Of a DNA stretch of 61,960 bases, positions 1 through 61,960 are shown piece by piece; within the stretch, counting starts at the first letter, position 1, and every line of letters begins with the position of its first letter. The position numbers and the translations under genes are program-made. The notes under the pieces were generated by a model, which made no database searches, had not been told where the DNA came from, and worked only from the letters and a program-made list of their open reading frames with translations. Origin of the DNA: a virus (Duplodnaviria; Caudoviricetes); IMG/VR virus record IMGVR_UViG_3300020156_000031, positions 1 to 61,960 of that record, one strand, 5' to 3'.

Positions 1-8
1 GTTTCTCC

Positions 9-1508
9 TTAGAAGAGGCCGCCGAGAATTGAGCCGAGGATGCCAAAGAGCCCGTCGTCGCTCTCGGTGGTGACCGTGCCTTCGCGCGGCGAGCCCTGCG
101 CCGCCTGCAAAAGCCGGATCGCGGAGTTGTAATCCTTCGCCGCGACGGCTTCCTGGAACCGCTGCTGCGTCTGGCGCTTCAGTTCTTCCTGGCTCTGGGC
201 GATCGTGCCGGCATTCATCAGCGCGTCGTTGACGGTCATGAAGTTCTGCAGGCTGTTGTTGCCGAGGCCCTGGATGGCCTGCGCCGTCGTGGCCTTGCGC
301 TCCGTGGCGTTCTGCCGTGCCGCCTGATTGGAAAGCTCGACCTGCTGGTTCATCTGAGAACCCGCGAGGCGGTTCTGTCCGGTCTGGATATCCCCTTGAA
401 GCTGACGGGCGAGAGCATCATTGGCCGATGCCTGATTCCTGCTTGCCGCATCGAGGTTCATCTGCGCGCCGGCTTGCTTGAACTGGCCGCTCTGCACGTC
501 GCCCTGGAACTGCCTCTGAAGGGCGTTCTCGCGCATGGCCTGATTGGCCTTGTCGGCATCGAGGCCCATGGTTGCCCCGGCCTGCCTGAACTGACCTGTC
601 TGGATATCGCCCTGCAATTGGCGCTGGAGCGCGTTTTCCTGCATCGACTGGTTGGACTGCCCGGCGGTCAGCTTTCGCCCCTGCGCGGCCTCTGTGAGCT
701 GCGCATCCTGCGATTTCATGGAGTCCATCCGGCCCATGTCGGCCTGGCGCTGGGTCAGTGCGTTGAGGAACGCATCCGCCATCGTCCGTCCGGTGGTGTC
801 GGAAATCGCCTCGTTGGTCTTGGCGAAGTTCTCGCCTTCCATGATGCCGTGCCGCGCATCGCCGAAGGCGCCGGACATCGCCGCCGAAGCACCGATCGAG
901 CGGCGCTGGCGCTCGCTCTCTTCCTGGATTTCGCGAACCTGCGGATCGAGAACCTGCTGCAGATACGGGCTGATATAGGAGGCGATGGCCCCGAGGGGGC
1001 CGCTTTCATCCATGATGCCGGTGGTCGAAAGCGCCGGCGCCGCCCGCCCATAGGCGTTCTCGTCGAGCATTCCGGCCTGACCGAGGCCCTTGGTCACGTC
1101 ATAGCTGAACCGCGGATCGCTCACCGCGCCCGCCTCGCCCAGCCCCTGCGTTACCGTGTGGCTGAAGTTCGGCATGGAAATGTCGGCGGCCTTGCCGAGG
1201 CCCTTGGTGATGTCGTAGCTGAAGTTCTGGGAATTGGCGAGTTCGGGCGCCGCGCCCTCGTATTCGTCCCAAAGCCCTTCCGCCTTGTTCAGCCCGAACA
1301 TGTCGTCGAGGTTCTGGTCGGCGAGCCAATCGACATTGCCGATCGCCCCTTCCTGCATGTCGTTCATGCCGGTGTAGAGGCTTTCCCCCTTCTTGGACCC
1401 GTAGACATAGTTCTTGTCGCTGCCGAGCCATTTTTCGATGTCGCCGAGCGCGTTCTTGGTCGGCTTCTTGATATAGCCGGGAAGGGTGGATTCTTGGGTC
1501 TGGGCCAT
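9..1508 (-). CDS. Internal virion / DNA ejection (pilot-like) protein
   Basis: Q/A/G-rich with internal repeats, GAFG motif, C-terminal GLFGILGSILGGLF helix; follows tail genes. Confidence 0.65.
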   Translation of the reverse strand: MAQTQESTLPGYIKKPTKNALGDIEKWLGSDKNYVYGSKKGESLYTGMNDMQEGAIGNVDWLADQNLDDMFGLNKAEGLWDEYEGAAPELANSQNFSYDITKGLGKAADISMPNFSHTVTQGLGEAGAVSDPRFSYDVTKGLGQAGMLDENAYGRAAPALSTTGIMDESGPLGAIASYISPYLQQVLDPQVREIQEESERQRRSIGASAAMSGAFGDARHGIMEGENFAKTNEAISDTTGRTMADAFLNALTQRQADMGRMDSMKSQDAQLTEAAQGRKLTAGQSNQSMQENALQRQLQGDIQTGQFRQAGATMGLDADKANQAMRENALQRQFQGDVQSGQFKQAGAQMNLDAASRNQASANDALARQLQGDIQTGQNRLAGSQMNQQVELSNQAARQNATERKATTAQAIQGLGNNSLQNFMTVNDALMNAGTIAQSQEELKRQTQQRFQEAVAAKDYNSAIRLLQAAQGSPREGTVTTESDDGLFGILGSILGGLF

Positions 1509-1513
1509 TGCGT

Positions 1514-1771
1514 TCAGCCTTTCTTGGCCCCGCCTCTCGCGAGGTCGAGGAGAAGGGTTGCCACGACATTCGCGAGGTCGGTCAGCGTGGCTGTCGCCAC
1601 GTCGAGTTCGCGGGTTTCCGTGTAGTTTGTGATGGTGAAGTCGCTGGCGATCACGCCCGGGTCTTTCTCGAAACTCGCCATTTCGATCTCGCGGAGCGCG
1701 GACACGACAAAGCGCCCCTCCGCCGACTGGTGCATCGAGGGAGGGGGAGAGCCGACAAAGACACGTCTCAT
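1514..1771 (-). CDS. Hypothetical structural protein (85 aa)
   Basis: Translationally coupled ORF in the late operon. Confidence 0.6.
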   Translation of the reverse strand: MRRVFVGSPPPSMHQSAEGRFVVSALREIEMASFEKDPGVIASDFTITNYTETRELDVATATLTDLANVVATLLLDLARGGAKKG

Positions 1772-3564
1772 GAGCTGGAATTTCGCTTCTTGCCGGCGGC
1801 GCTGACTTCGAGCCCGAACTTGCCGAGCCGGAAATCCCCGCCGAGGGTGTTGGAGGTGATCTTGAGCCCGACCTGCCGGCCCGCCACGCGCGGCTCCACC
1901 AGCTTGTCGGTTTCCGAGATCGTGATGGTTTCGCTCATCACCACCTCGTCGCGGGGGTGATCCTTGCCGTAGATGTAGAGGGACAGATCGCCGCTCTGCC
2001 GCTCGAAATCGGGCACGAAGCCGAAGATGTCGACCGGCTGGTTGCCGCCCTCCAGATCGAACGGGGCGAGTTCGATATGGGCCGACATCGCCGAACTGTC
2101 GTCATTGCTGACTTCCGCCACGTCATGCACCCACACGCGGCCCTGCCCCAGCATGACGGGCCGGGTTTCGCCGAATGCGAACTTGGTTCCGGCGGTGCGG
2201 TCCATCGTGCCGTTGACCCACGAGAAGTCATTGAGGTTGACCGCGACATAGGTGTCCGGCTCGCTTCCCCCGGTCGGGAAGAAGAACCACACCTCGTTGT
2301 ATTTGCTGTTGAAGATCGCGAAGGATTTCACGGCCTGCACGATGTCGATGTTGTCGAACACCCAATCGAGAATGTCGGAGGAATTGGGGATGGTCTGGAC
2401 GGTGCCGTTGAACAGGTGGAAGTTCCGGTTGGACATCCAGAACACCGCGCTGTCGGTCTTGCAGAAGGCGTGGGGGCCGATCAGCCCGCATTCGTCGCCC
2501 GCCGCACGGCTGTCATAGACCGCCGACGATCCGGTGAACTGGAACATGAACAGCTTGGCATCGCTCCACACCAGGGAGGCGCCGAGGGAGAAGGACGTTC
2601 CCGCGATCAGCTTCGTGCCGCCCTGAAGCTTGCGCTCGTTGGCGGTGTTGGTGCTGGATGGTGTCCAGTCCGTGAAATCCTCGATGTCCGGCCATCTCAC
2701 GGTCATCTTGTCGTAAGCGCCGGCCAGTGTGGTGCAGCCCAGCGCGAAGATATAGCGCTCCTGGGTGACGAACAGCGAGCGGACCTGCTCGGGCGCTCCC
2801 GAGACGCGCTCCGGCCGCACCGCGCCGGCGGATGCGTCATAGTGAAAGATCGTTCCGTCGCTGGGGCACAGCATCAGGTCTTCGCCGTAGAAATCCAGGC
2901 TCCAGATCATCGGCTCGGTGACGGCGCCCAGACCGAGCGAAACATCCATCCCGTAATAGCCGTAGCCGTAGAGCCCGACACCCCATCCGGTGAGATATTC
3001 AGGGTCCACCAGCCCGACATTGACGTAGTAGGAGACGGTGACGCTCCCGCCGCCGGTTGCCGTCGACGAGGCGTTCGAGCCGGCGGTGATGGTGTATTCG
3101 TCATCGCCCACTATCGAGGCGACGAGATATTCCCCGTCGATGGTCAGCCCGCCGACCGCGGTTGCACCGTCGAACAGCACCTTGGTTCCCACCGACGTAA
3201 TGCCGTGCGCGGTGTCGTTGACCGTGACGATCGGAGAGCCGCTGGTGGTCTCGAAGGGATCGGTCAGCGTGTCTTCCACGACGCGGAACGGCGTGATCGA
3301 AGTCAGGGAGCCGTTTCTGATCAGATGCAGATCGGTGGCGGTGCCGAAGCAGATGATCTGCGTTCCGTCGAAGGAGGTCCATGCCTTTACGCCGCGCGCA
3401 TAGCCTTCGTATTCGTCCTCGATCAGCCGCTGGAACCCGCCGATCTTCTCGGGATAGCCGCCATTGAACCGCACCTTGTCGGCGTCGATCCAGCGCCCGG
3501 AGGCCGCATAGGGGCTATCCGCCTTGACCACGCCAGGCGGTACGGTCATCGGAAAGAACGGCAT
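1768..3564 (-). CDS. Tail stabilization/nozzle protein (P22 gp10 / tail tubular B-like)
   Basis: ~600 aa beta-rich ORF starting MPFFPMTVPPG, with WIDADKVRF..GYPEKIGG N-terminus; podovirus tail position; start reassigned to 3564. Confidence 0.7.
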   Translation of the reverse strand: MPFFPMTVPPGVVKADSPYAASGRWIDADKVRFNGGYPEKIGGFQRLIEDEYEGYARGVKAWTSFDGTQIICFGTATDLHLIRNGSLTSITPFRVVEDTLTDPFETTSGSPIVTVNDTAHGITSVGTKVLFDGATAVGGLTIDGEYLVASIVGDDEYTITAGSNASSTATGGGSVTVSYYVNVGLVDPEYLTGWGVGLYGYGYYGMDVSLGLGAVTEPMIWSLDFYGEDLMLCPSDGTIFHYDASAGAVRPERVSGAPEQVRSLFVTQERYIFALGCTTLAGAYDKMTVRWPDIEDFTDWTPSSTNTANERKLQGGTKLIAGTSFSLGASLVWSDAKLFMFQFTGSSAVYDSRAAGDECGLIGPHAFCKTDSAVFWMSNRNFHLFNGTVQTIPNSSDILDWVFDNIDIVQAVKSFAIFNSKYNEVWFFFPTGGSEPDTYVAVNLNDFSWVNGTMDRTAGTKFAFGETRPVMLGQGRVWVHDVAEVSNDDSSAMSAHIELAPFDLEGGNQPVDIFGFVPDFERQSGDLSLYIYGKDHPRDEVVMSETITISETDKLVEPRVAGRQVGLKITSNTLGGDFRLGKFGLEVSAAGKKRNSSS

Positions 3565-3566
3565 GG

Positions 3567-4136
3567 TTATTCCGGCCAGGCCAGGGAGGGCAGTTCGCCC
3601 TCGATCTCGGAGAAGGCGGAGGGAATGTCGCGGGTGCCGGCTTCCACCTCCGCCAGCATGGCATAGAGCGCGCCCCACATTGCATCGCGCGCCGCGACGG
3701 CATAGGTGCCTTCCGCCGCGAATTGCGCATTGGTGGAGGCCGCATAGGTCGAAGCGGAAAGAATGCCGTCATAGCCGCGCGTTTTGGCGAAATCGTCCAG
3801 CCTGGCTTGCGCGGCGGCGACGATCGATGCCTTCAGCGCTTCGTGACGCTGGGCCGTCCAGTTGGCGACATAGGCGTCCTGTTCGGCCTGTGAGGCGAAG
3901 GAAGGCTCGAGCTTGTATTTCGTGCGCCAGACGCCATCGACCTTCTCGGCTCCGTCCTCGACCGGATGCTGCCATGGCTCGCCGGAGGGCGGCGCGGCTT
4001 CGGAAACCACGTCGATCCCGCTGAAGCCGGCGAGCGACTGCGCGGTGACGCTTCGGGGGAAGCTCGTATGGGGATTCCGCGCCTGGAAATCCGCCACCGA
4101 GATCACCTCGCCGGTCGATTTGATCCTGACTTTCAT
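3567..4136 (-). CDS. Tail fibre assembly-like protein
   Basis: Start MKVRIKST; LDDFAKTRGYD...ELPSLAWPE C-terminus resembles tail assembly chaperones. Confidence 0.6.
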   Translation of the reverse strand: MKVRIKSTGEVISVADFQARNPHTSFPRSVTAQSLAGFSGIDVVSEAAPPSGEPWQHPVEDGAEKVDGVWRTKYKLEPSFASQAEQDAYVANWTAQRHEALKASIVAAAQARLDDFAKTRGYDGILSASTYAASTNAQFAAEGTYAVAARDAMWGALYAMLAEVEAGTRDIPSAFSEIEGELPSLAWPE

Positions 4137-4146
4137 GGTGCTTTCC

Positions 4147-4737
4147 TCATTCCGCCGCGAGCATTTCGATGACGACGGTGAACCATTGCTGGCCGCCCCC
4201 CATTGCTGCCGTGGCGCTCGACCAGCTCGTAACGAAATCGTTGTCGAAGAAGGATGCAAAGCCCTCGTGCCGCTCAGTGTAGCCGGTCGGCGTGTTCAGC
4301 CCTGTAATGTAGTCCCCCTCCCCCGCGGCCATGGCGAGCAGCCACGACGAGCCATCCGTTTCGTCAAGCGTTCCCCCAGCATAGGTCAGGGTCGGGCCGT
4401 TTCCGGTGTCTGTCTGTGCGGTTCCGATGCTTCCGACATTGCGATAGACCACGGTGAATACATTGGAGGCGTTGGTCCATGTCCTAGGCGGCTCACTAGA
4501 GGATGTTGCGAACTTGTAGCCGAGCCGAACGGCCCAGCCGGACCCTGAATAGGTAGTGATGCTTGTGTAGTCGCTTGCCAGGGACGGTACAGTGCTATTG
4601 TTCACGTTCCAGGCCGAGACGACGATCAGATCATCTGTCAGATGGCTAGGCACCGATGTGCCTGCGCCCTCAGTTTCGAGCTTTGACACAAAAGAGATCA
4701 GCAGTTTACCGGAATCAACCCCGTCACATGCGAACAT
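4147..4737 (-). CDS. Putative tail-associated protein
   Basis: S/T/G-rich beta-type ORF between tail genes. Confidence 0.55.
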   Translation of the reverse strand: MFACDGVDSGKLLISFVSKLETEGAGTSVPSHLTDDLIVVSAWNVNNSTVPSLASDYTSITTYSGSGWAVRLGYKFATSSSEPPRTWTNASNVFTVVYRNVGSIGTAQTDTGNGPTLTYAGGTLDETDGSSWLLAMAAGEGDYITGLNTPTGYTERHEGFASFFDNDFVTSWSSATAAMGGGQQWFTVVIEMLAAE

Positions 4738-4746
4738 CGACCGCCC

Positions 4747-5670
4747 TCACAGATAGTTCCGTCCGATGGTGCGCCCGAACCAGTAGGTGCCATCGGAGGT
4801 GAATGCGAAGAGATCGGCCTTGCTCGCGGTCGCTGTAAGAGTCGGCGCGGTTCCGGCGGGCCATTTCACGGCGGAGGGCCAGGTCACGGTGCGCGAGCCC
4901 GTCCCGTCCTGCTTCTGGACGAGAAGGAATGATTTCCCAGCCGATGCCGTGGGGAAGGTATAGGTGCAGTTCCCCGTCAATGTGAGGATTTGTACCGTCC
5001 CGTTGGCGAGGTCGATCGTGTAGGCCGTCGAGGTATTGGCGGAGACGGTTTCCTCGGTATAGCCGTTGTTGAAGGTGGCGCCGTTCACCGTCGGCGTGTT
5101 GAGCGTGGGCGACGTCAGGGTCTTCCCCGAAAGCGTCTGGGTGTCGGTCGTTCCCACAACCGTTCCAGAAGGCGCGGTCTTGCCCGCCCATGTCGTGAGA
5201 TCGGCATCATAGGCCTGAACGCTGACGCCGATATCGTCCTCATCCAGATAGCCGGAAAGATCGAGCGTGCTGGATTCGATCAGCTTGATCGCCGTCTCGC
5301 CGTCCGAATAGAAGAAGGCATTCTTGCCCTGGGTGATCGTCTCCCCGCTTCCCCCCGAAGGCTTCACGGTCACGGTATAGGCGCCCGACGTGCCGTTCTT
5401 GACCGCCCAGAACCCTTTTTGATCGGCCTTCAGGATGATGGAGCGGTTGCCGGTCAGTGCGCCGGACAGGTTGAGAAACAGAGAGCGGTGCTGCGCATCG
5501 GTCAGCGTGACATCGGCCGAGGTGACCGCGATATCGGAGCTTTCGGTGATCGCGTCCTCGAGAAATTCCAGATTGGAGGTGTTGGCCGCGCCCCAATTGT
5601 CGAAGCCGAGAACGCCGCTGTCTCCCAGCGCCAGGAGCGCCAGCAGGAGATTGGAGGATGTGGTCGCCAT
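4747..5670 (-). CDS. Tail fibre-like protein
   Basis: Start MATTSSN; TDTQTLSGKTLTSPT shaft motif and IDLANG...QKQDGTGSRTVTWP C-terminal domain typical of phage fibres. Confidence 0.65.
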   Translation of the reverse strand: MATTSSNLLLALLALGDSGVLGFDNWGAANTSNLEFLEDAITESSDIAVTSADVTLTDAQHRSLFLNLSGALTGNRSIILKADQKGFWAVKNGTSGAYTVTVKPSGGSGETITQGKNAFFYSDGETAIKLIESSTLDLSGYLDEDDIGVSVQAYDADLTTWAGKTAPSGTVVGTTDTQTLSGKTLTSPTLNTPTVNGATFNNGYTEETVSANTSTAYTIDLANGTVQILTLTGNCTYTFPTASAGKSFLLVQKQDGTGSRTVTWPSAVKWPAGTAPTLTATASKADLFAFTSDGTYWFGRTIGRNYL

Positions 5671-6305
5671 CAGTTTTCCTCCCAATTCATATCCAGTTCG
5701 ACCCCGCGCAGCGCGAAGTCGCTTTCGGACTTGATTTCCTCGATCTGCTGGAGCGCGCGGAGTTCGGACTGGTTCATCAGGTCGTATTCCTTGCGGGCCT
5801 CGGCGGCGAAGGTCAGGCACACCCGGCGCACCAGCGACGGATAGCGCTCGGTCAGCCAGTTTGTGGGATTGTCGGCGGAGAGAAGATCGGGCTTCTTGAA
5901 GAACACGAATTTCGCGGTATAGGCCTGATCCGCCTTGGTGTTGAACTGCATCAGCCCGTTGAAGTCGCACCAGTAGGACGGCGGGTCTTCGGGCAGGCTT
6001 GCGTCCTCATCCCATGCGAGATGGGTCCGGAACCATTCGGGGTCTTTGAGCCGCACCCTCGCGACATAGCCTGGAATGGAAAGCTGGATCGGATCGAGAT
6101 AGCCGGTCGGAAACGAGGCGGTGGAGGCTTCGGCGGCAATCGCGACATCGGCGGTCGCCGACATCTGCCGCACCCGGAGCTTTGAATAAATCCACGCCTG
6201 CGCCTCTTCCAGGATGCCCTCGGCATCGATCCGCGAATAGTTGATCGCGTATTTGATCGAGCCTTCGGTCGCGGCGTCGGCGACAAGCGTGGAGAAATTC
6301 ATCAC
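5670..6305 (-). CDS. Head-tail adaptor protein
   Basis: Position after head genes; NPTNWL motif; size typical of podovirus adaptors. Confidence 0.6.
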   Translation of the reverse strand: MMNFSTLVADAATEGSIKYAINYSRIDAEGILEEAQAWIYSKLRVRQMSATADVAIAAEASTASFPTGYLDPIQLSIPGYVARVRLKDPEWFRTHLAWDEDASLPEDPPSYWCDFNGLMQFNTKADQAYTAKFVFFKKPDLLSADNPTNWLTERYPSLVRRVCLTFAAEARKEYDLMNQSELRALQQIEEIKSESDFALRGVELDMNWEEN

Positions 6306-6306
6306 G

Positions 6307-6690
6307 TCACCACTTCACATCGTCATGGGAAACGACGCCGGCGTCCACCAGCGCGGTTTTCGTGGATTTGGCTGTGCCGACATCGGCGTCGGGATAAAGC
6401 GCCTTGACGGCCGCCTTCACGCTGAAGAAGCCGTATTTCTTTTCGCCCCTGGCCCAGCCAGCCAGATCGATCTCGTCTTCGCCTTTGTCGCCTTCGTCGG
6501 TAACGGGTGCCTTCTTGACTTCAGAAGCGGAAAGGGCGGCTTTCACCGCCCCATTCGCCCCCGCGTCACTTCTCAGATACCGGCCATCGACCCCGAAATA
6601 GTGTCCGTCCTGCCAGAAATGGGCATCGCTGGGTGGGCACAGGGTTCCGAAGTGCCGGTTCTTGTCGAGTTGCGGGAGAGCCATGGTCAC
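6307..6690 (-). CDS. Hypothetical protein
   Basis: Coupled ORF in the late operon. Confidence 0.6.
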   Translation of the reverse strand: MTMALPQLDKNRHFGTLCPPSDAHFWQDGHYFGVDGRYLRSDAGANGAVKAALSASEVKKAPVTDEGDKGEDEIDLAGWARGEKKYGFFSVKAAVKALYPDADVGTAKSTKTALVDAGVVSHDDVKW

Positions 6691-6884
6691 TTTCCTTTCG
6701 GAGTGGACGCACCCGAAATCGAGTGACCGAGGTTGTTCTGGCCGCCGCCGATCTTCGAATTGCTGAGATTGGCGGTTGCCGAATAGCCCTTGGGCTGGAT
6801 CGAGGAGGTATCGACGCCCGAAGCCTTCATGAGCTTCGTGCCGCGGGCGCCGGAAATGGTGGTCTTGGTTTCCATGGGGATCAA
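6687..6884 (-). CDS. Hypothetical protein (65 aa)
   Basis: Start/stop overlaps with both neighbours. Confidence 0.55.
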   Translation of the reverse strand: MIPMETKTTISGARGTKLMKASGVDTSSIQPKGYSATANLSNSKIGGGQNNLGHSISGASTPKGK

Positions 6885-7105
6885 TCCATCATGTAGGAGT
6901 CGAACAGGCAGTCGTCGTCGGTCTTCAGGTTCGGACTTGCGTTCCGGGCCTTGGACCAGCGATAGGGCTGCTCGTTGCGCTCGAAGTTTTCACGGCGAAG
7001 GATGGTGTATCCATCCCTCAGTGGATCGGTCCCGCCGCTCGGCTTGATCGGTTCTTCCGAATTGCGCGGGTTGCGGGAACGGTATCTGCGATTGTCGGTG
7101 GACAT
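6881..7105 (-). CDS. Hypothetical protein (74 aa)
   Basis: AAGGA SD upstream; coupled to next ORF. Confidence 0.55.
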   Translation of the reverse strand: MSTDNRRYRSRNPRNSEEPIKPSGGTDPLRDGYTILRRENFERNEQPYRWSKARNASPNLKTDDDCLFDSYMMD

Positions 7106-7156
7106 TGGCAGGTTCCTTCATGTTGGGCCGCCCGCCCGAAAGCGAGCGGCAGGGGC

Positions 7157-7552
7157 TCACAGAGCCCAATCGACGATCACGGTGACCGTGCCGATGCCTG
7201 CCGGCGTGCCGCCGGTCGGGGCGGTGCATGTCACCTCGACCTGGGTATCGGCCGGGATCGATGCGGAGATGATCGCGTCGGTGTCGGTGACGCCATCATC
7301 GGATGCCACGCTGTCCGTCGCCGCCGTGGTGCCGAGGTTCATCAGCGCGTAGGCGTCGGTATCGGCCGCCGTGCCGACCATGATGTTGGCTTCGGTGGTC
7401 GTGTTGGTGAAGGTTTCGGAGGCCGAGAGGTGGATGCAGACCAGACGGCCTGCCTTTCCCTTCGGTCCCTGGAACGAATGCGAGGTGGAGCCGGCGCCGA
7501 AATCCACGGTCGGGAAGACGTAGAACCGGCGGTCGGGGTTCGAATAAGACAT
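7157..7552 (-). CDS. Putative capsid decoration/cement protein
   Basis: 131 aa beta-rich ORF immediately after the major capsid gene. Confidence 0.55.
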   Translation of the reverse strand: MSYSNPDRRFYVFPTVDFGAGSTSHSFQGPKGKAGRLVCIHLSASETFTNTTTEANIMVGTAADTDAYALMNLGTTAATDSVASDDGVTDTDAIISASIPADTQVEVTCTAPTGGTPAGIGTVTVIVDWAL

Positions 7553-7615
7553 CGCGGATGCCCTTTCTTCTTCGAGTTGAGGAGATGGACCGGGGCGAAC
7601 CCCGGCCCAGCCGGA

Positions 7616-8626
7616 TCAGGCGGCGCTGTCCCACAGGACGCAGCGCGCATTGGCCGCGTCGGAGTGGGTGAGGCCGAAGCCGCCGAGGTAGAACCAGGCG
7701 AGGCCCATGGAGCGGCCGTAGTCTTCCGGGATTTTGGCGCGCACTTCTTCCGGCACCGCCGGCGCTTCGATCACCGTGTCGGAGCCGAAGAACAGGCACC
7801 AGGACGACTTGGCGTTGTTCCAGTTGTCGTTCGTGGCCCGGTAGATGTAGTTGCTCGAAGCCGACGAGGCGGAGAAGGCCGCATCGTTGGCGTGACCCTT
7901 CGGCACTTCCGTCTGCTCGACGAAGCGAGCGTTGCGGTAGCGGCCGATTTCGCCCCGGAAGATCAGGGAGATGCCGGTTTCCGTGTACTGATGGATGTCC
8001 TCCATCTCGTCGCGGACATTGGTGAGGGTCGAGGCATGGCTGATGGCGGCGTAGTCGTCGCCGTCATAGGCCGGGATGTTACGATCCTTCATCGTGTCGG
8101 TGATGGCCTTTACGTGACCGAGGCCGAGCGCGACGTTGTTGGTCGTGGAGGCCGCGCCGTTCTCGGTCAGGACGATGGCGGTCGTCGAAGTGCCGGAGTC
8201 GGGCGAGACGCGCAGCGGGGTCTGGAAGAACTGGTAGGCGGCCGCACGATCGAGGGTTCCGCGTGCGTCGTCGCGAAGCACCTGGTCCACCGCGTCCTTG
8301 ACCGACAGTTCCGACTGAAGGTCGAGAAGGTTGGTGTAGGGCACGGAATTGCCGAATTCCTGGATCGTCAGTTCGGACTGGCCGATCGTGGCTTCGCTTT
8401 CCGGCATGCGCTGGAGTTCGCTGATGGGGCCGCCACGTGTTGCGATCGTGGAGATGCGGTCCCACCGATAGGTGTTGCCCTTGTGAAGGCCGAGGGCATC
8501 ACCCTTGGGGTCGGCAAAGGCGCGGAACTTGCAGGTGTTCTGCAGGGCCATGCGCAGATGCTTGTCGAGATTGTCGGCGTAGAGATACCCACCCTTCGCA
8601 GGGGTGGACCATACCATACCGGTCAT
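7616..8626 (-). CDS. Major capsid protein (N4-gp56-like family)
   Basis: GEIGRY..RFVE and DYGRSMGLAW motifs; follows scaffold; start MTGMVW with AAGGA SD. Confidence 0.85.
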   Translation of the reverse strand: MTGMVWSTPAKGGYLYADNLDKHLRMALQNTCKFRAFADPKGDALGLHKGNTYRWDRISTIATRGGPISELQRMPESEATIGQSELTIQEFGNSVPYTNLLDLQSELSVKDAVDQVLRDDARGTLDRAAAYQFFQTPLRVSPDSGTSTTAIVLTENGAASTTNNVALGLGHVKAITDTMKDRNIPAYDGDDYAAISHASTLTNVRDEMEDIHQYTETGISLIFRGEIGRYRNARFVEQTEVPKGHANDAAFSASSASSNYIYRATNDNWNNAKSSWCLFFGSDTVIEAPAVPEEVRAKIPEDYGRSMGLAWFYLGGFGLTHSDAANARCVLWDSAA

Positions 8627-8649
8627 GGGGAGTTCCTTTCGGGTCGAGC

Positions 8650-9939
8650 CTATCGCCCGCGCCGGGAGTATTTCGCCTGCCTGAGCCATTCACGATTGAG
8701 ATCGTCCTTGCTCTTGGCGGGCGCCGTATCCAGGCCGGGCGCGATGTTGGCCCGTTGAGGTTGGGGAGCCATGGCCTGTTTGCGCGCGATGCGCTCTGCC
8801 ACGGCCGATTGCGTGTGATCCTGCCTTGCCGGCGGGGCCGGGGTGCGGGGATCGGGCATTCCGAAGGTCTGGCGCACGCGGGCGGCAGCGGTCCTCATGG
8901 CAGAGGCGCCGTCGGGAAGCTCGTAGCCTATGGAGCGGAGATAGCGCGTTGCCGCGCCCACTGCTGCCTTCGGCGGAAGATTGAACTTCCTGCTGATCTG
9001 GTCGATCATCTCGTCGGGAACGTTGAGGGCATGAAGGTTTTCCCTCATCACCCCTTCCAGTTCGTCGGCCAGCACCCGTTGCCGCGTGGCTGAATCCGCG
9101 AAGTCGGAATTTTCGGAGATGAACTCGTTGATCACCGTCTCGGTGTCGGCCTTGACGCGGGCATCTTCCTGTTCCTGCCGTATGGTAGCGGCAACAATGG
9201 ACTTGATGTCTCCGACATCGGCCCTCGCCTTGGCGAGTACCTGTGCACCGAATTTATTGAGGGCTTCCGCCCCTTCTTCGAGAGAACCGGTCTGAATGCG
9301 CTCGATTATCTCGTCCAGCTCGTCGTCCGTTGCCGGTTTGGTATCCTCTGCAACCTGTCGGGCTGATGCGGGCTGCGGCTGGGCAGTCTGGCTATGGTCG
9401 GCCATCATGCGTTCAACGGCAGCCAATCTCTCCTGTGCGGCCTGTAGGGCCTGCTGTTCGCGCTGCTTGATGAGCTTGGCCTGGCTGAGAATGTCATCCG
9501 AGGCCAGCGCAACCTGCGCGAAACCGATTACCTGTTCTTCGTCATATTCGCGCTCTTCGCCGTTCACCTTGACCTTGACGCGGCGCGGCGCCGGCATGGC
9601 CTCGAGGCTTTCGTCGGCGCCTTCGGCCCTGGCCGCGGCTTCGGCGGCTTCGCGGTCGGCGCGGGTCTGGAGGTTGTGGCCTCCCATCATCCGCTCGGTT
9701 TCGTCGGCGCGGTCGATCTCGGCGCCCCTGCCGTCCTTGCGGAGGCTTTCGAATATCTCCTGGCGCTTGCGGTCGGTCTTGTTGCCGAACTGCGGCGGCT
9801 CGGGCTTGTCGTCCCGTTCCACCCGTTCCGGTTCGCGCTCGCGGGTTTCGATGACCGCTTCGGTGTTGTCGGCGGGGGTTTCGAGTTCACGCAGGTCGTC
9901 GGCCGGCATCTCGCCGGTATTCTCATTCATCGATGTCAT
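8650..9939 (-). CDS. Capsid scaffolding protein
   Basis: Acidic coiled-coil with KVKVNGEERE motif, between portal and capsid. Confidence 0.75.
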   Translation of the reverse strand: MTSMNENTGEMPADDLRELETPADNTEAVIETREREPERVERDDKPEPPQFGNKTDRKRQEIFESLRKDGRGAEIDRADETERMMGGHNLQTRADREAAEAAARAEGADESLEAMPAPRRVKVKVNGEEREYDEEQVIGFAQVALASDDILSQAKLIKQREQQALQAAQERLAAVERMMADHSQTAQPQPASARQVAEDTKPATDDELDEIIERIQTGSLEEGAEALNKFGAQVLAKARADVGDIKSIVAATIRQEQEDARVKADTETVINEFISENSDFADSATRQRVLADELEGVMRENLHALNVPDEMIDQISRKFNLPPKAAVGAATRYLRSIGYELPDGASAMRTAAARVRQTFGMPDPRTPAPPARQDHTQSAVAERIARKQAMAPQPQRANIAPGLDTAPAKSKDDLNREWLRQAKYSRRGR

Positions 9940-10279
9940 CGTTTTCGCCTCTGACTATTGCACGGAGAATTTCGAGAGTGTCGGCATCGTGTTCCTGCGC
10001 CGTCTCGCGGCCTTCGAGGACAATCTGCCGTGTCCACGTCACGAGGTCGTCGTAGCGCTGGACCTGCCATTGCAGATTGCGGACTTCGGTATCCTGGGTT
10101 TCGACATAGACGAGGCGTTCAAGCGCCTCCTTGGCCTCGTCGAAGCCCTTTCGGAGCAGGGCGCTCAGCACGCCGCCCTTCTCCATCATGTCCTGCGCGT
10201 CGAACATGTCGGCGAGCGCCTGGATGCGAGGTTCGTCCATAGCCGTGTCGGCCGGATCCTCTCTGGGAAAGTCCGTCAT
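9923..10279 (-). CDS. Hypothetical head-module protein
   Basis: Helical 118-aa ORF between portal and scaffold. Confidence 0.6.
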   Translation of the reverse strand: MTDFPREDPADTAMDEPRIQALADMFDAQDMMEKGGVLSALLRKGFDEAKEALERLVYVETQDTEVRNLQWQVQRYDDLVTWTRQIVLEGRETAQEHDADTLEILRAIVRGENDDIDE

Positions 10280-10308
10280 ATCGCCTCAAATCTGGTCGTG
10301 GAGCGCGT

Positions 10309-12585
10309 TTAGGCGCGCCGGGGTGCCATGGAGCGCAGAAGGTCCATGATCTGCTTCTGGTCCGCCATCTGGGCGTTCTGGCGCTGCGCGATCTGCTCCT
10401 GCTGCGCGCGCATCATTTCCAGGCTCTCGCGGAACTGCTGCTCGCGTTCCTTCAGGGCGAGTTCCCGGGCTTCGAGCTGGTTCGCCATCTTGGCGATGGC
10501 GACCTTGGCCTCGTTGTCCATCTTCTTCTCGGACATACGGCCTTTCTGCTTCATCATCTCCATCTGGACTTCGGGCGGCGGGCCGTCGTCCTGCTCGGGC
10601 GCGCGGATGAAGAAGCGGTCGCCGTCCTTCCATCCGCTCAGGCCCCAGAGCTCCTGCGCCAGTGCGGAGGCGTTGAGGGTGATCCCCTGCTCCTGAAGGC
10701 CCGGCATCAGTTCGGTGCTCATCTTGAGCGCGCCCATGAAGCGCTGCATCTTCTGGCTCGTGTCGAGCGCGCCGATGCCGACATTGACCCTGACCGTCAC
10801 CTGCGCATGATCGAGGTCGGACAGGACATCCGAGATCGATACCGGCGGTTCGAACGGGTTCTGCTCCTGCTGCGCCTCCGCTTCCTCCTTGACGGGATCG
10901 AGGCTCGGGCCTTCCTCTCCGGCGACGATGTTCTCGATCAGGCCCGCCCGCTCGCCGGCCACGCTGATCACCAGTTCGTCGGACTCGTAGCGCTTGACCA
11001 GCTTGATCATCTGGGCCAGCACCGGCTCGACCCATGTTTCGACAAACACCCTGAGATCGTATTCCGTCAGCGCGTTGGCGGAACTGTTGAGCAACTGCAT
11101 CCCGCCGACCGTCTCGTTCAACTGGCGGTTCGACTGCACCGAGGAGCCGGAAAACACCCCGGCCAGTTCATCGAAGTCGTTGGACAGCACGTTGATGTAG
11201 TTCATGCCGTTGGACGAGGGATCGGGGGCGCGGTCGAACGTCACGTCGTCAAGGTCCTGCACCATGACGGCGGCGTCGGGGCCACGGTTCTGCACCGCCT
11301 TGAGGTCCACGCCCCTGCCCCGCCTGATCTTGGTGATCGGCGAGATCGCCATCTTCAGGGCGTCGAGGGTCAGGTTGGTGATGTCGTTGATTTCCATCTG
11401 CGCCATCTGCCAGCTTTCGACAGGGGCCATGGGATGGGTCTTGTGGGGCTCCATTTCGCCGCGCCCCAGCACATAGGGCCGCTCGCCCTTCTGCTCGGGA
11501 TAGCTTTCGATGGTCGGGCGGGGATCGCTGAGAATGATGGCCTCGCCCAGCATCCACCAGTGCCAGTCCTCGCCATCGGTGCGGTAGAAGCATTCCCGCA
11601 GCCAGACGATATTGTTGTCCTTGCCCTGATAGGCCTTTTCATAGCGGTCGATGCCGTCGCCGCGCGCCCGGCGGACGCTGGACGCCTCCCCGTCGCGGTC
11701 GCTTCTGGCGGTCTTCAGCGCCTTGAGGTCGATATCGGAGCGCCATGCCTTGCCGCCCATCGGGTTGCGCTCGGCCTGGTTCTTGATGATATGCTCGACA
11801 TCATCGATCCGCATCGGATAGTCGATGATCAGAAACCCGCCTTCCTGGATCGGATCGCGCCAGTCGCCGGTATTGTCGATCTTGGCGTGTTCCGGGGGGA
11901 TGAGGGCGATCATCGGCCGGTCGCGCATCACCTCGGTTTCGTAGGTGATTTCCTCTTCCTCGAAATCCTCCATCAGCGGCTCGCCGGTGAGAAGATCGAC
12001 GATCGGCATGCCCGCCTCATCGAGGCTAAGGCGCTGCGATGTCACCTTGGAATAGACCGGAACCTCGCGCTCCTCGTACTCCCAATACTGCTTGGACACG
12101 CAGATGCCGTGAACCTGGGAGTCGTAGCGCGCGCCGCAGGTCGTGGTGAACCAGTTCGGGCCGGCCCAGCGGTTGGAGCGGTCGAGGCGATAGTTCAGCA
12201 CTTCATGCAGGAAGCGGGCGGTGCTGGCCTGCACCTTGTCGCTGCTGCGCTCGGCGGTGACGGACACCACGTCCTCGGTCGAGAACATCGAGGCGGCGAA
12301 TGTCGCGATGTTCTTGCGGACGGCGGCGCGGGTTTTCGTCTTGAAGATCTTCGAGCGGTTCTTGTAGCGGAAGGTGTCGTATTTGGAGCCTTGGAAATGC
12401 CGGTTCTGGACGGCGCGGAGATTGCGCGCCCATGCGGTTTTCAGCTTGGTTTCATGGTGATTGGTGGCGGTGCGGTAGCACTCCTTGAAGCGCGTGATCC
12501 ACTCGTCATCGCCCTCGACGGTCGGGGTTCCCGCGGTGCCGGAAATCCCGTCCTCGAGCGGAGCCATGTTATCGTAGGGGTTCAA
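10309..12585 (-). CDS. Portal protein (P22-like, with C-terminal coiled coil)
   Basis: 758 aa; NETVGGM motif, Q/E/M-rich barrel-like C-terminus; position. Confidence 0.85.
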   Translation of the reverse strand: MNPYDNMAPLEDGISGTAGTPTVEGDDEWITRFKECYRTATNHHETKLKTAWARNLRAVQNRHFQGSKYDTFRYKNRSKIFKTKTRAAVRKNIATFAASMFSTEDVVSVTAERSSDKVQASTARFLHEVLNYRLDRSNRWAGPNWFTTTCGARYDSQVHGICVSKQYWEYEEREVPVYSKVTSQRLSLDEAGMPIVDLLTGEPLMEDFEEEEITYETEVMRDRPMIALIPPEHAKIDNTGDWRDPIQEGGFLIIDYPMRIDDVEHIIKNQAERNPMGGKAWRSDIDLKALKTARSDRDGEASSVRRARGDGIDRYEKAYQGKDNNIVWLRECFYRTDGEDWHWWMLGEAIILSDPRPTIESYPEQKGERPYVLGRGEMEPHKTHPMAPVESWQMAQMEINDITNLTLDALKMAISPITKIRRGRGVDLKAVQNRGPDAAVMVQDLDDVTFDRAPDPSSNGMNYINVLSNDFDELAGVFSGSSVQSNRQLNETVGGMQLLNSSANALTEYDLRVFVETWVEPVLAQMIKLVKRYESDELVISVAGERAGLIENIVAGEEGPSLDPVKEEAEAQQEQNPFEPPVSISDVLSDLDHAQVTVRVNVGIGALDTSQKMQRFMGALKMSTELMPGLQEQGITLNASALAQELWGLSGWKDGDRFFIRAPEQDDGPPPEVQMEMMKQKGRMSEKKMDNEAKVAIAKMANQLEARELALKEREQQFRESLEMMRAQQEQIAQRQNAQMADQKQIMDLLRSMAPRRA

Positions 12586-13018
12586 GATGGCCTCTCCCGT
12601 TCAGGGGTGCGCGTTCCATGGCATCAAACCAGTGGTGGGTGGAGAAGCCGCGGCGCGGCAACTGGTAGCGTTCGAGGATTTCGCCGGCGCCCTTGAGGAT
12701 GGTCCGACGCCCGCCGGGATCGGACTTCACGTCATGGAGCTTGCAGACATACCAGCGGTTGGACGGCATCAGGCCGCGAAGCTGGATCATGATCACGCCG
12801 CCCCTAGTGTCGCAGATCACGAACCAGGGATGGCCGGGATACTCGACATCGAGCTTTGCGCCGACCCACTTCGCCGTTTCCATGTTGACGAGCTTGAACG
12901 GGTCTATGCCGGTGTCGTCGACTTCGTGGCGGATGCTTAGATCGAACATGCGTCTCCGATCGCCAGCTGGTGCTGGACGCTCCTGATGTTCATGGGTTAT
13001 GTCCTTTTGGGGTGGCAA
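12569..13018 (-). CDS. Hypothetical protein
   Basis: YPGHPW and GEILERY motifs; overlaps portal start. Confidence 0.6.
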   Translation of the reverse strand: MPPQKDITHEHQERPAPAGDRRRMFDLSIRHEVDDTGIDPFKLVNMETAKWVGAKLDVEYPGHPWFVICDTRGGVIMIQLRGLMPSNRWYVCKLHDVKSDPGGRRTILKGAGEILERYQLPRRGFSTHHWFDAMERAPLNGRGHLEPLR

Positions 13019-13021
13019 ACG

Positions 13022-13048
13022 AAAAAGGCCCCCGAATATGGGAGCCTT
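13022..13048 (-). terminator. Intrinsic terminator
   Basis: Minus strand AAGGCTCCCATATTCGGGGGCCTTTTT. Confidence 0.75.
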
Positions 13049-13082
13049 GATGAATGTCGCCTTGGTCTGTTACTGGTCCGCG

Positions 13083-13265
13083 ATGGACCCGATTTCAAAC
13101 ATGATGTTGCGCGTTGCCTATTGGCTACGGCACCCGCCCGCCAGATGGCAGGTCTTGATGATGGCGGTCGTCATAGTCGTGGCGGCGCTTCTCGTTGCCC
13201 TCGAATGGGCTGGATGGTGGCCCGCGTTCCTCACTGTGAACAAAGGCAAAGGCATCATTCACTGA
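13083..13265 (+). CDS. Small membrane protein (moron)
   Basis: One hydrophobic helix; opposite strand to the late operon. Confidence 0.5.
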   Translation: MDPISNMMLRVAYWLRHPPARWQVLMMAVVIVVAALLVALEWAGWWPAFLTVNKGKGIIH

Positions 13266-14458
13266 AGCAGGCGGTTCACGTTCTGTCGGAAATCGGCTTC
13301 TCGCTCCTCATATGCACGAACCGTGGCGACTGGGTCGTAGTCCTCCACGAACTTGCGCAGGACCGCCACCTTGTCGGCACCTTCGAGTGCGCTTCCATCA
13401 ATGTACGGAAGACCCGCGAAGGACAGCATCTCGCGCATGCGGTCATCGATAGAGACAAACAGGGCCGGAACACCTGCTTGCATAGCCGCGACCCCGCCGT
13501 GAAAGCGTCGGCCGAAGAACAGATCATGCCCCTCCGACCATTGCCGCCAATCGTCGTTGTCGAGGAAGGCATGAACCGATGTCGGCTTGTATTCAGGGGC
13601 CAGCCGTGTTGCCGGCTCATCGCCGCGCTTATGGCCGAAGCCAAGCTTTATCTCGCCCGTTGAACTCTCATAGACGCGAGCGCCGGGGCGGCCTTGATCG
13701 AAGGTGAGGCCGTAGTGAAGAAATTCATCCTGAAGGACGTATGCAACGCTGCGGCTGACGCTGGACATCAGCTTTATGTCCTCGTTCGAACTTTTCATGC
13801 TTCCGAGGTAGCCGCCGACCATTACGCTCCTGAAGTGGAAGTGTCCGATATCCTTCAACCGCCTCAATGCTTCAACCATGTTCACCGGACGAAGATAGAT
13901 CGACGGGCAGCCTGTCGCCGTGGCGTTCTCTACACCTTGAGCCTTCAAGTAATCTCGCGTCTCAATGCCTCGCGTGAAAGCGTGGTGCCCCTTGTCGGCC
14001 AGAAGCCGGACAAGACGCATCGTTCCCTCCGGTATGTCGGCCATCTTGGACTGCACCTGTAGCCCGACCCCGAGGACAAGCGTTGGCAGGTCGATTTTCT
14101 CCAGCAGGTCTGCCTCGGCGTGGGCCGAGTATCCTGGGCGCAAGAGGTTGGCGGTAGCGAGAACCACTAGATCGAACCGCTCCCGCAGCATCTCCAGACG
14201 CTCCGGCGAGTCCATCACTCCGTAGAGATACGAGAACGGCAGATACGTGCAATCATGCTCGCTGAATGCAGACACCGCTCCCTCGCCGATCAAAAGGTTC
14301 CCGGTGTTTCCGCAAAGTTGCGAATCATCGAGCAAATCCTCGAACGTCCTGATTTCCTTTCGGCGGCCATAAGCAATGCTGAAATCAGTCGTTTTTGCCG
14401 CATAAAAGAGCCTGGGCCCCGGAATTCCCGTAACAAGTACCTTGCGCTTCTTCACCAT
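13259..14458 (-). CDS. Polysaccharide pyruvyl transferase family protein
   Basis: GNTGNLL, TRG, TGCPS and RFHG..A...GVP motifs of the PS_pyruv_trans family. Confidence 0.8.
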   Translation of the reverse strand: MVKKRKVLVTGIPGPRLFYAAKTTDFSIAYGRRKEIRTFEDLLDDSQLCGNTGNLLIGEGAVSAFSEHDCTYLPFSYLYGVMDSPERLEMLRERFDLVVLATANLLRPGYSAHAEADLLEKIDLPTLVLGVGLQVQSKMADIPEGTMRLVRLLADKGHHAFTRGIETRDYLKAQGVENATATGCPSIYLRPVNMVEALRRLKDIGHFHFRSVMVGGYLGSMKSSNEDIKLMSSVSRSVAYVLQDEFLHYGLTFDQGRPGARVYESSTGEIKLGFGHKRGDEPATRLAPEYKPTSVHAFLDNDDWRQWSEGHDLFFGRRFHGGVAAMQAGVPALFVSIDDRMREMLSFAGLPYIDGSALEGADKVAVLRKFVEDYDPVATVRAYEEREADFRQNVNRLLQ

Positions 14459-14531
14459 ATCATCCTACCTGATGCCAATTCGGCGCACGCTATAGCCAGC
14501 AGCGCATTCAGGCAACGGCCAAGGAAGTGAA

Positions 14532-14819
14532 ATGGCTGATCGGCAACCACGTATCGTAGCGTCCGGTGACGCCCTCCTTTCGGCCGGTGGGGTAACTGTG
14601 GGCGTTACATTTGTCATTTACGTGCTTGGCGTGGACCGTTTTTTCGGCCGCGTGTTTGGCGCAATGGATGAATTGGGCACCTTTCACCAAGCGGACGATG
14701 TGTACCTGATCGTGCCGCCAGACAAGCGGTTTTTGGTGCAACTTGGCCCACCCTATCTAGATGAAATGGGAACCGCAGATTTCATCCTGCCGGAAATCCC
14801 CGAATTGATCCTTCACTAG
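14532..14819 (+). CDS. Hypothetical protein (95 aa)
   Basis: AAGGA SD upstream; fills the gap between pyruvyltransferase and tailspike. Confidence 0.5.
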   Translation: MADRQPRIVASGDALLSAGGVTVGVTFVIYVLGVDRFFGRVFGAMDELGTFHQADDVYLIVPPDKRFLVQLGPPYLDEMGTADFILPEIPELILH

Positions 14820-16438
14820 AGGTTGATATTTGAAACCTGCGCAATGAAGTGGATGCCGTCGAGGCACACGTCCGTGCTGTTGCAGGTCACATTGCCGTTG
14901 TTGTTGTTCACGGTGACCATGATGGCGGTCCCGTCCGATTTAGGCGTCAGGTACGTCATCAGCCGCTCTGGTCGGTGGGTGGTCGGAAGCGTGAAGATGA
15001 TCTGGTTCGCGGTCCCGCTGTTGGCATAGCCACGCAAGGTTACAAGCCCGTCTGCCGCTTTGCGATAACCGAGGGTGCGAGTGCCAACGGCAGTATAGCC
15101 GTTGCTAAGCGTGGGCGTTTTGAACGGGGGCGCCGACACGGAGACATTCGTCCCGTAGACGGTATGGCCGATGTCAATGTCTTCGCAGCCGTTGGTGACA
15201 AAGTTGACAGCCATTTCATTGACAACGTTGCCAATGAACTCGCCGCCAATCGTCTTGGGGAAGGCCCAATCCAGGCAGTCGTTGAGTTGGTTGTAGTTGA
15301 ACATCAGGCCACGGAACGTGCAGGAGCCAGACGTGACGATGATATATTCCGAGATGTATTCGAGGTAGTTCCCCTCGATGATCCAGGTCTTCCATGTACC
15401 AGCCACGACGTTCCAGACACTGCCGCAAACCTCGATATCGTTGTCTCTGAACACGCAGTTCAGACTCTGTGCTTCGATCCTGAACACACCGCAGCCAGTT
15501 TCGCCAGAGGTTGCCGTGTTGGTGATCTGGTTGCAGTTGGCGACAAGGTTGAAGCAGGCGGTCTCGCTATGGAAGAAATTGTCGCTGAGATAGCGGGCTT
15601 TGTTATTCAACAGCCGCACCGCATAGGACTCGTTGCCGACTATGCCCTTCTTGAGCGTATGGAACTGACAACGCTCCACCACCGCACCGTTTGCATGGTC
15701 CAGATAAAGCGCGACACCAGCACCCGTCGATCCGGTAAACTGGATGTTGCTGACGGTGAGCGTCCCGTCCGTTGCTGGATCGCCATCATCACCGAGATAA
15801 AACGCCGCGCCCTCGTAATCCGTCGTCGTGACCTTATGGCAGACAATGACTGATCCGTGGCTCACGCCCTGAAGCCGCACGGTGCGGTAGGACTTCGGAA
15901 TGACCACCTGAGTGAGAACGTCATATTTCCCTTCGGGGACGAGGACCAACCCGCCGTATGTCTTGGTCATTATGTAGTCAGCGACCCGCTGGATAGGAGG
16001 GCCGTTATCGAACCCGTTGACCGCCCTCGCCCCCGCCATTTCGATATCAACGAATGGTTCAGCGATCTCCCACCATCCCCCGGTCGTTGAATCTGTGGTG
16101 CCGTTCGGCATGTAGCGATCGGTGGAACGGAACTTCAGGTCATGTGAGGGTTCAGCCGTGACGCGCTTGTACCTCGCCCCACCAACGCCATAGGCCGCCT
16201 CCGCGCTGTAGGACTGCGTATGGCAGACCTTGGCATAAGCGGGGATGGTTGCATCTTCGCCAGTCGCAATATCAGCCACCTGGAAGGACCGCACGTCCAG
16301 CTCTGCCTGCGTTGCCGTCCCAATGAGGGTGTTGAAGCCCACGGCATCGCGCAAATTCCCCGGCATTTGCCCTGCGAGGGCTTCCGCATCCGTGAGGTTG
16401 CGGTTCAGCGCTGTGATGAATTCGCGGCCGGTGGTCAT
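14816..16438 (-). CDS. Tailspike / beta-helix depolymerase (pectate-lyase-like)
   Basis: GGARYKR..GGWWEI N-terminal domain, VLVPEGKY, N/I/V-rich beta-helix repeats; start MTTGREF. Confidence 0.75.
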   Translation of the reverse strand: MTTGREFITALNRNLTDAEALAGQMPGNLRDAVGFNTLIGTATQAELDVRSFQVADIATGEDATIPAYAKVCHTQSYSAEAAYGVGGARYKRVTAEPSHDLKFRSTDRYMPNGTTDSTTGGWWEIAEPFVDIEMAGARAVNGFDNGPPIQRVADYIMTKTYGGLVLVPEGKYDVLTQVVIPKSYRTVRLQGVSHGSVIVCHKVTTTDYEGAAFYLGDDGDPATDGTLTVSNIQFTGSTGAGVALYLDHANGAVVERCQFHTLKKGIVGNESYAVRLLNNKARYLSDNFFHSETACFNLVANCNQITNTATSGETGCGVFRIEAQSLNCVFRDNDIEVCGSVWNVVAGTWKTWIIEGNYLEYISEYIIVTSGSCTFRGLMFNYNQLNDCLDWAFPKTIGGEFIGNVVNEMAVNFVTNGCEDIDIGHTVYGTNVSVSAPPFKTPTLSNGYTAVGTRTLGYRKAADGLVTLRGYANSGTANQIIFTLPTTHRPERLMTYLTPKSDGTAIMVTVNNNNGNVTCNSTDVCLDGIHFIAQVSNINL

Positions 16439-16704
16439 ACTGCGAACTCCGCTTCGTATTCCTCGACGGTGATTTCCTGGGTCACCATCACGCCCTCGTC
16501 GGAGACGACGAGGCCCTGGTCGATGATCGGAAATTCCATCGGGAAATAGTTGTCGTAGAGCCTCCGGGCCATGAACCGCCGGCCGTTGGAGAACTCGTAA
16601 ACGGTGGTGTTGATCGGGGCGGACTTCTCGTAGAAATCCGGCTCGGCATCGAGGACGAGGCTCTTGTAGGACCGCTCGACAAAGCGGACGCGCTGTGCAG
16701 CCAT
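16435..16704 (-). CDS. Hypothetical protein (89 aa)
   Basis: Coupled between terL and tailspike; GAGG SD. Confidence 0.6.
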   Translation of the reverse strand: MAAQRVRFVERSYKSLVLDAEPDFYEKSAPINTTVYEFSNGRRFMARRLYDNYFPMEFPIIDQGLVVSDEGVMVTQEITVEEYEAEFAV

Positions 16705-16713
16705 CAGGGTTCC

Positions 16714-18492
16714 TCACACATCTTCGGGTACGCGCTCCCAGCCCCCGACATGCCATGTGGCGTCGGGGTCGAAGCTCGGGTCTTCCTTCACCATGCTCGC
16801 GGGCATCGGCTCCATGTCGTAGATCCGGCTCACGGCGTCGATCAGGTCGTCGTGCTGGGCGAACGGGAAGAAGGTCATTTCCTTGATCAGTTCGTCCGTC
16901 AGGTCGTAGGCCTTGCCGTTTTCGTCCTTGCGCTTGATCGGGCTTGCCAGCAGGTGTTCCTGGCCCCGCTCCTTGAGCCGGCGGGCGATGGCGGATTGCG
17001 TCACCACCTCGCTGCGCTTGCCGTCCCTACCCATCCCGACCGGGGTGTAGACCATGCTCTGCTGGTCGGTATCGACCTTCCAGTGGCAGTCTCCGGTCCC
17101 GGCGACATAGACCACCGCCGGGAGGTGGAAGGAGCCATACTGAACATCGGGCTGCAGCCGCTCGACGCGGTGTTCCTTCGAATTGCCGCCCTCTCGGGGC
17201 CAGGCCAGTTCCTCGATCGCGAAATGGTATTTCTCGGCCAGCATCCGCTCGGCGAAATACTCGTCGTCCGACTGCTGCCCGAAGCGCTCGTAGCCGACCT
17301 TGAGCAGATCGACGCCGGGCATGGCGGACCATTTCTTGTGCAGGAACTTCATATGGTCCCAGCGCTCGGAGAGCTTCATGCGGTGGCAGAAGCCGTCCAG
17401 CAGGTACTTGTTGCCCCGGTTGTCTATCCCGATGACGGGCATGGCGGTGCGGTCGGATCGGGCGTTCCTGCCTCGAGAGGGATCGACCATGATGTAGACG
17501 TTGAGGATCGAGGGCCGGATTTCCCAGGCCTTGAACCATGTCGGGTCGAACATGCGCTGGTTGCCGGCCAGCGGGTTCTGGAGCATCTGCGCAGCCAGCG
17601 TCGATAGCTGGGTCTTCTTCTTCTTGTCCCACTCTTCCTGGGACAGCAGCACCGGCTTTCCGTCCGGATGGCCATCGTCGGTGGCGGGGTATCTGCGCTC
17701 GGTGACGATGCCGCGGGCGATGATGTCGCCGTATGTGTCGCCGAAGTGATAGCGGGTGCCGACCATCCACTTGCGGCGCTTGCCGGCGCCGAGGTTGTCG
17801 GACAGTTCCCACGCTTCCGTGGTCTTCTTGATCTGCTCGGGATTGGTGACGCTTTCGCGGGTCACCACGTCATCGTAGAGCAGCAGGGCGAAGTGGCGCG
17901 ATGTCGGCTGGCCGTCGACGAGGCCGTGCGCCTCCATCGTGGCCTCCTTCGGGTTCGATCGCCGGCGGACGGTGAATTCCGACGAGGACCAGACCGGCGC
18001 TTCCGAAGTCGGCTTGAGCCAGCACACATCGGGATAGATGCGGCGGAGCGTCGGGTTGCTTTCGAACTCCCGCTTTACCTGCGCGACGAACTTCGCCGAG
18101 ATGCCCTTGGTATGCCCGAAGACCCCGATGGTGATTTCGGGATCGTTCAAAATCTCCTGTATCGAGCCGCAGAAGGTGATCAGCGTCGATTTGTAGTGCT
18201 CGCGCGCCCACAGGTCGAGATAGCCGTCGGGCTCAAGCTCCACCTCCCGGCAGCGGTCATAGAGCCAGGGATGAAACCCGTCGTGCCGTCCGAGGATGCA
18301 GGTGAACAGGAAGAACCTGTCCACGCATCCGAGATAGGCCATATCCGCGTCGGAGAGCGTTTCCGCCGTGAGCGCATAGAACTCCATGGCCGCGTCGTAA
18401 TCGAGCGTGTGAAGCTCGTCGGCCTCGACATAGGCGACCAGATCGGGATTGGCCGAATCCCGGTAGCGTGCGCCAGTGTAGCGGGTGAGCAT
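16714..18492 (-). CDS. terL: Terminase large subunit
   Basis: REHYKST Walker A, LLYDD Walker B, MVDP and HDDLIDA nuclease motifs. Confidence 0.92.
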   Translation of the reverse strand: MLTRYTGARYRDSANPDLVAYVEADELHTLDYDAAMEFYALTAETLSDADMAYLGCVDRFFLFTCILGRHDGFHPWLYDRCREVELEPDGYLDLWAREHYKSTLITFCGSIQEILNDPEITIGVFGHTKGISAKFVAQVKREFESNPTLRRIYPDVCWLKPTSEAPVWSSSEFTVRRRSNPKEATMEAHGLVDGQPTSRHFALLLYDDVVTRESVTNPEQIKKTTEAWELSDNLGAGKRRKWMVGTRYHFGDTYGDIIARGIVTERRYPATDDGHPDGKPVLLSQEEWDKKKKTQLSTLAAQMLQNPLAGNQRMFDPTWFKAWEIRPSILNVYIMVDPSRGRNARSDRTAMPVIGIDNRGNKYLLDGFCHRMKLSERWDHMKFLHKKWSAMPGVDLLKVGYERFGQQSDDEYFAERMLAEKYHFAIEELAWPREGGNSKEHRVERLQPDVQYGSFHLPAVVYVAGTGDCHWKVDTDQQSMVYTPVGMGRDGKRSEVVTQSAIARRLKERGQEHLLASPIKRKDENGKAYDLTDELIKEMTFFPFAQHDDLIDAVSRIYDMEPMPASMVKEDPSFDPDATWHVGGWERVPEDV

Positions 18493-18765
18493 TCACGCCC
18501 ATTCCCTCGGATTGCCGCCGATCTCGAACACCTTGCCGGGCCCGACTTCCTCGCGAGCCGCGAAGGACTTCTCCGCGATGTCGCCCGGCATGAACCCCTC
18601 CGGCCATATCTCGAACATCGTCACACGGTCGGGATCGCCCTCGTCCACGACAATGGTGATCATCCGCCTATGGTGCGCGAACATGTCGGCGTGGATGACC
18701 TTCAAGCCCTTGGCCTCGATGGCGGCAACGATGGATGCGAACTCGTCTTGTGTCGGGGCGCCCAT
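18493..18765 (-). CDS. Hypothetical protein
   Basis: ORF abutting terL; start MGAPTQ. Confidence 0.5.
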   Translation of the reverse strand: MGAPTQDEFASIVAAIEAKGLKVIHADMFAHHRRMITIVVDEGDPDRVTMFEIWPEGFMPGDIAEKSFAAREEVGPGKVFEIGGNPREWA

Positions 18766-18852
18766 CACCACCACCCCGCGACATGCCCGGCGATCATCAG
18801 CGCGGCCAGAGCGATCGGCGCCCATATGGCGAGACGGTCAACGCGGGTCATC

Positions 18853-19089
18853 TCACACATCCTCCGGCCAGCGAAGGCGCTTCGCGAGCGCGTCATCGCG
18901 CATTAACTTCGCCAGCCGATAGATCTTGGCCATCTTTTCCTCGCGACATACGAACGTTGCGCTGACAACCTGGCCAACTTCCGGGACGAAGGCAGAAACC
19001 GTTGCCGAGGATGGGTTGAGGGGGAGCCCGCTGAATGCAGGCGCAATGGCCGCTGAACTCAACAGCCTCAGAAATGTTCGACGGTTCAT
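18853..19089 (-). CDS. Small protein with twin-arginine-like N-terminus
   Basis: MNRRTFLRLLSSAAIAPA. Confidence 0.55.
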   Translation of the reverse strand: MNRRTFLRLLSSAAIAPAFSGLPLNPSSATVSAFVPEVGQVVSATFVCREEKMAKIYRLAKLMRDDALAKRLRWPEDV

Positions 19090-19090
19090 C

Positions 19091-19345
19091 TCACGCCTCC
19101 CCCGGCTTCTTGCCGGTGAGGAACGCTACCAGCCGCTCGCGCTTGCCGGCGTCGTCAAGAAGCACCAGCGCCAGATCGACGTACAGTGGGGCGGGGTCGC
19201 CGCCATAAGCGTTAGCCTTGAGGCAATCATCGTGGGTGAAGGCACATTCCTCGAACAAGGCCGCGAGGCCGATCACCGTTGGGTCGCGATCCTTCACGGC
19301 CGCATGGTATCTTTCGGGCACCTTCCATTCGTACAGAGCTTCCAT
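19091..19345 (-). CDS. Hypothetical protein
   Basis: Start MEALY with GAGG SD. Confidence 0.5.
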   Translation of the reverse strand: MEALYEWKVPERYHAAVKDRDPTVIGLAALFEECAFTHDDCLKANAYGGDPAPLYVDLALVLLDDAGKRERLVAFLTGKKPGEA

Positions 19346-19471
19346 TTTCGCCTCTTTCTGCCTTTCGGGTTCGCCTAAAACTGCCATTTTCAACCGGCGG
19401 TCGGTATAAACCCCGTCTCAGGGGCCATTTTACCGCCTCGCTTCGCCTGAAATGCAATCTCCGGTATTTGT

Positions 19472-19939
19472 CTAAGCCCGCCTCTTGAACTTCTTCAGCG
19501 CGTCCGCGAACTGCATGACCTGGCTGGTATCCCGTTCCGGGGCTTCCTCGCCCTCGCGGGGCTTGGTGTCGGGGATCTTGGTCCCCTTCACATGCTCCTG
19601 GGTCAGGGTCGGGGAGTCCTCGTATCCGAAGCATCGGATGAAGAACTTCCTCAGATCGGCGGCGGCCTTGAAGTCGCCGGCCTTCTTGGCGTCCTCGATG
19701 TCCCCGAGGAGATCGCGGAACATGGTCTTGGCATCGAATACGCTGTCGTCGAGGGCCTTGGAGGCCGTGACTTCCAGCAGTTCCTTGACGCGGGCCTGAA
19801 CGTTTTCATTTGCTTTCAGGCGTGTTGCGTTGCCTCGGTTGGGCTTGTAGCCGGCTTCCTGATACGCCTTGTCTGAGGTCATCCCCTTGGCGAGGCATTG
19901 CGCGAACGCCTCGTGCTTGGGGTCGGGGAGGACGGGCAT
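19472..19939 (-). CDS. terS: Terminase small subunit
   Basis: PKHEAFAQ..G...AYQEAGYK..NATRL HTH N-terminus; upstream of terL. Confidence 0.85.
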   Translation of the reverse strand: MPVLPDPKHEAFAQCLAKGMTSDKAYQEAGYKPNRGNATRLKANENVQARVKELLEVTASKALDDSVFDAKTMFRDLLGDIEDAKKAGDFKAAADLRKFFIRCFGYEDSPTLTQEHVKGTKIPDTKPREGEEAPERDTSQVMQFADALKKFKRRA

Positions 19940-20010
19940 TCCGGTTTCGCCTTTGGTTGAGATTTCCTGCGCGCAGCAATTCCACGCAATATGTCAGGGG
20001 CGCACCCCTT

Positions 20011-20091
20011 GGCCGGACGTGGCGGTTCTCAGCCGCGATTGACTGCATTAGTGACGCATGGCCCGCAGGGGAGCCATCGAGAGTCCCGGCC
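20011..20091 (-). ncRNA. Candidate 81-nt multibranch (cloverleaf-like) RNA upstream of terS
   Basis: Closing stem GGCCGGG/TCCGGCC with three internal hairpins; a G-U pair favours the minus strand. Confidence 0.4.
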
Positions 20092-20101
20092 GGGAAGAAC
20101 G

Positions 20102-20341
20102 TTAAGCCGGTATGATTGCCGAGATACGGCCCGCGACGGTGAGGCTCTGCTTCATGGCGTTGACGCGGTTTTCAGCGTCTTCCCATGAATAGGCCGGGAT
20201 GTCGGCGGCCCATGTCTTGCCGTCCATCTCGTAGTGAAGGGCGAATGTGTAGAGCGGGACACCCTGATCGTCGTATGAGATGCAGTCCTCGTCCGGTCCC
20301 TCGCGCTTGGCGCGCTCTCGTCCAAGGTCGATCACGGTCAT
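20102..20341 (-). CDS. Hypothetical protein
   Basis: Coupled ORF, start MTVIDLG. Confidence 0.55.
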   Translation of the reverse strand: MTVIDLGRERAKREGPDEDCISYDDQGVPLYTFALHYEMDGKTWAADIPAYSWEDAENRVNAMKQSLTVAGRISAIIPA

Positions 20342-20580
20342 CAGCACATCTTCCATACGGTGATTTTCGCCACCTGCCGCATTCCGCCTCCGGGCTCCAC
20401 CATGAAGCGATGAACCGTTGTGGCTTCAAGGCAGCGCTCTATCGTCTTTTCCGCGTCCCTGGGCTTCTCTGGCCGAATGACGGGCATTTCCGCTTCGGGG
20501 TTGACCGCCGCATAGGCATAGGAGGCGACCGACAGCGCCAGCAGGGCGACGAAGATCATCCACCAGAGCCATTCGCGCAT
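20341..20580 (-). CDS. Small exported/membrane protein
   Basis: N-terminal hydrophobic signal; coupled. Confidence 0.55.
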   Translation of the reverse strand: MREWLWWMIFVALLALSVASYAYAAVNPEAEMPVIRPEKPRDAEKTIERCLEATTVHRFMVEPGGGMRQVAKITVWKMC

Positions 20581-20777
20581 CAGTGCACCGTCACCAGTTG
20601 GATTTGATAGTCCGCGGCGAAGAAGAACAGATTGGAGCGATCGAAGGAGCAGGCAACCGCGTTGCCCTCGTCATCGAACAGCACCCACGCCTGATCGCCA
20701 TCGATTTTCGTCTCGCGGATATAGGCCTCGGTGACATCCTGCCCGTCCGCTTTCTGGATGGTCTGCATGGGCGTCAC
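20580..20777 (-). CDS. Hypothetical protein (65 aa)
   Basis: Coupled ORF with GAGG SD. Confidence 0.5.
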   Translation of the reverse strand: MTPMQTIQKADGQDVTEAYIRETKIDGDQAWVLFDDEGNAVACSFDRSNLFFFAADYQIQLVTVH

Positions 20778-20794
20778 CCTCGAATGAGAAGTAC

Positions 20795-21049
20795 TCAGCA
20801 GGTCGATATGGGCTGAAGGCGCCAGTAGTCTCCGGTTCCGGGGCTCATCCTATCCGGGAGACGAGGCTGATTATGCCACCACTCGCTTTCCAATGGGGCC
20901 CAGAACGCGGGAGAAGGCCAGGTCGAAGGTGTTGGCACCGGAGCCTTGCGCGTTACCTTGCCGATCTTGCAATGCCGGACCAAGACGTTCAGCCTATTCT
21001 CGTAGCGGCGTGCACGCTCTTGCTCGTCAACGACGATGGTGTAGCTCAT
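20795..21049 (-). CDS. Hypothetical protein (84 aa)
   Basis: GAGG SD; first ORF after the terminator. Confidence 0.5.
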   Translation of the reverse strand: MSYTIVVDEQERARRYENRLNVLVRHCKIGKVTRKAPVPTPSTWPSPAFWAPLESEWWHNQPRLPDRMSPGTGDYWRLQPISTC

Positions 21050-21071
21050 GGATGCCTCGGCTTTGGAATGA

Positions 21072-21102
21072 GAAAACCCGCCCTGCAGATTTACAGGACG
21101 GG
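21072..21102 (-). terminator. Intrinsic terminator after the late regulator gene
   Basis: Minus strand CCCGTCCTG-loop-CAGGGCGGG-TTTTC. Confidence 0.65.
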
Positions 21103-21154
21103 CTGGTTTGCCTTATCAGGCTGGCGATGTGGTGCGGCGATCCTGCCGCGAACT

Positions 21155-21796
21155 CTATGCCGCCTCTGCCTTACGGCGCTTCGCTTCGCGCTGGCGGCGC
21201 AGCTCGTTCTGACGCTCGGCCCAGGCATACTCTTTCAGCCCGGCATCGAAGTCGCAGATCAGGGGCCGGGAACCCGGCTCCGCATATGACTGAATTCCGT
21301 TGATGATGACACGTTTATCCCCGATTTCGGCCTCGGTTGGCAACAGGCTTTCGAAGGTGAAATCGTGCGTAGAACCGTCCTCCACGCATGATGTTGCGGA
21401 AATGATCGCATTTACTGCGCGATCCTTGCGCCGACGCCCCGTTTCCTGGTGAATTCCTTCATCGCGGCACCACTTCGAAAACGACCGCTTTCCGGCCTTC
21501 GAGATGGCCCATGACAGCAGGCACCGCCGCTGGCTTTCATCCGGGACCAAACGGATAAGCTCGTTGGCTTGTTCCCACAAGGTCACATCGGCGGGATTGA
21601 CGCGGGATGAAATGCGGTCGCGGTATTCTTGCTCCTCCTCATCGATCCGGTCTACGCCCCATCCATTCACGTCGGCCCAATCGTAGACATAGGGCAGGCT
21701 CATGGACTTGACCGGCGAGGGTCGGACCTGGATGGGCAGCCGGCGATCGATCTCGGCGGCGGCGATGAAGAGTTCCTGCACCTCGGTTGCGTTCAT
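21155..21796 (-). CDS. Putative late transcription regulator (DUF6362-like / Q position)
   Basis: Last early gene before the packaging module; AAEIDRRLP N-terminus and HTH-like segment. Confidence 0.5.
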   Translation of the reverse strand: MNATEVQELFIAAAEIDRRLPIQVRPSPVKSMSLPYVYDWADVNGWGVDRIDEEEQEYRDRISSRVNPADVTLWEQANELIRLVPDESQRRCLLSWAISKAGKRSFSKWCRDEGIHQETGRRRKDRAVNAIISATSCVEDGSTHDFTFESLLPTEAEIGDKRVIINGIQSYAEPGSRPLICDFDAGLKEYAWAERQNELRRQREAKRRKAEAA

Positions 21797-22251
21797 GCCC
21801 TGCTCCTTGCCCTGTCGTCCAATAGGTCCGGCTGCTCGACGCCAAACAGCCTCTTGATGCGTTCGTAAATCTGGCCCGCGATGGCGAAGCGCTTGGGAAT
21901 GATCCCGTCAACGTCCCGCGCCCAATCCTGCAACCACCCTACATGGAGCCCGTCCACGAACGAGAACCATTTTTCCACGTCCTTGCCCATCAGGTCAGGG
22001 AAATTCCTCTCTGCGGCCAGTATGACGTCGCTGAAGGCCCATAGCGTGGCGGCGTCCAGTACCGTCTTGCGGATCATCGTCTCGGCCCACGTCATGATGA
22101 CGAACCGCGCATGGTCGTATCCGCGCTTGTTGACGATCTTCTGAAGGCTGGCAACGGCTTTGGTCTGGCCCGGCTTGGCATGGGCGCTCGAATGGATCGG
22201 CTCTATGCCGAACTCATCGAGGATCGCCCTTGCTTCCGGGTGGTCGATCAT
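21793..22251 (-). CDS. Hypothetical protein
   Basis: Coupled ORF, start MIDHPEA. Confidence 0.6.
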   Translation of the reverse strand: MIDHPEARAILDEFGIEPIHSSAHAKPGQTKAVASLQKIVNKRGYDHARFVIMTWAETMIRKTVLDAATLWAFSDVILAAERNFPDLMGKDVEKWFSFVDGLHVGWLQDWARDVDGIIPKRFAIAGQIYERIKRLFGVEQPDLLDDRARSRA

Positions 22252-22955
22252 GGCCGGGTCCATCCGTTTCGCTTGATGAATTTGGAGACGGCAGACGGGC
22301 ACGACCCTATCTCCGCGCCGATGGCCGCGATGGTTTCGCCGCGGTCGAACATCTCCCTGACGATGCCTGCGCTATCCTTGATGCGCGGAATAATCTTGGC
22401 GTGGGGCCAATGCCTGTGCGCGATCAAACTCACAGTCGAGGGCGAGATTTCGAGCTTTGCCGATATCTCCTTGAACATCATGCCCTGATTCAGCATCGTC
22501 ACGATCTGGGCCTTGTGAAGCTCTTCCAAGCAAGGCCGGCGGGGCCGCTGTCCGATTTTCGAAAGCGAGTTCATGATCGACGTTCGGTCCTTCCCGAACA
22601 GCTTGCCGATCTGCCCGGCGTTCAGGTTATACTTTTTGCTCACCTCTCCGATGATACGATCGCGGGCCGCGACGATGGGCTTTCTCCGGTTGTCAGCCAT
22701 GATGTCATCAAAGCTGACGCCAAGAGCTTCGCATCGGTCGGCTATGAATTCGACCGGCCGCATGTTCTTGCGCTTCCGCTTGGGCTTGGCCTTCACAGGC
22801 TCCACAGGCGGCTCAGGACGCGCTTCGACCTTCTCCACCACTCTCAGGACCGGAGCGGGACGTTTCGCTATGGGTGAGCCCAGCAGGCGGTTTCTGCGGG
22901 CAATTGCTGCGGCTCGGGCTTGGGCCTCTATCGGGCCGATGGGATGGGGCATCAT
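22248..22955 (-). CDS. DnaA C-terminal-like HTH protein
   Basis: DDIM..RR..IVAARD...IGKLFG.DRTSIMN resembles Bac_DnaA_C, followed by further HTHs. Confidence 0.7.
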   Translation of the reverse strand: MMPHPIGPIEAQARAAAIARRNRLLGSPIAKRPAPVLRVVEKVEARPEPPVEPVKAKPKRKRKNMRPVEFIADRCEALGVSFDDIMADNRRKPIVAARDRIIGEVSKKYNLNAGQIGKLFGKDRTSIMNSLSKIGQRPRRPCLEELHKAQIVTMLNQGMMFKEISAKLEISPSTVSLIAHRHWPHAKIIPRIKDSAGIVREMFDRGETIAAIGAEIGSCPSAVSKFIKRNGWTRP

Positions 22956-23725
22956 GGCAACACCGCCTCGTACTGGATAGGCTTCGAAGCATTTTCCACA
23001 CCGTGGTAGGTGCCGAAGAAGCAGGGGTCGCTCAGGCCATATGGATTGATCTCAATAAGCGCTGGCTCTTTCCCGATCGGCATCCACAAGTCAAAGACGA
23101 CGGTGTCGATGTGCAGGACAGGCTTGAGCGTTTCGGAAAAATAGTGATCTATCTTTTCCCGTACCGCTCTGCCCCCGTCCGGCGCGGCCTTGATCGGCTT
23201 CCGATAGTCATAAGCGGTGACGGCAATCAACTCGCCATCCTTGACGAAACACCGATACTCGTCTTCCGATCTCAGCCCGTATTGCCACTCGCGCAGGCAG
23301 ATGAAAGCTGGTTGCTCTGGCACCCATTTGAATTCGTATAGGTCATCAAGCACGCGCTCTGACGCGGACAAGAAAAGGATTGCCTCTTTACCTGACACAG
23401 TGGCCGGTGCCTCAAACGGCCATGGATAATCCTTCGGTGATCTGCTGTTGAGCCGAACGAAATGCCTCCTCCAGCCCATGCGATTATCTATCTCAGCCGC
23501 GACTTCCCGCATGATCTCGCCCGGCGGGTTTCCGTCATGCATACCGAAGAACTCTTCAACAAGCCCACTAGGCACGCGGACGAACTCCGTTGCGAATGAC
23601 AGCGCTGCAAGGGGTTTTGGCCACTGGTCAATGAGGCATGGTTGGACACGCGCGAGCCACCTCAGCGAGGTTTCACGATGCTGCTCGTCGGTAGGCATTA
23701 CCAAATCTGGGATAGTGAGTTTCAT
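22952..23725 (-). CDS. Cdc123/R2K-like ATP-grasp protein
   Basis: FVRLNSRSPKD, EYRCFV, VFD and LIEINPY motifs; start MKLTIPDL. Confidence 0.75.
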   Translation of the reverse strand: MKLTIPDLVMPTDEQHRETSLRWLARVQPCLIDQWPKPLAALSFATEFVRVPSGLVEEFFGMHDGNPPGEIMREVAAEIDNRMGWRRHFVRLNSRSPKDYPWPFEAPATVSGKEAILFLSASERVLDDLYEFKWVPEQPAFICLREWQYGLRSEDEYRCFVKDGELIAVTAYDYRKPIKAAPDGGRAVREKIDHYFSETLKPVLHIDTVVFDLWMPIGKEPALIEINPYGLSDPCFFGTYHGVENASKPIQYEAVLP

Positions 23726-24036
23726 TCCGCCGCCTCCCGCATCGCTTCCTTCAGCCGCTGCTCTGCCACCCGTCTCCGGCCCGCTGCGCTTCTGGCCTGA
23801 AACACCATCGGCGTTTCCTTGATCTGGTCGGGGTCGTGGCGCAGCGCGTAAACCCTGCATTCCTCCGCATAGAGAGCCCGCCAGGCGTGCGCCTCGGCCT
23901 CCCATCGGTCCCGAAATGACCTCGGCTTGCCGTTGGCGCCCTTCAGCGTCATCGTCTGGCTGGTCCATGATGGGCGGAACACCGCGATGTATCCGTCATG
24001 TTTGGTCCAATGCGCCTCAGCCGTGGGGATGTTCAT
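23722..24036 (-). CDS. Hypothetical protein
   Basis: Coupled ORF, start MNIPTAE. Confidence 0.55.
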   Translation of the reverse strand: MNIPTAEAHWTKHDGYIAVFRPSWTSQTMTLKGANGKPRSFRDRWEAEAHAWRALYAEECRVYALRHDPDQIKETPMVFQARSAAGRRRVAEQRLKEAMREAAE

Positions 24037-25664
24037 GCTGCCTGATCCTTCATGATGTCCTCGACCATTTCGATGCGGGTGCCGATCCACCGCATTACGT
24101 TGACAGCCATGCTATTCCCAAGCGCTTTGTACCGAGGACCATCAGCCGCCGGTTTGCCGCGATAAGGGACATTCGTGTAATCGTCGGGGAACCCCTGTAG
24201 GCGCTCACATTCCCGAGGAGTGAGGCGGCGCACCGCCCATGTTTGCGCTACATAAGACCGGGATGAGCCGCCGGACGCCGCACGAATGTTGGCCGTCTCG
24301 TGAGGGCCCTCAAACTGCGCGCCCCCTTCACGGCCCCGCATATCGTAGGCTACCGCTGCGGGCTGGCCACCTCCAGAGGGGCTTGGGACTGTAAGCGTCG
24401 GGCTTATATCAACTCCAAACTTTGGTGTGACGCTTGTGGCTAAGCCATAGGCAACGGCTTGGACTTCCGACCGAGCTTCGAGCGTGTACGAAATGCCTTC
24501 CTGCACACCAACGCCATCGGGTCCGCTATTCGGGTTCTCGCGCAACGCACCAGCCTGGATTGCGATCGGCAATAGCGCACCTTGTTCATGAGGCATCCGT
24601 GCTGCGCTTGCTGCCATGCCAGAAGTCAGTGGATATGCCACAAGGTTGTCGTCATCTTCCTGCCGCCGACCTGCATAACCGCCCTCCCCTGCGCTCTCAG
24701 CGCCGCGGGTGAGTGTCTTGGCTACGACCGGAACAAGCGGCGTTCCCCGCCCCGTACCATCCTCTGAGGCGTCGAATCCTTCGCCCTTAAGGGTGTGAGC
24801 GACGAAGTTCTCCGTCTCCCAATCAAGGCGCTGGGCATAGCCTCGTGTGACACACGAGGCTACCGGATCGATGTGAGCGGCAATGTCATTGCCGCTGGCA
24901 CTCTCGTCTGTGCCTAGCTTGGCTCCGTATCCTTGAGTGACACTGCCAGTAATGCCGAAGCCAGTGCGGGCGGCAGAACTTTCCCCCGCTTCTCGGCGCG
25001 GCGGAGAATCCCCGCGCAAGCCTTCGCGCTCAAGTAATACCGCTGCGGCACGTCGCCAGTCTCCAAGATATCCGACAACGAACACACGCCGCCGTCGTTG
25101 AGGGACAGCCCGTCCAAACCCGTCCACTCGGATATATTGAGCGTCAAGCACTCGCCATGCGAGGCCGTACGCGCCTTGGTAGCCTGGGACAACTCCCGCA
25201 TTCCGCCATCCGTCGTGAGGGACTTCAATCCGTCGCCCGGAGAGCAATCCCAGAAGGCTTGCAAATCCTCGTCCTCCATCGTCCGAAAGGACGCCGGGGA
25301 CGTTTTCCCAGACCACCCACGAGGGGCGATATCGTTGAGCAATGGCACCAAAGGTGAGCATGAGGTTGCCACGAGGGTCATCCAGTCCCTTGCGGAGCCC
25401 CGCGACGGAGAAGGATTGGCATGGGGTTCCGCCGACAAGAAGGTCAATTGCATAGTCAGGCCACTCCTCGAATTTTGTCATGTCGCCAAGGTTCGGGACA
25501 CCGTTGGTCGTCAGCGCATCTCCGGGCATGTTGCTTCCGTAGTGATGAGCCAGCACCGCGGACGGAAACTTTTCGATCTCGCTGAAGAAAGCGGGCGTCC
25601 AGCCGAGGGGATGCCATGCCTGGGTCGCGGCCTCGATGCCGCTGCAAACGGAGCCGTACCTCAT
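24033..25664 (-). CDS. C5 DNA cytosine methyltransferase
   Basis: CSGI (motif I), GGTPCQSFS (IV), ENV (VI), QRRRRVF (VIII), RRLTPRECERLQGFP (IX), GNS (X). Confidence 0.92.
   Translation of the reverse strand: MRYGSVCSGIEAATQAWHPLGWTPAFFSEIEKFPSAVLAHHYGSNMPGDALTTNGVPNLGDMTKFEEWPDYAIDLLVGGTPCQSFSVAGLRKGLDDPRGNLMLTFGAIAQRYRPSWVVWENVPGVLSDDGGRGFASLLGLLSGRRIEVPHDGWRNAGVVPGYQGAYGLAWRVLDAQYIRVDGFGRAVPQRRRRVFVVGYLGDWRRAAAVLLEREGLRGDSPPRREAGESSAARTGFGITGSVTQGYGAKLGTDESASGNDIAAHIDPVASCVTRGYAQRLDWETENFVAHTLKGEGFDASEDGTGRGTPLVPVVAKTLTRGAESAGEGGYAGRRQEDDDNLVAYPLTSGMAASAARMPHEQGALLPIAIQAGALRENPNSGPDGVGVQEGISYTLEARSEVQAVAYGLATSVTPKFGVDISPTLTVPSPSGGGQPAAVAYDMRGREGGAQFEGPHETANIRAASGGSSRSYVAQTWAVRRLTPRECERLQGFPDDYTNVPYRGKPAADGPRYKALGNSMAVNVMRWIGTRIEMVEDIMKDQAA
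24914..25453 (-). CDS. Nested alternative-frame polypeptide within the methyltransferase gene
   Basis: GAGGAG SD 10 nt before ATG; SLSDILE..YYLS..AC.GILRRA motif. Confidence 0.65.
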   Translation of the reverse strand: MQLTFLSAEPHANPSPSRGSARDWMTLVATSCSPLVPLLNDIAPRGWSGKTSPASFRTMEDEDLQAFWDCSPGDGLKSLTTDGGMRELSQATKARTASHGECLTLNISEWTGLDGLSLNDGGVCSLSDILETGDVPQRYYLSAKACAGILRRAEKRGKVLPPALASALLAVSLKDTEPS

Positions 25665-25727
25665 GCAAAAAGCCCTCGTCCGTTCATCGCCTGTGCAAAC
25701 GGCGGTCCGTAGCTGGTCGTGGTGCCG

Positions 25728-27287
25728 TTACCCTGCATTGGCGCGAATCCTCCACATTGGCTCGATGCCGTTCATGCTCTCGTATCCCTCGATGTCTGGG
25801 AGATAGCGTAGGGTCACGTCGCCCTTCTTGCCGGACCATGAAAAGCGGGCCTTCTTGACCCACACGACGGTTTCGTCGTCGTCGGGGTTGGGCACGTCGA
25901 TCACCACGCCGTGGTCGGGCTTGTTGTACCAGGCGGCGGAACCCTCGATGTCGTAGAGCGTCGGCACACGGCTCTTGCCCTCCCTGCCGACTTCCTTCGT
26001 CGGGTGAGCCAGCACGATCGCCAGCACCTTGTACTGGAGCGCGAAACGGCGGATCTGCCGAAGTGCGCGGTTCACATATTGCGTCTCGCTCTCATTCTTC
26101 GGCCGGGAATGCTCAACCTCGTTCCATGGATCGATGACCAGCACCTTGATTCCGTCCCGGATCACAGCATCGGCAGCGCGATCAAGAAGCCATTCCAGCG
26201 TCATGTCTTCGTCACTATCGCCCGTAGGATCAGCGTCGATGAAAACAAACTTGCGCTGTATGAACACGTCGGCTTCCGCGATCATCTCCCGGTTCCACGA
26301 CGAAGCCGGCCGCTGTAGGAACGCCAGTCTCAGCTTGAAGCGAAGCGCAGGAACCGTGGGGATTTCGAACGACGCGACCGCAATGGTCCAACCATGACGG
26401 CGAGCAAGATTGGTGCAGAGGTTCATGGTCCACGTCGATTTTCCGTGACCTGGAATGCCGGTGATCACCAGCAACTCGCCAAGCCACAGGCGCAAATGCG
26501 GGTCAAGGTCAGTCCAACCGGTCGAGAAGGTGCGGGGCTCCTCTGTCTCGGGGTAGTCGTCCAGGCGGTAAACGCCTTTCACCGGATACGGTCGGGCCTC
26601 ATTGAGAACACGAACAACGGCATCGGGACCGAAATTCATCCTGACATCGTTGAGGTCTTTGCACCCCTCGGGATAGACTACGAACGAACACCTCGCCGGC
26701 CCGAACCGCCGCACCAGTTCTGCCGAAAGGCGACGTCCTGGACCATCGTTGTCAGCAGCGATGATGAACCGCTTGATCTTCTTGATGCGGTGCCGATTAT
26801 TCCAGACGAACTCAAACTTGCCCTTCGCGTCTTCTTCCGGATCGGCTTCGTCAACTTCTTCCGGCTCCTTGCCTTCCGGCACGGGCGGGGCGCCATCGGG
26901 AACCGAGACTGTGAGGTAGAACCCGCAATCGATCGCCGTCAGCGCGTCAAGCTCTCCTTCAGTCACTACGAGCGGCTTATGCCCCTCGGCAAGCGCCGGA
27001 TCGTCCATGCAGTCGGCATTCCAGAATGTCTTGCGCCCGCCGGCGCGTTGCCAGAATTTCTTGCCGGGTGCCCGATACTTCTCCCCGACCACCGCGCCGC
27101 CATCGATGAATGGGAAAACGATGATGTTACCGTCTTCCGCCGGGACAACCGATGTCTCGCCGCTTTCATCGCGCACCGACTTAGCCGTAAACACTCCTGA
27201 AAGTCTTGCTACGTCCAGACTGATTTGCCGGTTTGCGAACGCCTTCTGCCCGATAGGTCCCAGCGCGTTTGTTGTCGTACCATTCAC
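25728..27287 (-). CDS. Toprim primase + SF4 helicase (Twinkle/T7 gp4-like)
   Basis: TEGELD, DND and KDLND Toprim motifs; GIPGHGKST Walker A, IDP, AHP; probable GTG start with GGAG SD. Confidence 0.88.
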   Translation of the reverse strand: MNGTTTNALGPIGQKAFANRQISLDVARLSGVFTAKSVRDESGETSVVPAEDGNIIVFPFIDGGAVVGEKYRAPGKKFWQRAGGRKTFWNADCMDDPALAEGHKPLVVTEGELDALTAIDCGFYLTVSVPDGAPPVPEGKEPEEVDEADPEEDAKGKFEFVWNNRHRIKKIKRFIIAADNDGPGRRLSAELVRRFGPARCSFVVYPEGCKDLNDVRMNFGPDAVVRVLNEARPYPVKGVYRLDDYPETEEPRTFSTGWTDLDPHLRLWLGELLVITGIPGHGKSTWTMNLCTNLARRHGWTIAVASFEIPTVPALRFKLRLAFLQRPASSWNREMIAEADVFIQRKFVFIDADPTGDSDEDMTLEWLLDRAADAVIRDGIKVLVIDPWNEVEHSRPKNESETQYVNRALRQIRRFALQYKVLAIVLAHPTKEVGREGKSRVPTLYDIEGSAAWYNKPDHGVVIDVPNPDDDETVVWVKKARFSWSGKKGDVTLRYLPDIEGYESMNGIEPMWRIRANAG

Positions 27288-27474
27288 CGCCGTGTTCTCC
27301 GCAATGGTGGCAATTCCACCGAACGCCTTCCGTGCCGATCTCAACCGACAGGCACGGTTCCTTCTTGTTTCGCCGGCCCGGTGAGCACTTCGGGCAGGTG
27401 GTTTTCTGATTGCCGGACACTTCGCGACGGACGCGGATGCCGTGAGCCGACAAGATTTCGCTTGCGGTTCTCAT
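27181..27474 (-). CDS. Stand-alone primase zinc-binding domain
   Basis: CPKC...CLSV...WNCHHCG. Confidence 0.75.
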   Translation of the reverse strand: MRTASEILSAHGIRVRREVSGNQKTTCPKCSPGRRNKKEPCLSVEIGTEGVRWNCHHCGEHGGEWYDNKRAGTYRAEGVRKPANQSGRSKTFRSVYG

Positions 27475-28181
27475 ATCCGTCCATCGATGTGCTGATAGGT
27501 GCTGCGGCTGCGATCACGGCCGAACTTGCTGCGCCTGTCGTCTGCCGCCTTGCGAATCCAGTTCCGCCAGGTGCTCGTCCAGTCGATCTTGGTTCCCGCC
27601 TGACCGCCCTTGCCTCGCCAGTGATCGCGGAAACGGTCGGCTTCGCGGTTTGCCTCGGCAGCAGTCAAACCCTCGGAGATCGCAAAATCGATATCCGGTT
27701 GCCAATCTGGAGAAAGCCTGGTCGCTCTTTTTGAAGAACCGCTAGGTTCTTCTTTTTCTTTCTTATCTTCTCTCTTCTTATCTGCTTCAACAGACCGTGA
27801 AGCAATTGCTTGGCTCACATCTATGTTTTCCAATGACTTAGACCGTGAGATTGCGCTTTCGATCCCGCCCCGACTTCCCGCCGACTTGCGTTCGACGCTC
27901 ACTCGGTCACGGGTCGAAATCTCTTCGATCGCCCGCCGGTTCGAAATGAAACCGAGTTCGCGGGTGAGTTTTCCAGCTGCGACGAGCTCGCTGAGGAGCC
28001 GTTCTGCCTTGCGGTCGTTGCAGCGCAGGAGACCCGCGACGATAAATTTATTGTCCGCTACCGGCCTCCCGGTGACGTACATGGCATGGCAGATGCGAAG
28101 ATATGCCGCCTCCTGCTCAAGCGTCAGGTCGTCGGTTCCCTCGTTCCAATCCACCGGATGCATCTTGTACCAGTCGGTCAT
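27471..28181 (-). CDS. Replication initiator (DUF1376/YdaU-like)
   Basis: WY....DW..T..LT.E..AY N-terminus, K/E-rich linker, DWTSTWRNWI C-terminus. Confidence 0.75.
   Translation of the reverse strand: MTDWYKMHPVDWNEGTDDLTLEQEAAYLRICHAMYVTGRPVADNKFIVAGLLRCNDRKAERLLSELVAAGKLTRELGFISNRRAIEEISTRDRVSVERKSAGSRGGIESAISRSKSLENIDVSQAIASRSVEADKKREDKKEKEEPSGSSKRATRLSPDWQPDIDFAISEGLTAAEANREADRFRDHWRGKGGQAGTKIDWTSTWRNWIRKAADDRRSKFGRDRSRSTYQHIDGRI
27720..27848. other. Possible replication origin within the initiator gene
   Basis: AT-rich pyrimidine tract, two AGACCGTGA copies (27792, 27840) and palindrome AAGCAATTGCTT. Confidence 0.35.
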
Positions 28182-28444
28182 GGCGCGTTCTCCTGCTCGT
28201 CGCGGGCCTGGGCATAGGCCAGATAAAGGCGGGACGCTGTAAGCCTGTCCTCGGGCTCGCCAGAGCGCTTTGCGAGGTCAACCGCGTCCAGGTATTCGTC
28301 CCACTTGATTTGAAGTTCAGGGCAGCCCGTATGGGCCTCAGAGCCGCGCTCGATCTCCGCGCGGGCCAGTTCGTCCGACAAGCGAGCGAACGGCGGCACG
28401 ACGGCGGCAAAGCGGGGCTGATGCTTGAGGGCGAAGCGGCTCAT
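28178..28444 (-). CDS. Hypothetical protein
   Basis: Coupled ORF. Confidence 0.55.
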   Translation of the reverse strand: MSRFALKHQPRFAAVVPPFARLSDELARAEIERGSEAHTGCPELQIKWDEYLDAVDLAKRSGEPEDRLTASRLYLAYAQARDEQENAP

Positions 28445-29115
28445 GCTGCGTCTCCAAACAACTCGCCCTGCCGAGCATCCTTGCGATCGAGCATCCGCAG
28501 CACGGTTTCACCCTGCCATTTTCGATCCCACACGAACCAGGCGTTGAGCATCGGCGGCGCGCCCTGCCCCGTGAAATCGATCTTCCACCGCATGAGGTAG
28601 ACTCGCGCTGGCGGATGCTGGGCATAGAACGGGCCGAGTCCGCCGGCGCCGGGCCATCCCCAATTCATCAGGAGGGCCATGTAATCCACGTCCAGCGTGT
28701 CGAGCGCGTGCTTCAGCCAACGGGCCTTGCCGTTGCCCCAGCCGCATTCCCCGAAAGGAGGATTTGTCACAATCGCTTTCGGGCCGCTGGTGAAATCATA
28801 GAAGCTGGCGATCATCGCGCCGCAGCCCCGATCCACCATATCCGACTGTTGGACCTTGAGGCCGAGCGATTCCATCTCGCGCACCATGGCGCCGTCGCCG
28901 CAGGCCGGCTCCCAAACGCAAGGGAATTCCCTCAGCCGGTCGATTTCGGCATGGAGGAAAGCCCGCGTCGGTTCGGGCGGCGTCGGGTAGAAATCATCCT
29001 TCTCGCGCTCGAGGTCGTCGGTCTTGATGATTGAACCGTCCAACTGCCGGACGGCGACCGGCTTTGACTTCTTGCCGGTGGCGCGGAACAGCCCGCGTGC
29101 TGATACCGCCGTCAT
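28441..29115 (-). CDS. Putative amino (N6A/N4C) DNA methyltransferase
   Basis: DFYPTP, EPACGDG (SAM binding), NPPF (catalytic). Confidence 0.8.
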   Translation of the reverse strand: MTAVSARGLFRATGKKSKPVAVRQLDGSIIKTDDLEREKDDFYPTPPEPTRAFLHAEIDRLREFPCVWEPACGDGAMVREMESLGLKVQQSDMVDRGCGAMIASFYDFTSGPKAIVTNPPFGECGWGNGKARWLKHALDTLDVDYMALLMNWGWPGAGGLGPFYAQHPPARVYLMRWKIDFTGQGAPPMLNAWFVWDRKWQGETVLRMLDRKDARQGELFGDAA

Positions 29116-29483
29116 TTCACCACCTCGACATCTATGCCGAGCAGCGCCTTCATCATCTTGCGCTTGAGGCGGAATTCCCTGGTAACGTATCCCTTCACGT
29201 CGATGACGCGAAACCTGTCCTCGACATGATCCCAGAAGGCGAAGTCTGCCTTGTACGTGGCGATCAATTCGCCCTTGGGGCCAAGCATCTTGAAAGGGCG
29301 CTGCATCTCTACAGCGGACACCTCTCCGGCTTTCTCGCGGATTTTGAGCGCGGCGTAATAGTCTCCCTCTGCCTTGCTATCAAACGTGATGCCGTCGATC
29401 ACGGTTTTGCGGTTGCCGTACTTGGCCCGCTTGGGCTTCGCTGCCTGCGCCTGAAATTCCGCTGCTGTCATCCGTTCTGTCAT
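29112..29483 (-). CDS. DUF1064 family endonuclease
   Basis: KYGNRKT.IDGITFDSKAE, YKADF, DVKG. Confidence 0.85.
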   Translation of the reverse strand: MTERMTAAEFQAQAAKPKRAKYGNRKTVIDGITFDSKAEGDYYAALKIREKAGEVSAVEMQRPFKMLGPKGELIATYKADFAFWDHVEDRFRVIDVKGYVTREFRLKRKMMKALLGIDVEVVK

Positions 29484-29502
29484 GCCGCTCGTCTCTGTCT
29501 GG

Positions 29503-29618
29503 AAAATGCTGCCCGACCTGGGAGGAGGAGTGGTCGGGCAGCAGGTTGTGGGCGCGCCTGGGAGGAGGACGAGCGCGCCCCTTCGCGCTGGCGGGAGCGG
29601 GAACAACCGCCAGTGAAG
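29503..29618 (-). ncRNA. Cuckoo / alpha-r14-type sRNA (CCUCCUCCC-loop hairpins)
   Basis: Two perfect stems (12 bp and 8 bp) with CCTCCTCCC loops, a third degenerate hairpin, and a short T run. Confidence 0.75.
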
Positions 29619-29622
29619 CTCA

Positions 29623-29991
29623 TCAGCCGAGGCGGGCCCCGGCGAAGAAACAGAACCGGCTATGGCCGTCGCGGGCGAGGCAGATGTGATAGGCCCCGTC
29701 CTCGCTGTCGCGCGCCGACTGGTACGGAACCACGCCGGAATAGCCCTGGGTTTTCAGTTGGGGATGGGTGCCGACCGGCAATTCGACATGGTAGCCGTCG
29801 GCGGCTTCCGTGACATAGCGCGCATCGATCGGCGCGCAGTCGCCGTTCTTGTGGGTCGCCGCGGAATGGCAGCACTGAGGCGGATATTCCATGCCGCTCT
29901 GGGCGGTATGGGCCTTTGCCATGGTGACGGCGACCAGCGATGATACCGCGATGACGGCAACCGCCATGGACGAGATGATAAGTCTGCTCAT
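29623..29991 (-). CDS. Secreted Cys-rich hypothetical protein
   Basis: Signal peptide; YP..CC...DC and HIC...CFF pattern. Confidence 0.65.
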   Translation of the reverse strand: MSRLIISSMAVAVIAVSSLVAVTMAKAHTAQSGMEYPPQCCHSAATHKNGDCAPIDARYVTEAADGYHVELPVGTHPQLKTQGYSGVVPYQSARDSEDGAYHICLARDGHSRFCFFAGARLG

Positions 29992-30110
29992 CGGATTTTC
30001 CCTGATAAACGTTGTCCGGTCATTCGCTCCGGTGGGTTCCCGCCAAGGCTCCCTCCGGCTATTCCCTCACGTCATCCTTTTCGGGGTTGACGCTGTAGGC
30101 CTGCGCCAGG

Positions 30111-30473
30111 TCACATGACCCGGCGCTTCGCAGCGCGGACTTTCGCAGCCAGCGCTTCAACCTCATGATCAAGATCTCTAAGAGCAGCATCCCCGTACCT
30201 CGCTATGTCTGCCGCGATTTCATGTTTCAGCTTCACGATCTCGCGTTCGCAAAGCCGCAGATATGCCGCCCTGATCCGGCCGCACAGCGATATGCGGGGG
30301 TCCGCCATTTCGCCGTTGATCAGCCGCCGAAGCGAGCGGGCCGTCATCCCCACATCGCGACCGACACGCTCGAGCGCGTTCATCTGGTCGCCGTTGCCCC
30401 GGCTTTCGCGCTCCACCATCTTCCGCGCGTAGGCTGCGGCCGTCTCGGGGGTGAATGCGTCTGTACTCAACAT
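30111..30473 (-). CDS. HTH transcriptional regulator (cII-position)
   Basis: HTH-like ALERVGRDVGMTARSLRRL; start MLSTDAF with GAGG SD. Confidence 0.55.
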   Translation of the reverse strand: MLSTDAFTPETAAAYARKMVERESRGNGDQMNALERVGRDVGMTARSLRRLINGEMADPRISLCGRIRAAYLRLCEREIVKLKHEIAADIARYGDAALRDLDHEVEALAAKVRAAKRRVM

Positions 30474-30768
30474 TGCTTTCGCCTCTCGATTGAAGTTGTC
30501 GTTTGCCAAAAACTGGTCTGAAGTTTTCCTGTCCACGTTCCCGATCTCCGATAATTTCTCCCTATCGGAACCGGGGCATTTGAAAGGAGCCTCCGCCCCT
30601 CTCTCTTCCATTGTCAGGCGACCCGTACCGCCAAGCACTGTCGCCGTTGATCCCTTTTCAAACCCCTCGGAAGAGGGCGAGGCCCATGCCCTGCGTGCCT
30701 CAAACCCTCTTCCAGGCCCTCCCCGGCGCCGTTACGCCGCACTGTCTGCGCCGGGGAGGCATTCAAAT

Positions 30769-31065
30769 TCAGGAGGAAAGACCTTGCGGTTCGATCCAGT
30801 ATTCGTCGAAGGCGGAACTACTCTCCTGCATCAGCCAATAGCCGGAGCACTCGACCAGACGGCGGGCGCGGATCACGGCATTGAGGAATTCGACCAGTGC
30901 GGTTTGCGGGAGGATGACGCCGGGAAAATTCAAGCTCTCGGAGAATTCGATCCCCACCGCCTTCATCAGGCCAGTCGCGGACATCCGCTTTGGGCGGATG
31001 CTATTGAGGACACGTACTAGCCGTGCCTCTGTCGAATCGCCTTCCATGGCCAAGATCGCGCTCAT
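30769..31065 (-). CDS. Hypothetical protein
   Basis: Coupled ORF. Confidence 0.5.
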   Translation of the reverse strand: MSAILAMEGDSTEARLVRVLNSIRPKRMSATGLMKAVGIEFSESLNFPGVILPQTALVEFLNAVIRARRLVECSGYWLMQESSSAFDEYWIEPQGLSS

Positions 31066-31241
31066 TTGCCAACCCTCGTGAATTCGAGGTCGGAAAGCTC
31101 AAGGATCAGCGCGCCTTCGCAAGCTGCCTCGATCTCATCCTCGGTCGACTCCCGATCTCGGGCTTCATCCCGCATCCGCAGAACGACGCCGACGACGATC
31201 AGGACAGCCAGAGTGAGCCCGGTTAATGCGAGATAAATCAT
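31062..31241 (-). CDS. Small membrane protein (59 aa), absent from the ORF track
   Basis: MIYLALTGLTLAVLIVVGVVLR...; GAGG SD; stop overlaps next ATG. Confidence 0.55.
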   Translation of the reverse strand: MIYLALTGLTLAVLIVVGVVLRMRDEARDRESTEDEIEAACEGALILELSDLEFTRVGK

Positions 31242-31245
31242 TGCC

Positions 31246-31596
31246 TCAATCCCCCATGATCGGCTGCAGTCCAGCCGGGATGCGAATGAACTCGTCGATC
31301 CGCCGGAGCATTTCGCGGCGGTTCATCCGCACCGGGCGCCCCTTCTCGCCGTTCTTGCGCAGCGTGTACCAGCCGCGATCCATGCCAAGGGTAAAGCCGT
31401 GAGAGGTGCAGAAGTCCTGCAAGGACGAGAAGTCCGTCTGGAAACCCCGCTCGAACCGGCGCGGGGCTTTTGCCATGTGCTCCGCCATGCCGGCGATCTG
31501 CGCGCGGAGCGGATCGGTCTTGCCGAAAAGCTCGTCCAGAGTTCCCGTGTGTTGAGGGGCGGGGTTCATCGTTATGTTGGCGTCTGGGTTGTGCAT
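31246..31596 (-). CDS. Hypothetical protein
   Basis: Abuts the upstream ORF. Confidence 0.55.
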   Translation of the reverse strand: MHNPDANITMNPAPQHTGTLDELFGKTDPLRAQIAGMAEHMAKAPRRFERGFQTDFSSLQDFCTSHGFTLGMDRGWYTLRKNGEKGRPVRMNRREMLRRIDEFIRIPAGLQPIMGD

Positions 31597-31836
31597 CTAT
31601 GCTTTCCCCCGGATCATATTGCGGATGGCAAACGCCATATGCTCGTTGCCCTTGATGTATTGAGGATTGGTCCAGTCGGCAGAGGCCCATTTGACCCGCT
31701 GCTCTTCCGCGATCCCAGCGCACCGATCGCGCTCTGCGAGAATGGCTTCGGCAATGATCATCGGAACGGACTTATACCCGCCCTCGTCATACAGGCGCTC
31801 CGCGTGCATCATCAGTTCGTCGGGTATAGGGCTCAT
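31597..31836 (-). CDS. Hypothetical protein
   Basis: AILAERDRCA motif common in small phage proteins. Confidence 0.6.
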   Translation of the reverse strand: MSPIPDELMMHAERLYDEGGYKSVPMIIAEAILAERDRCAGIAEEQRVKWASADWTNPQYIKGNEHMAFAIRNMIRGKA

Positions 31837-32070
31837 CTACCCCTCCCCCTTCAATGCGGCTTCGGCCATGTCAGCCATGCGGTTGACAGTGGCGTTGGCT
31901 TTGGGAGTGCGCTGGGAGGCGATCTTGCGGAGGGTGAAGCCCCGGCTCATCGCCTTCGTGGACCACTCCATTCCTGTCTCTTGGCAGATGATCGCGTAGT
32001 ACTCCCATTCGTCGCGCGCTCTGAACACTTCCGGCGCGAGCCACTTGGCGATCTTGATACGGAGGGTCAT
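31837..32070 (-). CDS. Hypothetical protein
   Basis: Start MTLRIK, GGAGG SD, coupled. Confidence 0.5.
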   Translation of the reverse strand: MTLRIKIAKWLAPEVFRARDEWEYYAIICQETGMEWSTKAMSRGFTLRKIASQRTPKANATVNRMADMAEAALKGEG

Positions 32071-32531
32071 TGGGCTGCCTCCGAAGAATTCGCGGCTTCG
32101 AAGATATCGGGCCGCAACTGCTGGCGAGGAATGCCGGTGAAAGCCTCGACCCGGAGTAGATGCTCGACCGGCACCTTGCGCCATTGGCTGATGTTCGACC
32201 GCGTGACGTTCAAGTGCTTCGCAAGCCGAACCTGCGAACCCCTGTTGGCCTTGATCCAGTTTGTCAGGATGTCGTTTCCACCAACGCTGAGCGTTGCCGC
32301 CCACGCCGCGACTTCACCTTCATCCCTGAACCATTCCGAGCCATTGACGCGATACGGGGAGAACTGGATGTGAATTTCCCGCTCCCGGCGATCCTCAGCA
32401 TCGAAGAACCCGACCAGCTCGACCGGGTGGGGGTTGAACGTCTTGGCGATCCTCAGTCTGGATTCCGGGTTCCGGGACCAGCCGATCTTGAGGAAGCCTT
32501 CACTTCTGAGGACGTAGATGAAACCCATCAT
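32067..32531 (-). CDS. GIY-YIG (T5orf172-like) domain fused to Cro/YdaS-like HTH
   Basis: GFIY..KIGWS.NP..R..EREIH..EWF followed by SQ..LA..L.VTRSNISQW..LRPD. Confidence 0.75.
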   Translation of the reverse strand: MMGFIYVLRSEGFLKIGWSRNPESRLRIAKTFNPHPVELVGFFDAEDRREREIHIQFSPYRVNGSEWFRDEGEVAAWAATLSVGGNDILTNWIKANRGSQVRLAKHLNVTRSNISQWRKVPVEHLLRVEAFTGIPRQQLRPDIFEAANSSEAAQ

Positions 32532-32731
32532 CCCGCTGCCTCCGTTTTGGAAGCAAGCATGGTTTCCATGTCCACGCCGGTATGCTCCCGGATCGCGACC
32601 GCCACCTTCAGGGACGGCGTTGCATATCCGAGGCGGATGCGGGCGATCATGGAACGGTCACAGCCGACCAACTCCGCGAGCTGGGCGTCCTTCATTCCGG
32701 TTTCGGTCATGTGCTGCTGAAGTGTTTTCAT
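32528..32731 (-). CDS. cro: Cro-like repressor
   Basis: 67-aa HTH divergent from cI. Confidence 0.7.
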   Translation of the reverse strand: MKTLQQHMTETGMKDAQLAELVGCDRSMIARIRLGYATPSLKVAVAIREHTGVDMETMLASKTEAAG

Positions 32732-32737
32732 GCCGCC

Positions 32738-32800
32738 ATGGTGCATCACATGAACGTTCATGTCAAGCACAATTCGACGCAACATGTTCATGTCATGGAA
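32738..32800. promoter_or_regulatory. OR-like operators and PR promoter
   Basis: 15-bp imperfect palindromes at 32741, 32756 and 32786 (GTTCAT-N3-ATGAAC consensus); minus-strand TTGACA at 32761-32766. Confidence 0.75.
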
Positions 32801-32835
32801 TGGCCCTTAGAACGGGAATGTGGGACTTCTTCGCA

Positions 32836-33162
32836 ATGCCCCCGATTAAGAAACCAAAGCCGCAACTGGGCCGCACGTTCCTTCGAGAATGGAGGGAGTA
32901 CCGCGATCTCTCACAGGAAACCGCCGCCGATCTGCTCGGCATTTCGCGCCCGAATCTGTCAAAGATCGAGAACGGGGCTGTGCCCTATTCGCAGCCAATC
33001 CTCGAGGCTGCGGCCGTCGCCTATAGGTGCGACGTGACCGATCTGCTCCGCTACGATCCGTTTAAGGTCGGAGAGGCTGTTGACCTCCTGGCCCTGCTGA
33101 ATGCCAAGACAGATGCCCAGAGGGAGCAAGCAATCCGCATTCTCAAAGCTGCACTGAGTTAA
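32836..33162 (+). CDS. cI: CI-like XRE repressor lacking a peptidase domain
   Basis: LREWRE..LSQE.AA..LG.SR..LSKIENG HTH; ~108 aa; divergent from cro. Confidence 0.75.
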   Translation: MPPIKKPKPQLGRTFLREWREYRDLSQETAADLLGISRPNLSKIENGAVPYSQPILEAAAVAYRCDVTDLLRYDPFKVGEAVDLLALLNAKTDAQREQAIRILKAALS

Positions 33163-33362
33163 ACGGCTCGCTTCAGCAGCACGAAATCATGTTCGATTGA
33201 AAATGCCCATGTGCCGCCATCGAGCGCGGCAAGGGCGTGAGCCAGGCTCCCGACCAGTTCTTCCACGCGCGGCACCTCTTCCTGCGCTGGAACAGCCCCG
33301 AATACCTTCGTCGACAAAAACACTGCCGGTATGCCTGCAATCAAATTCCTACGCGTGGGCAC
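33159..33362 (-). CDS. Small protein with twin-arginine-like N-terminus
   Basis: MPTRRNLIAG; GGAGG SD upstream; convergent with cI. Confidence 0.55.
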   Translation of the reverse strand: MPTRRNLIAGIPAVFLSTKVFGAVPAQEEVPRVEELVGSLAHALAALDGGTWAFSIEHDFVLLKRAV

Positions 33363-33533
33363 AATGGGTATCCTCCAGACGGAATGTAAGTTGGGTGCCT
33401 GATCAAATATTAACGGTCTCGTGCAGTATCGTACAATTCATAAGATCTTGGGATATGTGGATAACTTATTGGTGAGGTTGGCAAAATCAATTTTCACAAA
33501 GTTGTCATAGGGATTTTCTTCTTGGCAGGGTTA

Positions 33534-34152
33534 ACGATTGAGGATCGTGCGGCGGAAAATCGCGGCTTCTTTGTGACGTGATGTGCCGTTTCAGTCAGGT
33601 GAACGACGAGGCAATATCCTGTCATTAAGATGGTCCTGTGAAGACCACCAGTCCATGCCGCGATCCTCCGCGACCAAGCATCCATGAAGTCGAATTGAAC
33701 CAGCAGGTAGTTTTGTTTTCCCGGACCCTACCGGGCTCTGTTGGCATCCTCCCGCCGGTCAAGCGGTGCAAACGGTACGCGCCAATTCTACAATCTTGCC
33801 CGAAGGCGGTCTTCACATGGTGTCCTGCTGTTATCCGGCAGCTTGCAAAGCTGTGTTCCCGGCGGGCCATCAACCCCGTCTGACTTCGCTCGGTGAGCCT
33901 GGCGCCGATACCGCGTCCGTTTCATGTACCGGATGATCGGCGGGCGCGGATGAAACCTCTAAAGACCGCTGCCTTTGCGCTTCCGAACGCTTCATCTTGG
34001 CGGGAACCTCCGAGCAGACCCAAGATATCGCGTTTTTCTGCGCCTGCAGGCAGCCATTCCGATTGCAAAACCTTACCAGTTTTGATAGACACTCGGTCGA
34101 AGCAATAGCGCCTGCAGCGCCGGTCGGATCATCCCGCCGGCGCTTTTCTTTT
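33534..34152 (+). ncRNA. Candidate large structured non-coding RNA
   Basis: Many nested long-range helices and hairpins, G-U pairs on the plus strand, no convincing ORF, ends in a terminator; 5' end is approximate. Confidence 0.55.
34116..34152 (+). terminator. Intrinsic terminator
   Basis: AGCGCCGG...CCGGCGCT followed by TTTCTTTT. Confidence 0.8.
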
Positions 34153-34181
34153 GGCACAAGATTTTTCCCCCGTCAAAAAAA

Positions 34182-34236
34182 TTTCATCACATGAACATTA
34201 GATGTTGACAGACTTGTTCATCACATGCACTATTCT
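34182..34236 (+). promoter_or_regulatory. OL-like operators and PL promoter
   Basis: TTTCATCACATGAAC (34182) and GTTCATCACATGCAC (34216) flank TTGACA (34205). Confidence 0.78.
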
Positions 34237-34296
34237 CCCCATCAGCAGCACCGGCCTCGGTCGAAGTTCTCGCGCTGACAAACGGGGATCAGAGAC

Positions 34297-34692
34297 ATGG
34301 ATACCTTGGAACACCACCTCGATTTCGAGGAACTGAACATCAACGTCTGCGGCAAGTCCGCGCCGGGCATGATGCTCTACGGCACGGCAACGCTCACTGG
34401 CGACGAGGACGGCTTTTCGGTGGTCGCGGTTCGCCTGGATGGAGGCGCGTGGCTCCGGGCTCGTGGCAACGGTGCCGGCGGTTTTCCCGCTGCCTTCGAG
34501 GATGAGCTTTTCAAGCGCATCGCTGCCGTGATCGAAAACCCCAAGACGGCGATTGGCAAGTATGCCGAGGGCGAATGGGCCGATGTCGTCGAGGCCGCGA
34601 AGGCCGGCGATCCCGACCGCGCCTATGACGAGCGCCGCGATCATGCCGCCACCGAACGGGCCGATCGGGAACGGGAGGCGGAACATGCGTGA
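34297..34692 (+). CDS. Hypothetical early protein
   Basis: First ORF after PL. Confidence 0.6.
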   Translation: MDTLEHHLDFEELNINVCGKSAPGMMLYGTATLTGDEDGFSVVAVRLDGGAWLRARGNGAGGFPAAFEDELFKRIAAVIENPKTAIGKYAEGEWADVVEAAKAGDPDRAYDERRDHAATERADREREAEHA

Positions 34693-34864
34693 CGCCAAGA
34701 AACCCTTCACCATCACCGTTCGGCTGACCGAAGAACAGCGCGCCCGCTTGGACCGCGCCGCCAAATTGGGTCCGTACAGCATCACCCTCACCGACATCAT
34801 CAATCGAGGCATCGAACTCGCCGCCGCCGAGCTTGAGCGGATGGCAGAAAGGGCAGGTGCATAA
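34685..34864 (+). CDS. Ribbon-helix-helix (CopG-like) protein
   Basis: ITVRLTEEQRARLD..A pattern; GGAGG SD. Confidence 0.6.
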   Translation: MRDAKKPFTITVRLTEEQRARLDRAAKLGPYSITLTDIINRGIELAAAELERMAERAGA

Positions 34865-35115
34865 TGCTTAGGCGCCCCCTCTCCACCTATGCCGGCGGCT
34901 CGCCACGGGCCATTTCAGACGGCTCCAGTGCCCAGGTGTTTTATTTCGTCGATGACGCAACCCACGACATCGCAACGCTGGCGGCAGCCCTCCAGGAATG
35001 CGCCGATTACTTCGAGAACCGCGCGGACGCCGACTGCGATCAGGACGGATTCATTCCGAACAAGGAAATGCAGATGCTTGACGTGTGCAAGCGCGCGCTC
35101 GGGGAGGCGAAATGA
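34864..35115 (+). CDS. Hypothetical protein
   Basis: TAATG coupling. Confidence 0.55.
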   Translation: MLRRPLSTYAGGSPRAISDGSSAQVFYFVDDATHDIATLAAALQECADYFENRADADCDQDGFIPNKEMQMLDVCKRALGEAK

Positions 35116-35354
35116 TGGATTGCACCCGCCATGCCTTTGACGGCTGCGCCGGCGACGGTGGACCGACCTGCCGGGATTGTCCCGCAACGATCTACATCCC
35201 AGCGTCCGAGACCCCGATGGGCCGTCACATCCTCAAGCAAAGCCTCTGGCGGCTTTACGCAGTCCTGGCCGTGGCTTGCCTCGCCTTCATCTTCGCCGCC
35301 GCACACGGGCTTACTCGCGCCGAGAGCGCCTATCAATCTTCAGAAAGGGTTTAG
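35112..35354 (+). CDS. Small membrane protein
   Basis: GGAGG SD, Cys-containing N-terminus and one TM helix. Confidence 0.5.
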   Translation: MMDCTRHAFDGCAGDGGPTCRDCPATIYIPASETPMGRHILKQSLWRLYAVLAVACLAFIFAAAHGLTRAESAYQSSERV

Positions 35355-35356
35355 TC

Positions 35357-36424
35357 ATGAACGCCATCAATGCAGGCATCGTCGCGCAAGTATCGATCAT
35401 CGAGCCGTGGACATGGTATTTCGGCGCGCTGAAGACCCCGGAAGCCATCGGCTCTGACCGTCTCCCCATCCATCCCGGCGAATACCAGCTCGGCTATTAT
35501 CGCGTCCGCCGCAAGGACGGCAACTGGGAGCCTGTCGGCATCTACCCGGACGACGAGCAGGACGGCAAGGTCGTGGCCTTCCGCGGCGATCGTCAGATTG
35601 ACGACATCCCCGAACTGTTCGTGTGGGCTTGCAGGAACCCCGTTACCCACGACGCCTACGTGAAGGCTCTCAACGGCGGCGGATGGGATGACGAGCCGGC
35701 GACCGCGCCGGGCATCGGCGACAATTCCGGCGAGGCTGACCCGTTCGACGCGCTGCGCATCGAATACCTGGGCGAGAAGGAACTGGCCGAGGAATACATG
35801 CGCCAGCCGGTTACGACCCAGGCGCAGGCCGACAAGGCGGCGATCTGGGCAAAGCGGCTCACCGCCATCAAGACCAAGGCCGAAGCGCTCCACAAGGTGG
35901 AGAAGCAGCCTCACCTCGACGCCGGCCGCGCCGTGGATGAGAAGTGGCGGGAACTCAAGACCGAGCCGGACGATCTCGCCAAGAAGCTCAAGGCGCACAT
36001 CAAGCCGTTCTTGCAGGAGCAAATCAGGCAGGAGGAGGAGCGCCAGCGGAAGGCCAGGGAGGAAGCCGAGGCCGCGCGCCGTGCAGCGCAGGAAGCCGCC
36101 AGGAAGGCCGCTGCGAGCGGCCAGCAGTCGGAGCAGGATCGCGTAGCAGCACAGGCCGAAGCCGAGCGGCAGGCCAACCTTGCCCGCCAGGCAGAGCAGG
36201 AAGCCGAAGCCCGGAAGGTCAATGCCGGCCGCACCGGCGCCCGCGTATCCATGCGTATCGAGAAGGTCGGCGTTGTCACCGACTACGCGAAAGCGGCGGC
36301 GGCTCTCGTCGCGATGAAGCACAAGGACATCATCGAGATCATCGATAAGCTGGCGCAGCGCGCGGCTAAGGCCGGAATGCCATTCGACGGCATGGAAATT
36401 CGGGAAGAGGAGCGCGTGGTCTGA
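35357..36424 (+). CDS. Coiled-coil recombination-module protein (Gp157/Gam-like position)
   Basis: EKQPHLDAGRAVD motif and long coiled coil; upstream of RecT. Confidence 0.6.
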   Translation: MNAINAGIVAQVSIIEPWTWYFGALKTPEAIGSDRLPIHPGEYQLGYYRVRRKDGNWEPVGIYPDDEQDGKVVAFRGDRQIDDIPELFVWACRNPVTHDAYVKALNGGGWDDEPATAPGIGDNSGEADPFDALRIEYLGEKELAEEYMRQPVTTQAQADKAAIWAKRLTAIKTKAEALHKVEKQPHLDAGRAVDEKWRELKTEPDDLAKKLKAHIKPFLQEQIRQEEERQRKAREEAEAARRAAQEAARKAAASGQQSEQDRVAAQAEAERQANLARQAEQEAEARKVNAGRTGARVSMRIEKVGVVTDYAKAAAALVAMKHKDIIEIIDKLAQRAAKAGMPFDGMEIREEERVV

Positions 36425-37317
36425 TGAACGCTATCACCAAGACCGAGGCCGCCCGTCCGTCCCTGATCGACTCCATGGCGGCGCAACGGAACATGGATCC
36501 GGCCCAATTCGCGAAGACCGTCCGCGCCACGGTCATGCCCGCGCAGCACACGAACGAGCAGTTCGCCGCACTGATGCTGGTGGCGGACAAGTACGACCTG
36601 GACCCGATCCTGAAGGAAATCTATGCCTTCCCGGCGAAGGGCGGCGGCATCGTGCCGATTGTCTCGATCGACGGATGGGTAAACCTGATCAACTCTCACC
36701 CGCAATATGACGGGGTGGAGTTCGATTTCGAGCATGGCGACGACGGCGTTCTCGTCTCCTGCACCTGCCGCATGTACCGCAAGGACCGGAGCCGCCCGGT
36801 GACCGTCACCGAATACCTCTCCGAGTGCATTCGGAACACCGAACCCTGGAAGATGAAGCACCGGATGCTTCGTCACAAGACGATGATCCAGGCGGCGCGC
36901 TATGCGTTCGGCTTCGCCGGCATCTATGACGAGGACGAGGGCGCCAAGATCGCCGAGATGCGCGAGATCAATCCGGTAGATCGCAAGCCGCCGGCGCCTC
37001 CGAAGCCGCCCGAAGCCGAGCACAAGCCCGCGCCGGCAACCATCGATCACGTCGCCGACAGCATCGACGCCGACTCGGAGGACGAGCCGACCGCCGAAGA
37101 CATGGCGGAAGATCAGGCCGAGGTCATCGACGATACGACGTTCTTCGAACAACTCGAGGAAGCGCTCGCCGTCGCCGGCGATCTGGAAACGCTGGAGGAA
37201 GTCTGGACCGAGTTCGATCCCATGGCACGTTTCGACGGACAGAAGGGCGGCGAGATCAACCAGGGCATCGCGATGGCGATCCGCAAGCGCGCTGAAAAGC
37301 GCATCGGCGGTGCATGA
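36424..37317 (+). CDS. recT: Single-strand annealing recombinase (RecT/Bet)
   Basis: LDP..KEIYAFP, VSIDGW, PW....RML.HK..IQAARYAFG motifs. Confidence 0.9.
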   Translation: MNAITKTEAARPSLIDSMAAQRNMDPAQFAKTVRATVMPAQHTNEQFAALMLVADKYDLDPILKEIYAFPAKGGGIVPIVSIDGWVNLINSHPQYDGVEFDFEHGDDGVLVSCTCRMYRKDRSRPVTVTEYLSECIRNTEPWKMKHRMLRHKTMIQAARYAFGFAGIYDEDEGAKIAEMREINPVDRKPPAPPKPPEAEHKPAPATIDHVADSIDADSEDEPTAEDMAEDQAEVIDDTTFFEQLEEALAVAGDLETLEEVWTEFDPMARFDGQKGGEINQGIAMAIRKRAEKRIGGA

Positions 37318-38270
37318 TGACCAAGCACGAGATGCCGCCTTTCAACATGATCATCGAGAGCGGCCGGATGGTCCCGGCAACGCCTTACGACGCCGAGCGG
37401 CTGGACAGCTTCCGCCGTGGCACCAAGGTCAAGGTCCGCTTTACCGAGGAAAAGGACCGCGTCCTGGTGCGCAAATGGTTCGCCATCATCGGTCTGGTCG
37501 TCAAGACGTGCGCCACGCCGTGGAAAAACAAGGACGAGGCGCATGAGGCGATCAAGCTCGCCCTCGGCATCGTGAACCTTTCCAAGACGGTCGGCGGCGA
37601 TTTCATGGCCTATCCGAAAAGCCTGGCCGAACTCGAAGACCCGGAACTGCAGGATGCCCTTCGGGACATGACCGAACTCCTGTCGAGGATGACCGGCGTG
37701 GATGTGGAAACGCTGAACAAGGAAACGGCGCACATCGTCGCCGATCCCGAAGAGCCGCACGATCCCGAAACGGGCGAGGTAATCGAAAACGAAGCTTCCG
37801 GCGAGGTCTCCCCTGCCTCGCCGGCTGATGACGACGCATCCGGTCCCGCCGACCGTGATGACCGCACGTCGTCGAATGGTGAGCCGGTCGGGGAGGTCAC
37901 CCCCGTTGCCAATGATCCGGCCGGCTCGCCTGTTACCGATGATCAGCCAGCGTTGTTCGATCCCGATTTTCACTTCGTCGGCGACGAGATCAAGTTTCTC
38001 GTTGAGTTTGCGCAGAAGGCAATCCGCCTTGCCGCCGACCAGACGCAGGACGAGGCGTATCGGCGCTCGCAGCTGCGCACGATGTACGAGGCCTACCGCG
38101 ACAGCGAGGATGTCCGGTTTTCGGCTGATGCCTTGAAGGCACTCAAGGCCATGACGGTTCCGATCGCCAAAATCCTCGATCACAAAGACCCGGCTATCGC
38201 CCGCGATTTCATCGCCCGCGACATCCTCGGCTGCCGCCCGGATGAACTGGAGGGCCGGCGCCATGGCTGA
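37314..38270 (+). CDS. Hypothetical protein
   Basis: Coupled to recT; PHDPETGEV motif. Confidence 0.6.
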   Translation: MMTKHEMPPFNMIIESGRMVPATPYDAERLDSFRRGTKVKVRFTEEKDRVLVRKWFAIIGLVVKTCATPWKNKDEAHEAIKLALGIVNLSKTVGGDFMAYPKSLAELEDPELQDALRDMTELLSRMTGVDVETLNKETAHIVADPEEPHDPETGEVIENEASGEVSPASPADDDASGPADRDDRTSSNGEPVGEVTPVANDPAGSPVTDDQPALFDPDFHFVGDEIKFLVEFAQKAIRLAADQTQDEAYRRSQLRTMYEAYRDSEDVRFSADALKALKAMTVPIAKILDHKDPAIARDFIARDILGCRPDELEGRRHG

Positions 38271-39114
38271 CGAAACCCTCATTTCATGGGCCGACCACAC
38301 CCATAATCATTGGATCGGATGCGCCCGCGTTTCGCCGGCGTGCGACGGCTGCTACGCCGCTCACCTGATGGAAACCCGCATGGGCCGCGTACAGTGGGGC
38401 GGACCCGGCAAAGGGCAAGGCACGCGGTCTTTCACAAGCGTGAGCAACCGTCGTAAGCCTCTCACATGGGACAGGAAGGCAGCGAAGGCAGGCACCCGCC
38501 CGTTTGTGTTCTGCTCCTCGCTTGCCGACGTGTTCGACAATCAAGTCCCGACCGAATGGCGCGCCGATCTGTTCGACCTGATCCGCAAAACGCCGAACCT
38601 GATCTGGTTGCTACTGACCAAGAGGCCGCAGTTGATCGTCAAGTTGTCCGAGGCCGCCGGCGGGTTGCCGGCTAATGCCGCGATAGGAACGACAGTCGAG
38701 GATCAAGATCGCTTCGACATCAACGTGCCGGCTCTGAGGAAAGCAAAGCGCCTCACGTTCCCGGCATTTACCTTCCTGTCGTGCGAACCCCTTTTGGGGC
38801 CGCTGATCGGCTCTTTCCATGAGATTGATTGGGTCATCACCGGCGGCGAAACCGACCAGGGCCAGCACAAGGCGAGACCGACCAATCCTCAGTGGTTCCG
38901 CGACATCCGCGACCAGTGCGCCGCCGCTGGCATCCCCTATCACCACAAGCAGAATGGCGAGTGGGTTTCAGTTTCTGAAGTCGCCGGGGATGGCCCGCAC
39001 TTCCGGTTTCCAGACGGTCGCACGGTGCGCCGCATCGGGAAGCACCGGACGGGCCGCACAATCGACGGCGCGACCCACGATGCCTTCCCCGCGATCAGGA
39101 GGGCAGCAGTATGA
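38263..39114 (+). CDS. DUF5131 (Gp37/Gp68) family protein
   Basis: GC..VSPACDGCYA, VF..SLAD.F, LLTKRP, EPLLG, WVI.GGE. Confidence 0.88.
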   Translation: MADETLISWADHTHNHWIGCARVSPACDGCYAAHLMETRMGRVQWGGPGKGQGTRSFTSVSNRRKPLTWDRKAAKAGTRPFVFCSSLADVFDNQVPTEWRADLFDLIRKTPNLIWLLLTKRPQLIVKLSEAAGGLPANAAIGTTVEDQDRFDINVPALRKAKRLTFPAFTFLSCEPLLGPLIGSFHEIDWVITGGETDQGQHKARPTNPQWFRDIRDQCAAAGIPYHHKQNGEWVSVSEVAGDGPHFRFPDGRTVRRIGKHRTGRTIDGATHDAFPAIRRAAV

Positions 39115-39317
39115 CTCCCCGCACGATCCGCGTCCGCAAGCCAGCCGATCCTTTCGCCTCTGAAATCGCCGCCAGGCTTCGCGCCAAGCGCGACGGTGTT
39201 CCATACCGCCCGACGCCGAAACGCTCGCTGACGGCCAAATCTGACGGCCCAGCGCCGATCATGATTGTTGCCGAGCGGCGGGGATGGCTGGCGGCTGAGC
39301 AGGGAGGGCGGTTCTGA
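39111..39317 (+). CDS. Hypothetical protein
   Basis: Coupled ORF with GGAGG SD. Confidence 0.5.
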   Translation: MTPRTIRVRKPADPFASEIAARLRAKRDGVPYRPTPKRSLTAKSDGPAPIMIVAERRGWLAAEQGGRF

Positions 39318-39688
39318 TGGCTCGCCTCGAGTTCTCCCGCAAGACGAAGGCGGCGATCATCAACCGCGCCGCCGGCAAGTGCGAGGCCTGCAAGGCTGCC
39401 CTGAAGCCCGGCGAAGGCGAGGTCGATCACATTCTCCCCTGCGAACTCGGCGGTGAGCCGACGATCGCCAACGGCCGTCTGATTTGCCGGGTCTGCCATA
39501 AGGCCAAGACGGCTGACGATATTCGGCGCATTCGCAAGTCCGATCGCCAGCGGGACAAGGCAACCGGCGCGCTCCGGGCGACGGGCAAGATCAAATCTCC
39601 CGGCTTTGCCCGATCGGAGAAGCCCGCCCGCGTCCCGAAACTCCCCCTCCCGGCTCCCAAGCCACTCTTTCGCGAGGAACGCACATGA
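39317..39688 (+). CDS. HNH endonuclease
   Basis: CEAC..EVDH..N...C..CH..KT. Confidence 0.85.
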   Translation: MARLEFSRKTKAAIINRAAGKCEACKAALKPGEGEVDHILPCELGGEPTIANGRLICRVCHKAKTADDIRRIRKSDRQRDKATGALRATGKIKSPGFARSEKPARVPKLPLPAPKPLFREERT

Positions 39689-39882
39689 CACCCCAAGAGC
39701 GAACGGCAATTGAGACAGCATACGGTCTTCTCTGGCTTGCCGTCACGGACGACCAGAAGATCCATGAAGCGCGGCGTACACTCTTAACCCTGATTGATAA
39801 GGACGGGCAAAAGCGAGGCATTGCACTAGCCGTCGAAAAGTACGGGCACAACACGCCGGAATTTTGGGTGGCCCTCCCATGA
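39685..39882 (+). CDS. Hypothetical protein
   Basis: Coupled ORF. Confidence 0.55.
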   Translation: MTPQERTAIETAYGLLWLAVTDDQKIHEARRTLLTLIDKDGQKRGIALAVEKYGHNTPEFWVALP

Positions 39883-40241
39883 CCGCCGCAGACACCACCG
39901 CACTTCTAGAGAAGCTCGACAAGCCCGATGCGTGGCACAGAGACACAAGCTTCGATTTCCATTTCTATGCCGGGCCTGAAACGCCAGGGAACAGCACCAG
40001 CGATCCCGATGAATGGGCGCCCCTCTTCGCCCTCACTCCATCCGATCTAGAAGCCATAAAGGCTGCGCTGGTCGAACGGGAGGAACTGCGGGAGGTGCCC
40101 CATCGGGTGTGGGAGGCGTTCCAGCAGGAATACGAGGCAGAGATGGACCTTCACCCGCGAGAAGGCAATCAGGCGATGTATCAAGCCTTGCTGGTCGCCA
40201 TCAACGCGGACCGCGCAGCCCTCGGAAAGGAGCCATCATGA
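39879..40241 (+). CDS. Hypothetical protein
   Basis: Coupled ORF. Confidence 0.55.
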   Translation: MTAADTTALLEKLDKPDAWHRDTSFDFHFYAGPETPGNSTSDPDEWAPLFALTPSDLEAIKAALVEREELREVPHRVWEAFQQEYEAEMDLHPREGNQAMYQALLVAINADRAALGKEPS

Positions 40242-41065
40242 CCCCCACCCCCACAACTATGACCGAGGCGGACGGTAACAGGGACAGCGGCTATCTGCTC
40301 CCCGGCGTCACGCTGGACATGAAGCTTGCAGCCGTGAAAGCTTATATCGCCCGAGCCGGGAAGTGTCAGCCAGTCGCCATCGTTGAGGCGCTTGCCGCCG
40401 CCCTCGCCGCTTCCCCCGCCAGTGCGGAACAGCCGGAGCGCATTGGTCGCGACCGAGATATCATACTCGAAGCCATCAACACCTACGAAGCTTGGAGCGA
40501 GGAAGACGAGTTTGACGCTCGCCGCGTCTTGGACGAAATCCTCTCTCGCATGAAGTGGCGCGTCAAGATGACCGAAGCCGCCGCACCACCCGCCCCCGCG
40601 CCGGATGATCTGCGGGAACTGCGAGAGGCTGCGGAACGGGCGAGCCAAGGCAGGTGGTGCCAGTTTCATCCGCAATACTGCGCCGAAGCGAAGGATGCCC
40701 CTCGATCCTCATGGGATAGCTCGCACGACATGAGTGCGGTCAATGGCGGGGAGCGAAAGCGGATCGCGACGTTTAAACACGCGGACGATGCAGCCTTCGT
40801 GGACGCCGCCAACCCCTCCACGGTTCTCTCCCTTATCGCCCGTATCACCAGGCTAGAGAGCGAGAACGCGAGGCTGCGGGAGGCGTTGAACAATCGCCCT
40901 AACATAGAGCCGTGGGGAGTGGTCCAGATCGGCAACGACGGACGGCCCGCGATCTTTTCGCAGAAGTACAACACCGTAAAGGCGAGGTTCACATCGGGGA
41001 ACCATGTCGGATGGAAATCTGGCGATATCGTTTACCGCGCAGCCGTATCGGAGCAGAAGCCATGA
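40238..41065 (+). CDS. Ead/Ea22-like protein
   Basis: LREAAERASQGRW...DAAFVDAANPSTVLSLI motif. Confidence 0.65.
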   Translation: MTPTPTTMTEADGNRDSGYLLPGVTLDMKLAAVKAYIARAGKCQPVAIVEALAAALAASPASAEQPERIGRDRDIILEAINTYEAWSEEDEFDARRVLDEILSRMKWRVKMTEAAAPPAPAPDDLRELREAAERASQGRWCQFHPQYCAEAKDAPRSSWDSSHDMSAVNGGERKRIATFKHADDAAFVDAANPSTVLSLIARITRLESENARLREALNNRPNIEPWGVVQIGNDGRPAIFSQKYNTVKARFTSGNHVGWKSGDIVYRAAVSEQKP

Positions 41066-41661
41066 CCGAGACAGAACGCACACCAGCCGTGGACGATTTG
41101 CCGAAGGACATCCGCAAAACAGCCTATGAACTCGCACGGAATTCCGGGTGGTCTTTCAATGAAGACTTCCGTCGCATAGCCAACGCACTCGTTGCCGAAC
41201 GCAACCGCCCCTCCACCCGCGCCAGTGTGAGCGAGGCGGCGGTGACGGACGAAGCTGGATTGCTGCGGAAGGCAAAGATGGTCATTGACCTGCGCGCCTA
41301 CGGCGAGGTCGCGCGAATACCGATCCACTCCACTACTGCCGCCCGCGAGATGATTGCGGAAATCGACGCCGCCCTCTCTGCCGCTCTCGCATCCACAGCC
41401 GAGACGCCCTTCGCGTGGTACTGGTACGACGCGACGGGATGCCTGATTATCACAGGCGACGATCGGCAGGCGGACATTCCCGATGATGCCAAGCCCCTCT
41501 ACACACTACGGCCCGCGCGGCGTGAGACGTGGGAGGAAGCGGCAAAGGTGGCTGACGACTACGGATTGGATGCGCTACCCGACAGCGAATATCGACTTGC
41601 TTGCACCGATCTTGCCGAGGCGTTCCGTGCCCGCGCAACAGAGGAGCGGGACGATGGGTAA
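41062..41661 (+). CDS. Hypothetical protein
   Basis: Coupled; mosaic PFAW...KPLY and EEAAKVA segments. Confidence 0.55.
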   Translation: MTETERTPAVDDLPKDIRKTAYELARNSGWSFNEDFRRIANALVAERNRPSTRASVSEAAVTDEAGLLRKAKMVIDLRAYGEVARIPIHSTTAAREMIAEIDAALSAALASTAETPFAWYWYDATGCLIITGDDRQADIPDDAKPLYTLRPARRETWEEAAKVADDYGLDALPDSEYRLACTDLAEAFRARATEERDDG

Positions 41662-42013
41662 GCCGTCATATGACGAGGTTCTCGCCAGGAATTCGTGCGA
41701 GGAGATTTGCGAAACACTGCGGCAGTGCGCATCAATGCCCTGCGACGAGGAATACTCGTACGGCATACCGGAAATCGTCCTGCCATTCGCGCTCGCGGTG
41801 GTCGCTGAACTCAAAGCGAAGAACCCCGATTGTGTCATCCTCATATTCAGCACACCGGGGGATGGAGTAACCTTGAAGGTTCACCAGCGCGCCGGCAGGG
41901 ACCACTACCTTTTCATCGAAAAGGATTACATCGGAGACGCGGAGTGCCCGGAGCAGAGCGCTCCGTCACCTCTTTTCTGGCGCGCCGCCCTTCAAGGAGA
42001 CAGCCATGGCTAA
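41654..42013 (+). CDS. Hypothetical protein
   Basis: GAGGAG SD, start MGKPSY. Confidence 0.5.
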   Translation: MGKPSYDEVLARNSCEEICETLRQCASMPCDEEYSYGIPEIVLPFALAVVAELKAKNPDCVILIFSTPGDGVTLKVHQRAGRDHYLFIEKDYIGDAECPEQSAPSPLFWRAALQGDSHG

Positions 42014-42221
42014 GCATCAGCTCGCGACCATTGAGTTTTCCGGCGGCGTCGTCGAGGTCATCACGCAATTCTGGGTGCCCGATGCCCACGTTATCGATCA
42101 GGCCCGCGAAAAACTTGGTCCGATTGCGGAACTCGTATCCGATTTCAATGTGACCATCCGCCGCCCGCTTAACGCATTCGAGGAGTATGTTTACAGCCGA
42201 GGAGACAGCCATGGCCGGTGA
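42006..42221 (+). CDS. Hypothetical protein
   Basis: AGGAG SD. Confidence 0.55.
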   Translation: MAKHQLATIEFSGGVVEVITQFWVPDAHVIDQAREKLGPIAELVSDFNVTIRRPLNAFEEYVYSRGDSHGR

Positions 42222-42576
42222 TGTCGATATCGTGGAACGGCTGAGACGGGCGGTATCCGTTGGGGATTATCCGTTCTATTATGATGATCATGGCGAGATG
42301 ATCCTTCACGAGGATACCATGTCCGAAGCCGCCGACACCATCACCGCCCTCCGCTCTCGCATTGAGGAACTGGAACGAGAGAGAGACGAGGCAAGGGCGA
42401 AGGCATTCGAGGAAGCGGGAGAATGGCACGACGACATGGCTGCAAAGCACAGCGCTGATAGGCGTGTCAGCAACCATCACGAGATGATGGCGCGGGAACA
42501 CCGCCGGTTTGCATCCGCCATCCGTTCTCTGGGGAAGGAGCGGACAGCCCCTGTGGAAAACGGGGAGAAGCCATGA
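42211..42576 (+). CDS. Hypothetical protein
   Basis: DIVERLR..EAADTI..LR motif; GAGGAG SD. Confidence 0.55.
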   Translation: MAGDVDIVERLRRAVSVGDYPFYYDDHGEMILHEDTMSEAADTITALRSRIEELERERDEARAKAFEEAGEWHDDMAAKHSADRRVSNHHEMMAREHRRFASAIRSLGKERTAPVENGEKP

Positions 42577-42920
42577 GCGAGGTCTATCCAACCTACGTCA
42601 CGCCGGAGAAATTGGCCGAGCATCTCGGCTGGTCGGCCCGGGAACTTCGGAAAAAGGCCCGCCAGATTGGCGCTTGCCGTATCATGGGCAATGCGATGAT
42701 ACTGACCCCGACCGACGTTGATGCTATTCTGGAGGCTTCGCGGCCATGCCCCTCACCATCTTCAAGCGAGGCGAAGTCTGGCACTACCGGGGCACGGTTG
42801 CCGGACGGAGACTTCGCGGCTCTACAGGCGCTAAAGACAAAAAAACAGCGCAGCGAATTGCAGCCGAAATCGAAACAAGGCAGTGGAAAGGTCATCTCGA
42901 TGGACCGGAAGCGGTCCTGA
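42573..42920 (+). CDS. Putative excisionase / recombination directionality factor
   Basis: TPEKLAEHLGWS wHTH; overlaps the int 5' end. Confidence 0.6.
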   Translation: MSEVYPTYVTPEKLAEHLGWSARELRKKARQIGACRIMGNAMILTPTDVDAILEASRPCPSPSSSEAKSGTTGARLPDGDFAALQALKTKKQRSELQPKSKQGSGKVISMDRKRS

Positions 42921-43744
42921 CGTTCGCCCAGGCCGCGATCCTCTATCGCAAGGCCGGCAAGTCCGACCGCTTCCTTGATCCGGTCGAAGTCTACTGGAAA
43001 GACACCCCCGTCAAGAACATCACATCGGGCGCGGTTCGCAACGCGGCGATCGTCCTTTACCCTAACGCCAAGGGATCGACGCGAAACCGGCATGTGATCG
43101 TGCCGACCCAAGCCATAATCAATCATGCCGCCGAACTGGAACTTTGCCGCACGCTGAAGGTGACGCGGTTCCCGGTCGAGACGAAGCGCAAAAAGCCGAT
43201 CACATGGGAATGGGTTCAAGCGTTCATGGCGCACGCCAATCCGCACCTGGGGGCGCTGTGTTGCTTCATGTTCCTGACCGGCGCCCGAGTGTCCGAGGCC
43301 ATCAATCTCAAATGGGAAGATGTGGATATGGTGAAGCGCCGCGCGCTGATCCGCCAGACGAAGGTTGGAGCCGAGCGCTGGGCTCACTTGCCGCAGCCGC
43401 TGGTATTGGCGATTGCCAATATCGAAGGAGAGCGCAAGGGGAAGGTCTTCAAGTATTCGACCAGGGACACAGCTAAGCCGCAGTGGAACAAGGTGATCGC
43501 TCGGGCAGGCATCGAGTACCTGACCTATCATTCCTGCCGGCACGGATTCGCGACCGCGCTGCTGCACAAGAAGATCGACCCGATCACGGTTTCGAAGCTC
43601 GGCGGCTGGAAATCAGCGCAGCATGTGTTTGACACATACGGTCACGCGATGGACGACGATACCCTGGCAGACGTGATTATTGACACACCAGAGACACAAT
43701 CGTTGCAGGTCGCCTCAAGAAATGCTATGAAAACAAGCCGTTAG
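42746..43744 (+). CDS. int: Tyrosine integrase
   Basis: TGAR.SE, TK, HSCRHG.AT, GGW and catalytic Y. Confidence 0.92.
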   Translation: MPLTIFKRGEVWHYRGTVAGRRLRGSTGAKDKKTAQRIAAEIETRQWKGHLDGPEAVLTFAQAAILYRKAGKSDRFLDPVEVYWKDTPVKNITSGAVRNAAIVLYPNAKGSTRNRHVIVPTQAIINHAAELELCRTLKVTRFPVETKRKKPITWEWVQAFMAHANPHLGALCCFMFLTGARVSEAINLKWEDVDMVKRRALIRQTKVGAERWAHLPQPLVLAIANIEGERKGKVFKYSTRDTAKPQWNKVIARAGIEYLTYHSCRHGFATALLHKKIDPITVSKLGGWKSAQHVFDTYGHAMDDDTLADVIIDTPETQSLQVASRNAMKTSR

Positions 43745-43925
43745 GGAAATCGCGCAAAGCCCTCGTTGGGGAGAGGTGTCCCGCCGTCGTCTATAGGGAA
43801 AAGCCTGAAAACGCGCAAGATGGAAAAGAAGCCCCTGCAAGTTTGTGCTACTTCTTGCCAGAACGAGCATAGAACAGACTGACACGGCTGGCACAAAATT
43901 GACACAGCGGTTCTCAGAAGGTTCT
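43680..43925. other. attP-like region with arm-type repeats
   Basis: TGACAC-like repeats near 43680 and 43692, and at 43879/43889/43899 (10-bp phasing), flanking a putative core downstream of int. Confidence 0.55.
43861..43924. promoter_or_regulatory. Two alphaproteobacterial LexA-box matches
   Basis: GAAC-N7-GAAC at 43861-43875 and GTTC-N7-GTTC at 43910-43924. Confidence 0.5.
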
Positions 43926-43940
43926 CAGCCCACCAAACGC

Positions 43941-43973
43941 AAAAAAGAAGCCCCTCAGCCGAAGCCAAGGGGC
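43941..43973 (-). terminator. Terminator of the late/lysis operon
   Basis: Minus strand GCCCCTTGGC-TTCG-GCTGAGGGGC-TTCTTTTTT. Confidence 0.85.
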
Positions 43974-43994
43974 GAGGTCGGTCCTCGTTATAAA

Positions 43995-44318
43995 CTAGCT
44001 TGAGGTCTTCTTTTCGAACCACCTCAGAAACAGCGCCTGAACCCCGCCGGGACCGAGATATCCGACACCGACGGCAATGCTGGTCGATACCGTTCGATCC
44101 AAGGCGAAATAAGCCGCCAGGCCGTCGGCGATGATACCCATACCCACGGCGACGGGCAATTCCCAGATCAGGTTCTTGTCGAACGGCTTCCGGTTCATTT
44201 TCCGCACCTCTCCGGCATGGTACATGAGCCTTCCTATCGTCGCCCCGACGAGTGTAGCGACTGCGCCGCCCGCCCACGCAGAGATGAGCCCCGCGATTGT
44301 CTGTCCATCTTCTGTCAT
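43995..44318 (-). CDS. Holin-like membrane protein
   Basis: Two to three TM helices; end of the lysis cassette. Confidence 0.7.
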   Translation of the reverse strand: MTEDGQTIAGLISAWAGGAVATLVGATIGRLMYHAGEVRKMNRKPFDKNLIWELPVAVGMGIIADGLAAYFALDRTVSTSIAVGVGYLGPGGVQALFLRWFEKKTSS

Positions 44319-44362
44319 TGGGTGATCCTGAATGTAACGCGCGGGGCGGTAGGGTGGTTCGG

Positions 44363-44581
44363 CTATTTCCTGCAGCCGGGCTGGCGGGCGCAGATTTCAT
44401 TGTGGGCCGCAACCTGGCGGGCAAACCCGAGATCGTTCTTCACGATGAACTTGCGAGTGTCTGGCGACGGATGCAGCGCGGAGAAGCCGGAGCCGTCAAC
44501 CGCACTCGTTTTCGTCTGGCAGCCAGCGCCCGCCAAGGCGATGGCAAATATCGGCAGGAGAAGCAGTCTTAAGGTCAGCAT
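44363..44581 (-). CDS. o-spanin lipoprotein (Rz1-like)
   Basis: Signal peptide with lipobox AGC; overlaps the i-spanin in another frame. Confidence 0.7.
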   Translation of the reverse strand: MLTLRLLLLPIFAIALAGAGCQTKTSAVDGSGFSALHPSPDTRKFIVKNDLGFARQVAAHNEICARQPGCRK

Positions 44582-44738
44582 CGATCTTGTCCCTTTCGAT
44601 GACGAGTTCCATGGCACGCTTGAGGGTTTCGGCTCGTTCTGCTTCGCGGCCCGCGTCATAGAGCCTCTTGGCAGCGAGATAGCCGCCGGCGCCGATCGCG
44701 AGCACGGCCGCGAGGATGATGATGATCCGGGTCATCAC
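44496..44738 (-). CDS. i-spanin (Rz-like)
   Basis: N-terminal TM, helical periplasmic part, C-terminal Cys. Confidence 0.7.
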   Translation of the reverse strand: MMTRIIIILAAVLAIGAGGYLAAKRLYDAGREAERAETLKRAMELVIERDKIDADLKTASPADICHRLGGRWLPDENECG

Positions 44739-44941
44739 ACCACCGGAGGCTGGTGCTTGTACATGCCGTTCAAGCCGTCACGCAGCAAGTTGATGAGGAT
44801 CTTCGCCAGTGCGAGCCCGCCGACGATCTTCAGCGCGACCGCATCCGAGAAGAACGGCGTCCAGTCCATCGCCTCGAGCGACGGCACAGCGACGATCAGG
44901 AAGTTCAGGATGTTGTGGATTAGGTTGGTGTTGATCTTCAT
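44735..44941 (-). CDS. Small membrane protein (holin/antiholin candidate)
   Basis: Two hydrophobic segments; in the lysis cassette. Confidence 0.55.
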   Translation of the reverse strand: MKINTNLIHNILNFLIVAVPSLEAMDWTPFFSDAVALKIVGGLALAKILINLLRDGLNGMYKHQPPVV

Positions 44942-45042
44942 CGTGGCGGCTCGCTTCTAGTTGTGGTACAAAATAACGAACGCGCCGGGTGTGTCACCAC
45001 CGCGAGCGCGTTCTAACCAAGCCAACCTGTCAGGAGGTCGAA

Positions 45043-45564
45043 ATGGCTCGTTCAAAGATATGCTCGGAAGAGCAATGCGAAAAGCCCCATTATGCAAAGG
45101 GGTTATGCTATCGGCACTATTACAAACAATTGCGGGCCCGTTTCCCGCCCTGTGCTGCTGAAGGCTGCGAGCAACGCAGTGATAGAAGAGGGCTCTGCCC
45201 AATACATTACCAGCGTCTCAGAAGGCATGGGAATTTGGATGGAGTGCGGACACCATCACGATCAACTGCTCGTTTCATCGACGCTGTATCTGCCACAGCT
45301 TCCGAGGATTGCATCCTATGGCCATTCTCTAGGCACAAAGACGGATATGGAAAGGCTAGACATGGTGGAAAGAATGGGTGTGCTCATCGCATTGTCTGCG
45401 AGTTGGTCCATGGCGCGCCACCCAGCGAAACACACCAGGCAGCCCATCAATGCGGTAACAGCGCTTGCGTTAATCCCCGCCACTTACGATGGGCCACGCC
45501 GCTGGAGAATGGGCAGGACAAAGTTGCGCATCGAACTATGAAGCGCGCACGAAGATCGCCTTGA
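45043..45564 (+). CDS. HNH homing-type endonuclease
   Basis: Two C..C..GLC..HY Zn repeats; CILW..GYG..AHR..H.C.N..CVNP.HL; AGGAGG SD. Confidence 0.85.
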   Translation: MARSKICSEEQCEKPHYAKGLCYRHYYKQLRARFPPCAAEGCEQRSDRRGLCPIHYQRLRRHGNLDGVRTPSRSTARFIDAVSATASEDCILWPFSRHKDGYGKARHGGKNGCAHRIVCELVHGAPPSETHQAAHQCGNSACVNPRHLRWATPLENGQDKVAHRTMKRARRSP

Positions 45565-46186
45565 CCATTTCGATCAGGGCAGTGAGTAGGTTGGGATGGT
45601 CTTCAGGTGCCGGCGGGGCATCGATCGGAACGGGCGGCTCGCGCGGAATGACGGGCTTGGGGGTCGCAAGAAGGTGTTCGACGTTCACCCGCGTTCCCTT
45701 GCTCCAGAGAACGTTCCCCTTCGCATCGGCAGGGTATGCCGTGGCGATCGGCGGCGGGTACTTCCCGGTCAGAAACAGGGTGCTTTCGGCCTGACGACGC
45801 GGCTTGATTTCCTTCGGCTTGATCCAGTTCATGAATTCTTCGCCGGCCTTCTTGTAGTAGCCGGCGTTCAGGCTCTTGGTGAGCGTGGCCTTGGCGATAG
45901 CGCCGGTGTTGTAGTGAAAGCTCACGAGCGCGTCGAACTCGTGCTGCTTCAGCGACACCTTCACGGCATTGTTCACACCATTCTCGTATTTGATGATGTC
46001 GTCGCGGAGCAGGTCGAGGGCTTCCGCCATCGTCAGCGTGCCGGTGAATGTTTCGGGATTCAGCCCGCCTGCCGCCTTTGTATGGCCTACCCCGATCGTC
46101 CAAACGCCGACCGAATCCTTGTAGCGCGAAAGCACAATGCCCTCGTGCCCGATCAGGGCAATCAGCCCTTCGGTGCTCATCTTCAT
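45536..46186 (-). CDS. Endolysin (GH24 lysozyme)
   Basis: HEG...Y.DSVGVWTIGVGHT, FDALVSF.YN.G, RR.AE. Confidence 0.92.
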   Translation of the reverse strand: MKMSTEGLIALIGHEGIVLSRYKDSVGVWTIGVGHTKAAGGLNPETFTGTLTMAEALDLLRDDIIKYENGVNNAVKVSLKQHEFDALVSFHYNTGAIAKATLTKSLNAGYYKKAGEEFMNWIKPKEIKPRRQAESTLFLTGKYPPPIATAYPADAKGNVLWSKGTRVNVEHLLATPKPVIPREPPVPIDAPPAPEDHPNLLTALIEMVKAIFVRAS

Positions 46187-46209
46187 GACGATATCCTTTG
46201 GTTGATGTT

Positions 46210-48915
46210 TTAACGGGTGCCGTCGGGATCATGCCCGCCGGTCGTTCCATATCCGCCTGCCGAACTGCCGGTCCCGCCGGGGCCGCTGCCGCTTGGCGTT
46301 CCTGCGGGACCGTGAGTGCCTGTCCTCATGCCTCCATCGGTGCCGCGCGAAGCAACGCCGGTGGGGCTGCCGCTCAACAGCCCCATCAAAGCGCCCAGAG
46401 GGCCCTGGTCCGGTACGCCGTCGCCTAGCTGCGTTCCGCCGATCTTGTTGCCCACGAGCCCGCCAATCACCGCGCCGGGAAGCCCGAGAAGCGCGCCAAG
46501 CCCGAGAGCGCCGATCACGCTTCCCGCCATGCTGCCGTTGGCGATGGAATTGCCCATCGTCTTTGCCGCCGAAGGACTGGCGGAAATAGAGGGGGAACTG
46601 AGGGTTTTCGTCGTCTGCTGGCCAGGGATCTTGTTGCCCTCGACAAGCCCGGTCCAGGTCTTGCCCTCGTCAGCCGTGAATTCCGTGTGGTCGTATTTCG
46701 GCGAGTAACGGGCCACGCGTCCATCATCGAGCCGCGAGACGGTCGAGCCGTCCGTCGCCGTTCCCGTCGTGATCTGCCCTCCCCAGACACCCATGGCGGT
46801 TCCGAGCGCCTGACTTGCCGAGAGCGGGGATGACGAAGCCGCCGGCGTGACCGAAGGCGTAACCGATGGCGTGACCGCCGTATCTTCCACCGCCGGCGCG
46901 ATGGTCGGCGTGTCGGCTACCGTGATCGTTTCAAGCGCCGGGGCCGGCTGATCCGTCACTTCCTCCGATAGCGTCGGCGTCGAAAGCGGGCTGGGCGTCG
47001 GGACCGGGATTTTCCCATACTCGACCATCGTGTTCTGTATTTCGGCGGGGGTGGCGACATCAGGAGCGAGTGCGGCTACCTTGGCTTCCGGCGGAATGTT
47101 GGACTTCAACTCACCGTATTTATTGATCCGCGTCATCCCGGAAAGATTGGTCAGACCGGCCTCAAAAGCCCTTTGGGCCATTTCCCGGTAACCGGAAATT
47201 TGTTCCGGTGACATGGTTTGTGCGGGCGTGGCCGCAGGCGCTGAAACCTCCGCCTCAGTCGCCGCAACCGGCGCATTCGGATCAACCGCCGTAACGGGCG
47301 CGACTTTCGCCATTTCGGACCAGGATTCAACCGTGGGCGTCTTAACGGCGGGCGCTGGCAACGTGGTCCGTTCCATCGTCAGCGGATTGCCCAACGCATT
47401 TGCGGCATCGCTGGCTTCCTGCACATTGGCGAGATTTGCCTCCGCCTGGCTAGCGATCTTCTGGTGTTCCGGCGAGTTGATGCCGGTGACGGCGGGTGAG
47501 ATCGCTGGCGCGGCCGAGATGAGAGACTGGATGGCGCCGCTTGCGTCCAGGCCGGGAGTGGTCGCCACCTCGCCAAGCGCCGTGACGCTGTCCAGAGCCT
47601 GGACTTGCTTAGCTCTCTCCGAGTTGACCATCGCGTCCTGCAACGCTGTGGCGGATGTGCTGAGGGCGGGAGAGTCCAAACGCGCCGGGTCCACCGTCGG
47701 CGCGATCCCCGCGAGCCGGCTCGTTTTCTCGGCGGCGGGTTGGGCGATTTGCCGTTGCGCCATCATGCCAGCCGGGAAGTTGCCGAGGTTCGCCGGCTCC
47801 GAGGCCGCAGCGACTGCTCCAGGCGTGATCGATGTCGTTGATACCCTTTGGGCCTCGACGGGTTGAGCCGCCAGCGTGTCAGCGAAGCCTTCAGGAATCC
47901 CCATCATCGCAATGTTGCCGAAGGCATGAGCGGGAGCCATCGGTGTTCCAAAGCGGTTCATGTCCACGTCAGGGTCCGCCACCACTGACTGGAGGGCCTG
48001 TGCAGCCCCCGGCAGGCGATCTGTTTTCGGAGCTGCGCCCTCCGCGATCCTGTCATTCGCCGAAGCTTCAGCACTTAATGTCGGCGCAGGGTTATTCAGA
48101 CGGTCCATTGCCGCAGCCACGTCGGAACCTTCAGGCGACGGAACATTGGAAAGCTGCCTCTGCGCCTGCATCGCCGCGGCGAAGGATGCAATATCCGCCG
48201 GCTGCTGCATGGACGGTTCCAGCGCAGCAAATTCCCCCGGCTGGATGGCGGACTGCATCAGGTTTTGCGCAGCTTGCATTTGAGTCGCGACGGCTGGATC
48301 CGGCGCTTCCAGCATCGTCGCCATGGTGGCCGGTGCTGAATACAAGTCGTCCTGCGGAGCGGATACCGGAGCAGCAGCCATCAGCGCGGGGTTCTGCGTC
48401 ATCTGAATGGTTTGCGGCCGGTCCTCGGGGGTCGGCATGTCCACTCCCGAGACAAGCGATTTCTCATACATCTGGCGCTGGGCCGCTGCGGCGCGGACAG
48501 TATCGATGTTGGTCGGAAGCCTCGTTCCGAGAGTGGTCCTGATCCCGCGCTCGGTCGGTTCCGAATAGTATTCGTGGCCGCCTTCGACCGCCGTTTCAAA
48601 CTGGCGCGTTGCCGGCAGGTGCTTCACAGCCTCGGGCATCGCATAAAAAGTTGCGATCGTCGTCGGGCCATACTGGGCAACATTGTCGATGGCCGCCTGA
48701 GCGAGATCGACGTCGGCGCCGGCCGGCAATGCTTTCGAGTAGGCGTTGAATTCCTTCTGAACGCCGATCACCTGCTGCTGGGTTACGCCGAGCGCGAGGG
48801 CGCGATTGGCGATGACGGAGGCGATATTCAGCGCATCCTGCCAACTCGCCTCTGGTGAGGAATACGTCATCTCACCCGCGACGACCTGCGCCGGAGTCCT
48901 TGCAATCACTGGCAT
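46210..48915 (-). CDS. Internal virion protein with N-terminal cell-wall hydrolase (SleB/Hydrolase_2-like)
   Basis: VVAGE...ASVIANRA...EFNAY..TFY..GGH.Y; long A/P/T-rich linker; Gly-rich TM-like C-terminus. Confidence 0.6.
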   Translation of the reverse strand: MPVIARTPAQVVAGEMTYSSPEASWQDALNIASVIANRALALGVTQQQVIGVQKEFNAYSKALPAGADVDLAQAAIDNVAQYGPTTIATFYAMPEAVKHLPATRQFETAVEGGHEYYSEPTERGIRTTLGTRLPTNIDTVRAAAAQRQMYEKSLVSGVDMPTPEDRPQTIQMTQNPALMAAAPVSAPQDDLYSAPATMATMLEAPDPAVATQMQAAQNLMQSAIQPGEFAALEPSMQQPADIASFAAAMQAQRQLSNVPSPEGSDVAAAMDRLNNPAPTLSAEASANDRIAEGAAPKTDRLPGAAQALQSVVADPDVDMNRFGTPMAPAHAFGNIAMMGIPEGFADTLAAQPVEAQRVSTTSITPGAVAAASEPANLGNFPAGMMAQRQIAQPAAEKTSRLAGIAPTVDPARLDSPALSTSATALQDAMVNSERAKQVQALDSVTALGEVATTPGLDASGAIQSLISAAPAISPAVTGINSPEHQKIASQAEANLANVQEASDAANALGNPLTMERTTLPAPAVKTPTVESWSEMAKVAPVTAVDPNAPVAATEAEVSAPAATPAQTMSPEQISGYREMAQRAFEAGLTNLSGMTRINKYGELKSNIPPEAKVAALAPDVATPAEIQNTMVEYGKIPVPTPSPLSTPTLSEEVTDQPAPALETITVADTPTIAPAVEDTAVTPSVTPSVTPAASSSPLSASQALGTAMGVWGGQITTGTATDGSTVSRLDDGRVARYSPKYDHTEFTADEGKTWTGLVEGNKIPGQQTTKTLSSPSISASPSAAKTMGNSIANGSMAGSVIGALGLGALLGLPGAVIGGLVGNKIGGTQLGDGVPDQGPLGALMGLLSGSPTGVASRGTDGGMRTGTHGPAGTPSGSGPGGTGSSAGGYGTTGGHDPDGTR

Positions 48916-48931
48916 TGATGAACCTCAAATG

Positions 48932-48958
48932 AAAAAGGCGACCCCGAAGGATCGCCTT
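48932..48958 (-). terminator. Intrinsic terminator
   Basis: Minus strand AAGGCGATCC-TTCG-GGGTCGCCTTTTT. Confidence 0.82.
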
Positions 48959-48986
48959 GTTGACTGCCTCGCCTCGGCTTCTACAG

Positions 48987-49505
48987 CTACGCCTTGCGCT
49001 TCCGCTTTTCTGTTTCGGACTCGGCCTGATCTGCTGCCAGCTTTTGGGCTTCGGGGAAGCTGATCTTCTGCTCTATCATGATGCCGCGTATCGGCTTGAT
49101 GCTGCGTTCCCAGCGCCGGAGCGCAGCCTTGGCGTTCTTGATGTTGTCCTTCTTCGACTTCGTTGCAGCATCAAGATCAGCCACACTCGCCATACGGAGA
49201 GGAATGTAGGCATACCCGCCGCCATCCTGTTTGACCGCCAGAGTTGCCGGCGCATCATCCTTAAGCAACTTGAGTTGATCGCCCTCGTCGTCGCCATTGA
49301 TGCTGTGGGCGTTCTTTAGGTGCGACTTGATCTTCGCCTTCACCGCGACTTGGGCGAGCATTCGCTCGCTCTCGAATATCTGGTCGCCATAGTGGTTGAT
49401 CATTCGCGCGTAGACGGACTCCACATCGAGGATGGTGCCCTGCTCATCCAGCATGTCGCGCGTGATCTTCGCGATCATCGGGCCAATATTAATCATTGTG
49501 GACAT
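48987..49505 (-). CDS. Hypothetical basic protein (172 aa)
   Basis: GGAG SD; overlaps the ParB-like gene. Confidence 0.65.
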   Translation of the reverse strand: MSTMINIGPMIAKITRDMLDEQGTILDVESVYARMINHYGDQIFESERMLAQVAVKAKIKSHLKNAHSINGDDEGDQLKLLKDDAPATLAVKQDGGGYAYIPLRMASVADLDAATKSKKDNIKNAKAALRRWERSIKPIRGIMIEQKISFPEAQKLAADQAESETEKRKRKA

Positions 49506-50328
49506 TGCGGTACTCCCAGGTCTGGTAAATTGCGTGAAGGGCCTGCATGGTCATGAACGCCTTGCCGAAAACCCGATTTACATCCGGGGCTGCGTACCGC
49601 GGGCAGTCTCGGATGATTTGTTCCGCTGAGGCTTTTAGATTGGCAATCTGCGTCAGGGCCTCCACCAAGTCGTAACGGTCATCGAAAAACTTGTCATCGC
49701 TGACACGATGCAGGTCCATGTTCTCAATACCCGAACCGTGGAGCGCCTCGCGACGCTCCGCCTTAGGAAGTTCCACAATCTCCTTCTGCTTTTCGGGCTT
49801 GAGTTGAACGATTTTTGATGCCTCATTGAGGCTGATCTTGCCGGTGGAAACTGCCGCAACGACTTCAGGCTGACCGAGCTTGGTGACCGCCGCCGCCTTT
49901 TGCACACTATCGCGGCTCACGTTCAGAAGTTTGGCGGCTTCCGGCTGTGACTTTGCCTGAATTCCGGCAAGGTCAGTTCTGGCGCCCTGCTTCATCGTTG
50001 CGACCTTGGCAGCGATCATCGCACGCTGACTTTCCGTCAGGTGCCGGCGGTTGAGGTTGAGCGACATCACATACGGGATGATGTCTTCTTCCCGCCCGTG
50101 ATACTGCCTCACCTTGGGATCGATCTTCAGCCACCGGCAGGCCCGGAGACGGTTGCGTCCATCGATCACCTGCCCGTTGTGGACAACAATCGGCTCGCGC
50201 TGGCCGTTATCCCTTATGTCGGCGACGAACTTCACCCATTGATCGCCTTCCATTTCTGGGAAAAGCATGGCGGCTGGGTGGATTTGATAATGCACGCCGA
50301 TATCCTGTTCTATCTTTCGAATTATCAT
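49489..50328 (-). CDS. ParB N-terminal domain + HTH protein
   Basis: HP...FP.M, GQREPI, IDGRNR, NLNRRHL, G.RTDL; AGGAGG SD before MIIRK. Confidence 0.8.
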   Translation of the reverse strand: MIIRKIEQDIGVHYQIHPAAMLFPEMEGDQWVKFVADIRDNGQREPIVVHNGQVIDGRNRLRACRWLKIDPKVRQYHGREEDIIPYVMSLNLNRRHLTESQRAMIAAKVATMKQGARTDLAGIQAKSQPEAAKLLNVSRDSVQKAAAVTKLGQPEVVAAVSTGKISLNEASKIVQLKPEKQKEIVELPKAERREALHGSGIENMDLHRVSDDKFFDDRYDLVEALTQIANLKASAEQIIRDCPRYAAPDVNRVFGKAFMTMQALHAIYQTWEYRNVHND

Positions 50329-50439
50329 GGGTTCTGAACCCTCCTGCTTGACGATTTCAACACCCCTTGACTCCGCAGACCAATTCATGGCATAGGGTGC
50401 AGCATCACGTCAAGCATCATTTTCAGAATAGGCACCGGC

Positions 50440-50658
50440 ATGAACAACAGTGAAAAAGTTCGGGAAAACAAAATCCGCCGAATGGCCGGCAGACAGGGTC
50501 TCAGGCTGGAGAAGAGCAAGCGCCGTGACCCTCACGCTCTTGACTATGGCATGTACATGCTCGTGGATATTCAGACGAATGGCGTGGTGCTTGGCTCGGG
50601 TCCGGTCGGGCCGAACGCCGATCTGGACGACATAGAGAAGTATCTGACTAGCTCATAG
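50440..50658 (+). CDS. Hypothetical protein (72 aa)
   Basis: ENKIRRMAGRQGLRLEKS.RRDP...YG.Y; divergent from the ParB-like gene. Confidence 0.65.
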   Translation: MNNSEKVRENKIRRMAGRQGLRLEKSKRRDPHALDYGMYMLVDIQTNGVVLGSGPVGPNADLDDIEKYLTSS

Positions 50659-50704
50659 GAAATGGATATATCGTCCTCCCCAAGGAGGATGATTTGGGTT
50701 AGCA

Positions 50705-51025
50705 TTGGCCATGAGCAAGTCGCCATGGTCCCTTACCATCAGTGAATTCGCCTTACTGGCCGCGTACTGGGTTCCTACCATTTACGTGGCCGGGGAACTT
50801 TCCGGTCATTTCATGATCGAAATCGCCGGGTGGCACATCCGCGGGAGTTCCGCAGCCTCCTGCTTGGGACTCGTAAACGGCGTACTATTTTTCGTTGGCG
50901 CTTGCGGCATGGCGCAGACCGAAAGGAACGCCCGCTGGCCATCCGATATTGCGACGATCCCGGCAATCCTATCCACGATCGTTTCTCTGCTATTTTACTT
51001 TGCCGTTCTGCCTACTCAAAATTGA
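50705..51025 (+). CDS. Membrane protein (moron)
   Basis: About 3 TM helices; AAGGAGG upstream. Confidence 0.55.
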   Translation: MAMSKSPWSLTISEFALLAAYWVPTIYVAGELSGHFMIEIAGWHIRGSSAASCLGLVNGVLFFVGACGMAQTERNARWPSDIATIPAILSTIVSLLFYFAVLPTQN

Positions 51026-51896
51026 GGCTCGGATCGCGAGTATATGCCAACGGATCACTCACCTTGACGTCCATGTCTGAGCGAAAGCCTGCCTTGTAAC
51101 GCTTGTTCTTCACCGCCAATAGCGCCTCTGTCTTGAGATGGCATGCCCTCTCGGTGATGTCGAAATTTATGGCAACGCAGTCCAGTGTTTGGCCGCACTG
51201 CATGATGCAGTCCTCGATCCTTTGCTTGTTTCTCAGAGGACGCCCGATCGAGTTTCCAACGAGCATATAGCCATTCAGATACGTGAACCGCGCAGGGGCG
51301 TAAAACTCCTGGCCAAATGCCGCCTTATCACCGCTCTGCGTGTCTCGGTCCCTCAAGGATTTATAGGTTATGCCGAGGCGGTCGGCGTCCTCTGCGGTCA
51401 ACCATTGCATTCCCTTTGGTGGGGCCATGGAGGCATAAACGAGAACGGCATCCGAGTAGCCAAGATCACGGAGATAACCGCCGACCAACGCATTGCCGGC
51501 GGCGGAAACATCGAGGGAGGTACCGGTCGCGGTGTACGTCGCGTGAAACCCGACCCTCGAAGAATTGTAGATAAACCTCTCGCGTCCCGCCAGCCATATG
51601 AGTCCGCACGCGGATGCACACATTTGCTTCGCGCCGACGAAGGTTACCGCCTTCATGGCCCGCACCTTGCGCCCGATCTCAATTGCAGGGATGACGCGCC
51701 CGCCGGCACTCTCGAGCACCACCGCAGCCCATGGGTTTGCGTCGGCGATCTTGGCAAACCGAGCAGCGTCCTCGTCGTTTATGTAACCCTTGATCGTAAT
51801 CGTCGGGGCGCTATGACCGGCGACCACAATCTCCGCCGCCTGAACCGATCCGGCGAGCAAGAGCATTCCGAGGACTGCGAAGAACTGTTTGATCAT
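51012..51896 (-). CDS. Exported ClpP/crotonase-like (COG3904-type) protein with C-terminal PAN/Apple domain
   Basis: Signal peptide; LES.GG, CASAC, GFH; C...C....C......C.LK. Confidence 0.65.
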   Translation of the reverse strand: MIKQFFAVLGMLLLAGSVQAAEIVVAGHSAPTITIKGYINDEDAARFAKIADANPWAAVVLESAGGRVIPAIEIGRKVRAMKAVTFVGAKQMCASACGLIWLAGRERFIYNSSRVGFHATYTATGTSLDVSAAGNALVGGYLRDLGYSDAVLVYASMAPPKGMQWLTAEDADRLGITYKSLRDRDTQSGDKAAFGQEFYAPARFTYLNGYMLVGNSIGRPLRNKQRIEDCIMQCGQTLDCVAINFDITERACHLKTEALLAVKNKRYKAGFRSDMDVKVSDPLAYTRDPSLNFE

Positions 51897-51960
51897 GCCG
51901 GCAAGGTGAAGCTTGATTGACCTCTCGTCAAGGTGGATATTGACCCCTCCTGGGGAGGGG

Positions 51961-52338
51961 ATGAAGATGAACGACAACGAATTACTTCCAGACGAGATTG
52001 AAGTCTCGCATGATCCGCATACCGGCGAGATTAAGATCGACTTCCGGTCGGATCATCGTCTTGGAGCGGCGATAGTCCTTGATCGCGTTCGGGCAGCCAC
52101 TCTAGTTGCGCAGCTAACCCAGAAAATCGGGCACGGGAATGTAACTCCCATTTCCGCTCAACACCTGCAGGAACGGCAGACTTTGCAAACCGTGTCCGCT
52201 CGCTTTCAGAAAACCGACCTTGGGGCATTGGTGTTGGTCCTTGGGCTTAGCTTGGGCGACCGCATCGCTATGCTCCGAACCTCCCTCGATGAAGGGATGG
52301 TCGCGGATTTGAAGAAGGCGATCGAAGATCAATCCTGA
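51961..52338 (+). CDS. Hypothetical protein
   Basis: GGGGAGG SD before ATG at 51961. Confidence 0.55.
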   Translation: MKMNDNELLPDEIEVSHDPHTGEIKIDFRSDHRLGAAIVLDRVRAATLVAQLTQKIGHGNVTPISAQHLQERQTLQTVSARFQKTDLGALVLVLGLSLGDRIAMLRTSLDEGMVADLKKAIEDQS

Positions 52339-52352
52339 CCATCGACGTCGGT

Positions 52353-52604
52353 TCAACGCCGCTGTTCGGGCAGATGGAAGGTGCCGGCCGGTATGTGGTT
52401 TTTGAGTGAATTCAGGTCGATGTGCGGATTGAGATCATCTATATTTTGTGAGAAGGGCGGGTCAGGAAAGCGGTAACGGACTGCGACTTCCCATTTCTTT
52501 GGTGCATGCGGCTCGAATATCTGCGCTTCTCCGTACCGCGTTGACCGCCAGAGGACTGGCAGAGCCGCTAGAAAGCGTCGTATCCGACAAGATGCAGTGA
52601 ACAT
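52353..52604 (-). CDS. Hypothetical protein (uncertain)
   Basis: Starts directly after the polyvalent gene stop. Confidence 0.35.
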   Translation of the reverse strand: MFTASCRIRRFLAALPVLWRSTRYGEAQIFEPHAPKKWEVAVRYRFPDPPFSQNIDDLNPHIDLNSLKNHIPAGTFHLPEQRR

Positions 52605-55600
52605 TCAATTCTCCTTTCCGGCCTCGAAATACTGCTTCCGCGCCTGGTTCATGATTTCAAGCTCCTGCTCGTCCAGCATCTTGAGCAAGGCCTTGGCATT
52701 GTCCGGCTCCGACTTCTCGATCTGCCGGCGCTTCTTGTTGATGGCGCGGCGCTGCTTTTCCGCCAGGTCGAACGCCTTCTGGGCATCGGCTTCCTGCTGG
52801 TTGTCCTTGACGAATTCCTTGAGCCCTTCGCTGTCGCCGGACTCGCTGAATTCCTTCATCTTGCCCTTGACGTATTGGACCTTCTCGCGCTGGGCGTAAT
52901 ATTCCGAGCGCTTGCCATGGTCGTCCACCTCCCCATAGAAGGACCGGATGAACGGGGTTTTCTTCGGCTCGAATTCCAATGCCGCCGCGCGATTGGCCGT
53001 CTCCACGCTTTGCGAGACAAACCGCCCGACGCCGCCGGTAAACCAGCCCCACAGATGTTCCAATGAATCCGGGTAGACATCGATCGCGCCGGGGAGGACT
53101 TCATTGCCGCCGCTGATCTTGTTGAGCGTTTCCGCGCCCCAGCGGAAGACCGGGCTCGTGGATTTGAACGCCTGCTCGCTCTTGGGCGGCGGTGCCGGGT
53201 CGTACTGGTTTTCCTGCGGATAGATCGGGTTGCCGGCGAAATTCTCATTGGTGCCGAGTTCCCAGACGGGATCAATCACCGAGGGAAGCGCCATGCTCAC
53301 CCAACCGCCGGAGCCCAGCGGATTGAACGCCTCGAAGGCAACGCGCGTGCTGTCGAGCATGGCAGGCAGGAAATCCTTGCCGCCCGATGTCACCGCGCCG
53401 CCCTGCATCCCGAGATGCCAGAAGGCGTTCATGCCGAAGCCCAGCGGGATCATCACGTATTCCTTCGATCCGGGAAGGAAGAACACCATGCTGCGCTCGA
53501 ATTTCCACGGCTCGTTTCGGAGCATCTTGAGATAGGCGTTTTCGCCGTCGTCGTCATCGCCGGCCATGGCGAGGTTCCAGAAGTGCTGCGCGAGCCCTGC
53601 TCCCATGATGCCGGCCATGGCGACCTTGATCTTGCGCGAGCGATAGACGCCCTTGGCGAAATTGAGGTTGCCCTGCACACTCGCATTGAAGAACGTGTAG
53701 AGGCTGTTCATCGCCGGCGTCATCTCGCCCTTCTTCTGGAAATCGACGGTCAGGTCGCGGGCGAGAAACGCGGCGCGGCTGTCGGTTTCGCCGCGGGCGC
53801 GGCTGGCGTCGAACACGGCGAGGCGCATGCCGTTCTCGATGGTGTCGTTCAAGTCCTCGATGAGGCTGATGAACCCCTTCCATGTTTTCCCGACGACGCC
53901 CTGCGAGGTGATCCGCGCCATGTCCTTCTGCAGACGCTTGGCGGTGCCCTCGATCGTGTCGTACTGGTCGAAGGTGATCTTGCCACCGGCGGCCTTGAAC
54001 GCCTTTAGGGTGTTGTCCCACTTGCCGGTTCCCGGCTTGCCGCGCGCGTCGTTCCACAGGGCTTTCCATGCCTTCGGGATATTGGTCACCATCTTGGCGA
54101 TTTCGCCGGTCGAGAAATCCTTGCTCAGCGCCAGGGTCGCGCCGGTCTGCACGTCGCGCAGGAAGTTGATCGGCACGAAGGCTGGATTCATCCTCGTGTT
54201 AACCATCGACTGCCAGTTCGACACCTTGCGGACGATCTTCAGCGCCACGCCCAATTCCGGGAACGTCATCTTCTTGAGCGCGAGCCCGACCTTGGGATCG
54301 GCGAATTCCATATAGTAGGTCTTTCCGCCGACCTTGGCCGCCAGCACGTCATCCTTCATCTGGAAGGCATTGACCTTGCTGTTCGTTACCTTGCCGTCCT
54401 TGCCCAGCTTGCGGCGGTAGACCGGCGGTGCCTTGGTGATGTCGCCCAACTGGTCCGGTTCGTCCGACCAATAGACCTTAGCAATGCTTTCGCCTTGAGG
54501 ATCAAACTCGTTGATGAAGCGAAGCGCGGCCGTGGCAGCCTTGTTTTTCTCGACACGAATGATGCTCTGCTCTGCGTTGTTGATGGCATAGACGACAACG
54601 TTGTCCGCCTTGGTATAGCGGCCCGTCGCGCCCTTGAATTCGTCGCCCCTGACATCGAAGCCCCGGCTCTTGGAGGGGAACGAGCCGCCGGTTCCGTCGA
54701 GGTCCGATTCCGCGCGGAGCGGGACATAATACTGCCATTGCGTGGTCAGCCGCTCATAGGTGGCCTTGTTGATGAGCCCCGCCTTGAGCTGGCGCTTCAA
54801 CCCATCGTCAAGCATGGCGCGGATATGGGCCGAGGCGCGGCGGATGCCCATGAATTTCTCACGGTCCTTGGCGAGTTCGCGGATGATCTCCTTGGCCTCG
54901 TTGGTCGACATGCCCGAGGCGCCCCGAATGCTCGGGTCGGTCGCCGCCTTGTAGAGGTCCGAGTCCTCGTCATTCCGCAAGCCGACGACGCGGTTCCGCT
55001 CGGGCGCGTGCATGGCATACATGAATTCGTGCAGGTCTTTTTCCGTCGCGCCGACCTTCGCCAGTTCCTCGATCGCCGGGGTGACGTACTTTTCATCGAT
55101 CTGGTGGATTTCGTGGCGGATCGTACCCTCTGCCAGGCGGGCGGTGAGATAGGCGTCGGCGAGGTCGTTGAGCTTGACACCGACCTTGTTCTGCATCTGG
55201 AGAACCGGATCGAGGTAATCCACGATCTTGCGGGTGGTGTATTCGCCGAAGGATTCGCCGTCATCGGCATTCGATCGGTCGAACCGGCTGCCCTTGGACT
55301 TGGCCTTCGATGTGAGGGCCTTGCTGGCTGCTGCTATTGCGTCATGGAGACGGATGCCGCGCGCCTTCTCCGGGGTGCGGATCGGCTCGTTCGGGGCGCG
55401 CTCGACGATGGAGAAGTCAATGCGCGGATCGTTCGGGTCGAAGGTGCCGCGATTGTTGATGGACTTGATCTGCGTGGGTTTGAACGCAACGAAAGTGTCG
55501 GTCGGCTTGGTCTTGGCGTCGTTGTTATAGTTATCGCGGACATTGCGGATAATGACGCCATCGTGGCCTTCTTCGCGCGCCTGATCGATCACATCGCTGG

Positions 55601-58600
55601 TTTTGCCACGCGCCTGCGCCTCGCGCCATTCCTTTCCACCGCCGTCAATGATAAGCGGATTTTGCAGGCTGACATAGAACGCCGCTACTCCACCTTCCGC
55701 GTTCTGGTAGTCGAACGCGCGGCGCTCATCGGCATAACTCAAAGCCGTGGCGCGGGATGAGGCAAACCAGAAAGCCCCATCATCTTCGCGCGGGGCCATA
55801 CCGAACCTTTCGGCTCTACCTTTGAACTGCGCATCTTCGCCTTTGAGAAATCTGGCGTCGGGACTCCCATGATACACGACCAGCGGCTTGCCCTTGTCAT
55901 CGACCACCTTGCTGTCACCGAACCACTTCTTGAAGGCTTCGGAATCAACGGCAGGGGCGAGCGAAAACTGCGGCGCGGCCTGCTCGCGCTTCCTCGGCGC
56001 GCGTTCCTTCATCTCCCCGCTCTTGGCCTTGGCGAAGACATCTTCCGCCGACTGGTAGCCCCGACCCAGAAGATAGTTGCGGACGCGGCGCAGCACGTCC
56101 CTGATCTTCGCCCACACCTTGCGCACGCCGATATGGACCTTCAGGGTTTCGCCCTTGTCCATGGCCTGCGCCCAGATGCCGAAGGACTCGGCTTCCACCT
56201 CACGGCGCGACATGGCGCGGACGGTCGCTGCGGAATGATCGCCTCTTTCCGCCACAATGGCCCGCAGGCGCGGTTCTTCCGCTGCCAGTACCTTGCGCTC
56301 CCGGCTGTCCACGAACAGGTTCTGGATGCGGTGGAAGGCTTCGTGATAGGCGGTCTTGTCCGCGCGCACCGAAGGGGTGTCGAGCGCCAGCACGATCACA
56401 TCGCGGACGGGATGATAGAAGCCCGCAGCGGTCGCGTCCTCGTTGGATTTGCCCCATGCCGCCAGACCGGGAGAACCGGCGGGAACCTTGATCTGGTCCA
56501 TGAAGGACGGATCGATGCCCGCGACCTTGGCGACAATGCCCGCGACACGCTTCTGTTCGGTTTCGGAGAGAAGGATGGCGGGCTCGCCGGGATCGGCGGT
56601 TTCCCAGCCCGAGGGCGCGGCGTCGAGGTCCAGCAAGTCCTTCTGGTCCATCTCGTCGCTAAAAAGCCCCCCAGGGTCTTTCTGAGGGGCTTTCGGCTTG
56701 AGGGGAGCATCGGCCTTGCGCTGGGCCATATCCGCGTCGGTGGCCCGCTCCGCGCCGGGAATGACGAGTTGCGGCTTGTTGTCGGCGCCGCGTTCTTCCG
56801 CGGGGGCCTTTTCCTTGGCCGGCTTGTTCAGGGAAGCCAGATGCTCCTGAACCGGGACAGCTTCGTATTTCTCTTTGTTGATGGCGTCGGCGGTGCTTTT
56901 GTTGAACGTCTCGAGGACGACATCGCCGGTTGCCTTTTCGCGGACAACCCACGACGCAACGGGTGCCTTTACTGGCTGCGGTCGCTCAGACCCTTCCCGC
57001 TCAGGCTCTTGGCGCTCAGGCGCGCTTTCTCGATCGCCGCGTTCGCTGTCTTGCCGGCTTCCGTCGCCCTCGCCTTCCGTCCGATCTTCGCCACGAACCG
57101 GCCGATCTGCGCGAGCTTCTTCAACTCCGCCTTCCGGTTCGCGTCCTGCGTCGAGTTCGCCTGTCTCTCGATCAACTGGACCGCTTTCAGGTGCTGTTCC
57201 GGGCTGTACTTCACGGTCGTCTCCAAAAAACGGGATGCCGGCAACGGTTTCGGTCGGTTCGACCAGCGACTTGCCGGCATCAAGGTAGGCCAACTCTACC
57301 GCATCATCGAAGCCTTTTCCATCGGAAACGAGACGTGCAACGGCAGCGATGAAATCGTCCGCGCCATCTACTGGAAAGCCCTCGGAGGCGAGACGGTCGC
57401 GCACTTCCTGCTGCGTTGCTTCATGGGAGCCTTCCGCTGCCGCCTCGGCCTCCACGCCCTGCTCGCCGCGCCATGCCGCCGTCCAGTCGTCATCGTACTG
57501 CGAGAACACCTGACGGCCGTTGCGGGTGTCCAGATCCAGCGCGTCATAGAAATCGGCAAGGGTGGAATCCATCGGCAGATAGCCGGCCTCGGCGGCAGCT
57601 TCACGCGCCTTGTCGGGGTGCATGCCCCTCGCCCGCACGACGGGACCGGCGCCGACCACGAAGCCGGTCTTGCGATCCGTAAGCCCCATGGCCCTCAGTT
57701 CGCCGGTTTCCTCATGCACACCACCACGGCGGGCGATGAACTCCATGAGGCTGTCGGGCTTCTTCACCCTGCCCTTGCGATCGACGGGAAAGCCCTGGTC
57801 ATTGAGGCGGACATCCGGCTTGCCCATCGAAAGCGGCTTGGTGGTGTCGCCATCGCGGAGCCACTTCCTGAACTCGGAAACCGACATCGGGGTAATGCCG
57901 CCGATCCGGTCGGCGCCCATCTTGTCGGAGAACGCGCGGGTGTAGAGATCGCGGGCTTCGGAAACCGAGCTCACGCCCATGATGGCCTTATGCTCATCAA
58001 AGCGGCGGGTGCGCAAATCCTTCTGGTCGATCACATAGACGCGCTTCGAGGAAGGGTTATCGCCGACATAGACATCGACCTGATCCTTGTCGGCTCCAAC
58101 GGTGCCCTTGATCCGCCCATAATGCGCCGGGAGTTCCACGGACCATTGCTGCCCGTTGGGATCGGTCCCGGAGCGCACCGCGCCCTTCGGGGTTTCGATG
58201 GCAATGTCCAGACCCGCAAGCTTCAAATGGCCGTGCTTATAGTTTCCCGCGACCTTCTGCGCTTCGCTCGGCTGGGTGTTGACCTTCTGCGCCGCGACTT
58301 CGACATGCTGCGGGGCCTGCACGACAACGGGCGCGCGGCGGGTGCCATCGCCCTTGATGTCCTCGGAAACGGACTGCTCGACGGTCTGGGAAAGCTGGGG
58401 GAGAACCGGCGCCACGGCGCGCTCCGCGTCCTGATCCTGATCTTCCGCAACGGAAGCCTGCACGGTCTGGGAGAGTTGCGGCCGCACCGGGGCGATGGCC
58501 TGCTCCGCCTCTGCGTCCTGATCGGCGGCGACGGATTGCCGGACCGCTTGCTGAAGCTGGGGAAGGACGGGGGAGACGGCTTGCTCGACCTGCTGCGCTT

Positions 58601-60086
58601 GATCGGCTTCGATCGACTGGCGCACGGTGTCGGCGATCAGGCTCTGGATTTCCGGCGTCAGTTCCGGCTCCGGCTGGGCCACTGGCGCGGGAAGCGGCTG
58701 CGGGGCGACAACCGGAGCCTCGACCGGAGAAACGCTCTCAGCGGGCATCTGGGGCGATTGAGCGACGAGTTCGGGGCGAGGTTCGGGGATGGGGATATTT
58801 TCGGGAGTGACTGCCTGCGGAGCCTGATACTGCTCGGCCTTGCGGACCATGGCGCCATTGACCTTGATGCCGGCGGCGATGGCTTCCGCCACTTTCGCAT
58901 CCACCTCTTCACGAGACATCAGGTCGATATCTTCATCGGGGATGGAGGTGCGGCGCAGGATGGCGCGTTCCTCGGGAGAAATGGCAGACGGCGGAGAGGC
59001 GCGAAGAGGCGAAGCAACGTCCTCCCCGCCGTCTTGCGTTGCGGGAGCCTCGCTGGGGAGGACAGCAGTCTCGACCGCATCGCCTTCTATGCCCTCGGTG
59101 GGCAAACTGGTTTCGTTGGGGGTGGCCGGGTCAGGCGAAAGGGCTTCCACTGTCGCGCTTGCCGTCCGAACCGCGCCGCCGACCGGAGCGCCGCCGACTG
59201 CGCCGGCCAGCATCTGATCGCCGGTTTTCATCGGATCGAACCCGGCTTCCGTGCCGAGCGTCGTCGCGGTGCTTTCAACACCCTCTTGCAGGGCTTCGGT
59301 CGCGCCTTCCTTGACGGCTGCTTTCGCAGCTTCCGCCGGAACTTCCTTCAGGGACTGGATTGCAACGTCATCCAGTCCAAACATGGAGCGCGCGCCAAAG
59401 CGGTCCAGCAACGCGGTCGCGGTCGATGCAGGGAGAACCTTGAGAAGGTCTTCAGGACGCGCACTCGCCAGACCGTCATTGACGGCGCGGTCCTGCGCAA
59501 GGCCGCCGGTGCGGGCGGCGACATAGCCGGGAAGGGCGAACACGGATGCAGCCATGTCCGGCGTCGAAATAAGGCCCTGCTCGAGCGCGAAGCCGAGGAT
59601 GTTCCCGGCGGTCGGATTTTCCTTGACCTGCTCCCATGTGGTGCCCGGAACATAGCCGAGGTTGAAGTCCCGCATTTCCTGCGAGGCCTTCTGCAGTTCC
59701 GTTTTGGTCGGGAACAGAGACTCTTCCGGCTTGCCCTTGTCGGAATACATGAAACTCGGCAGGGCGCGCACCACGCCGTCTTCGTCGCTAGGTGCGGTGG
59801 CGGCGATCAGGTTGCCGAACTGGCCGAAGAGATCGACCGTCTGCTCGCCGATGCCCTTGGCGATATTCGCGGCGCTATCGAGATAGCCCGGTTCTTCCAC
59901 CGGAACCGGAGCGGCGGAAACCTTGCCTGGCTCGTCCAGCGTGAATCCATCCGGCAGCGGCGGCAAAGCCGTGGACGCAACGGGTGCGTCGAGCGTGAAT
60001 CCCTCCGGCAACGGGGGGAGTTCGGCCTTCGGCTCGTCCAGCACGAATCCCTCCGGCAAGGGGGGCAGTGCGACCGCTTCGTTCAT
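52605..60086 (-). CDS. Large polyvalent internal virion protein (InPase-like, HExxH peptidase, ART-like, LPD38-like)
   Basis: PSEAQK.AGNYKHG..DEHK; AYHEAFH; FKKWFGDSKVVD..PLVVYHGS..QIKS; C-terminal F.NAS.QG region. Confidence 0.8.
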   Translation of the reverse strand: MNEAVALPPLPEGFVLDEPKAELPPLPEGFTLDAPVASTALPPLPDGFTLDEPGKVSAAPVPVEEPGYLDSAANIAKGIGEQTVDLFGQFGNLIAATAPSDEDGVVRALPSFMYSDKGKPEESLFPTKTELQKASQEMRDFNLGYVPGTTWEQVKENPTAGNILGFALEQGLISTPDMAASVFALPGYVAARTGGLAQDRAVNDGLASARPEDLLKVLPASTATALLDRFGARSMFGLDDVAIQSLKEVPAEAAKAAVKEGATEALQEGVESTATTLGTEAGFDPMKTGDQMLAGAVGGAPVGGAVRTASATVEALSPDPATPNETSLPTEGIEGDAVETAVLPSEAPATQDGGEDVASPLRASPPSAISPEERAILRRTSIPDEDIDLMSREEVDAKVAEAIAAGIKVNGAMVRKAEQYQAPQAVTPENIPIPEPRPELVAQSPQMPAESVSPVEAPVVAPQPLPAPVAQPEPELTPEIQSLIADTVRQSIEADQAQQVEQAVSPVLPQLQQAVRQSVAADQDAEAEQAIAPVRPQLSQTVQASVAEDQDQDAERAVAPVLPQLSQTVEQSVSEDIKGDGTRRAPVVVQAPQHVEVAAQKVNTQPSEAQKVAGNYKHGHLKLAGLDIAIETPKGAVRSGTDPNGQQWSVELPAHYGRIKGTVGADKDQVDVYVGDNPSSKRVYVIDQKDLRTRRFDEHKAIMGVSSVSEARDLYTRAFSDKMGADRIGGITPMSVSEFRKWLRDGDTTKPLSMGKPDVRLNDQGFPVDRKGRVKKPDSLMEFIARRGGVHEETGELRAMGLTDRKTGFVVGAGPVVRARGMHPDKAREAAAEAGYLPMDSTLADFYDALDLDTRNGRQVFSQYDDDWTAAWRGEQGVEAEAAAEGSHEATQQEVRDRLASEGFPVDGADDFIAAVARLVSDGKGFDDAVELAYLDAGKSLVEPTETVAGIPFFGDDREVQPGTAPESGPVDRETGELDAGREPEGGVEEARADRPVRGEDRTEGEGDGSRQDSERGDRESAPERQEPEREGSERPQPVKAPVASWVVREKATGDVVLETFNKSTADAINKEKYEAVPVQEHLASLNKPAKEKAPAEERGADNKPQLVIPGAERATDADMAQRKADAPLKPKAPQKDPGGLFSDEMDQKDLLDLDAAPSGWETADPGEPAILLSETEQKRVAGIVAKVAGIDPSFMDQIKVPAGSPGLAAWGKSNEDATAAGFYHPVRDVIVLALDTPSVRADKTAYHEAFHRIQNLFVDSRERKVLAAEEPRLRAIVAERGDHSAATVRAMSRREVEAESFGIWAQAMDKGETLKVHIGVRKVWAKIRDVLRRVRNYLLGRGYQSAEDVFAKAKSGEMKERAPRKREQAAPQFSLAPAVDSEAFKKWFGDSKVVDDKGKPLVVYHGSPDARFLKGEDAQFKGRAERFGMAPREDDGAFWFASSRATALSYADERRAFDYQNAEGGVAAFYVSLQNPLIIDGGGKEWREAQARGKTSDVIDQAREEGHDGVIIRNVRDNYNNDAKTKPTDTFVAFKPTQIKSINNRGTFDPNDPRIDFSIVERAPNEPIRTPEKARGIRLHDAIAAASKALTSKAKSKGSRFDRSNADDGESFGEYTTRKIVDYLDPVLQMQNKVGVKLNDLADAYLTARLAEGTIRHEIHQIDEKYVTPAIEELAKVGATEKDLHEFMYAMHAPERNRVVGLRNDEDSDLYKAATDPSIRGASGMSTNEAKEIIRELAKDREKFMGIRRASAHIRAMLDDGLKRQLKAGLINKATYERLTTQWQYYVPLRAESDLDGTGGSFPSKSRGFDVRGDEFKGATGRYTKADNVVVYAINNAEQSIIRVEKNKAATAALRFINEFDPQGESIAKVYWSDEPDQLGDITKAPPVYRRKLGKDGKVTNSKVNAFQMKDDVLAAKVGGKTYYMEFADPKVGLALKKMTFPELGVALKIVRKVSNWQSMVNTRMNPAFVPINFLRDVQTGATLALSKDFSTGEIAKMVTNIPKAWKALWNDARGKPGTGKWDNTLKAFKAAGGKITFDQYDTIEGTAKRLQKDMARITSQGVVGKTWKGFISLIEDLNDTIENGMRLAVFDASRARGETDSRAAFLARDLTVDFQKKGEMTPAMNSLYTFFNASVQGNLNFAKGVYRSRKIKVAMAGIMGAGLAQHFWNLAMAGDDDDGENAYLKMLRNEPWKFERSMVFFLPGSKEYVMIPLGFGMNAFWHLGMQGGAVTSGGKDFLPAMLDSTRVAFEAFNPLGSGGWVSMALPSVIDPVWELGTNENFAGNPIYPQENQYDPAPPPKSEQAFKSTSPVFRWGAETLNKISGGNEVLPGAIDVYPDSLEHLWGWFTGGVGRFVSQSVETANRAAALEFEPKKTPFIRSFYGEVDDHGKRSEYYAQREKVQYVKGKMKEFSESGDSEGLKEFVKDNQQEADAQKAFDLAEKQRRAINKKRRQIEKSEPDNAKALLKMLDEQELEIMNQARKQYFEAGKEN

Positions 60087-60862
60087 TGAGCGGGAATCCA
60101 CGAGTTGCCGTCCGGCGAAAGGACAAGTTTCTGGCCTGCCTCATTGCTTGCTGTTGGAACCTGAGCCTTGGCTTCGGTCACGCCTGGACCTTGGCTGATG
60201 TCCTGCGCCTGTACCTGCTTGATGAGGCGATCACGTTCCGCCTCGTAAACAGCCTGCTTTTCCTTTGGATCATATACGTTTTCAGCCACCTTCTTCGCCG
60301 CCTCGTCGATGCGAAGCATGATGGTCGGGTCGATATCTTCCTTCCGCGCCAGGCGCACGGTTTCGGCAGCGGTCTTTTTCGTGGCGGCGTCCGCCACCAT
60401 CTGCGCTCGCCTTTCCCGCTGTTCTTCAAGCGTCATGTTGGCGTCGAACTGCGATTGGTCCTGCGACATCCGCGCATCGAACTGAGACTGGCTCTGGCCC
60501 AGGGTCGCGGCGTGCTGGCTCTGGTCCTGAAGCAGTCGAGCCATCGCCATGTCCTGATCGGCTTTCGCCTTAGCAGCCGCCGCCGCCCGGTCAGCGGCTT
60601 CCTTCTGCTGCTGTGTCGTGAACTGCTGGGAGCCGCCGAACCCTTGCGCGAATGCGAGATACCGGTCGCCGCCGGTCGGTCCCATATTCGCCATGCCGCC
60701 GCCGATCTTCTGAAGGATCGATCCGAAATCCGATCCCCCCGTCAGCAGGGCGCCGATATTGGAAAGCGGACCCGGAGGCGGAGGCTGGACAACCGGCGCG
60801 GCCGGCGTCTGCTGCGACTGCATTCCCGACAGCAGGGCGGAGAGCGGACCAGTATCGAACAT
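60083..60862 (-). CDS. Internal virion/ejection protein
   Basis: Q/A/G-rich; coupled to the polyvalent gene. Confidence 0.6.
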   Translation of the reverse strand: MFDTGPLSALLSGMQSQQTPAAPVVQPPPPGPLSNIGALLTGGSDFGSILQKIGGGMANMGPTGGDRYLAFAQGFGGSQQFTTQQQKEAADRAAAAAKAKADQDMAMARLLQDQSQHAATLGQSQSQFDARMSQDQSQFDANMTLEEQRERRAQMVADAATKKTAAETVRLARKEDIDPTIMLRIDEAAKKVAENVYDPKEKQAVYEAERDRLIKQVQAQDISQGPGVTEAKAQVPTASNEAGQKLVLSPDGNSWIPAQ

Positions 60863-60871
60863 GGCGTGTCC

Positions 60872-61954
60872 TCAGAATTTCGGGGTGAACCGCTTGGGGT
60901 CCACGGTCGGGTTCGAAGCCGCGAAACCGGAGTTCGGGCCAAGGTTCGTTGCAATCCCGGCATTCGTCTTCGGGATCGGGTTTGCCGGCATCCCTGGATT
61001 GGCCTTCGGACCAAGGTTTGTCGGGATCCCTAAGGTCGGGCCGTCCGACACGGAAATGGGACCGGATGGCTGCGGCGCGGGTATATCCACCTTCGGGAGC
61101 GGCGGGGTCGTAGGAAGGCCGTGGGGGAAGATCGGGCCGGGACCGGGATCGGGGCGGATGGGCTGGCCGCCCAGAAGGTCGGTCAAACCGCTGGTCATGC
61201 CGGTGCGCGCCGCGCTCGGCTGCTGGCTGCCGTAACCGATGGTGGGCGTATTCATGCCGAGATTGTTCTGGATGCCGACGGTGTAAGCCTTGGGGCCATT
61301 GTTGGCGATCTTGTTCATCTTCTTTTCGAAGCTGCTGAGATTGTTGCCGCCGCCGTTGCCGCCGCCATTGTTGCCCTTGTCGTTCTTCGGCTTCGGCTGC
61401 GGGTTTGTCGGCCAGTCGGGGCGGGAGCTTTGAACCGGGCCGCCCTTGATCGGGTTGCTCTGGATGGGCTGGGTGACGGGCTGGGTGACAGTGTTTCCGC
61501 CTCTGCCGCCACCAATGCCGCCGATGCCACCAATCCCTCCGCCGATGATGACGGGATTCTTGTTCTTGCCCTTTCCTTTTCCACCATTGCCCTTGCCGCC
61601 GTTGCCTTTGCCGCCCCCGTTTCCTTTGCCTCCGCCATTACCCTTGCCGCCGCCGATGATGACGGCTTCGTCACCCTTGCCGCCGCCTTTACCCCCGCCC
61701 TTGCCTTTCCCGTCACCCTTGCCCTTGCCATCCCCTTTGCCTTTCCCACCCCCCTCCTTGTCCTTGACGACGACGTTCTCCATCAGGGAGGCCGGATCGA
61801 ACAGGCGCTGGGTCTGGGGCTGCGCCACGGCCTTGCGGGGCGCGGTGGCGGTCGGCTGCCGCCCGACCTTCTTCGCCGGCTGCATGGGCTGCATGTTGCT
61901 CCGGGTGTTGACTGCCGGAAGGCCGCCGAGAAGCGGGCCGAGCATTCCCATCAA
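60872..61954 (-). CDS. Gly/Lys/Asn/Pro-rich low-complexity protein
   Basis: ORF in the ejection gene cluster; SD probably supplied across the window junction. Confidence 0.6.
   Translation of the reverse strand: MMGMLGPLLGGLPAVNTRSNMQPMQPAKKVGRQPTATAPRKAVAQPQTQRLFDPASLMENVVVKDKEGGGKGKGDGKGKGDGKGKGGGKGGGKGDEAVIIGGGKGNGGGKGNGGGKGNGGKGNGGKGKGKNKNPVIIGGGIGGIGGIGGGRGGNTVTQPVTQPIQSNPIKGGPVQSSRPDWPTNPQPKPKNDKGNNGGGNGGGNNLSSFEKKMNKIANNGPKAYTVGIQNNLGMNTPTIGYGSQQPSAARTGMTSGLTDLLGGQPIRPDPGPGPIFPHGLPTTPPLPKVDIPAPQPSGPISVSDGPTLGIPTNLGPKANPGMPANPIPKTNAGIATNLGPNSGFAASNPTVDPKRFTPKF
61490..61760. repeat. Degenerate coding repeats (GKG/GGKGN/GGI)
   Basis: Short codon-level tandem repeats in the 360-aa ORF. 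Confidence 0.7.
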
Positions 61955-61960
61955 GTCCTG

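Follow-up and report, generated by a model that had tools for sequence, protein, structure and literature searches.

A family of large, pseudoknotted RNA elements in the switch region of Rhizobiales phages

Described phage RNAs and the present element

Large ornate RNAs are rare in bacteria and phages, and OLE, GOLLD, ROOL and raiA have each opened new structural or biological questions. Among smaller phage regulators, lambda OOP and P22 sar are simple stem-loops of ~70 nt that act purely by pairing to a coding region, and the immunity RNAs of P1/P7 (c4), P4 (CI RNA) and N15 are small, processed molecules whose loops pair with sites in the same transcript upstream of an antirepressor gene. RNAs that control transcription just after a promoter are represented by riboswitch leaders and the HK022 put RNA (~70 nt), and rhizobia possess anti-Shine-Dalgarno sRNAs with CCUCC loops. 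ROOL and GOLLD are described as large phage RNAs forming RNA-only cages, GOLLD with one universal and one less conserved half (PMC12286853, parts of the text). The prophage small RNA svsR, from the 3' end of lambdoid E. coli cI, is reported to limit other phages (PMC12803456, parts of the text).

The element analysed here occupies positions 33620-34143 (~524 nt) of a 61,960-nt stretch of phage DNA (IMG/VR record IMGVR_UViG_3300020156_000031, hereafter the window). Like GOLLD and ROOL it is phage-borne, spans hundreds of nucleotides and carries many covarying helices and pseudoknots, and like GOLLD it has a universal and a more variable domain. It differs from both in matching no Rfam 15 model in sequence or structure, in its hosts (Rhizobiales, as opposed to Firmicutes or other groups) and in its location, which is not near tRNA genes (the window has none) but in the genetic-switch region beside operators. 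As for OOP and sar, its predicted transcription unit points against the lysogeny-side operon with overlapping transcripts; unlike them it is ~520 nt long, pseudoknotted and endowed with an invariant loop, and it would overlap untranslated sequence only, unless read-through occurs. With the c4, P4 CI and N15 RNAs it shares a tie to immunity circuitry, here by position, but neither complementary sites nor an antirepressor layout were found. It is tied to the end of a repressor gene like svsR, yet shows no homology to that RNA, which is reported as a 77-nt single hairpin of enterobacteria, encoded within cI or at its end and on the cI strand. A conserved sensor-like domain at the 5' end and exclusive 3' pairings around a terminal hairpin recall riboswitch leaders and put, whereas the element is far larger than aptamers or put, has no regulated same-strand gene downstream and ends in a U-run in only 6 of 17 relatives. 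On this comparative evidence the family adds one large ornate RNA, absent from Rfam 15, in another host group. Unlike other ornate RNAs it has a fixed location, beside operators, in a circuit that is well understood, and its function is therefore directly testable by ordinary phage genetics.

A family of RNA elements in temperate phages and prophages

Sequence and structure comparisons show the window element to be one member of an undescribed family of large, multi-helix, pseudoknotted RNA elements. Searching for homologues, as a sequence-only reading of the window had advised, yielded 74 full-length copies with a covariance model: the window, Brucella phage BiPBO1, 54 IMG/VR contigs and 18 species genomes. 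Of 62 loci, 57 match the model (R1) over its full length with 107 bits or more, and 43 sources yielded another 17 matches of at least 72 bits; in the window the model matches 33890-34057 with 164.7 bits. Exact words of the element are likewise widespread, a 31-mer occurring in 15 IMG/VR contigs, a 16-mer in 50 IMG/VR contigs and a 19-mer in 34 genome stretches. BiPBO1, the only isolated phage with the element, carries it in the same slot with 69.6% identity to the window copy, and a plasmid collection gave no matches. As named in their records, 16 of the 18 species genomes belong to the Rhizobiales (Hyphomicrobiales), and the carriers are temperate phages and prophages, almost all from this order. 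The element was present in 1 of 151 sampled genomes of the order, that one being the centre genome; this is a weak estimate of prevalence with 18 candidates scored per genome.

Nine loci identical across the aligned stretch were counted once in the alignments. Left out were loci in which a 16-mer (L023, L029, L039) or a pattern (L087, L088, L090-L093, L095) occurred by chance and those matching the loop alone (L060, L061, L068, L072, L074, L081). The tests on 51 sequences exclude the distant group and L042. Distant full-length candidates scoring 35-45 bits were also seen (L057, L059, L065, L067, L069, L077, L083, L098, L100), as were partial R1 matches of candidate status (L034, L035, L038, L058, L070, L079). 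The gene contexts of 14 distant loci are unlike those of the main family.

The ~520 nt lack a conserved open reading frame, in line with the sequence-only reading, which had seen some 600 nt without a credible one. Across the 246-nt core, no more than 10 of 65 relatives keep any one frame open, and of 176 pairwise indels 163 have lengths not divisible by three; the stretch equivalent to the ORF 33638-33883, in the variable domain, is open in at most 4 of 17 relatives, whichever frame is taken. A coding function was rejected on these grounds. ORF "families" overlapping the element fall in several frames on both strands.

The sequence-only reading had not recognised the element as tmRNA, RNase P, SRP or a group I/II intron, and this also held up. 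Rfam 15, including its models for GOLLD, ROOL, OLE, tmRNA, RNase P, SRP, introns, known ribozymes and riboswitches, c4 and sar, gave no match in the whole window at the gathering score, three chance-level matches in 32500-35000 at E up to 10 (the best with 20 bits against gathering scores of 50-191) and two weak, unrelated matches in ten relatives at E up to 1. ARAGORN found neither tRNA nor tmRNA in the window. Among the listed sequencing runs recorded as RNA, none contained the element sequence. Literature searches by topic and by the invariant-loop sequence retrieved no description of this RNA and no paper carrying the loop, and the covered parts of the BiPBO1 paper (PMC4729917) do not mention an RNA at this position. 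From IMG/VR, Fremin et al. 2023 (PMC10690425) derived a set of 10,006 predicted structured-RNA candidates; in the main text, as far as covered, nothing concerns repressors, prophages or Alphaproteobacteria, and the supplementary tables could list the element.

Helices, domains and strand

Helices were evaluated by permutation, comparing cognate with non-cognate duplexes. About 20 are backed by covariation, including two or three pseudoknots and a hairpin with an almost invariant 19-nt loop (Table 1). For a hand-made 121-pair structure on a 17-sequence alignment, 80.1% of cells pair compared to 70.4% in shuffles, and 73 pairs are changed on both sides compared to 45.2 +/- 3.4, a count reached by 0 of 500 shuffles; in slid controls 36-42% of cells pair. 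This is further supported by another shuffle test (56 pairs changed on both sides versus 29.6, 0 of 500; slid controls 35-45% paired). An effect of relatedness remains partly in the permutation and shuffle controls. The excess of compensating changes over controls is what a conserved structured RNA would produce, and the folding z-scores over 33534-34152 (20 shuffles each), proposed earlier as a check, are -5.88 for plus and -3.17 for minus.

Table 1. Positions of the element and its neighbours in the window; the strand given for RNA features is the probable one
Feature	Position	Strand	Basis
Cro-like HTH gene, divergent	32528-32791	minus	
Repressor-like HTH gene, 107 aa	32839-33162	plus	Pfam HTH_31 2.1e-13, HTH_3 2.7e-07
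Not part of the element, unconserved in any relative	33534-33619		alignments
Conserved span of structured RNA	33620-34143	minus (probable)	alignments, R1, comparative folding
Universal 5' domain (minus sense)	34143 down to ~33885	minus	alignments
More variable 3' domain (minus sense)	~33885 down to ~33620	minus	alignments
3'-terminal region (minus sense): Ha 33629-35/33643-49, Hb 33657-62/33669-74	33629-33674	minus	
Domain closed by long-range helix 33685-91/33882-88	33685-33888	minus	alignments, permutation, folding
Inside this domain: 33701-07/33824-30; hairpins 33720-35, 33741-85 (encloses 33752-66), 33835-62, 33863-78	within 33685-33888		
Inside this domain: variable GC hairpin	near 33798		
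H1 hairpin, conserved loop (plus letters AGCCTGG)	33890-95/33903-08	minus	p 0.0005
H2	33919-25/33950-56	minus	p 0.0005
H3	33929-32/33937-40	minus	invariant
Long bulged stem under signature hairpin: P4b 33976-80/34039-43, P4c 33985-90/34030-35	33976-34043	minus	p 0.0005-0.011
Signature hairpin, near-invariant 19-nt loop 34001-34019	33994-34026	minus	stem ATCTTGG/CCAAGAT covaries
Helix 34044-34054 with 34108-34117, around hairpin P5 (34059-62/34093-96, 34066-71/34079-84)	34044-34117	minus	
GC hairpin 34117-34143 and TTTTCTTTT 34144-34152	34117-34152		stem covaries, p 0.0002-0.0005
Promoter-like element, back to back with early promoter: TTGACG 34171-34176, 17-nt spacer, CAAAAG 34148-34153	34148-34176	minus	
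Early promoter/operators: TTCATCACATG at 34183 and 34217, -35 TTGACA 34207-34212	34183-34229	plus	
First early ORF	starts 34297	plus	

The sequence-only reading had drawn the element from 33534 to 34152, and its first 85 nt (33534-33619) proved unconserved. Three of the five long-range pairings that it had listed are supported, namely TGTGAAGACC 33637 with GGTCTTCACA 33808 (p 0.0005), CAGCAGG 33701 with CCTGCTG 33824 (p 0.0005) and GATGG 33629 with CCATC 33867 (p 0.0025; L018 and L036 carry compensating changes). The outermost helix, AGTCAGG 33593 with TCTGACT 33879, was lost, its 5' arm lying outside the conserved span and 33882-33888 pairing with 33685-33691 instead, and the crossing pair CCCGCCGG 33751 with CCGGCGGG 33859 (p 0.04) gives way to local hairpins that covary. 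Local hairpins at about 33659, 33720 and 33839 were retained and those at 33534 and 33605 fall in the unconserved stretch. Permutation tests support the long bulged stem (GCTGCC/GGCAGC, GAACGC/GCGTTT, ATCTTGG/CCAAGAT) and CAAAAC/GTTTTG, but not the closure of this domain by GACCG 33964 and CGGTC 34094 (p 0.46 and 0.84).

The loop of the signature hairpin reads CGGGAACCTCCGAGCAGAC in plus-strand letters and GUCUGCUCGGAGGUUCCCG in the minus-sense RNA, with natural variants at positions 6, 8, 9 and 13 only. Two mutually exclusive pairings of the strand 34044-34056 both covary: that with 34104-34117 has a cognate minus non-cognate energy of -6.0 kcal/mol and the alternative with 33962-33973 (P4a) one of -2.0 kcal/mol, each with p 0.0002. 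H3 is uninformative on covariation because it is invariant, and a possible pseudoknot between the H1 loop and 33909-15 is weak (p 0.018). The BiPBO1-type cluster has an architecture analogous to the 33685-33888 domain. At the minus-sense 3' end the Ha hairpin is incompatible with the long-range pairings 33629-33/33867-71 and 33637-46/33808-17, and both competing pairings covary (minus-sense p 0.0002 for Ha, 0.003 for PK1, 0.0002 for PK2 and 0.0002 for Hb). The 8-nt tail after Ha has at least four U in only six of the 17 relatives, and its U content shows no significant correlation with how strong the competing pairing is (rho -0.35, p 0.17). A candidate antiterminator of 33935-47 with the 3' strand of the GC hairpin was rejected for lack of covariation (p 0.15), and a predicted pairing of GGUCUUU (33961-67) with 33630-37 is uninformative because both sides are invariant (p 0.86).

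Comparative folding suggests that the RNA is probably read from the minus strand. RNAalifold reached -113.41 kcal/mol on minus (alignment A6; 92 pairs, 54 compensated) and -75.94 kcal/mol on plus (A3; 69 pairs, 32 compensated), and minus was also lower than plus on A4 (-24.8 versus -13.2), A5 (-53.2 versus -38.0) and A2 (-52.3 versus -36.6). The covariation score is 0.417 for minus and 0.311 for plus, and further pair types number 124 compared to 90.3 in shuffles on minus (0 of 500 as high) and 55 compared to 51.8 on plus (64 of 500). Pairs predicted in both senses show, in plus letters, A-C to G-U ratios of 15 to 6, 15 to 6, 7 to 0 and 1 to 1, and the asymmetry of G-U against A-C, 6 against 22, has a binomial p of 0.004. 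Helix energies of the universal domain are better on minus in 42 of 51 sequences (Wilcoxon p 2e-7), and those of the variable domain are mixed (plus better in 5 of 17 in total, p 0.21). Hb positions are C-G, U-G or U-A in the minus sense, whereas the plus sense would need C-A mismatches in 6 of 17 sequences, and the unpaired letters of the minus sense are purine-rich (A 0.30, U 0.23).

The single-sequence z-scores of the conserved span disagree with comparative folding and are better for plus (-3.15, equalled by 0 of 100 shuffles) than for minus (-1.54, equalled by 7 of 100); the minimum free energy itself is lower on minus (-205.4 versus -198.2). Some helix ends have G-U in the plus sense alone, for example the first pair of 33701/33830 (C-G 8, U-G 8) and the end of 33685/33888 (G-U 8). 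The earlier statement that the G-U pairs work on the plus strand is not borne out: on the 121-pair structure G-U and A-C counts are equal (138 versus 137) and uninformative on strand, and comparative folding favours minus.

Both ends of the span were compared with this direction. The strong plus-strand terminator noticed earlier is present as a GC hairpin followed by its T-run, and in plus-strand letters it has the form of an intrinsic terminator for the repressor operon; seen from the minus strand, an A-run leads into a stem-loop, and this stem-loop is likelier to form the 5' hairpin of a minus-strand RNA than a 3' end. A plus-strand sRNA ended by an intrinsic terminator would be expected to fold best on the terminator strand; consensus folding, compensated pairs and the G-U/A-C asymmetry point to the other strand, and the single-sequence z-scores do not. 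The promoter-like element behind the hairpin presumably drives the minus-strand RNA. Its match to TTGACA at one fixed offset averages 3.57 of 6 in 49 relatives compared to ~1.5 at other offsets, reaching at least 5 of 6 in 17 of the 49 and in five more at one base further; the -10 (CAAAAG) is poor and lacks a conserved final T. Simple scans of the window for promoters and terminators did not list the 34148-34176 element or the 34117-34152 hairpin. A plus-strand sigma-70 promoter for the span was rejected, the scan giving only 33410-33437, ~180 nt upstream of any conservation, and no consistent -35 accompanies the AT-rich hexamers that directly precede the span.

The switch region and candidate roles

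The position of the element is constant: it is flanked on one side by the repressor (immunity) operon and on the other by the early-left promoter with its operators. The slot assigned by the sequence-only reading holds in the window and in the relatives, including BiPBO1. Operator-like copies related to those of the early promoter occur at 32742 and 32787-32799, between the two HTH genes, and operator repeats are thus present at both control regions. With the RNA in the minus sense, the repressor-like gene is convergent with it. At least 28 of 67 loci have a plus-strand repressor-type gene upstream. Among the 16 loci of the window cluster for which upstream sequence is available, nine show a plus-strand ORF ending at the element boundary, and four of these nine ORFs have Pfam support (HTH, two S24, M78). 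In BiPBO1 a plus-strand terminator separates the last immunity gene from the element. The only same-strand ORF downstream in the window, a small "Tat-like" one, has no homologue besides itself and would be co-directional with a minus-strand RNA, not divergent as had been thought. No toxin partner and no conserved adjacent protein family were seen among the neighbouring genes of relatives, and phages sharing the element carry differing repressors and early genes.

Known modes of action were compared with these features. No complement of the invariant loop with up to three mismatches exists in the window, where the best 10-pair run lies inside a 901-aa ORF and not at a start site; in five host genomes no loop target recurs beyond the element, and 3-mismatch matches are close to a reversed-pattern control. 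A cis-antisense or immunity RNA seeding by its loop (OOP, sar, c4 or P4 CI type) was rejected for want of a complementary site in the same phage. An anti-Shine-Dalgarno sRNA was also discarded, natural loop variants altering the C and U of CCUCC (AACAUCC, AACUUCC, AACGUCC, AACCGCC, AACCACC); in a minus-sense RNA the motif is absent altogether. A type III toxin-antitoxin system (ToxI-like) does not fit, with no repeat array visible in the sequence and no conserved protein family adjacent. Several observations bear on a riboswitch or attenuator leader: the competing pairings both covary, a run of at least four U is present in only 6 of 17 relatives, the one same-strand ORF downstream in the window is an orphan, and a convergent gene comes next in 9 of 16 relatives.

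Taken as a whole, the best explanation is a minus-strand regulatory RNA of the lysis-lysogeny switch region, to which we assign a probability of about 0.5. Its transcript would probably start at the GC hairpin (34143-34117), from a promoter beside the shared operators and back to back with the early promoter, and run convergently toward the repressor operon. A 5' domain with the invariant hairpin would be followed by the more variable 3' domain, whose last hairpin (33629-33649) would compete with long-range pairings. The same GC hairpin and T-run would end the repressor operon on the plus strand. Where the last immunity gene abuts the element, as in some phages, the 3' end of the immunity mRNA would carry the antisense of the RNA, and an overlap of the two is possible.

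More tentatively, this regulatory RNA may work through its own transcription. The folded 5' domain would bind a conserved factor or ligand at the invariant hairpin, and depending on this binding polymerases that started at the operator-linked promoter would either terminate at the 3' hairpin or continue in antisense through the immunity operon toward the cro-side genes; base pairing of the RNA with the tail of the immunity mRNA is a further possibility. If the element gates transcription against the repressor operon in this way, the choice between lysis and lysogeny would have an input of a new kind. In a bolder version, which we regard as quite improbable, a giant riboswitch-like or polymerase-binding sensor RNA would gate an "inward" prophage promoter, capture of a ligand or factor swapping the 3' hairpin for the long-range pairings and antisense run-on passing through the repressor operon into cro-side lytic genes. 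This would be an RNA-controlled route to induction or lytic choice independent of repressor cleavage.

The same minus-strand RNA might act purely in trans, a role that is somewhat unlikely and yet nearly as likely as transcription gating. It would be a stable folded particle, RNA-only or protein-bound, with the invariant hairpin as docking site, and would benefit the prophage, for example by modulating the host or excluding other phages; operator proximity would only time its synthesis. Such a role would fit the conservation of a large fold and a near-invariant hairpin among phages that differ in repressors and early genes, the RNA's own promoter-like element, the hairpins at both ends and the absence of a visible conserved neighbour gene to regulate; ROOL and GOLLD (PMC12286853, in part) and svsR (PMC12803456, in part) are precedents. 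However, it leaves unexplained the constant position and orientation relative to the immunity operon and the competing 3' pairings, and neither a complementary target, in the window or five host genomes, nor a partner protein was identified.

The plus-strand RNA first proposed, a structured 3' end of the repressor-operon transcript or a separate gene, ending at the terminator 34117-34152 and made in lysogens, is unlikely. The strong conserved hairpin with its U-run, the shared strand with a repressor gene that abuts the element in several relatives, the better single-sequence z-score and the plus-only G-U pairs are set against clearly worse comparative folding on four alignments, A-C mismatches at internal helix positions in many members and the lack of a convincing promoter before the conserved span; the fixed-distance TTGACA on the other strand would also go unexplained.

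A role for both strands is less likely again. The plus-sense tail of the immunity mRNA and the minus-sense, operator-linked RNA would then form a structured sense/antisense pair in which loop-loop contact and cutting of the duplex tune the repressor level, as OOP does with cII in lambda. The convergent layout, with up to ~520 nt of overlap where the last immunity gene abuts the element, would suit this arrangement, and about equal G-U and A-C counts overall are expected if both strands must fold. Antisense pairing needs neither pseudoknots nor a loop invariant across phages, however, the antisense-tail idea is inapplicable to BiPBO1 because a plus-strand terminator precedes the element there, and each transcript is a prediction.

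That the element is not an RNA at all but a DNA-level structure serving replication, packaging or recombination (as a folded single strand or cruciform), or else a protein gene in decay, is highly improbable: the equal G-U and A-C counts on one hand-made structure and the short ORFs on both strands, with BiPBO1 gp62 annotated inside, would allow it, but ~20 helices, pseudoknots and pairs up to 240 nt apart are unlike known DNA sites, comparative folding is strand-asymmetric, no frame is conserved, indels do not come in threes and the overlapping ORF "families" use several frames of both strands. The annotation can be corrected accordingly, gp62 of BiPBO1 and similar short ORFs within the element very probably not being genes.

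A structured element in the immunity region and its relatives

The stretch 33534-34152, proposed in the sequence-only reading as a large structured non-coding RNA, lies within a lambda-like immunity region, and its conserved part (33620-34143) stands between an orphan ORF and the early genes (Table). TTCATCACATG is present twice, at 34183 and 34217, bracketing TTGACA at 34207, and related copies at 32742 and 32787-32799 lie between both divergent HTH genes. These palindrome-like repeats of TTCAT-N3-ATGAA type (34183-34229, flanking the early promoter, and 32742-32799) are probably operators of the repressor at both control regions, which seem to share them since copies occur at both. Immediately after the Cro-like gene sits a 154-aa ORF (32067-32531, minus strand) with a T5orf172/MUG113 (GIY-YIG-like) domain and a YdaS/P22-Cro-like DNA-binding domain.

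Among isolated phages the sole BLAST match is Brucella phage BiPBO1 (69.6% over 33920-34152), downstream of the cI-like gp68...gp63 genes, upstream of the early genes and spanning gp62. A 31-nt stretch identical in the window and BiPBO1 is present in 15 IMG/VR contigs and its 16-nt core in 50, 3 of them by chance; the 19-nt loop sequence of the signature hairpin (33994-34026) was found in 34 stretches among species genomes. A covariance model (R1, 171 positions) matches 57 of 62 loci over its full length with at least 107 bits, the majority of those being in its seed. A further 17 full-length matches of at least 72 bits came from 43 other sources, among them 12 non-seed loci (ten IMG/VR contigs, two genome loci) and the window itself (33890-34057), which brings the strong loci to 74. 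Nine locus pairs are identical across a 306-nt aligned stretch, seven pairing a genome with a viral contig and two pairing viral contigs.

By record title, 16 of 18 strong genome loci belong to Rhizobiales (Phyllobacterium, Rhizobium, Allorhizobium, Neorhizobium, Sinorhizobium, Mesorhizobium, Chelativorans, Aquamicrobium, Hoeflea, Aureimonas, Brucella endophytica and Rhizobiaceae MAGs). The two carriers labelled otherwise, a 1,995-bp contig of a Gemmatimonadota MAG (L053) and a Chitinophagaceae MAG (L076), match the model strongly over its full length, at 125 and 137 bits, and could reflect mis-binning or real spread. In 151 sampled genomes of the order, with 18 candidates scored per genome, the element occurs in the centre genome only, and the plasmid collection gave no match.

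Nine more loci with full-length R1 scores of 35-45 bits may be distant relatives. Weak distant matches (40-45 bits) in Microvirga aerophila and Lichenifustis flavocetrariae adjoin a common ~210-aa ORF (MGG(T/S)-SG...GGRPT...), the former also having an adjacent serine-recombinase-like ORF; such surroundings are unlike the prophage switch in which the main family lies. A locus of Rhizobiales bacterium AFS002495 (L072, ~1291-1311) retains only the signature-hairpin loop and 3' half, with an R1 match of 21 nt, and seems to be a copy that has been truncated or rearranged. A recurrent AT-rich locus with CGGGAACCGACAAGCAGAC in six IMG/VR sequences of one metagenome (L088, L090-L093, L095) lacks the hairpin stem and was rejected, as none of the six matched the covariance model.

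Absence of coding and of known RNA families

Across the 246-nt core, no more than 10 of 65 relatives keep any one frame open, and in 163 of 176 pairwise indels the length is not divisible by three, which bears out the earlier impression that no credible ORF exists. The region of ORF 33638-33883, whose translation had been raised as the opposing case, holds no conserved frame: whichever frame is read, no more than 4 of 17 relatives have it open. BiPBO1 gp62 (YP_009304090.1; 4021-4155 of its locus L002), annotated as a 44-aa hypothetical protein, lies wholly within the conserved element and is probably not a gene because its frame is lost in relatives.

Rfam 15 gave three chance-level matches only for 32500-35000 at E up to 10, no relevant match for ten relatives searched with E up to 1 and none for the whole window at gathering score, in line with the sequence-only reading, which did not recognise it as a tmRNA, RNase P, SRP or intron; ARAGORN found no tRNA or tmRNA in the window. 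Lambda OOP and P22 sar have a similar layout, but the element is seven times larger. GOLLD and ROOL resemble it in size, ornateness, phage carriage and lack of a known function, and membership in either is excluded by the Rfam 15 scans. As described in PMC12286853, GOLLD also consists of one universal and one variable half. svsR, a small RNA that PMC12803456 places where a cI gene ends, is unrelated. Literature searches did not find the loop sequence, topic searches returned no description of the element, and the available portion of the BiPBO1 paper is silent on it; the supplements of the IMG/VR screen by Fremin et al. (PMC10690425, consulted in part) may list it.

Fold and covariation

The universal half (33885-34143), nearer the early promoter, is conserved in all members. 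The variable half (~33620-33885) splits into sequence clusters, of which the window type (16-17 members) and the BiPBO1 type (17) are alike in layout, each with a closing and an inner long-range helix and a hairpin that pairs through its loop with the far end. Helices were assessed by a permutation test comparing the pairing of a sequence's own arms with that of arms from different sequences (Table); for the universal half, tests across the family with 67 and with 51 sequences are concordant.

Features of the locus and of the conserved element, with p values from the window-cluster helix tests (n = 17)
Feature	Coordinates	Strand	Remark
HTH gene, 87 aa	32528-32791	-	divergent from 107-aa HTH gene
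HTH gene, 107 aa	32839-33162	+	Pfam HTH_31 2.1e-13
Orphan ORF, 67 aa	33159-33362	-	followed by non-coding stretch
Early genes	from 34297	+	after non-coding stretch
RecT	36424-37317	+	among early genes
Helix	33637-46/33808-17		p 0.0005
Helix	33657-62/33669-74		p 0.0005
Helix	33685-91/33882-88		p 0.0005
Helix	33701-07/33824-30		p 0.0005
Helix	33720-24/33731-35		p 0.0005
Helix	33741-45/33781-85		p 0.0005
Helix	33752-55/33763-66		p 0.0005
Helix	33839-42/33850-53		p 0.0005
Helix	33890-95/33903-08		p 0.0005
Helix	33919-25/33950-56		p 0.0005
Helix (signature hairpin)	33994-34000/34020-26		p 0.0005
Helix	34044-54/34108-17		p 0.0005
GC hairpin	34117-34143		p 0.0005
Helix	33629-33/33867-71		weaker, p 0.0025-0.025
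Helix	33835-38/33859-62		weaker, p 0.0025-0.025
Helix	33863-66/33875-78		weaker, p 0.0025-0.025
Lower part of long stem			weaker, p 0.0025-0.025
Lower part of hairpin P5	within 34059-34096		weaker, p 0.0025-0.025

For a hand-made structure of 121 pairs, pseudoknots included, 80.1% of cells are paired (70.4% in shuffles), both sides have changed in 73 pairs (45.2) and covariation scores 0.279 (0.133), values that none of 500 shuffles reached; slid controls are 36-42% paired. Two sets of pairings are mutually exclusive and both covary: 34044-56 with either 33962-73 or 34104-17, and the local hairpin 33629-35/33643-49 versus long-range pairings of the same bases. From the five long-range pairs first seen by eye, 33629/33864 (as a 5-bp core), 33637/33808 and 33701/33824 are recovered and 33593/33879 and 33751/33859 are not. 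The pair 33964/34094 does not close the 3' domain, the bulged stem and CAAAAC/GTTTTG both hold, and of the local hairpins those near 33659, 33720 and 33839 persist, those at 33534 and 33605 fall outside the conserved element, and the one near 33798 appears by eye as a variable GC hairpin.

The stem of the signature hairpin covaries widely (TCTTGG/CCAAGA, TCTCG/CGAGA, GCTGG/CCAGC, GACCGG/CCGGTC), and among natural members its 19-nt loop varies at four positions only. Within it, a seven-base bulge of strict conservation seems to flank an inner stem of 3 bp that carries a six-base loop. A search of the phage and of five host genomes gave no complementary target, and docking or tertiary contact is a likelier role for the hairpin than that of an antisense seed. 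The loop of hairpin 33839-42/33850-53 has a self-complementary UGCA, conserved in the window cluster and not in the BiPBO1-type cluster, which could allow loop-loop dimerisation.

Strand, gene context and possible function

The element is probably read from the minus strand. When alignments are reverse-complemented, RNAalifold gives the better result in four of four cases; the minus consensus fold reaches -113.41 kcal/mol (92 pairs, 54 compensated) compared to -75.94 kcal/mol (69 pairs, 32 compensated) for the plus sense, and covariation scores on each sense's own predicted structure are 0.417 and 0.311. Further pair types exceed shuffles in the minus sense only, and pairs predicted in both senses show, in plus-strand letters, more A-C than G-U (15:6, 15:6, 7:0, 1:1). 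For the universal half, 42 of 51 sequences have better helix energies in the minus sense. In that sense the pairs inside hairpin 33657-74 read C-G, U-G and U-A, and the unpaired letters are A-rich. A TTGACA-like hexamer on the minus strand keeps a constant distance to the A-run preceding the GC hairpin, with a mean match of 3.57/6 versus ~1.5 elsewhere (49 relatives); 17 of 49 match in at least five of six positions, plus five one base further. Just upstream lies an operator copy and, further on, the early promoter's -35 in the opposite direction. The plus-strand reading, first proposed with G-U pairs said to work in that sense, is unlikely. On the 121-pair structure, in which one helix register was wrong, G-U and A-C cells are equal (138 vs 137; second count 192 vs 180). 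What speaks against the minus strand is its poor -10, the excellent terminator on the plus strand, the single-sequence z-scores, G-U pairs at some helix ends that only the plus sense has, and a mixed picture of helix energies for the variable half.

At least 28 of 67 loci have a repressor-type gene, S24/LexA-like or small HTH, upstream on the plus strand, a lower bound given how many loci are too short to show it. Among the 16 window-cluster loci with upstream sequence, nine have a plus-strand ORF whose end falls within ~30 nt of the element's far end; four of these ORFs have Pfam support (HTH, two S24, ImmA/IrrE-type M78 peptidase) and five have none. In these phages the immunity genes have the GC hairpin as their first plus-strand terminator, and their mRNA would thus include antisense sequence to the element; in BiPBO1 a separate plus-strand terminator precedes it. 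The family, its fold, its place in the genome and its non-coding nature are established. With strand, promoter and ends as we infer them, the RNA might be a switch-region regulator acting by transcription directed against the immunity operon, a reading to which we assign a probability of about 0.35. It would account for a position and orientation that stay constant, for the promoter beside operators and for the competing far-end pairings. A trans-acting folded particle or RNP comes a close second, ahead of the plus-strand reading. Across the relatives' loci no protein family is consistently adjacent, and repressor type is not tracked by the variable half. The U-run of the last hairpin is weak, with at least four U in 6 of 17 relatives. 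In one relative (L048) an ImmA/IrrE-type M78 peptidase gene (6964-7497, minus strand; 3.5e-22) ends at the element boundary, which suggests that this phage has an ImmR/ImmA-type immunity module.
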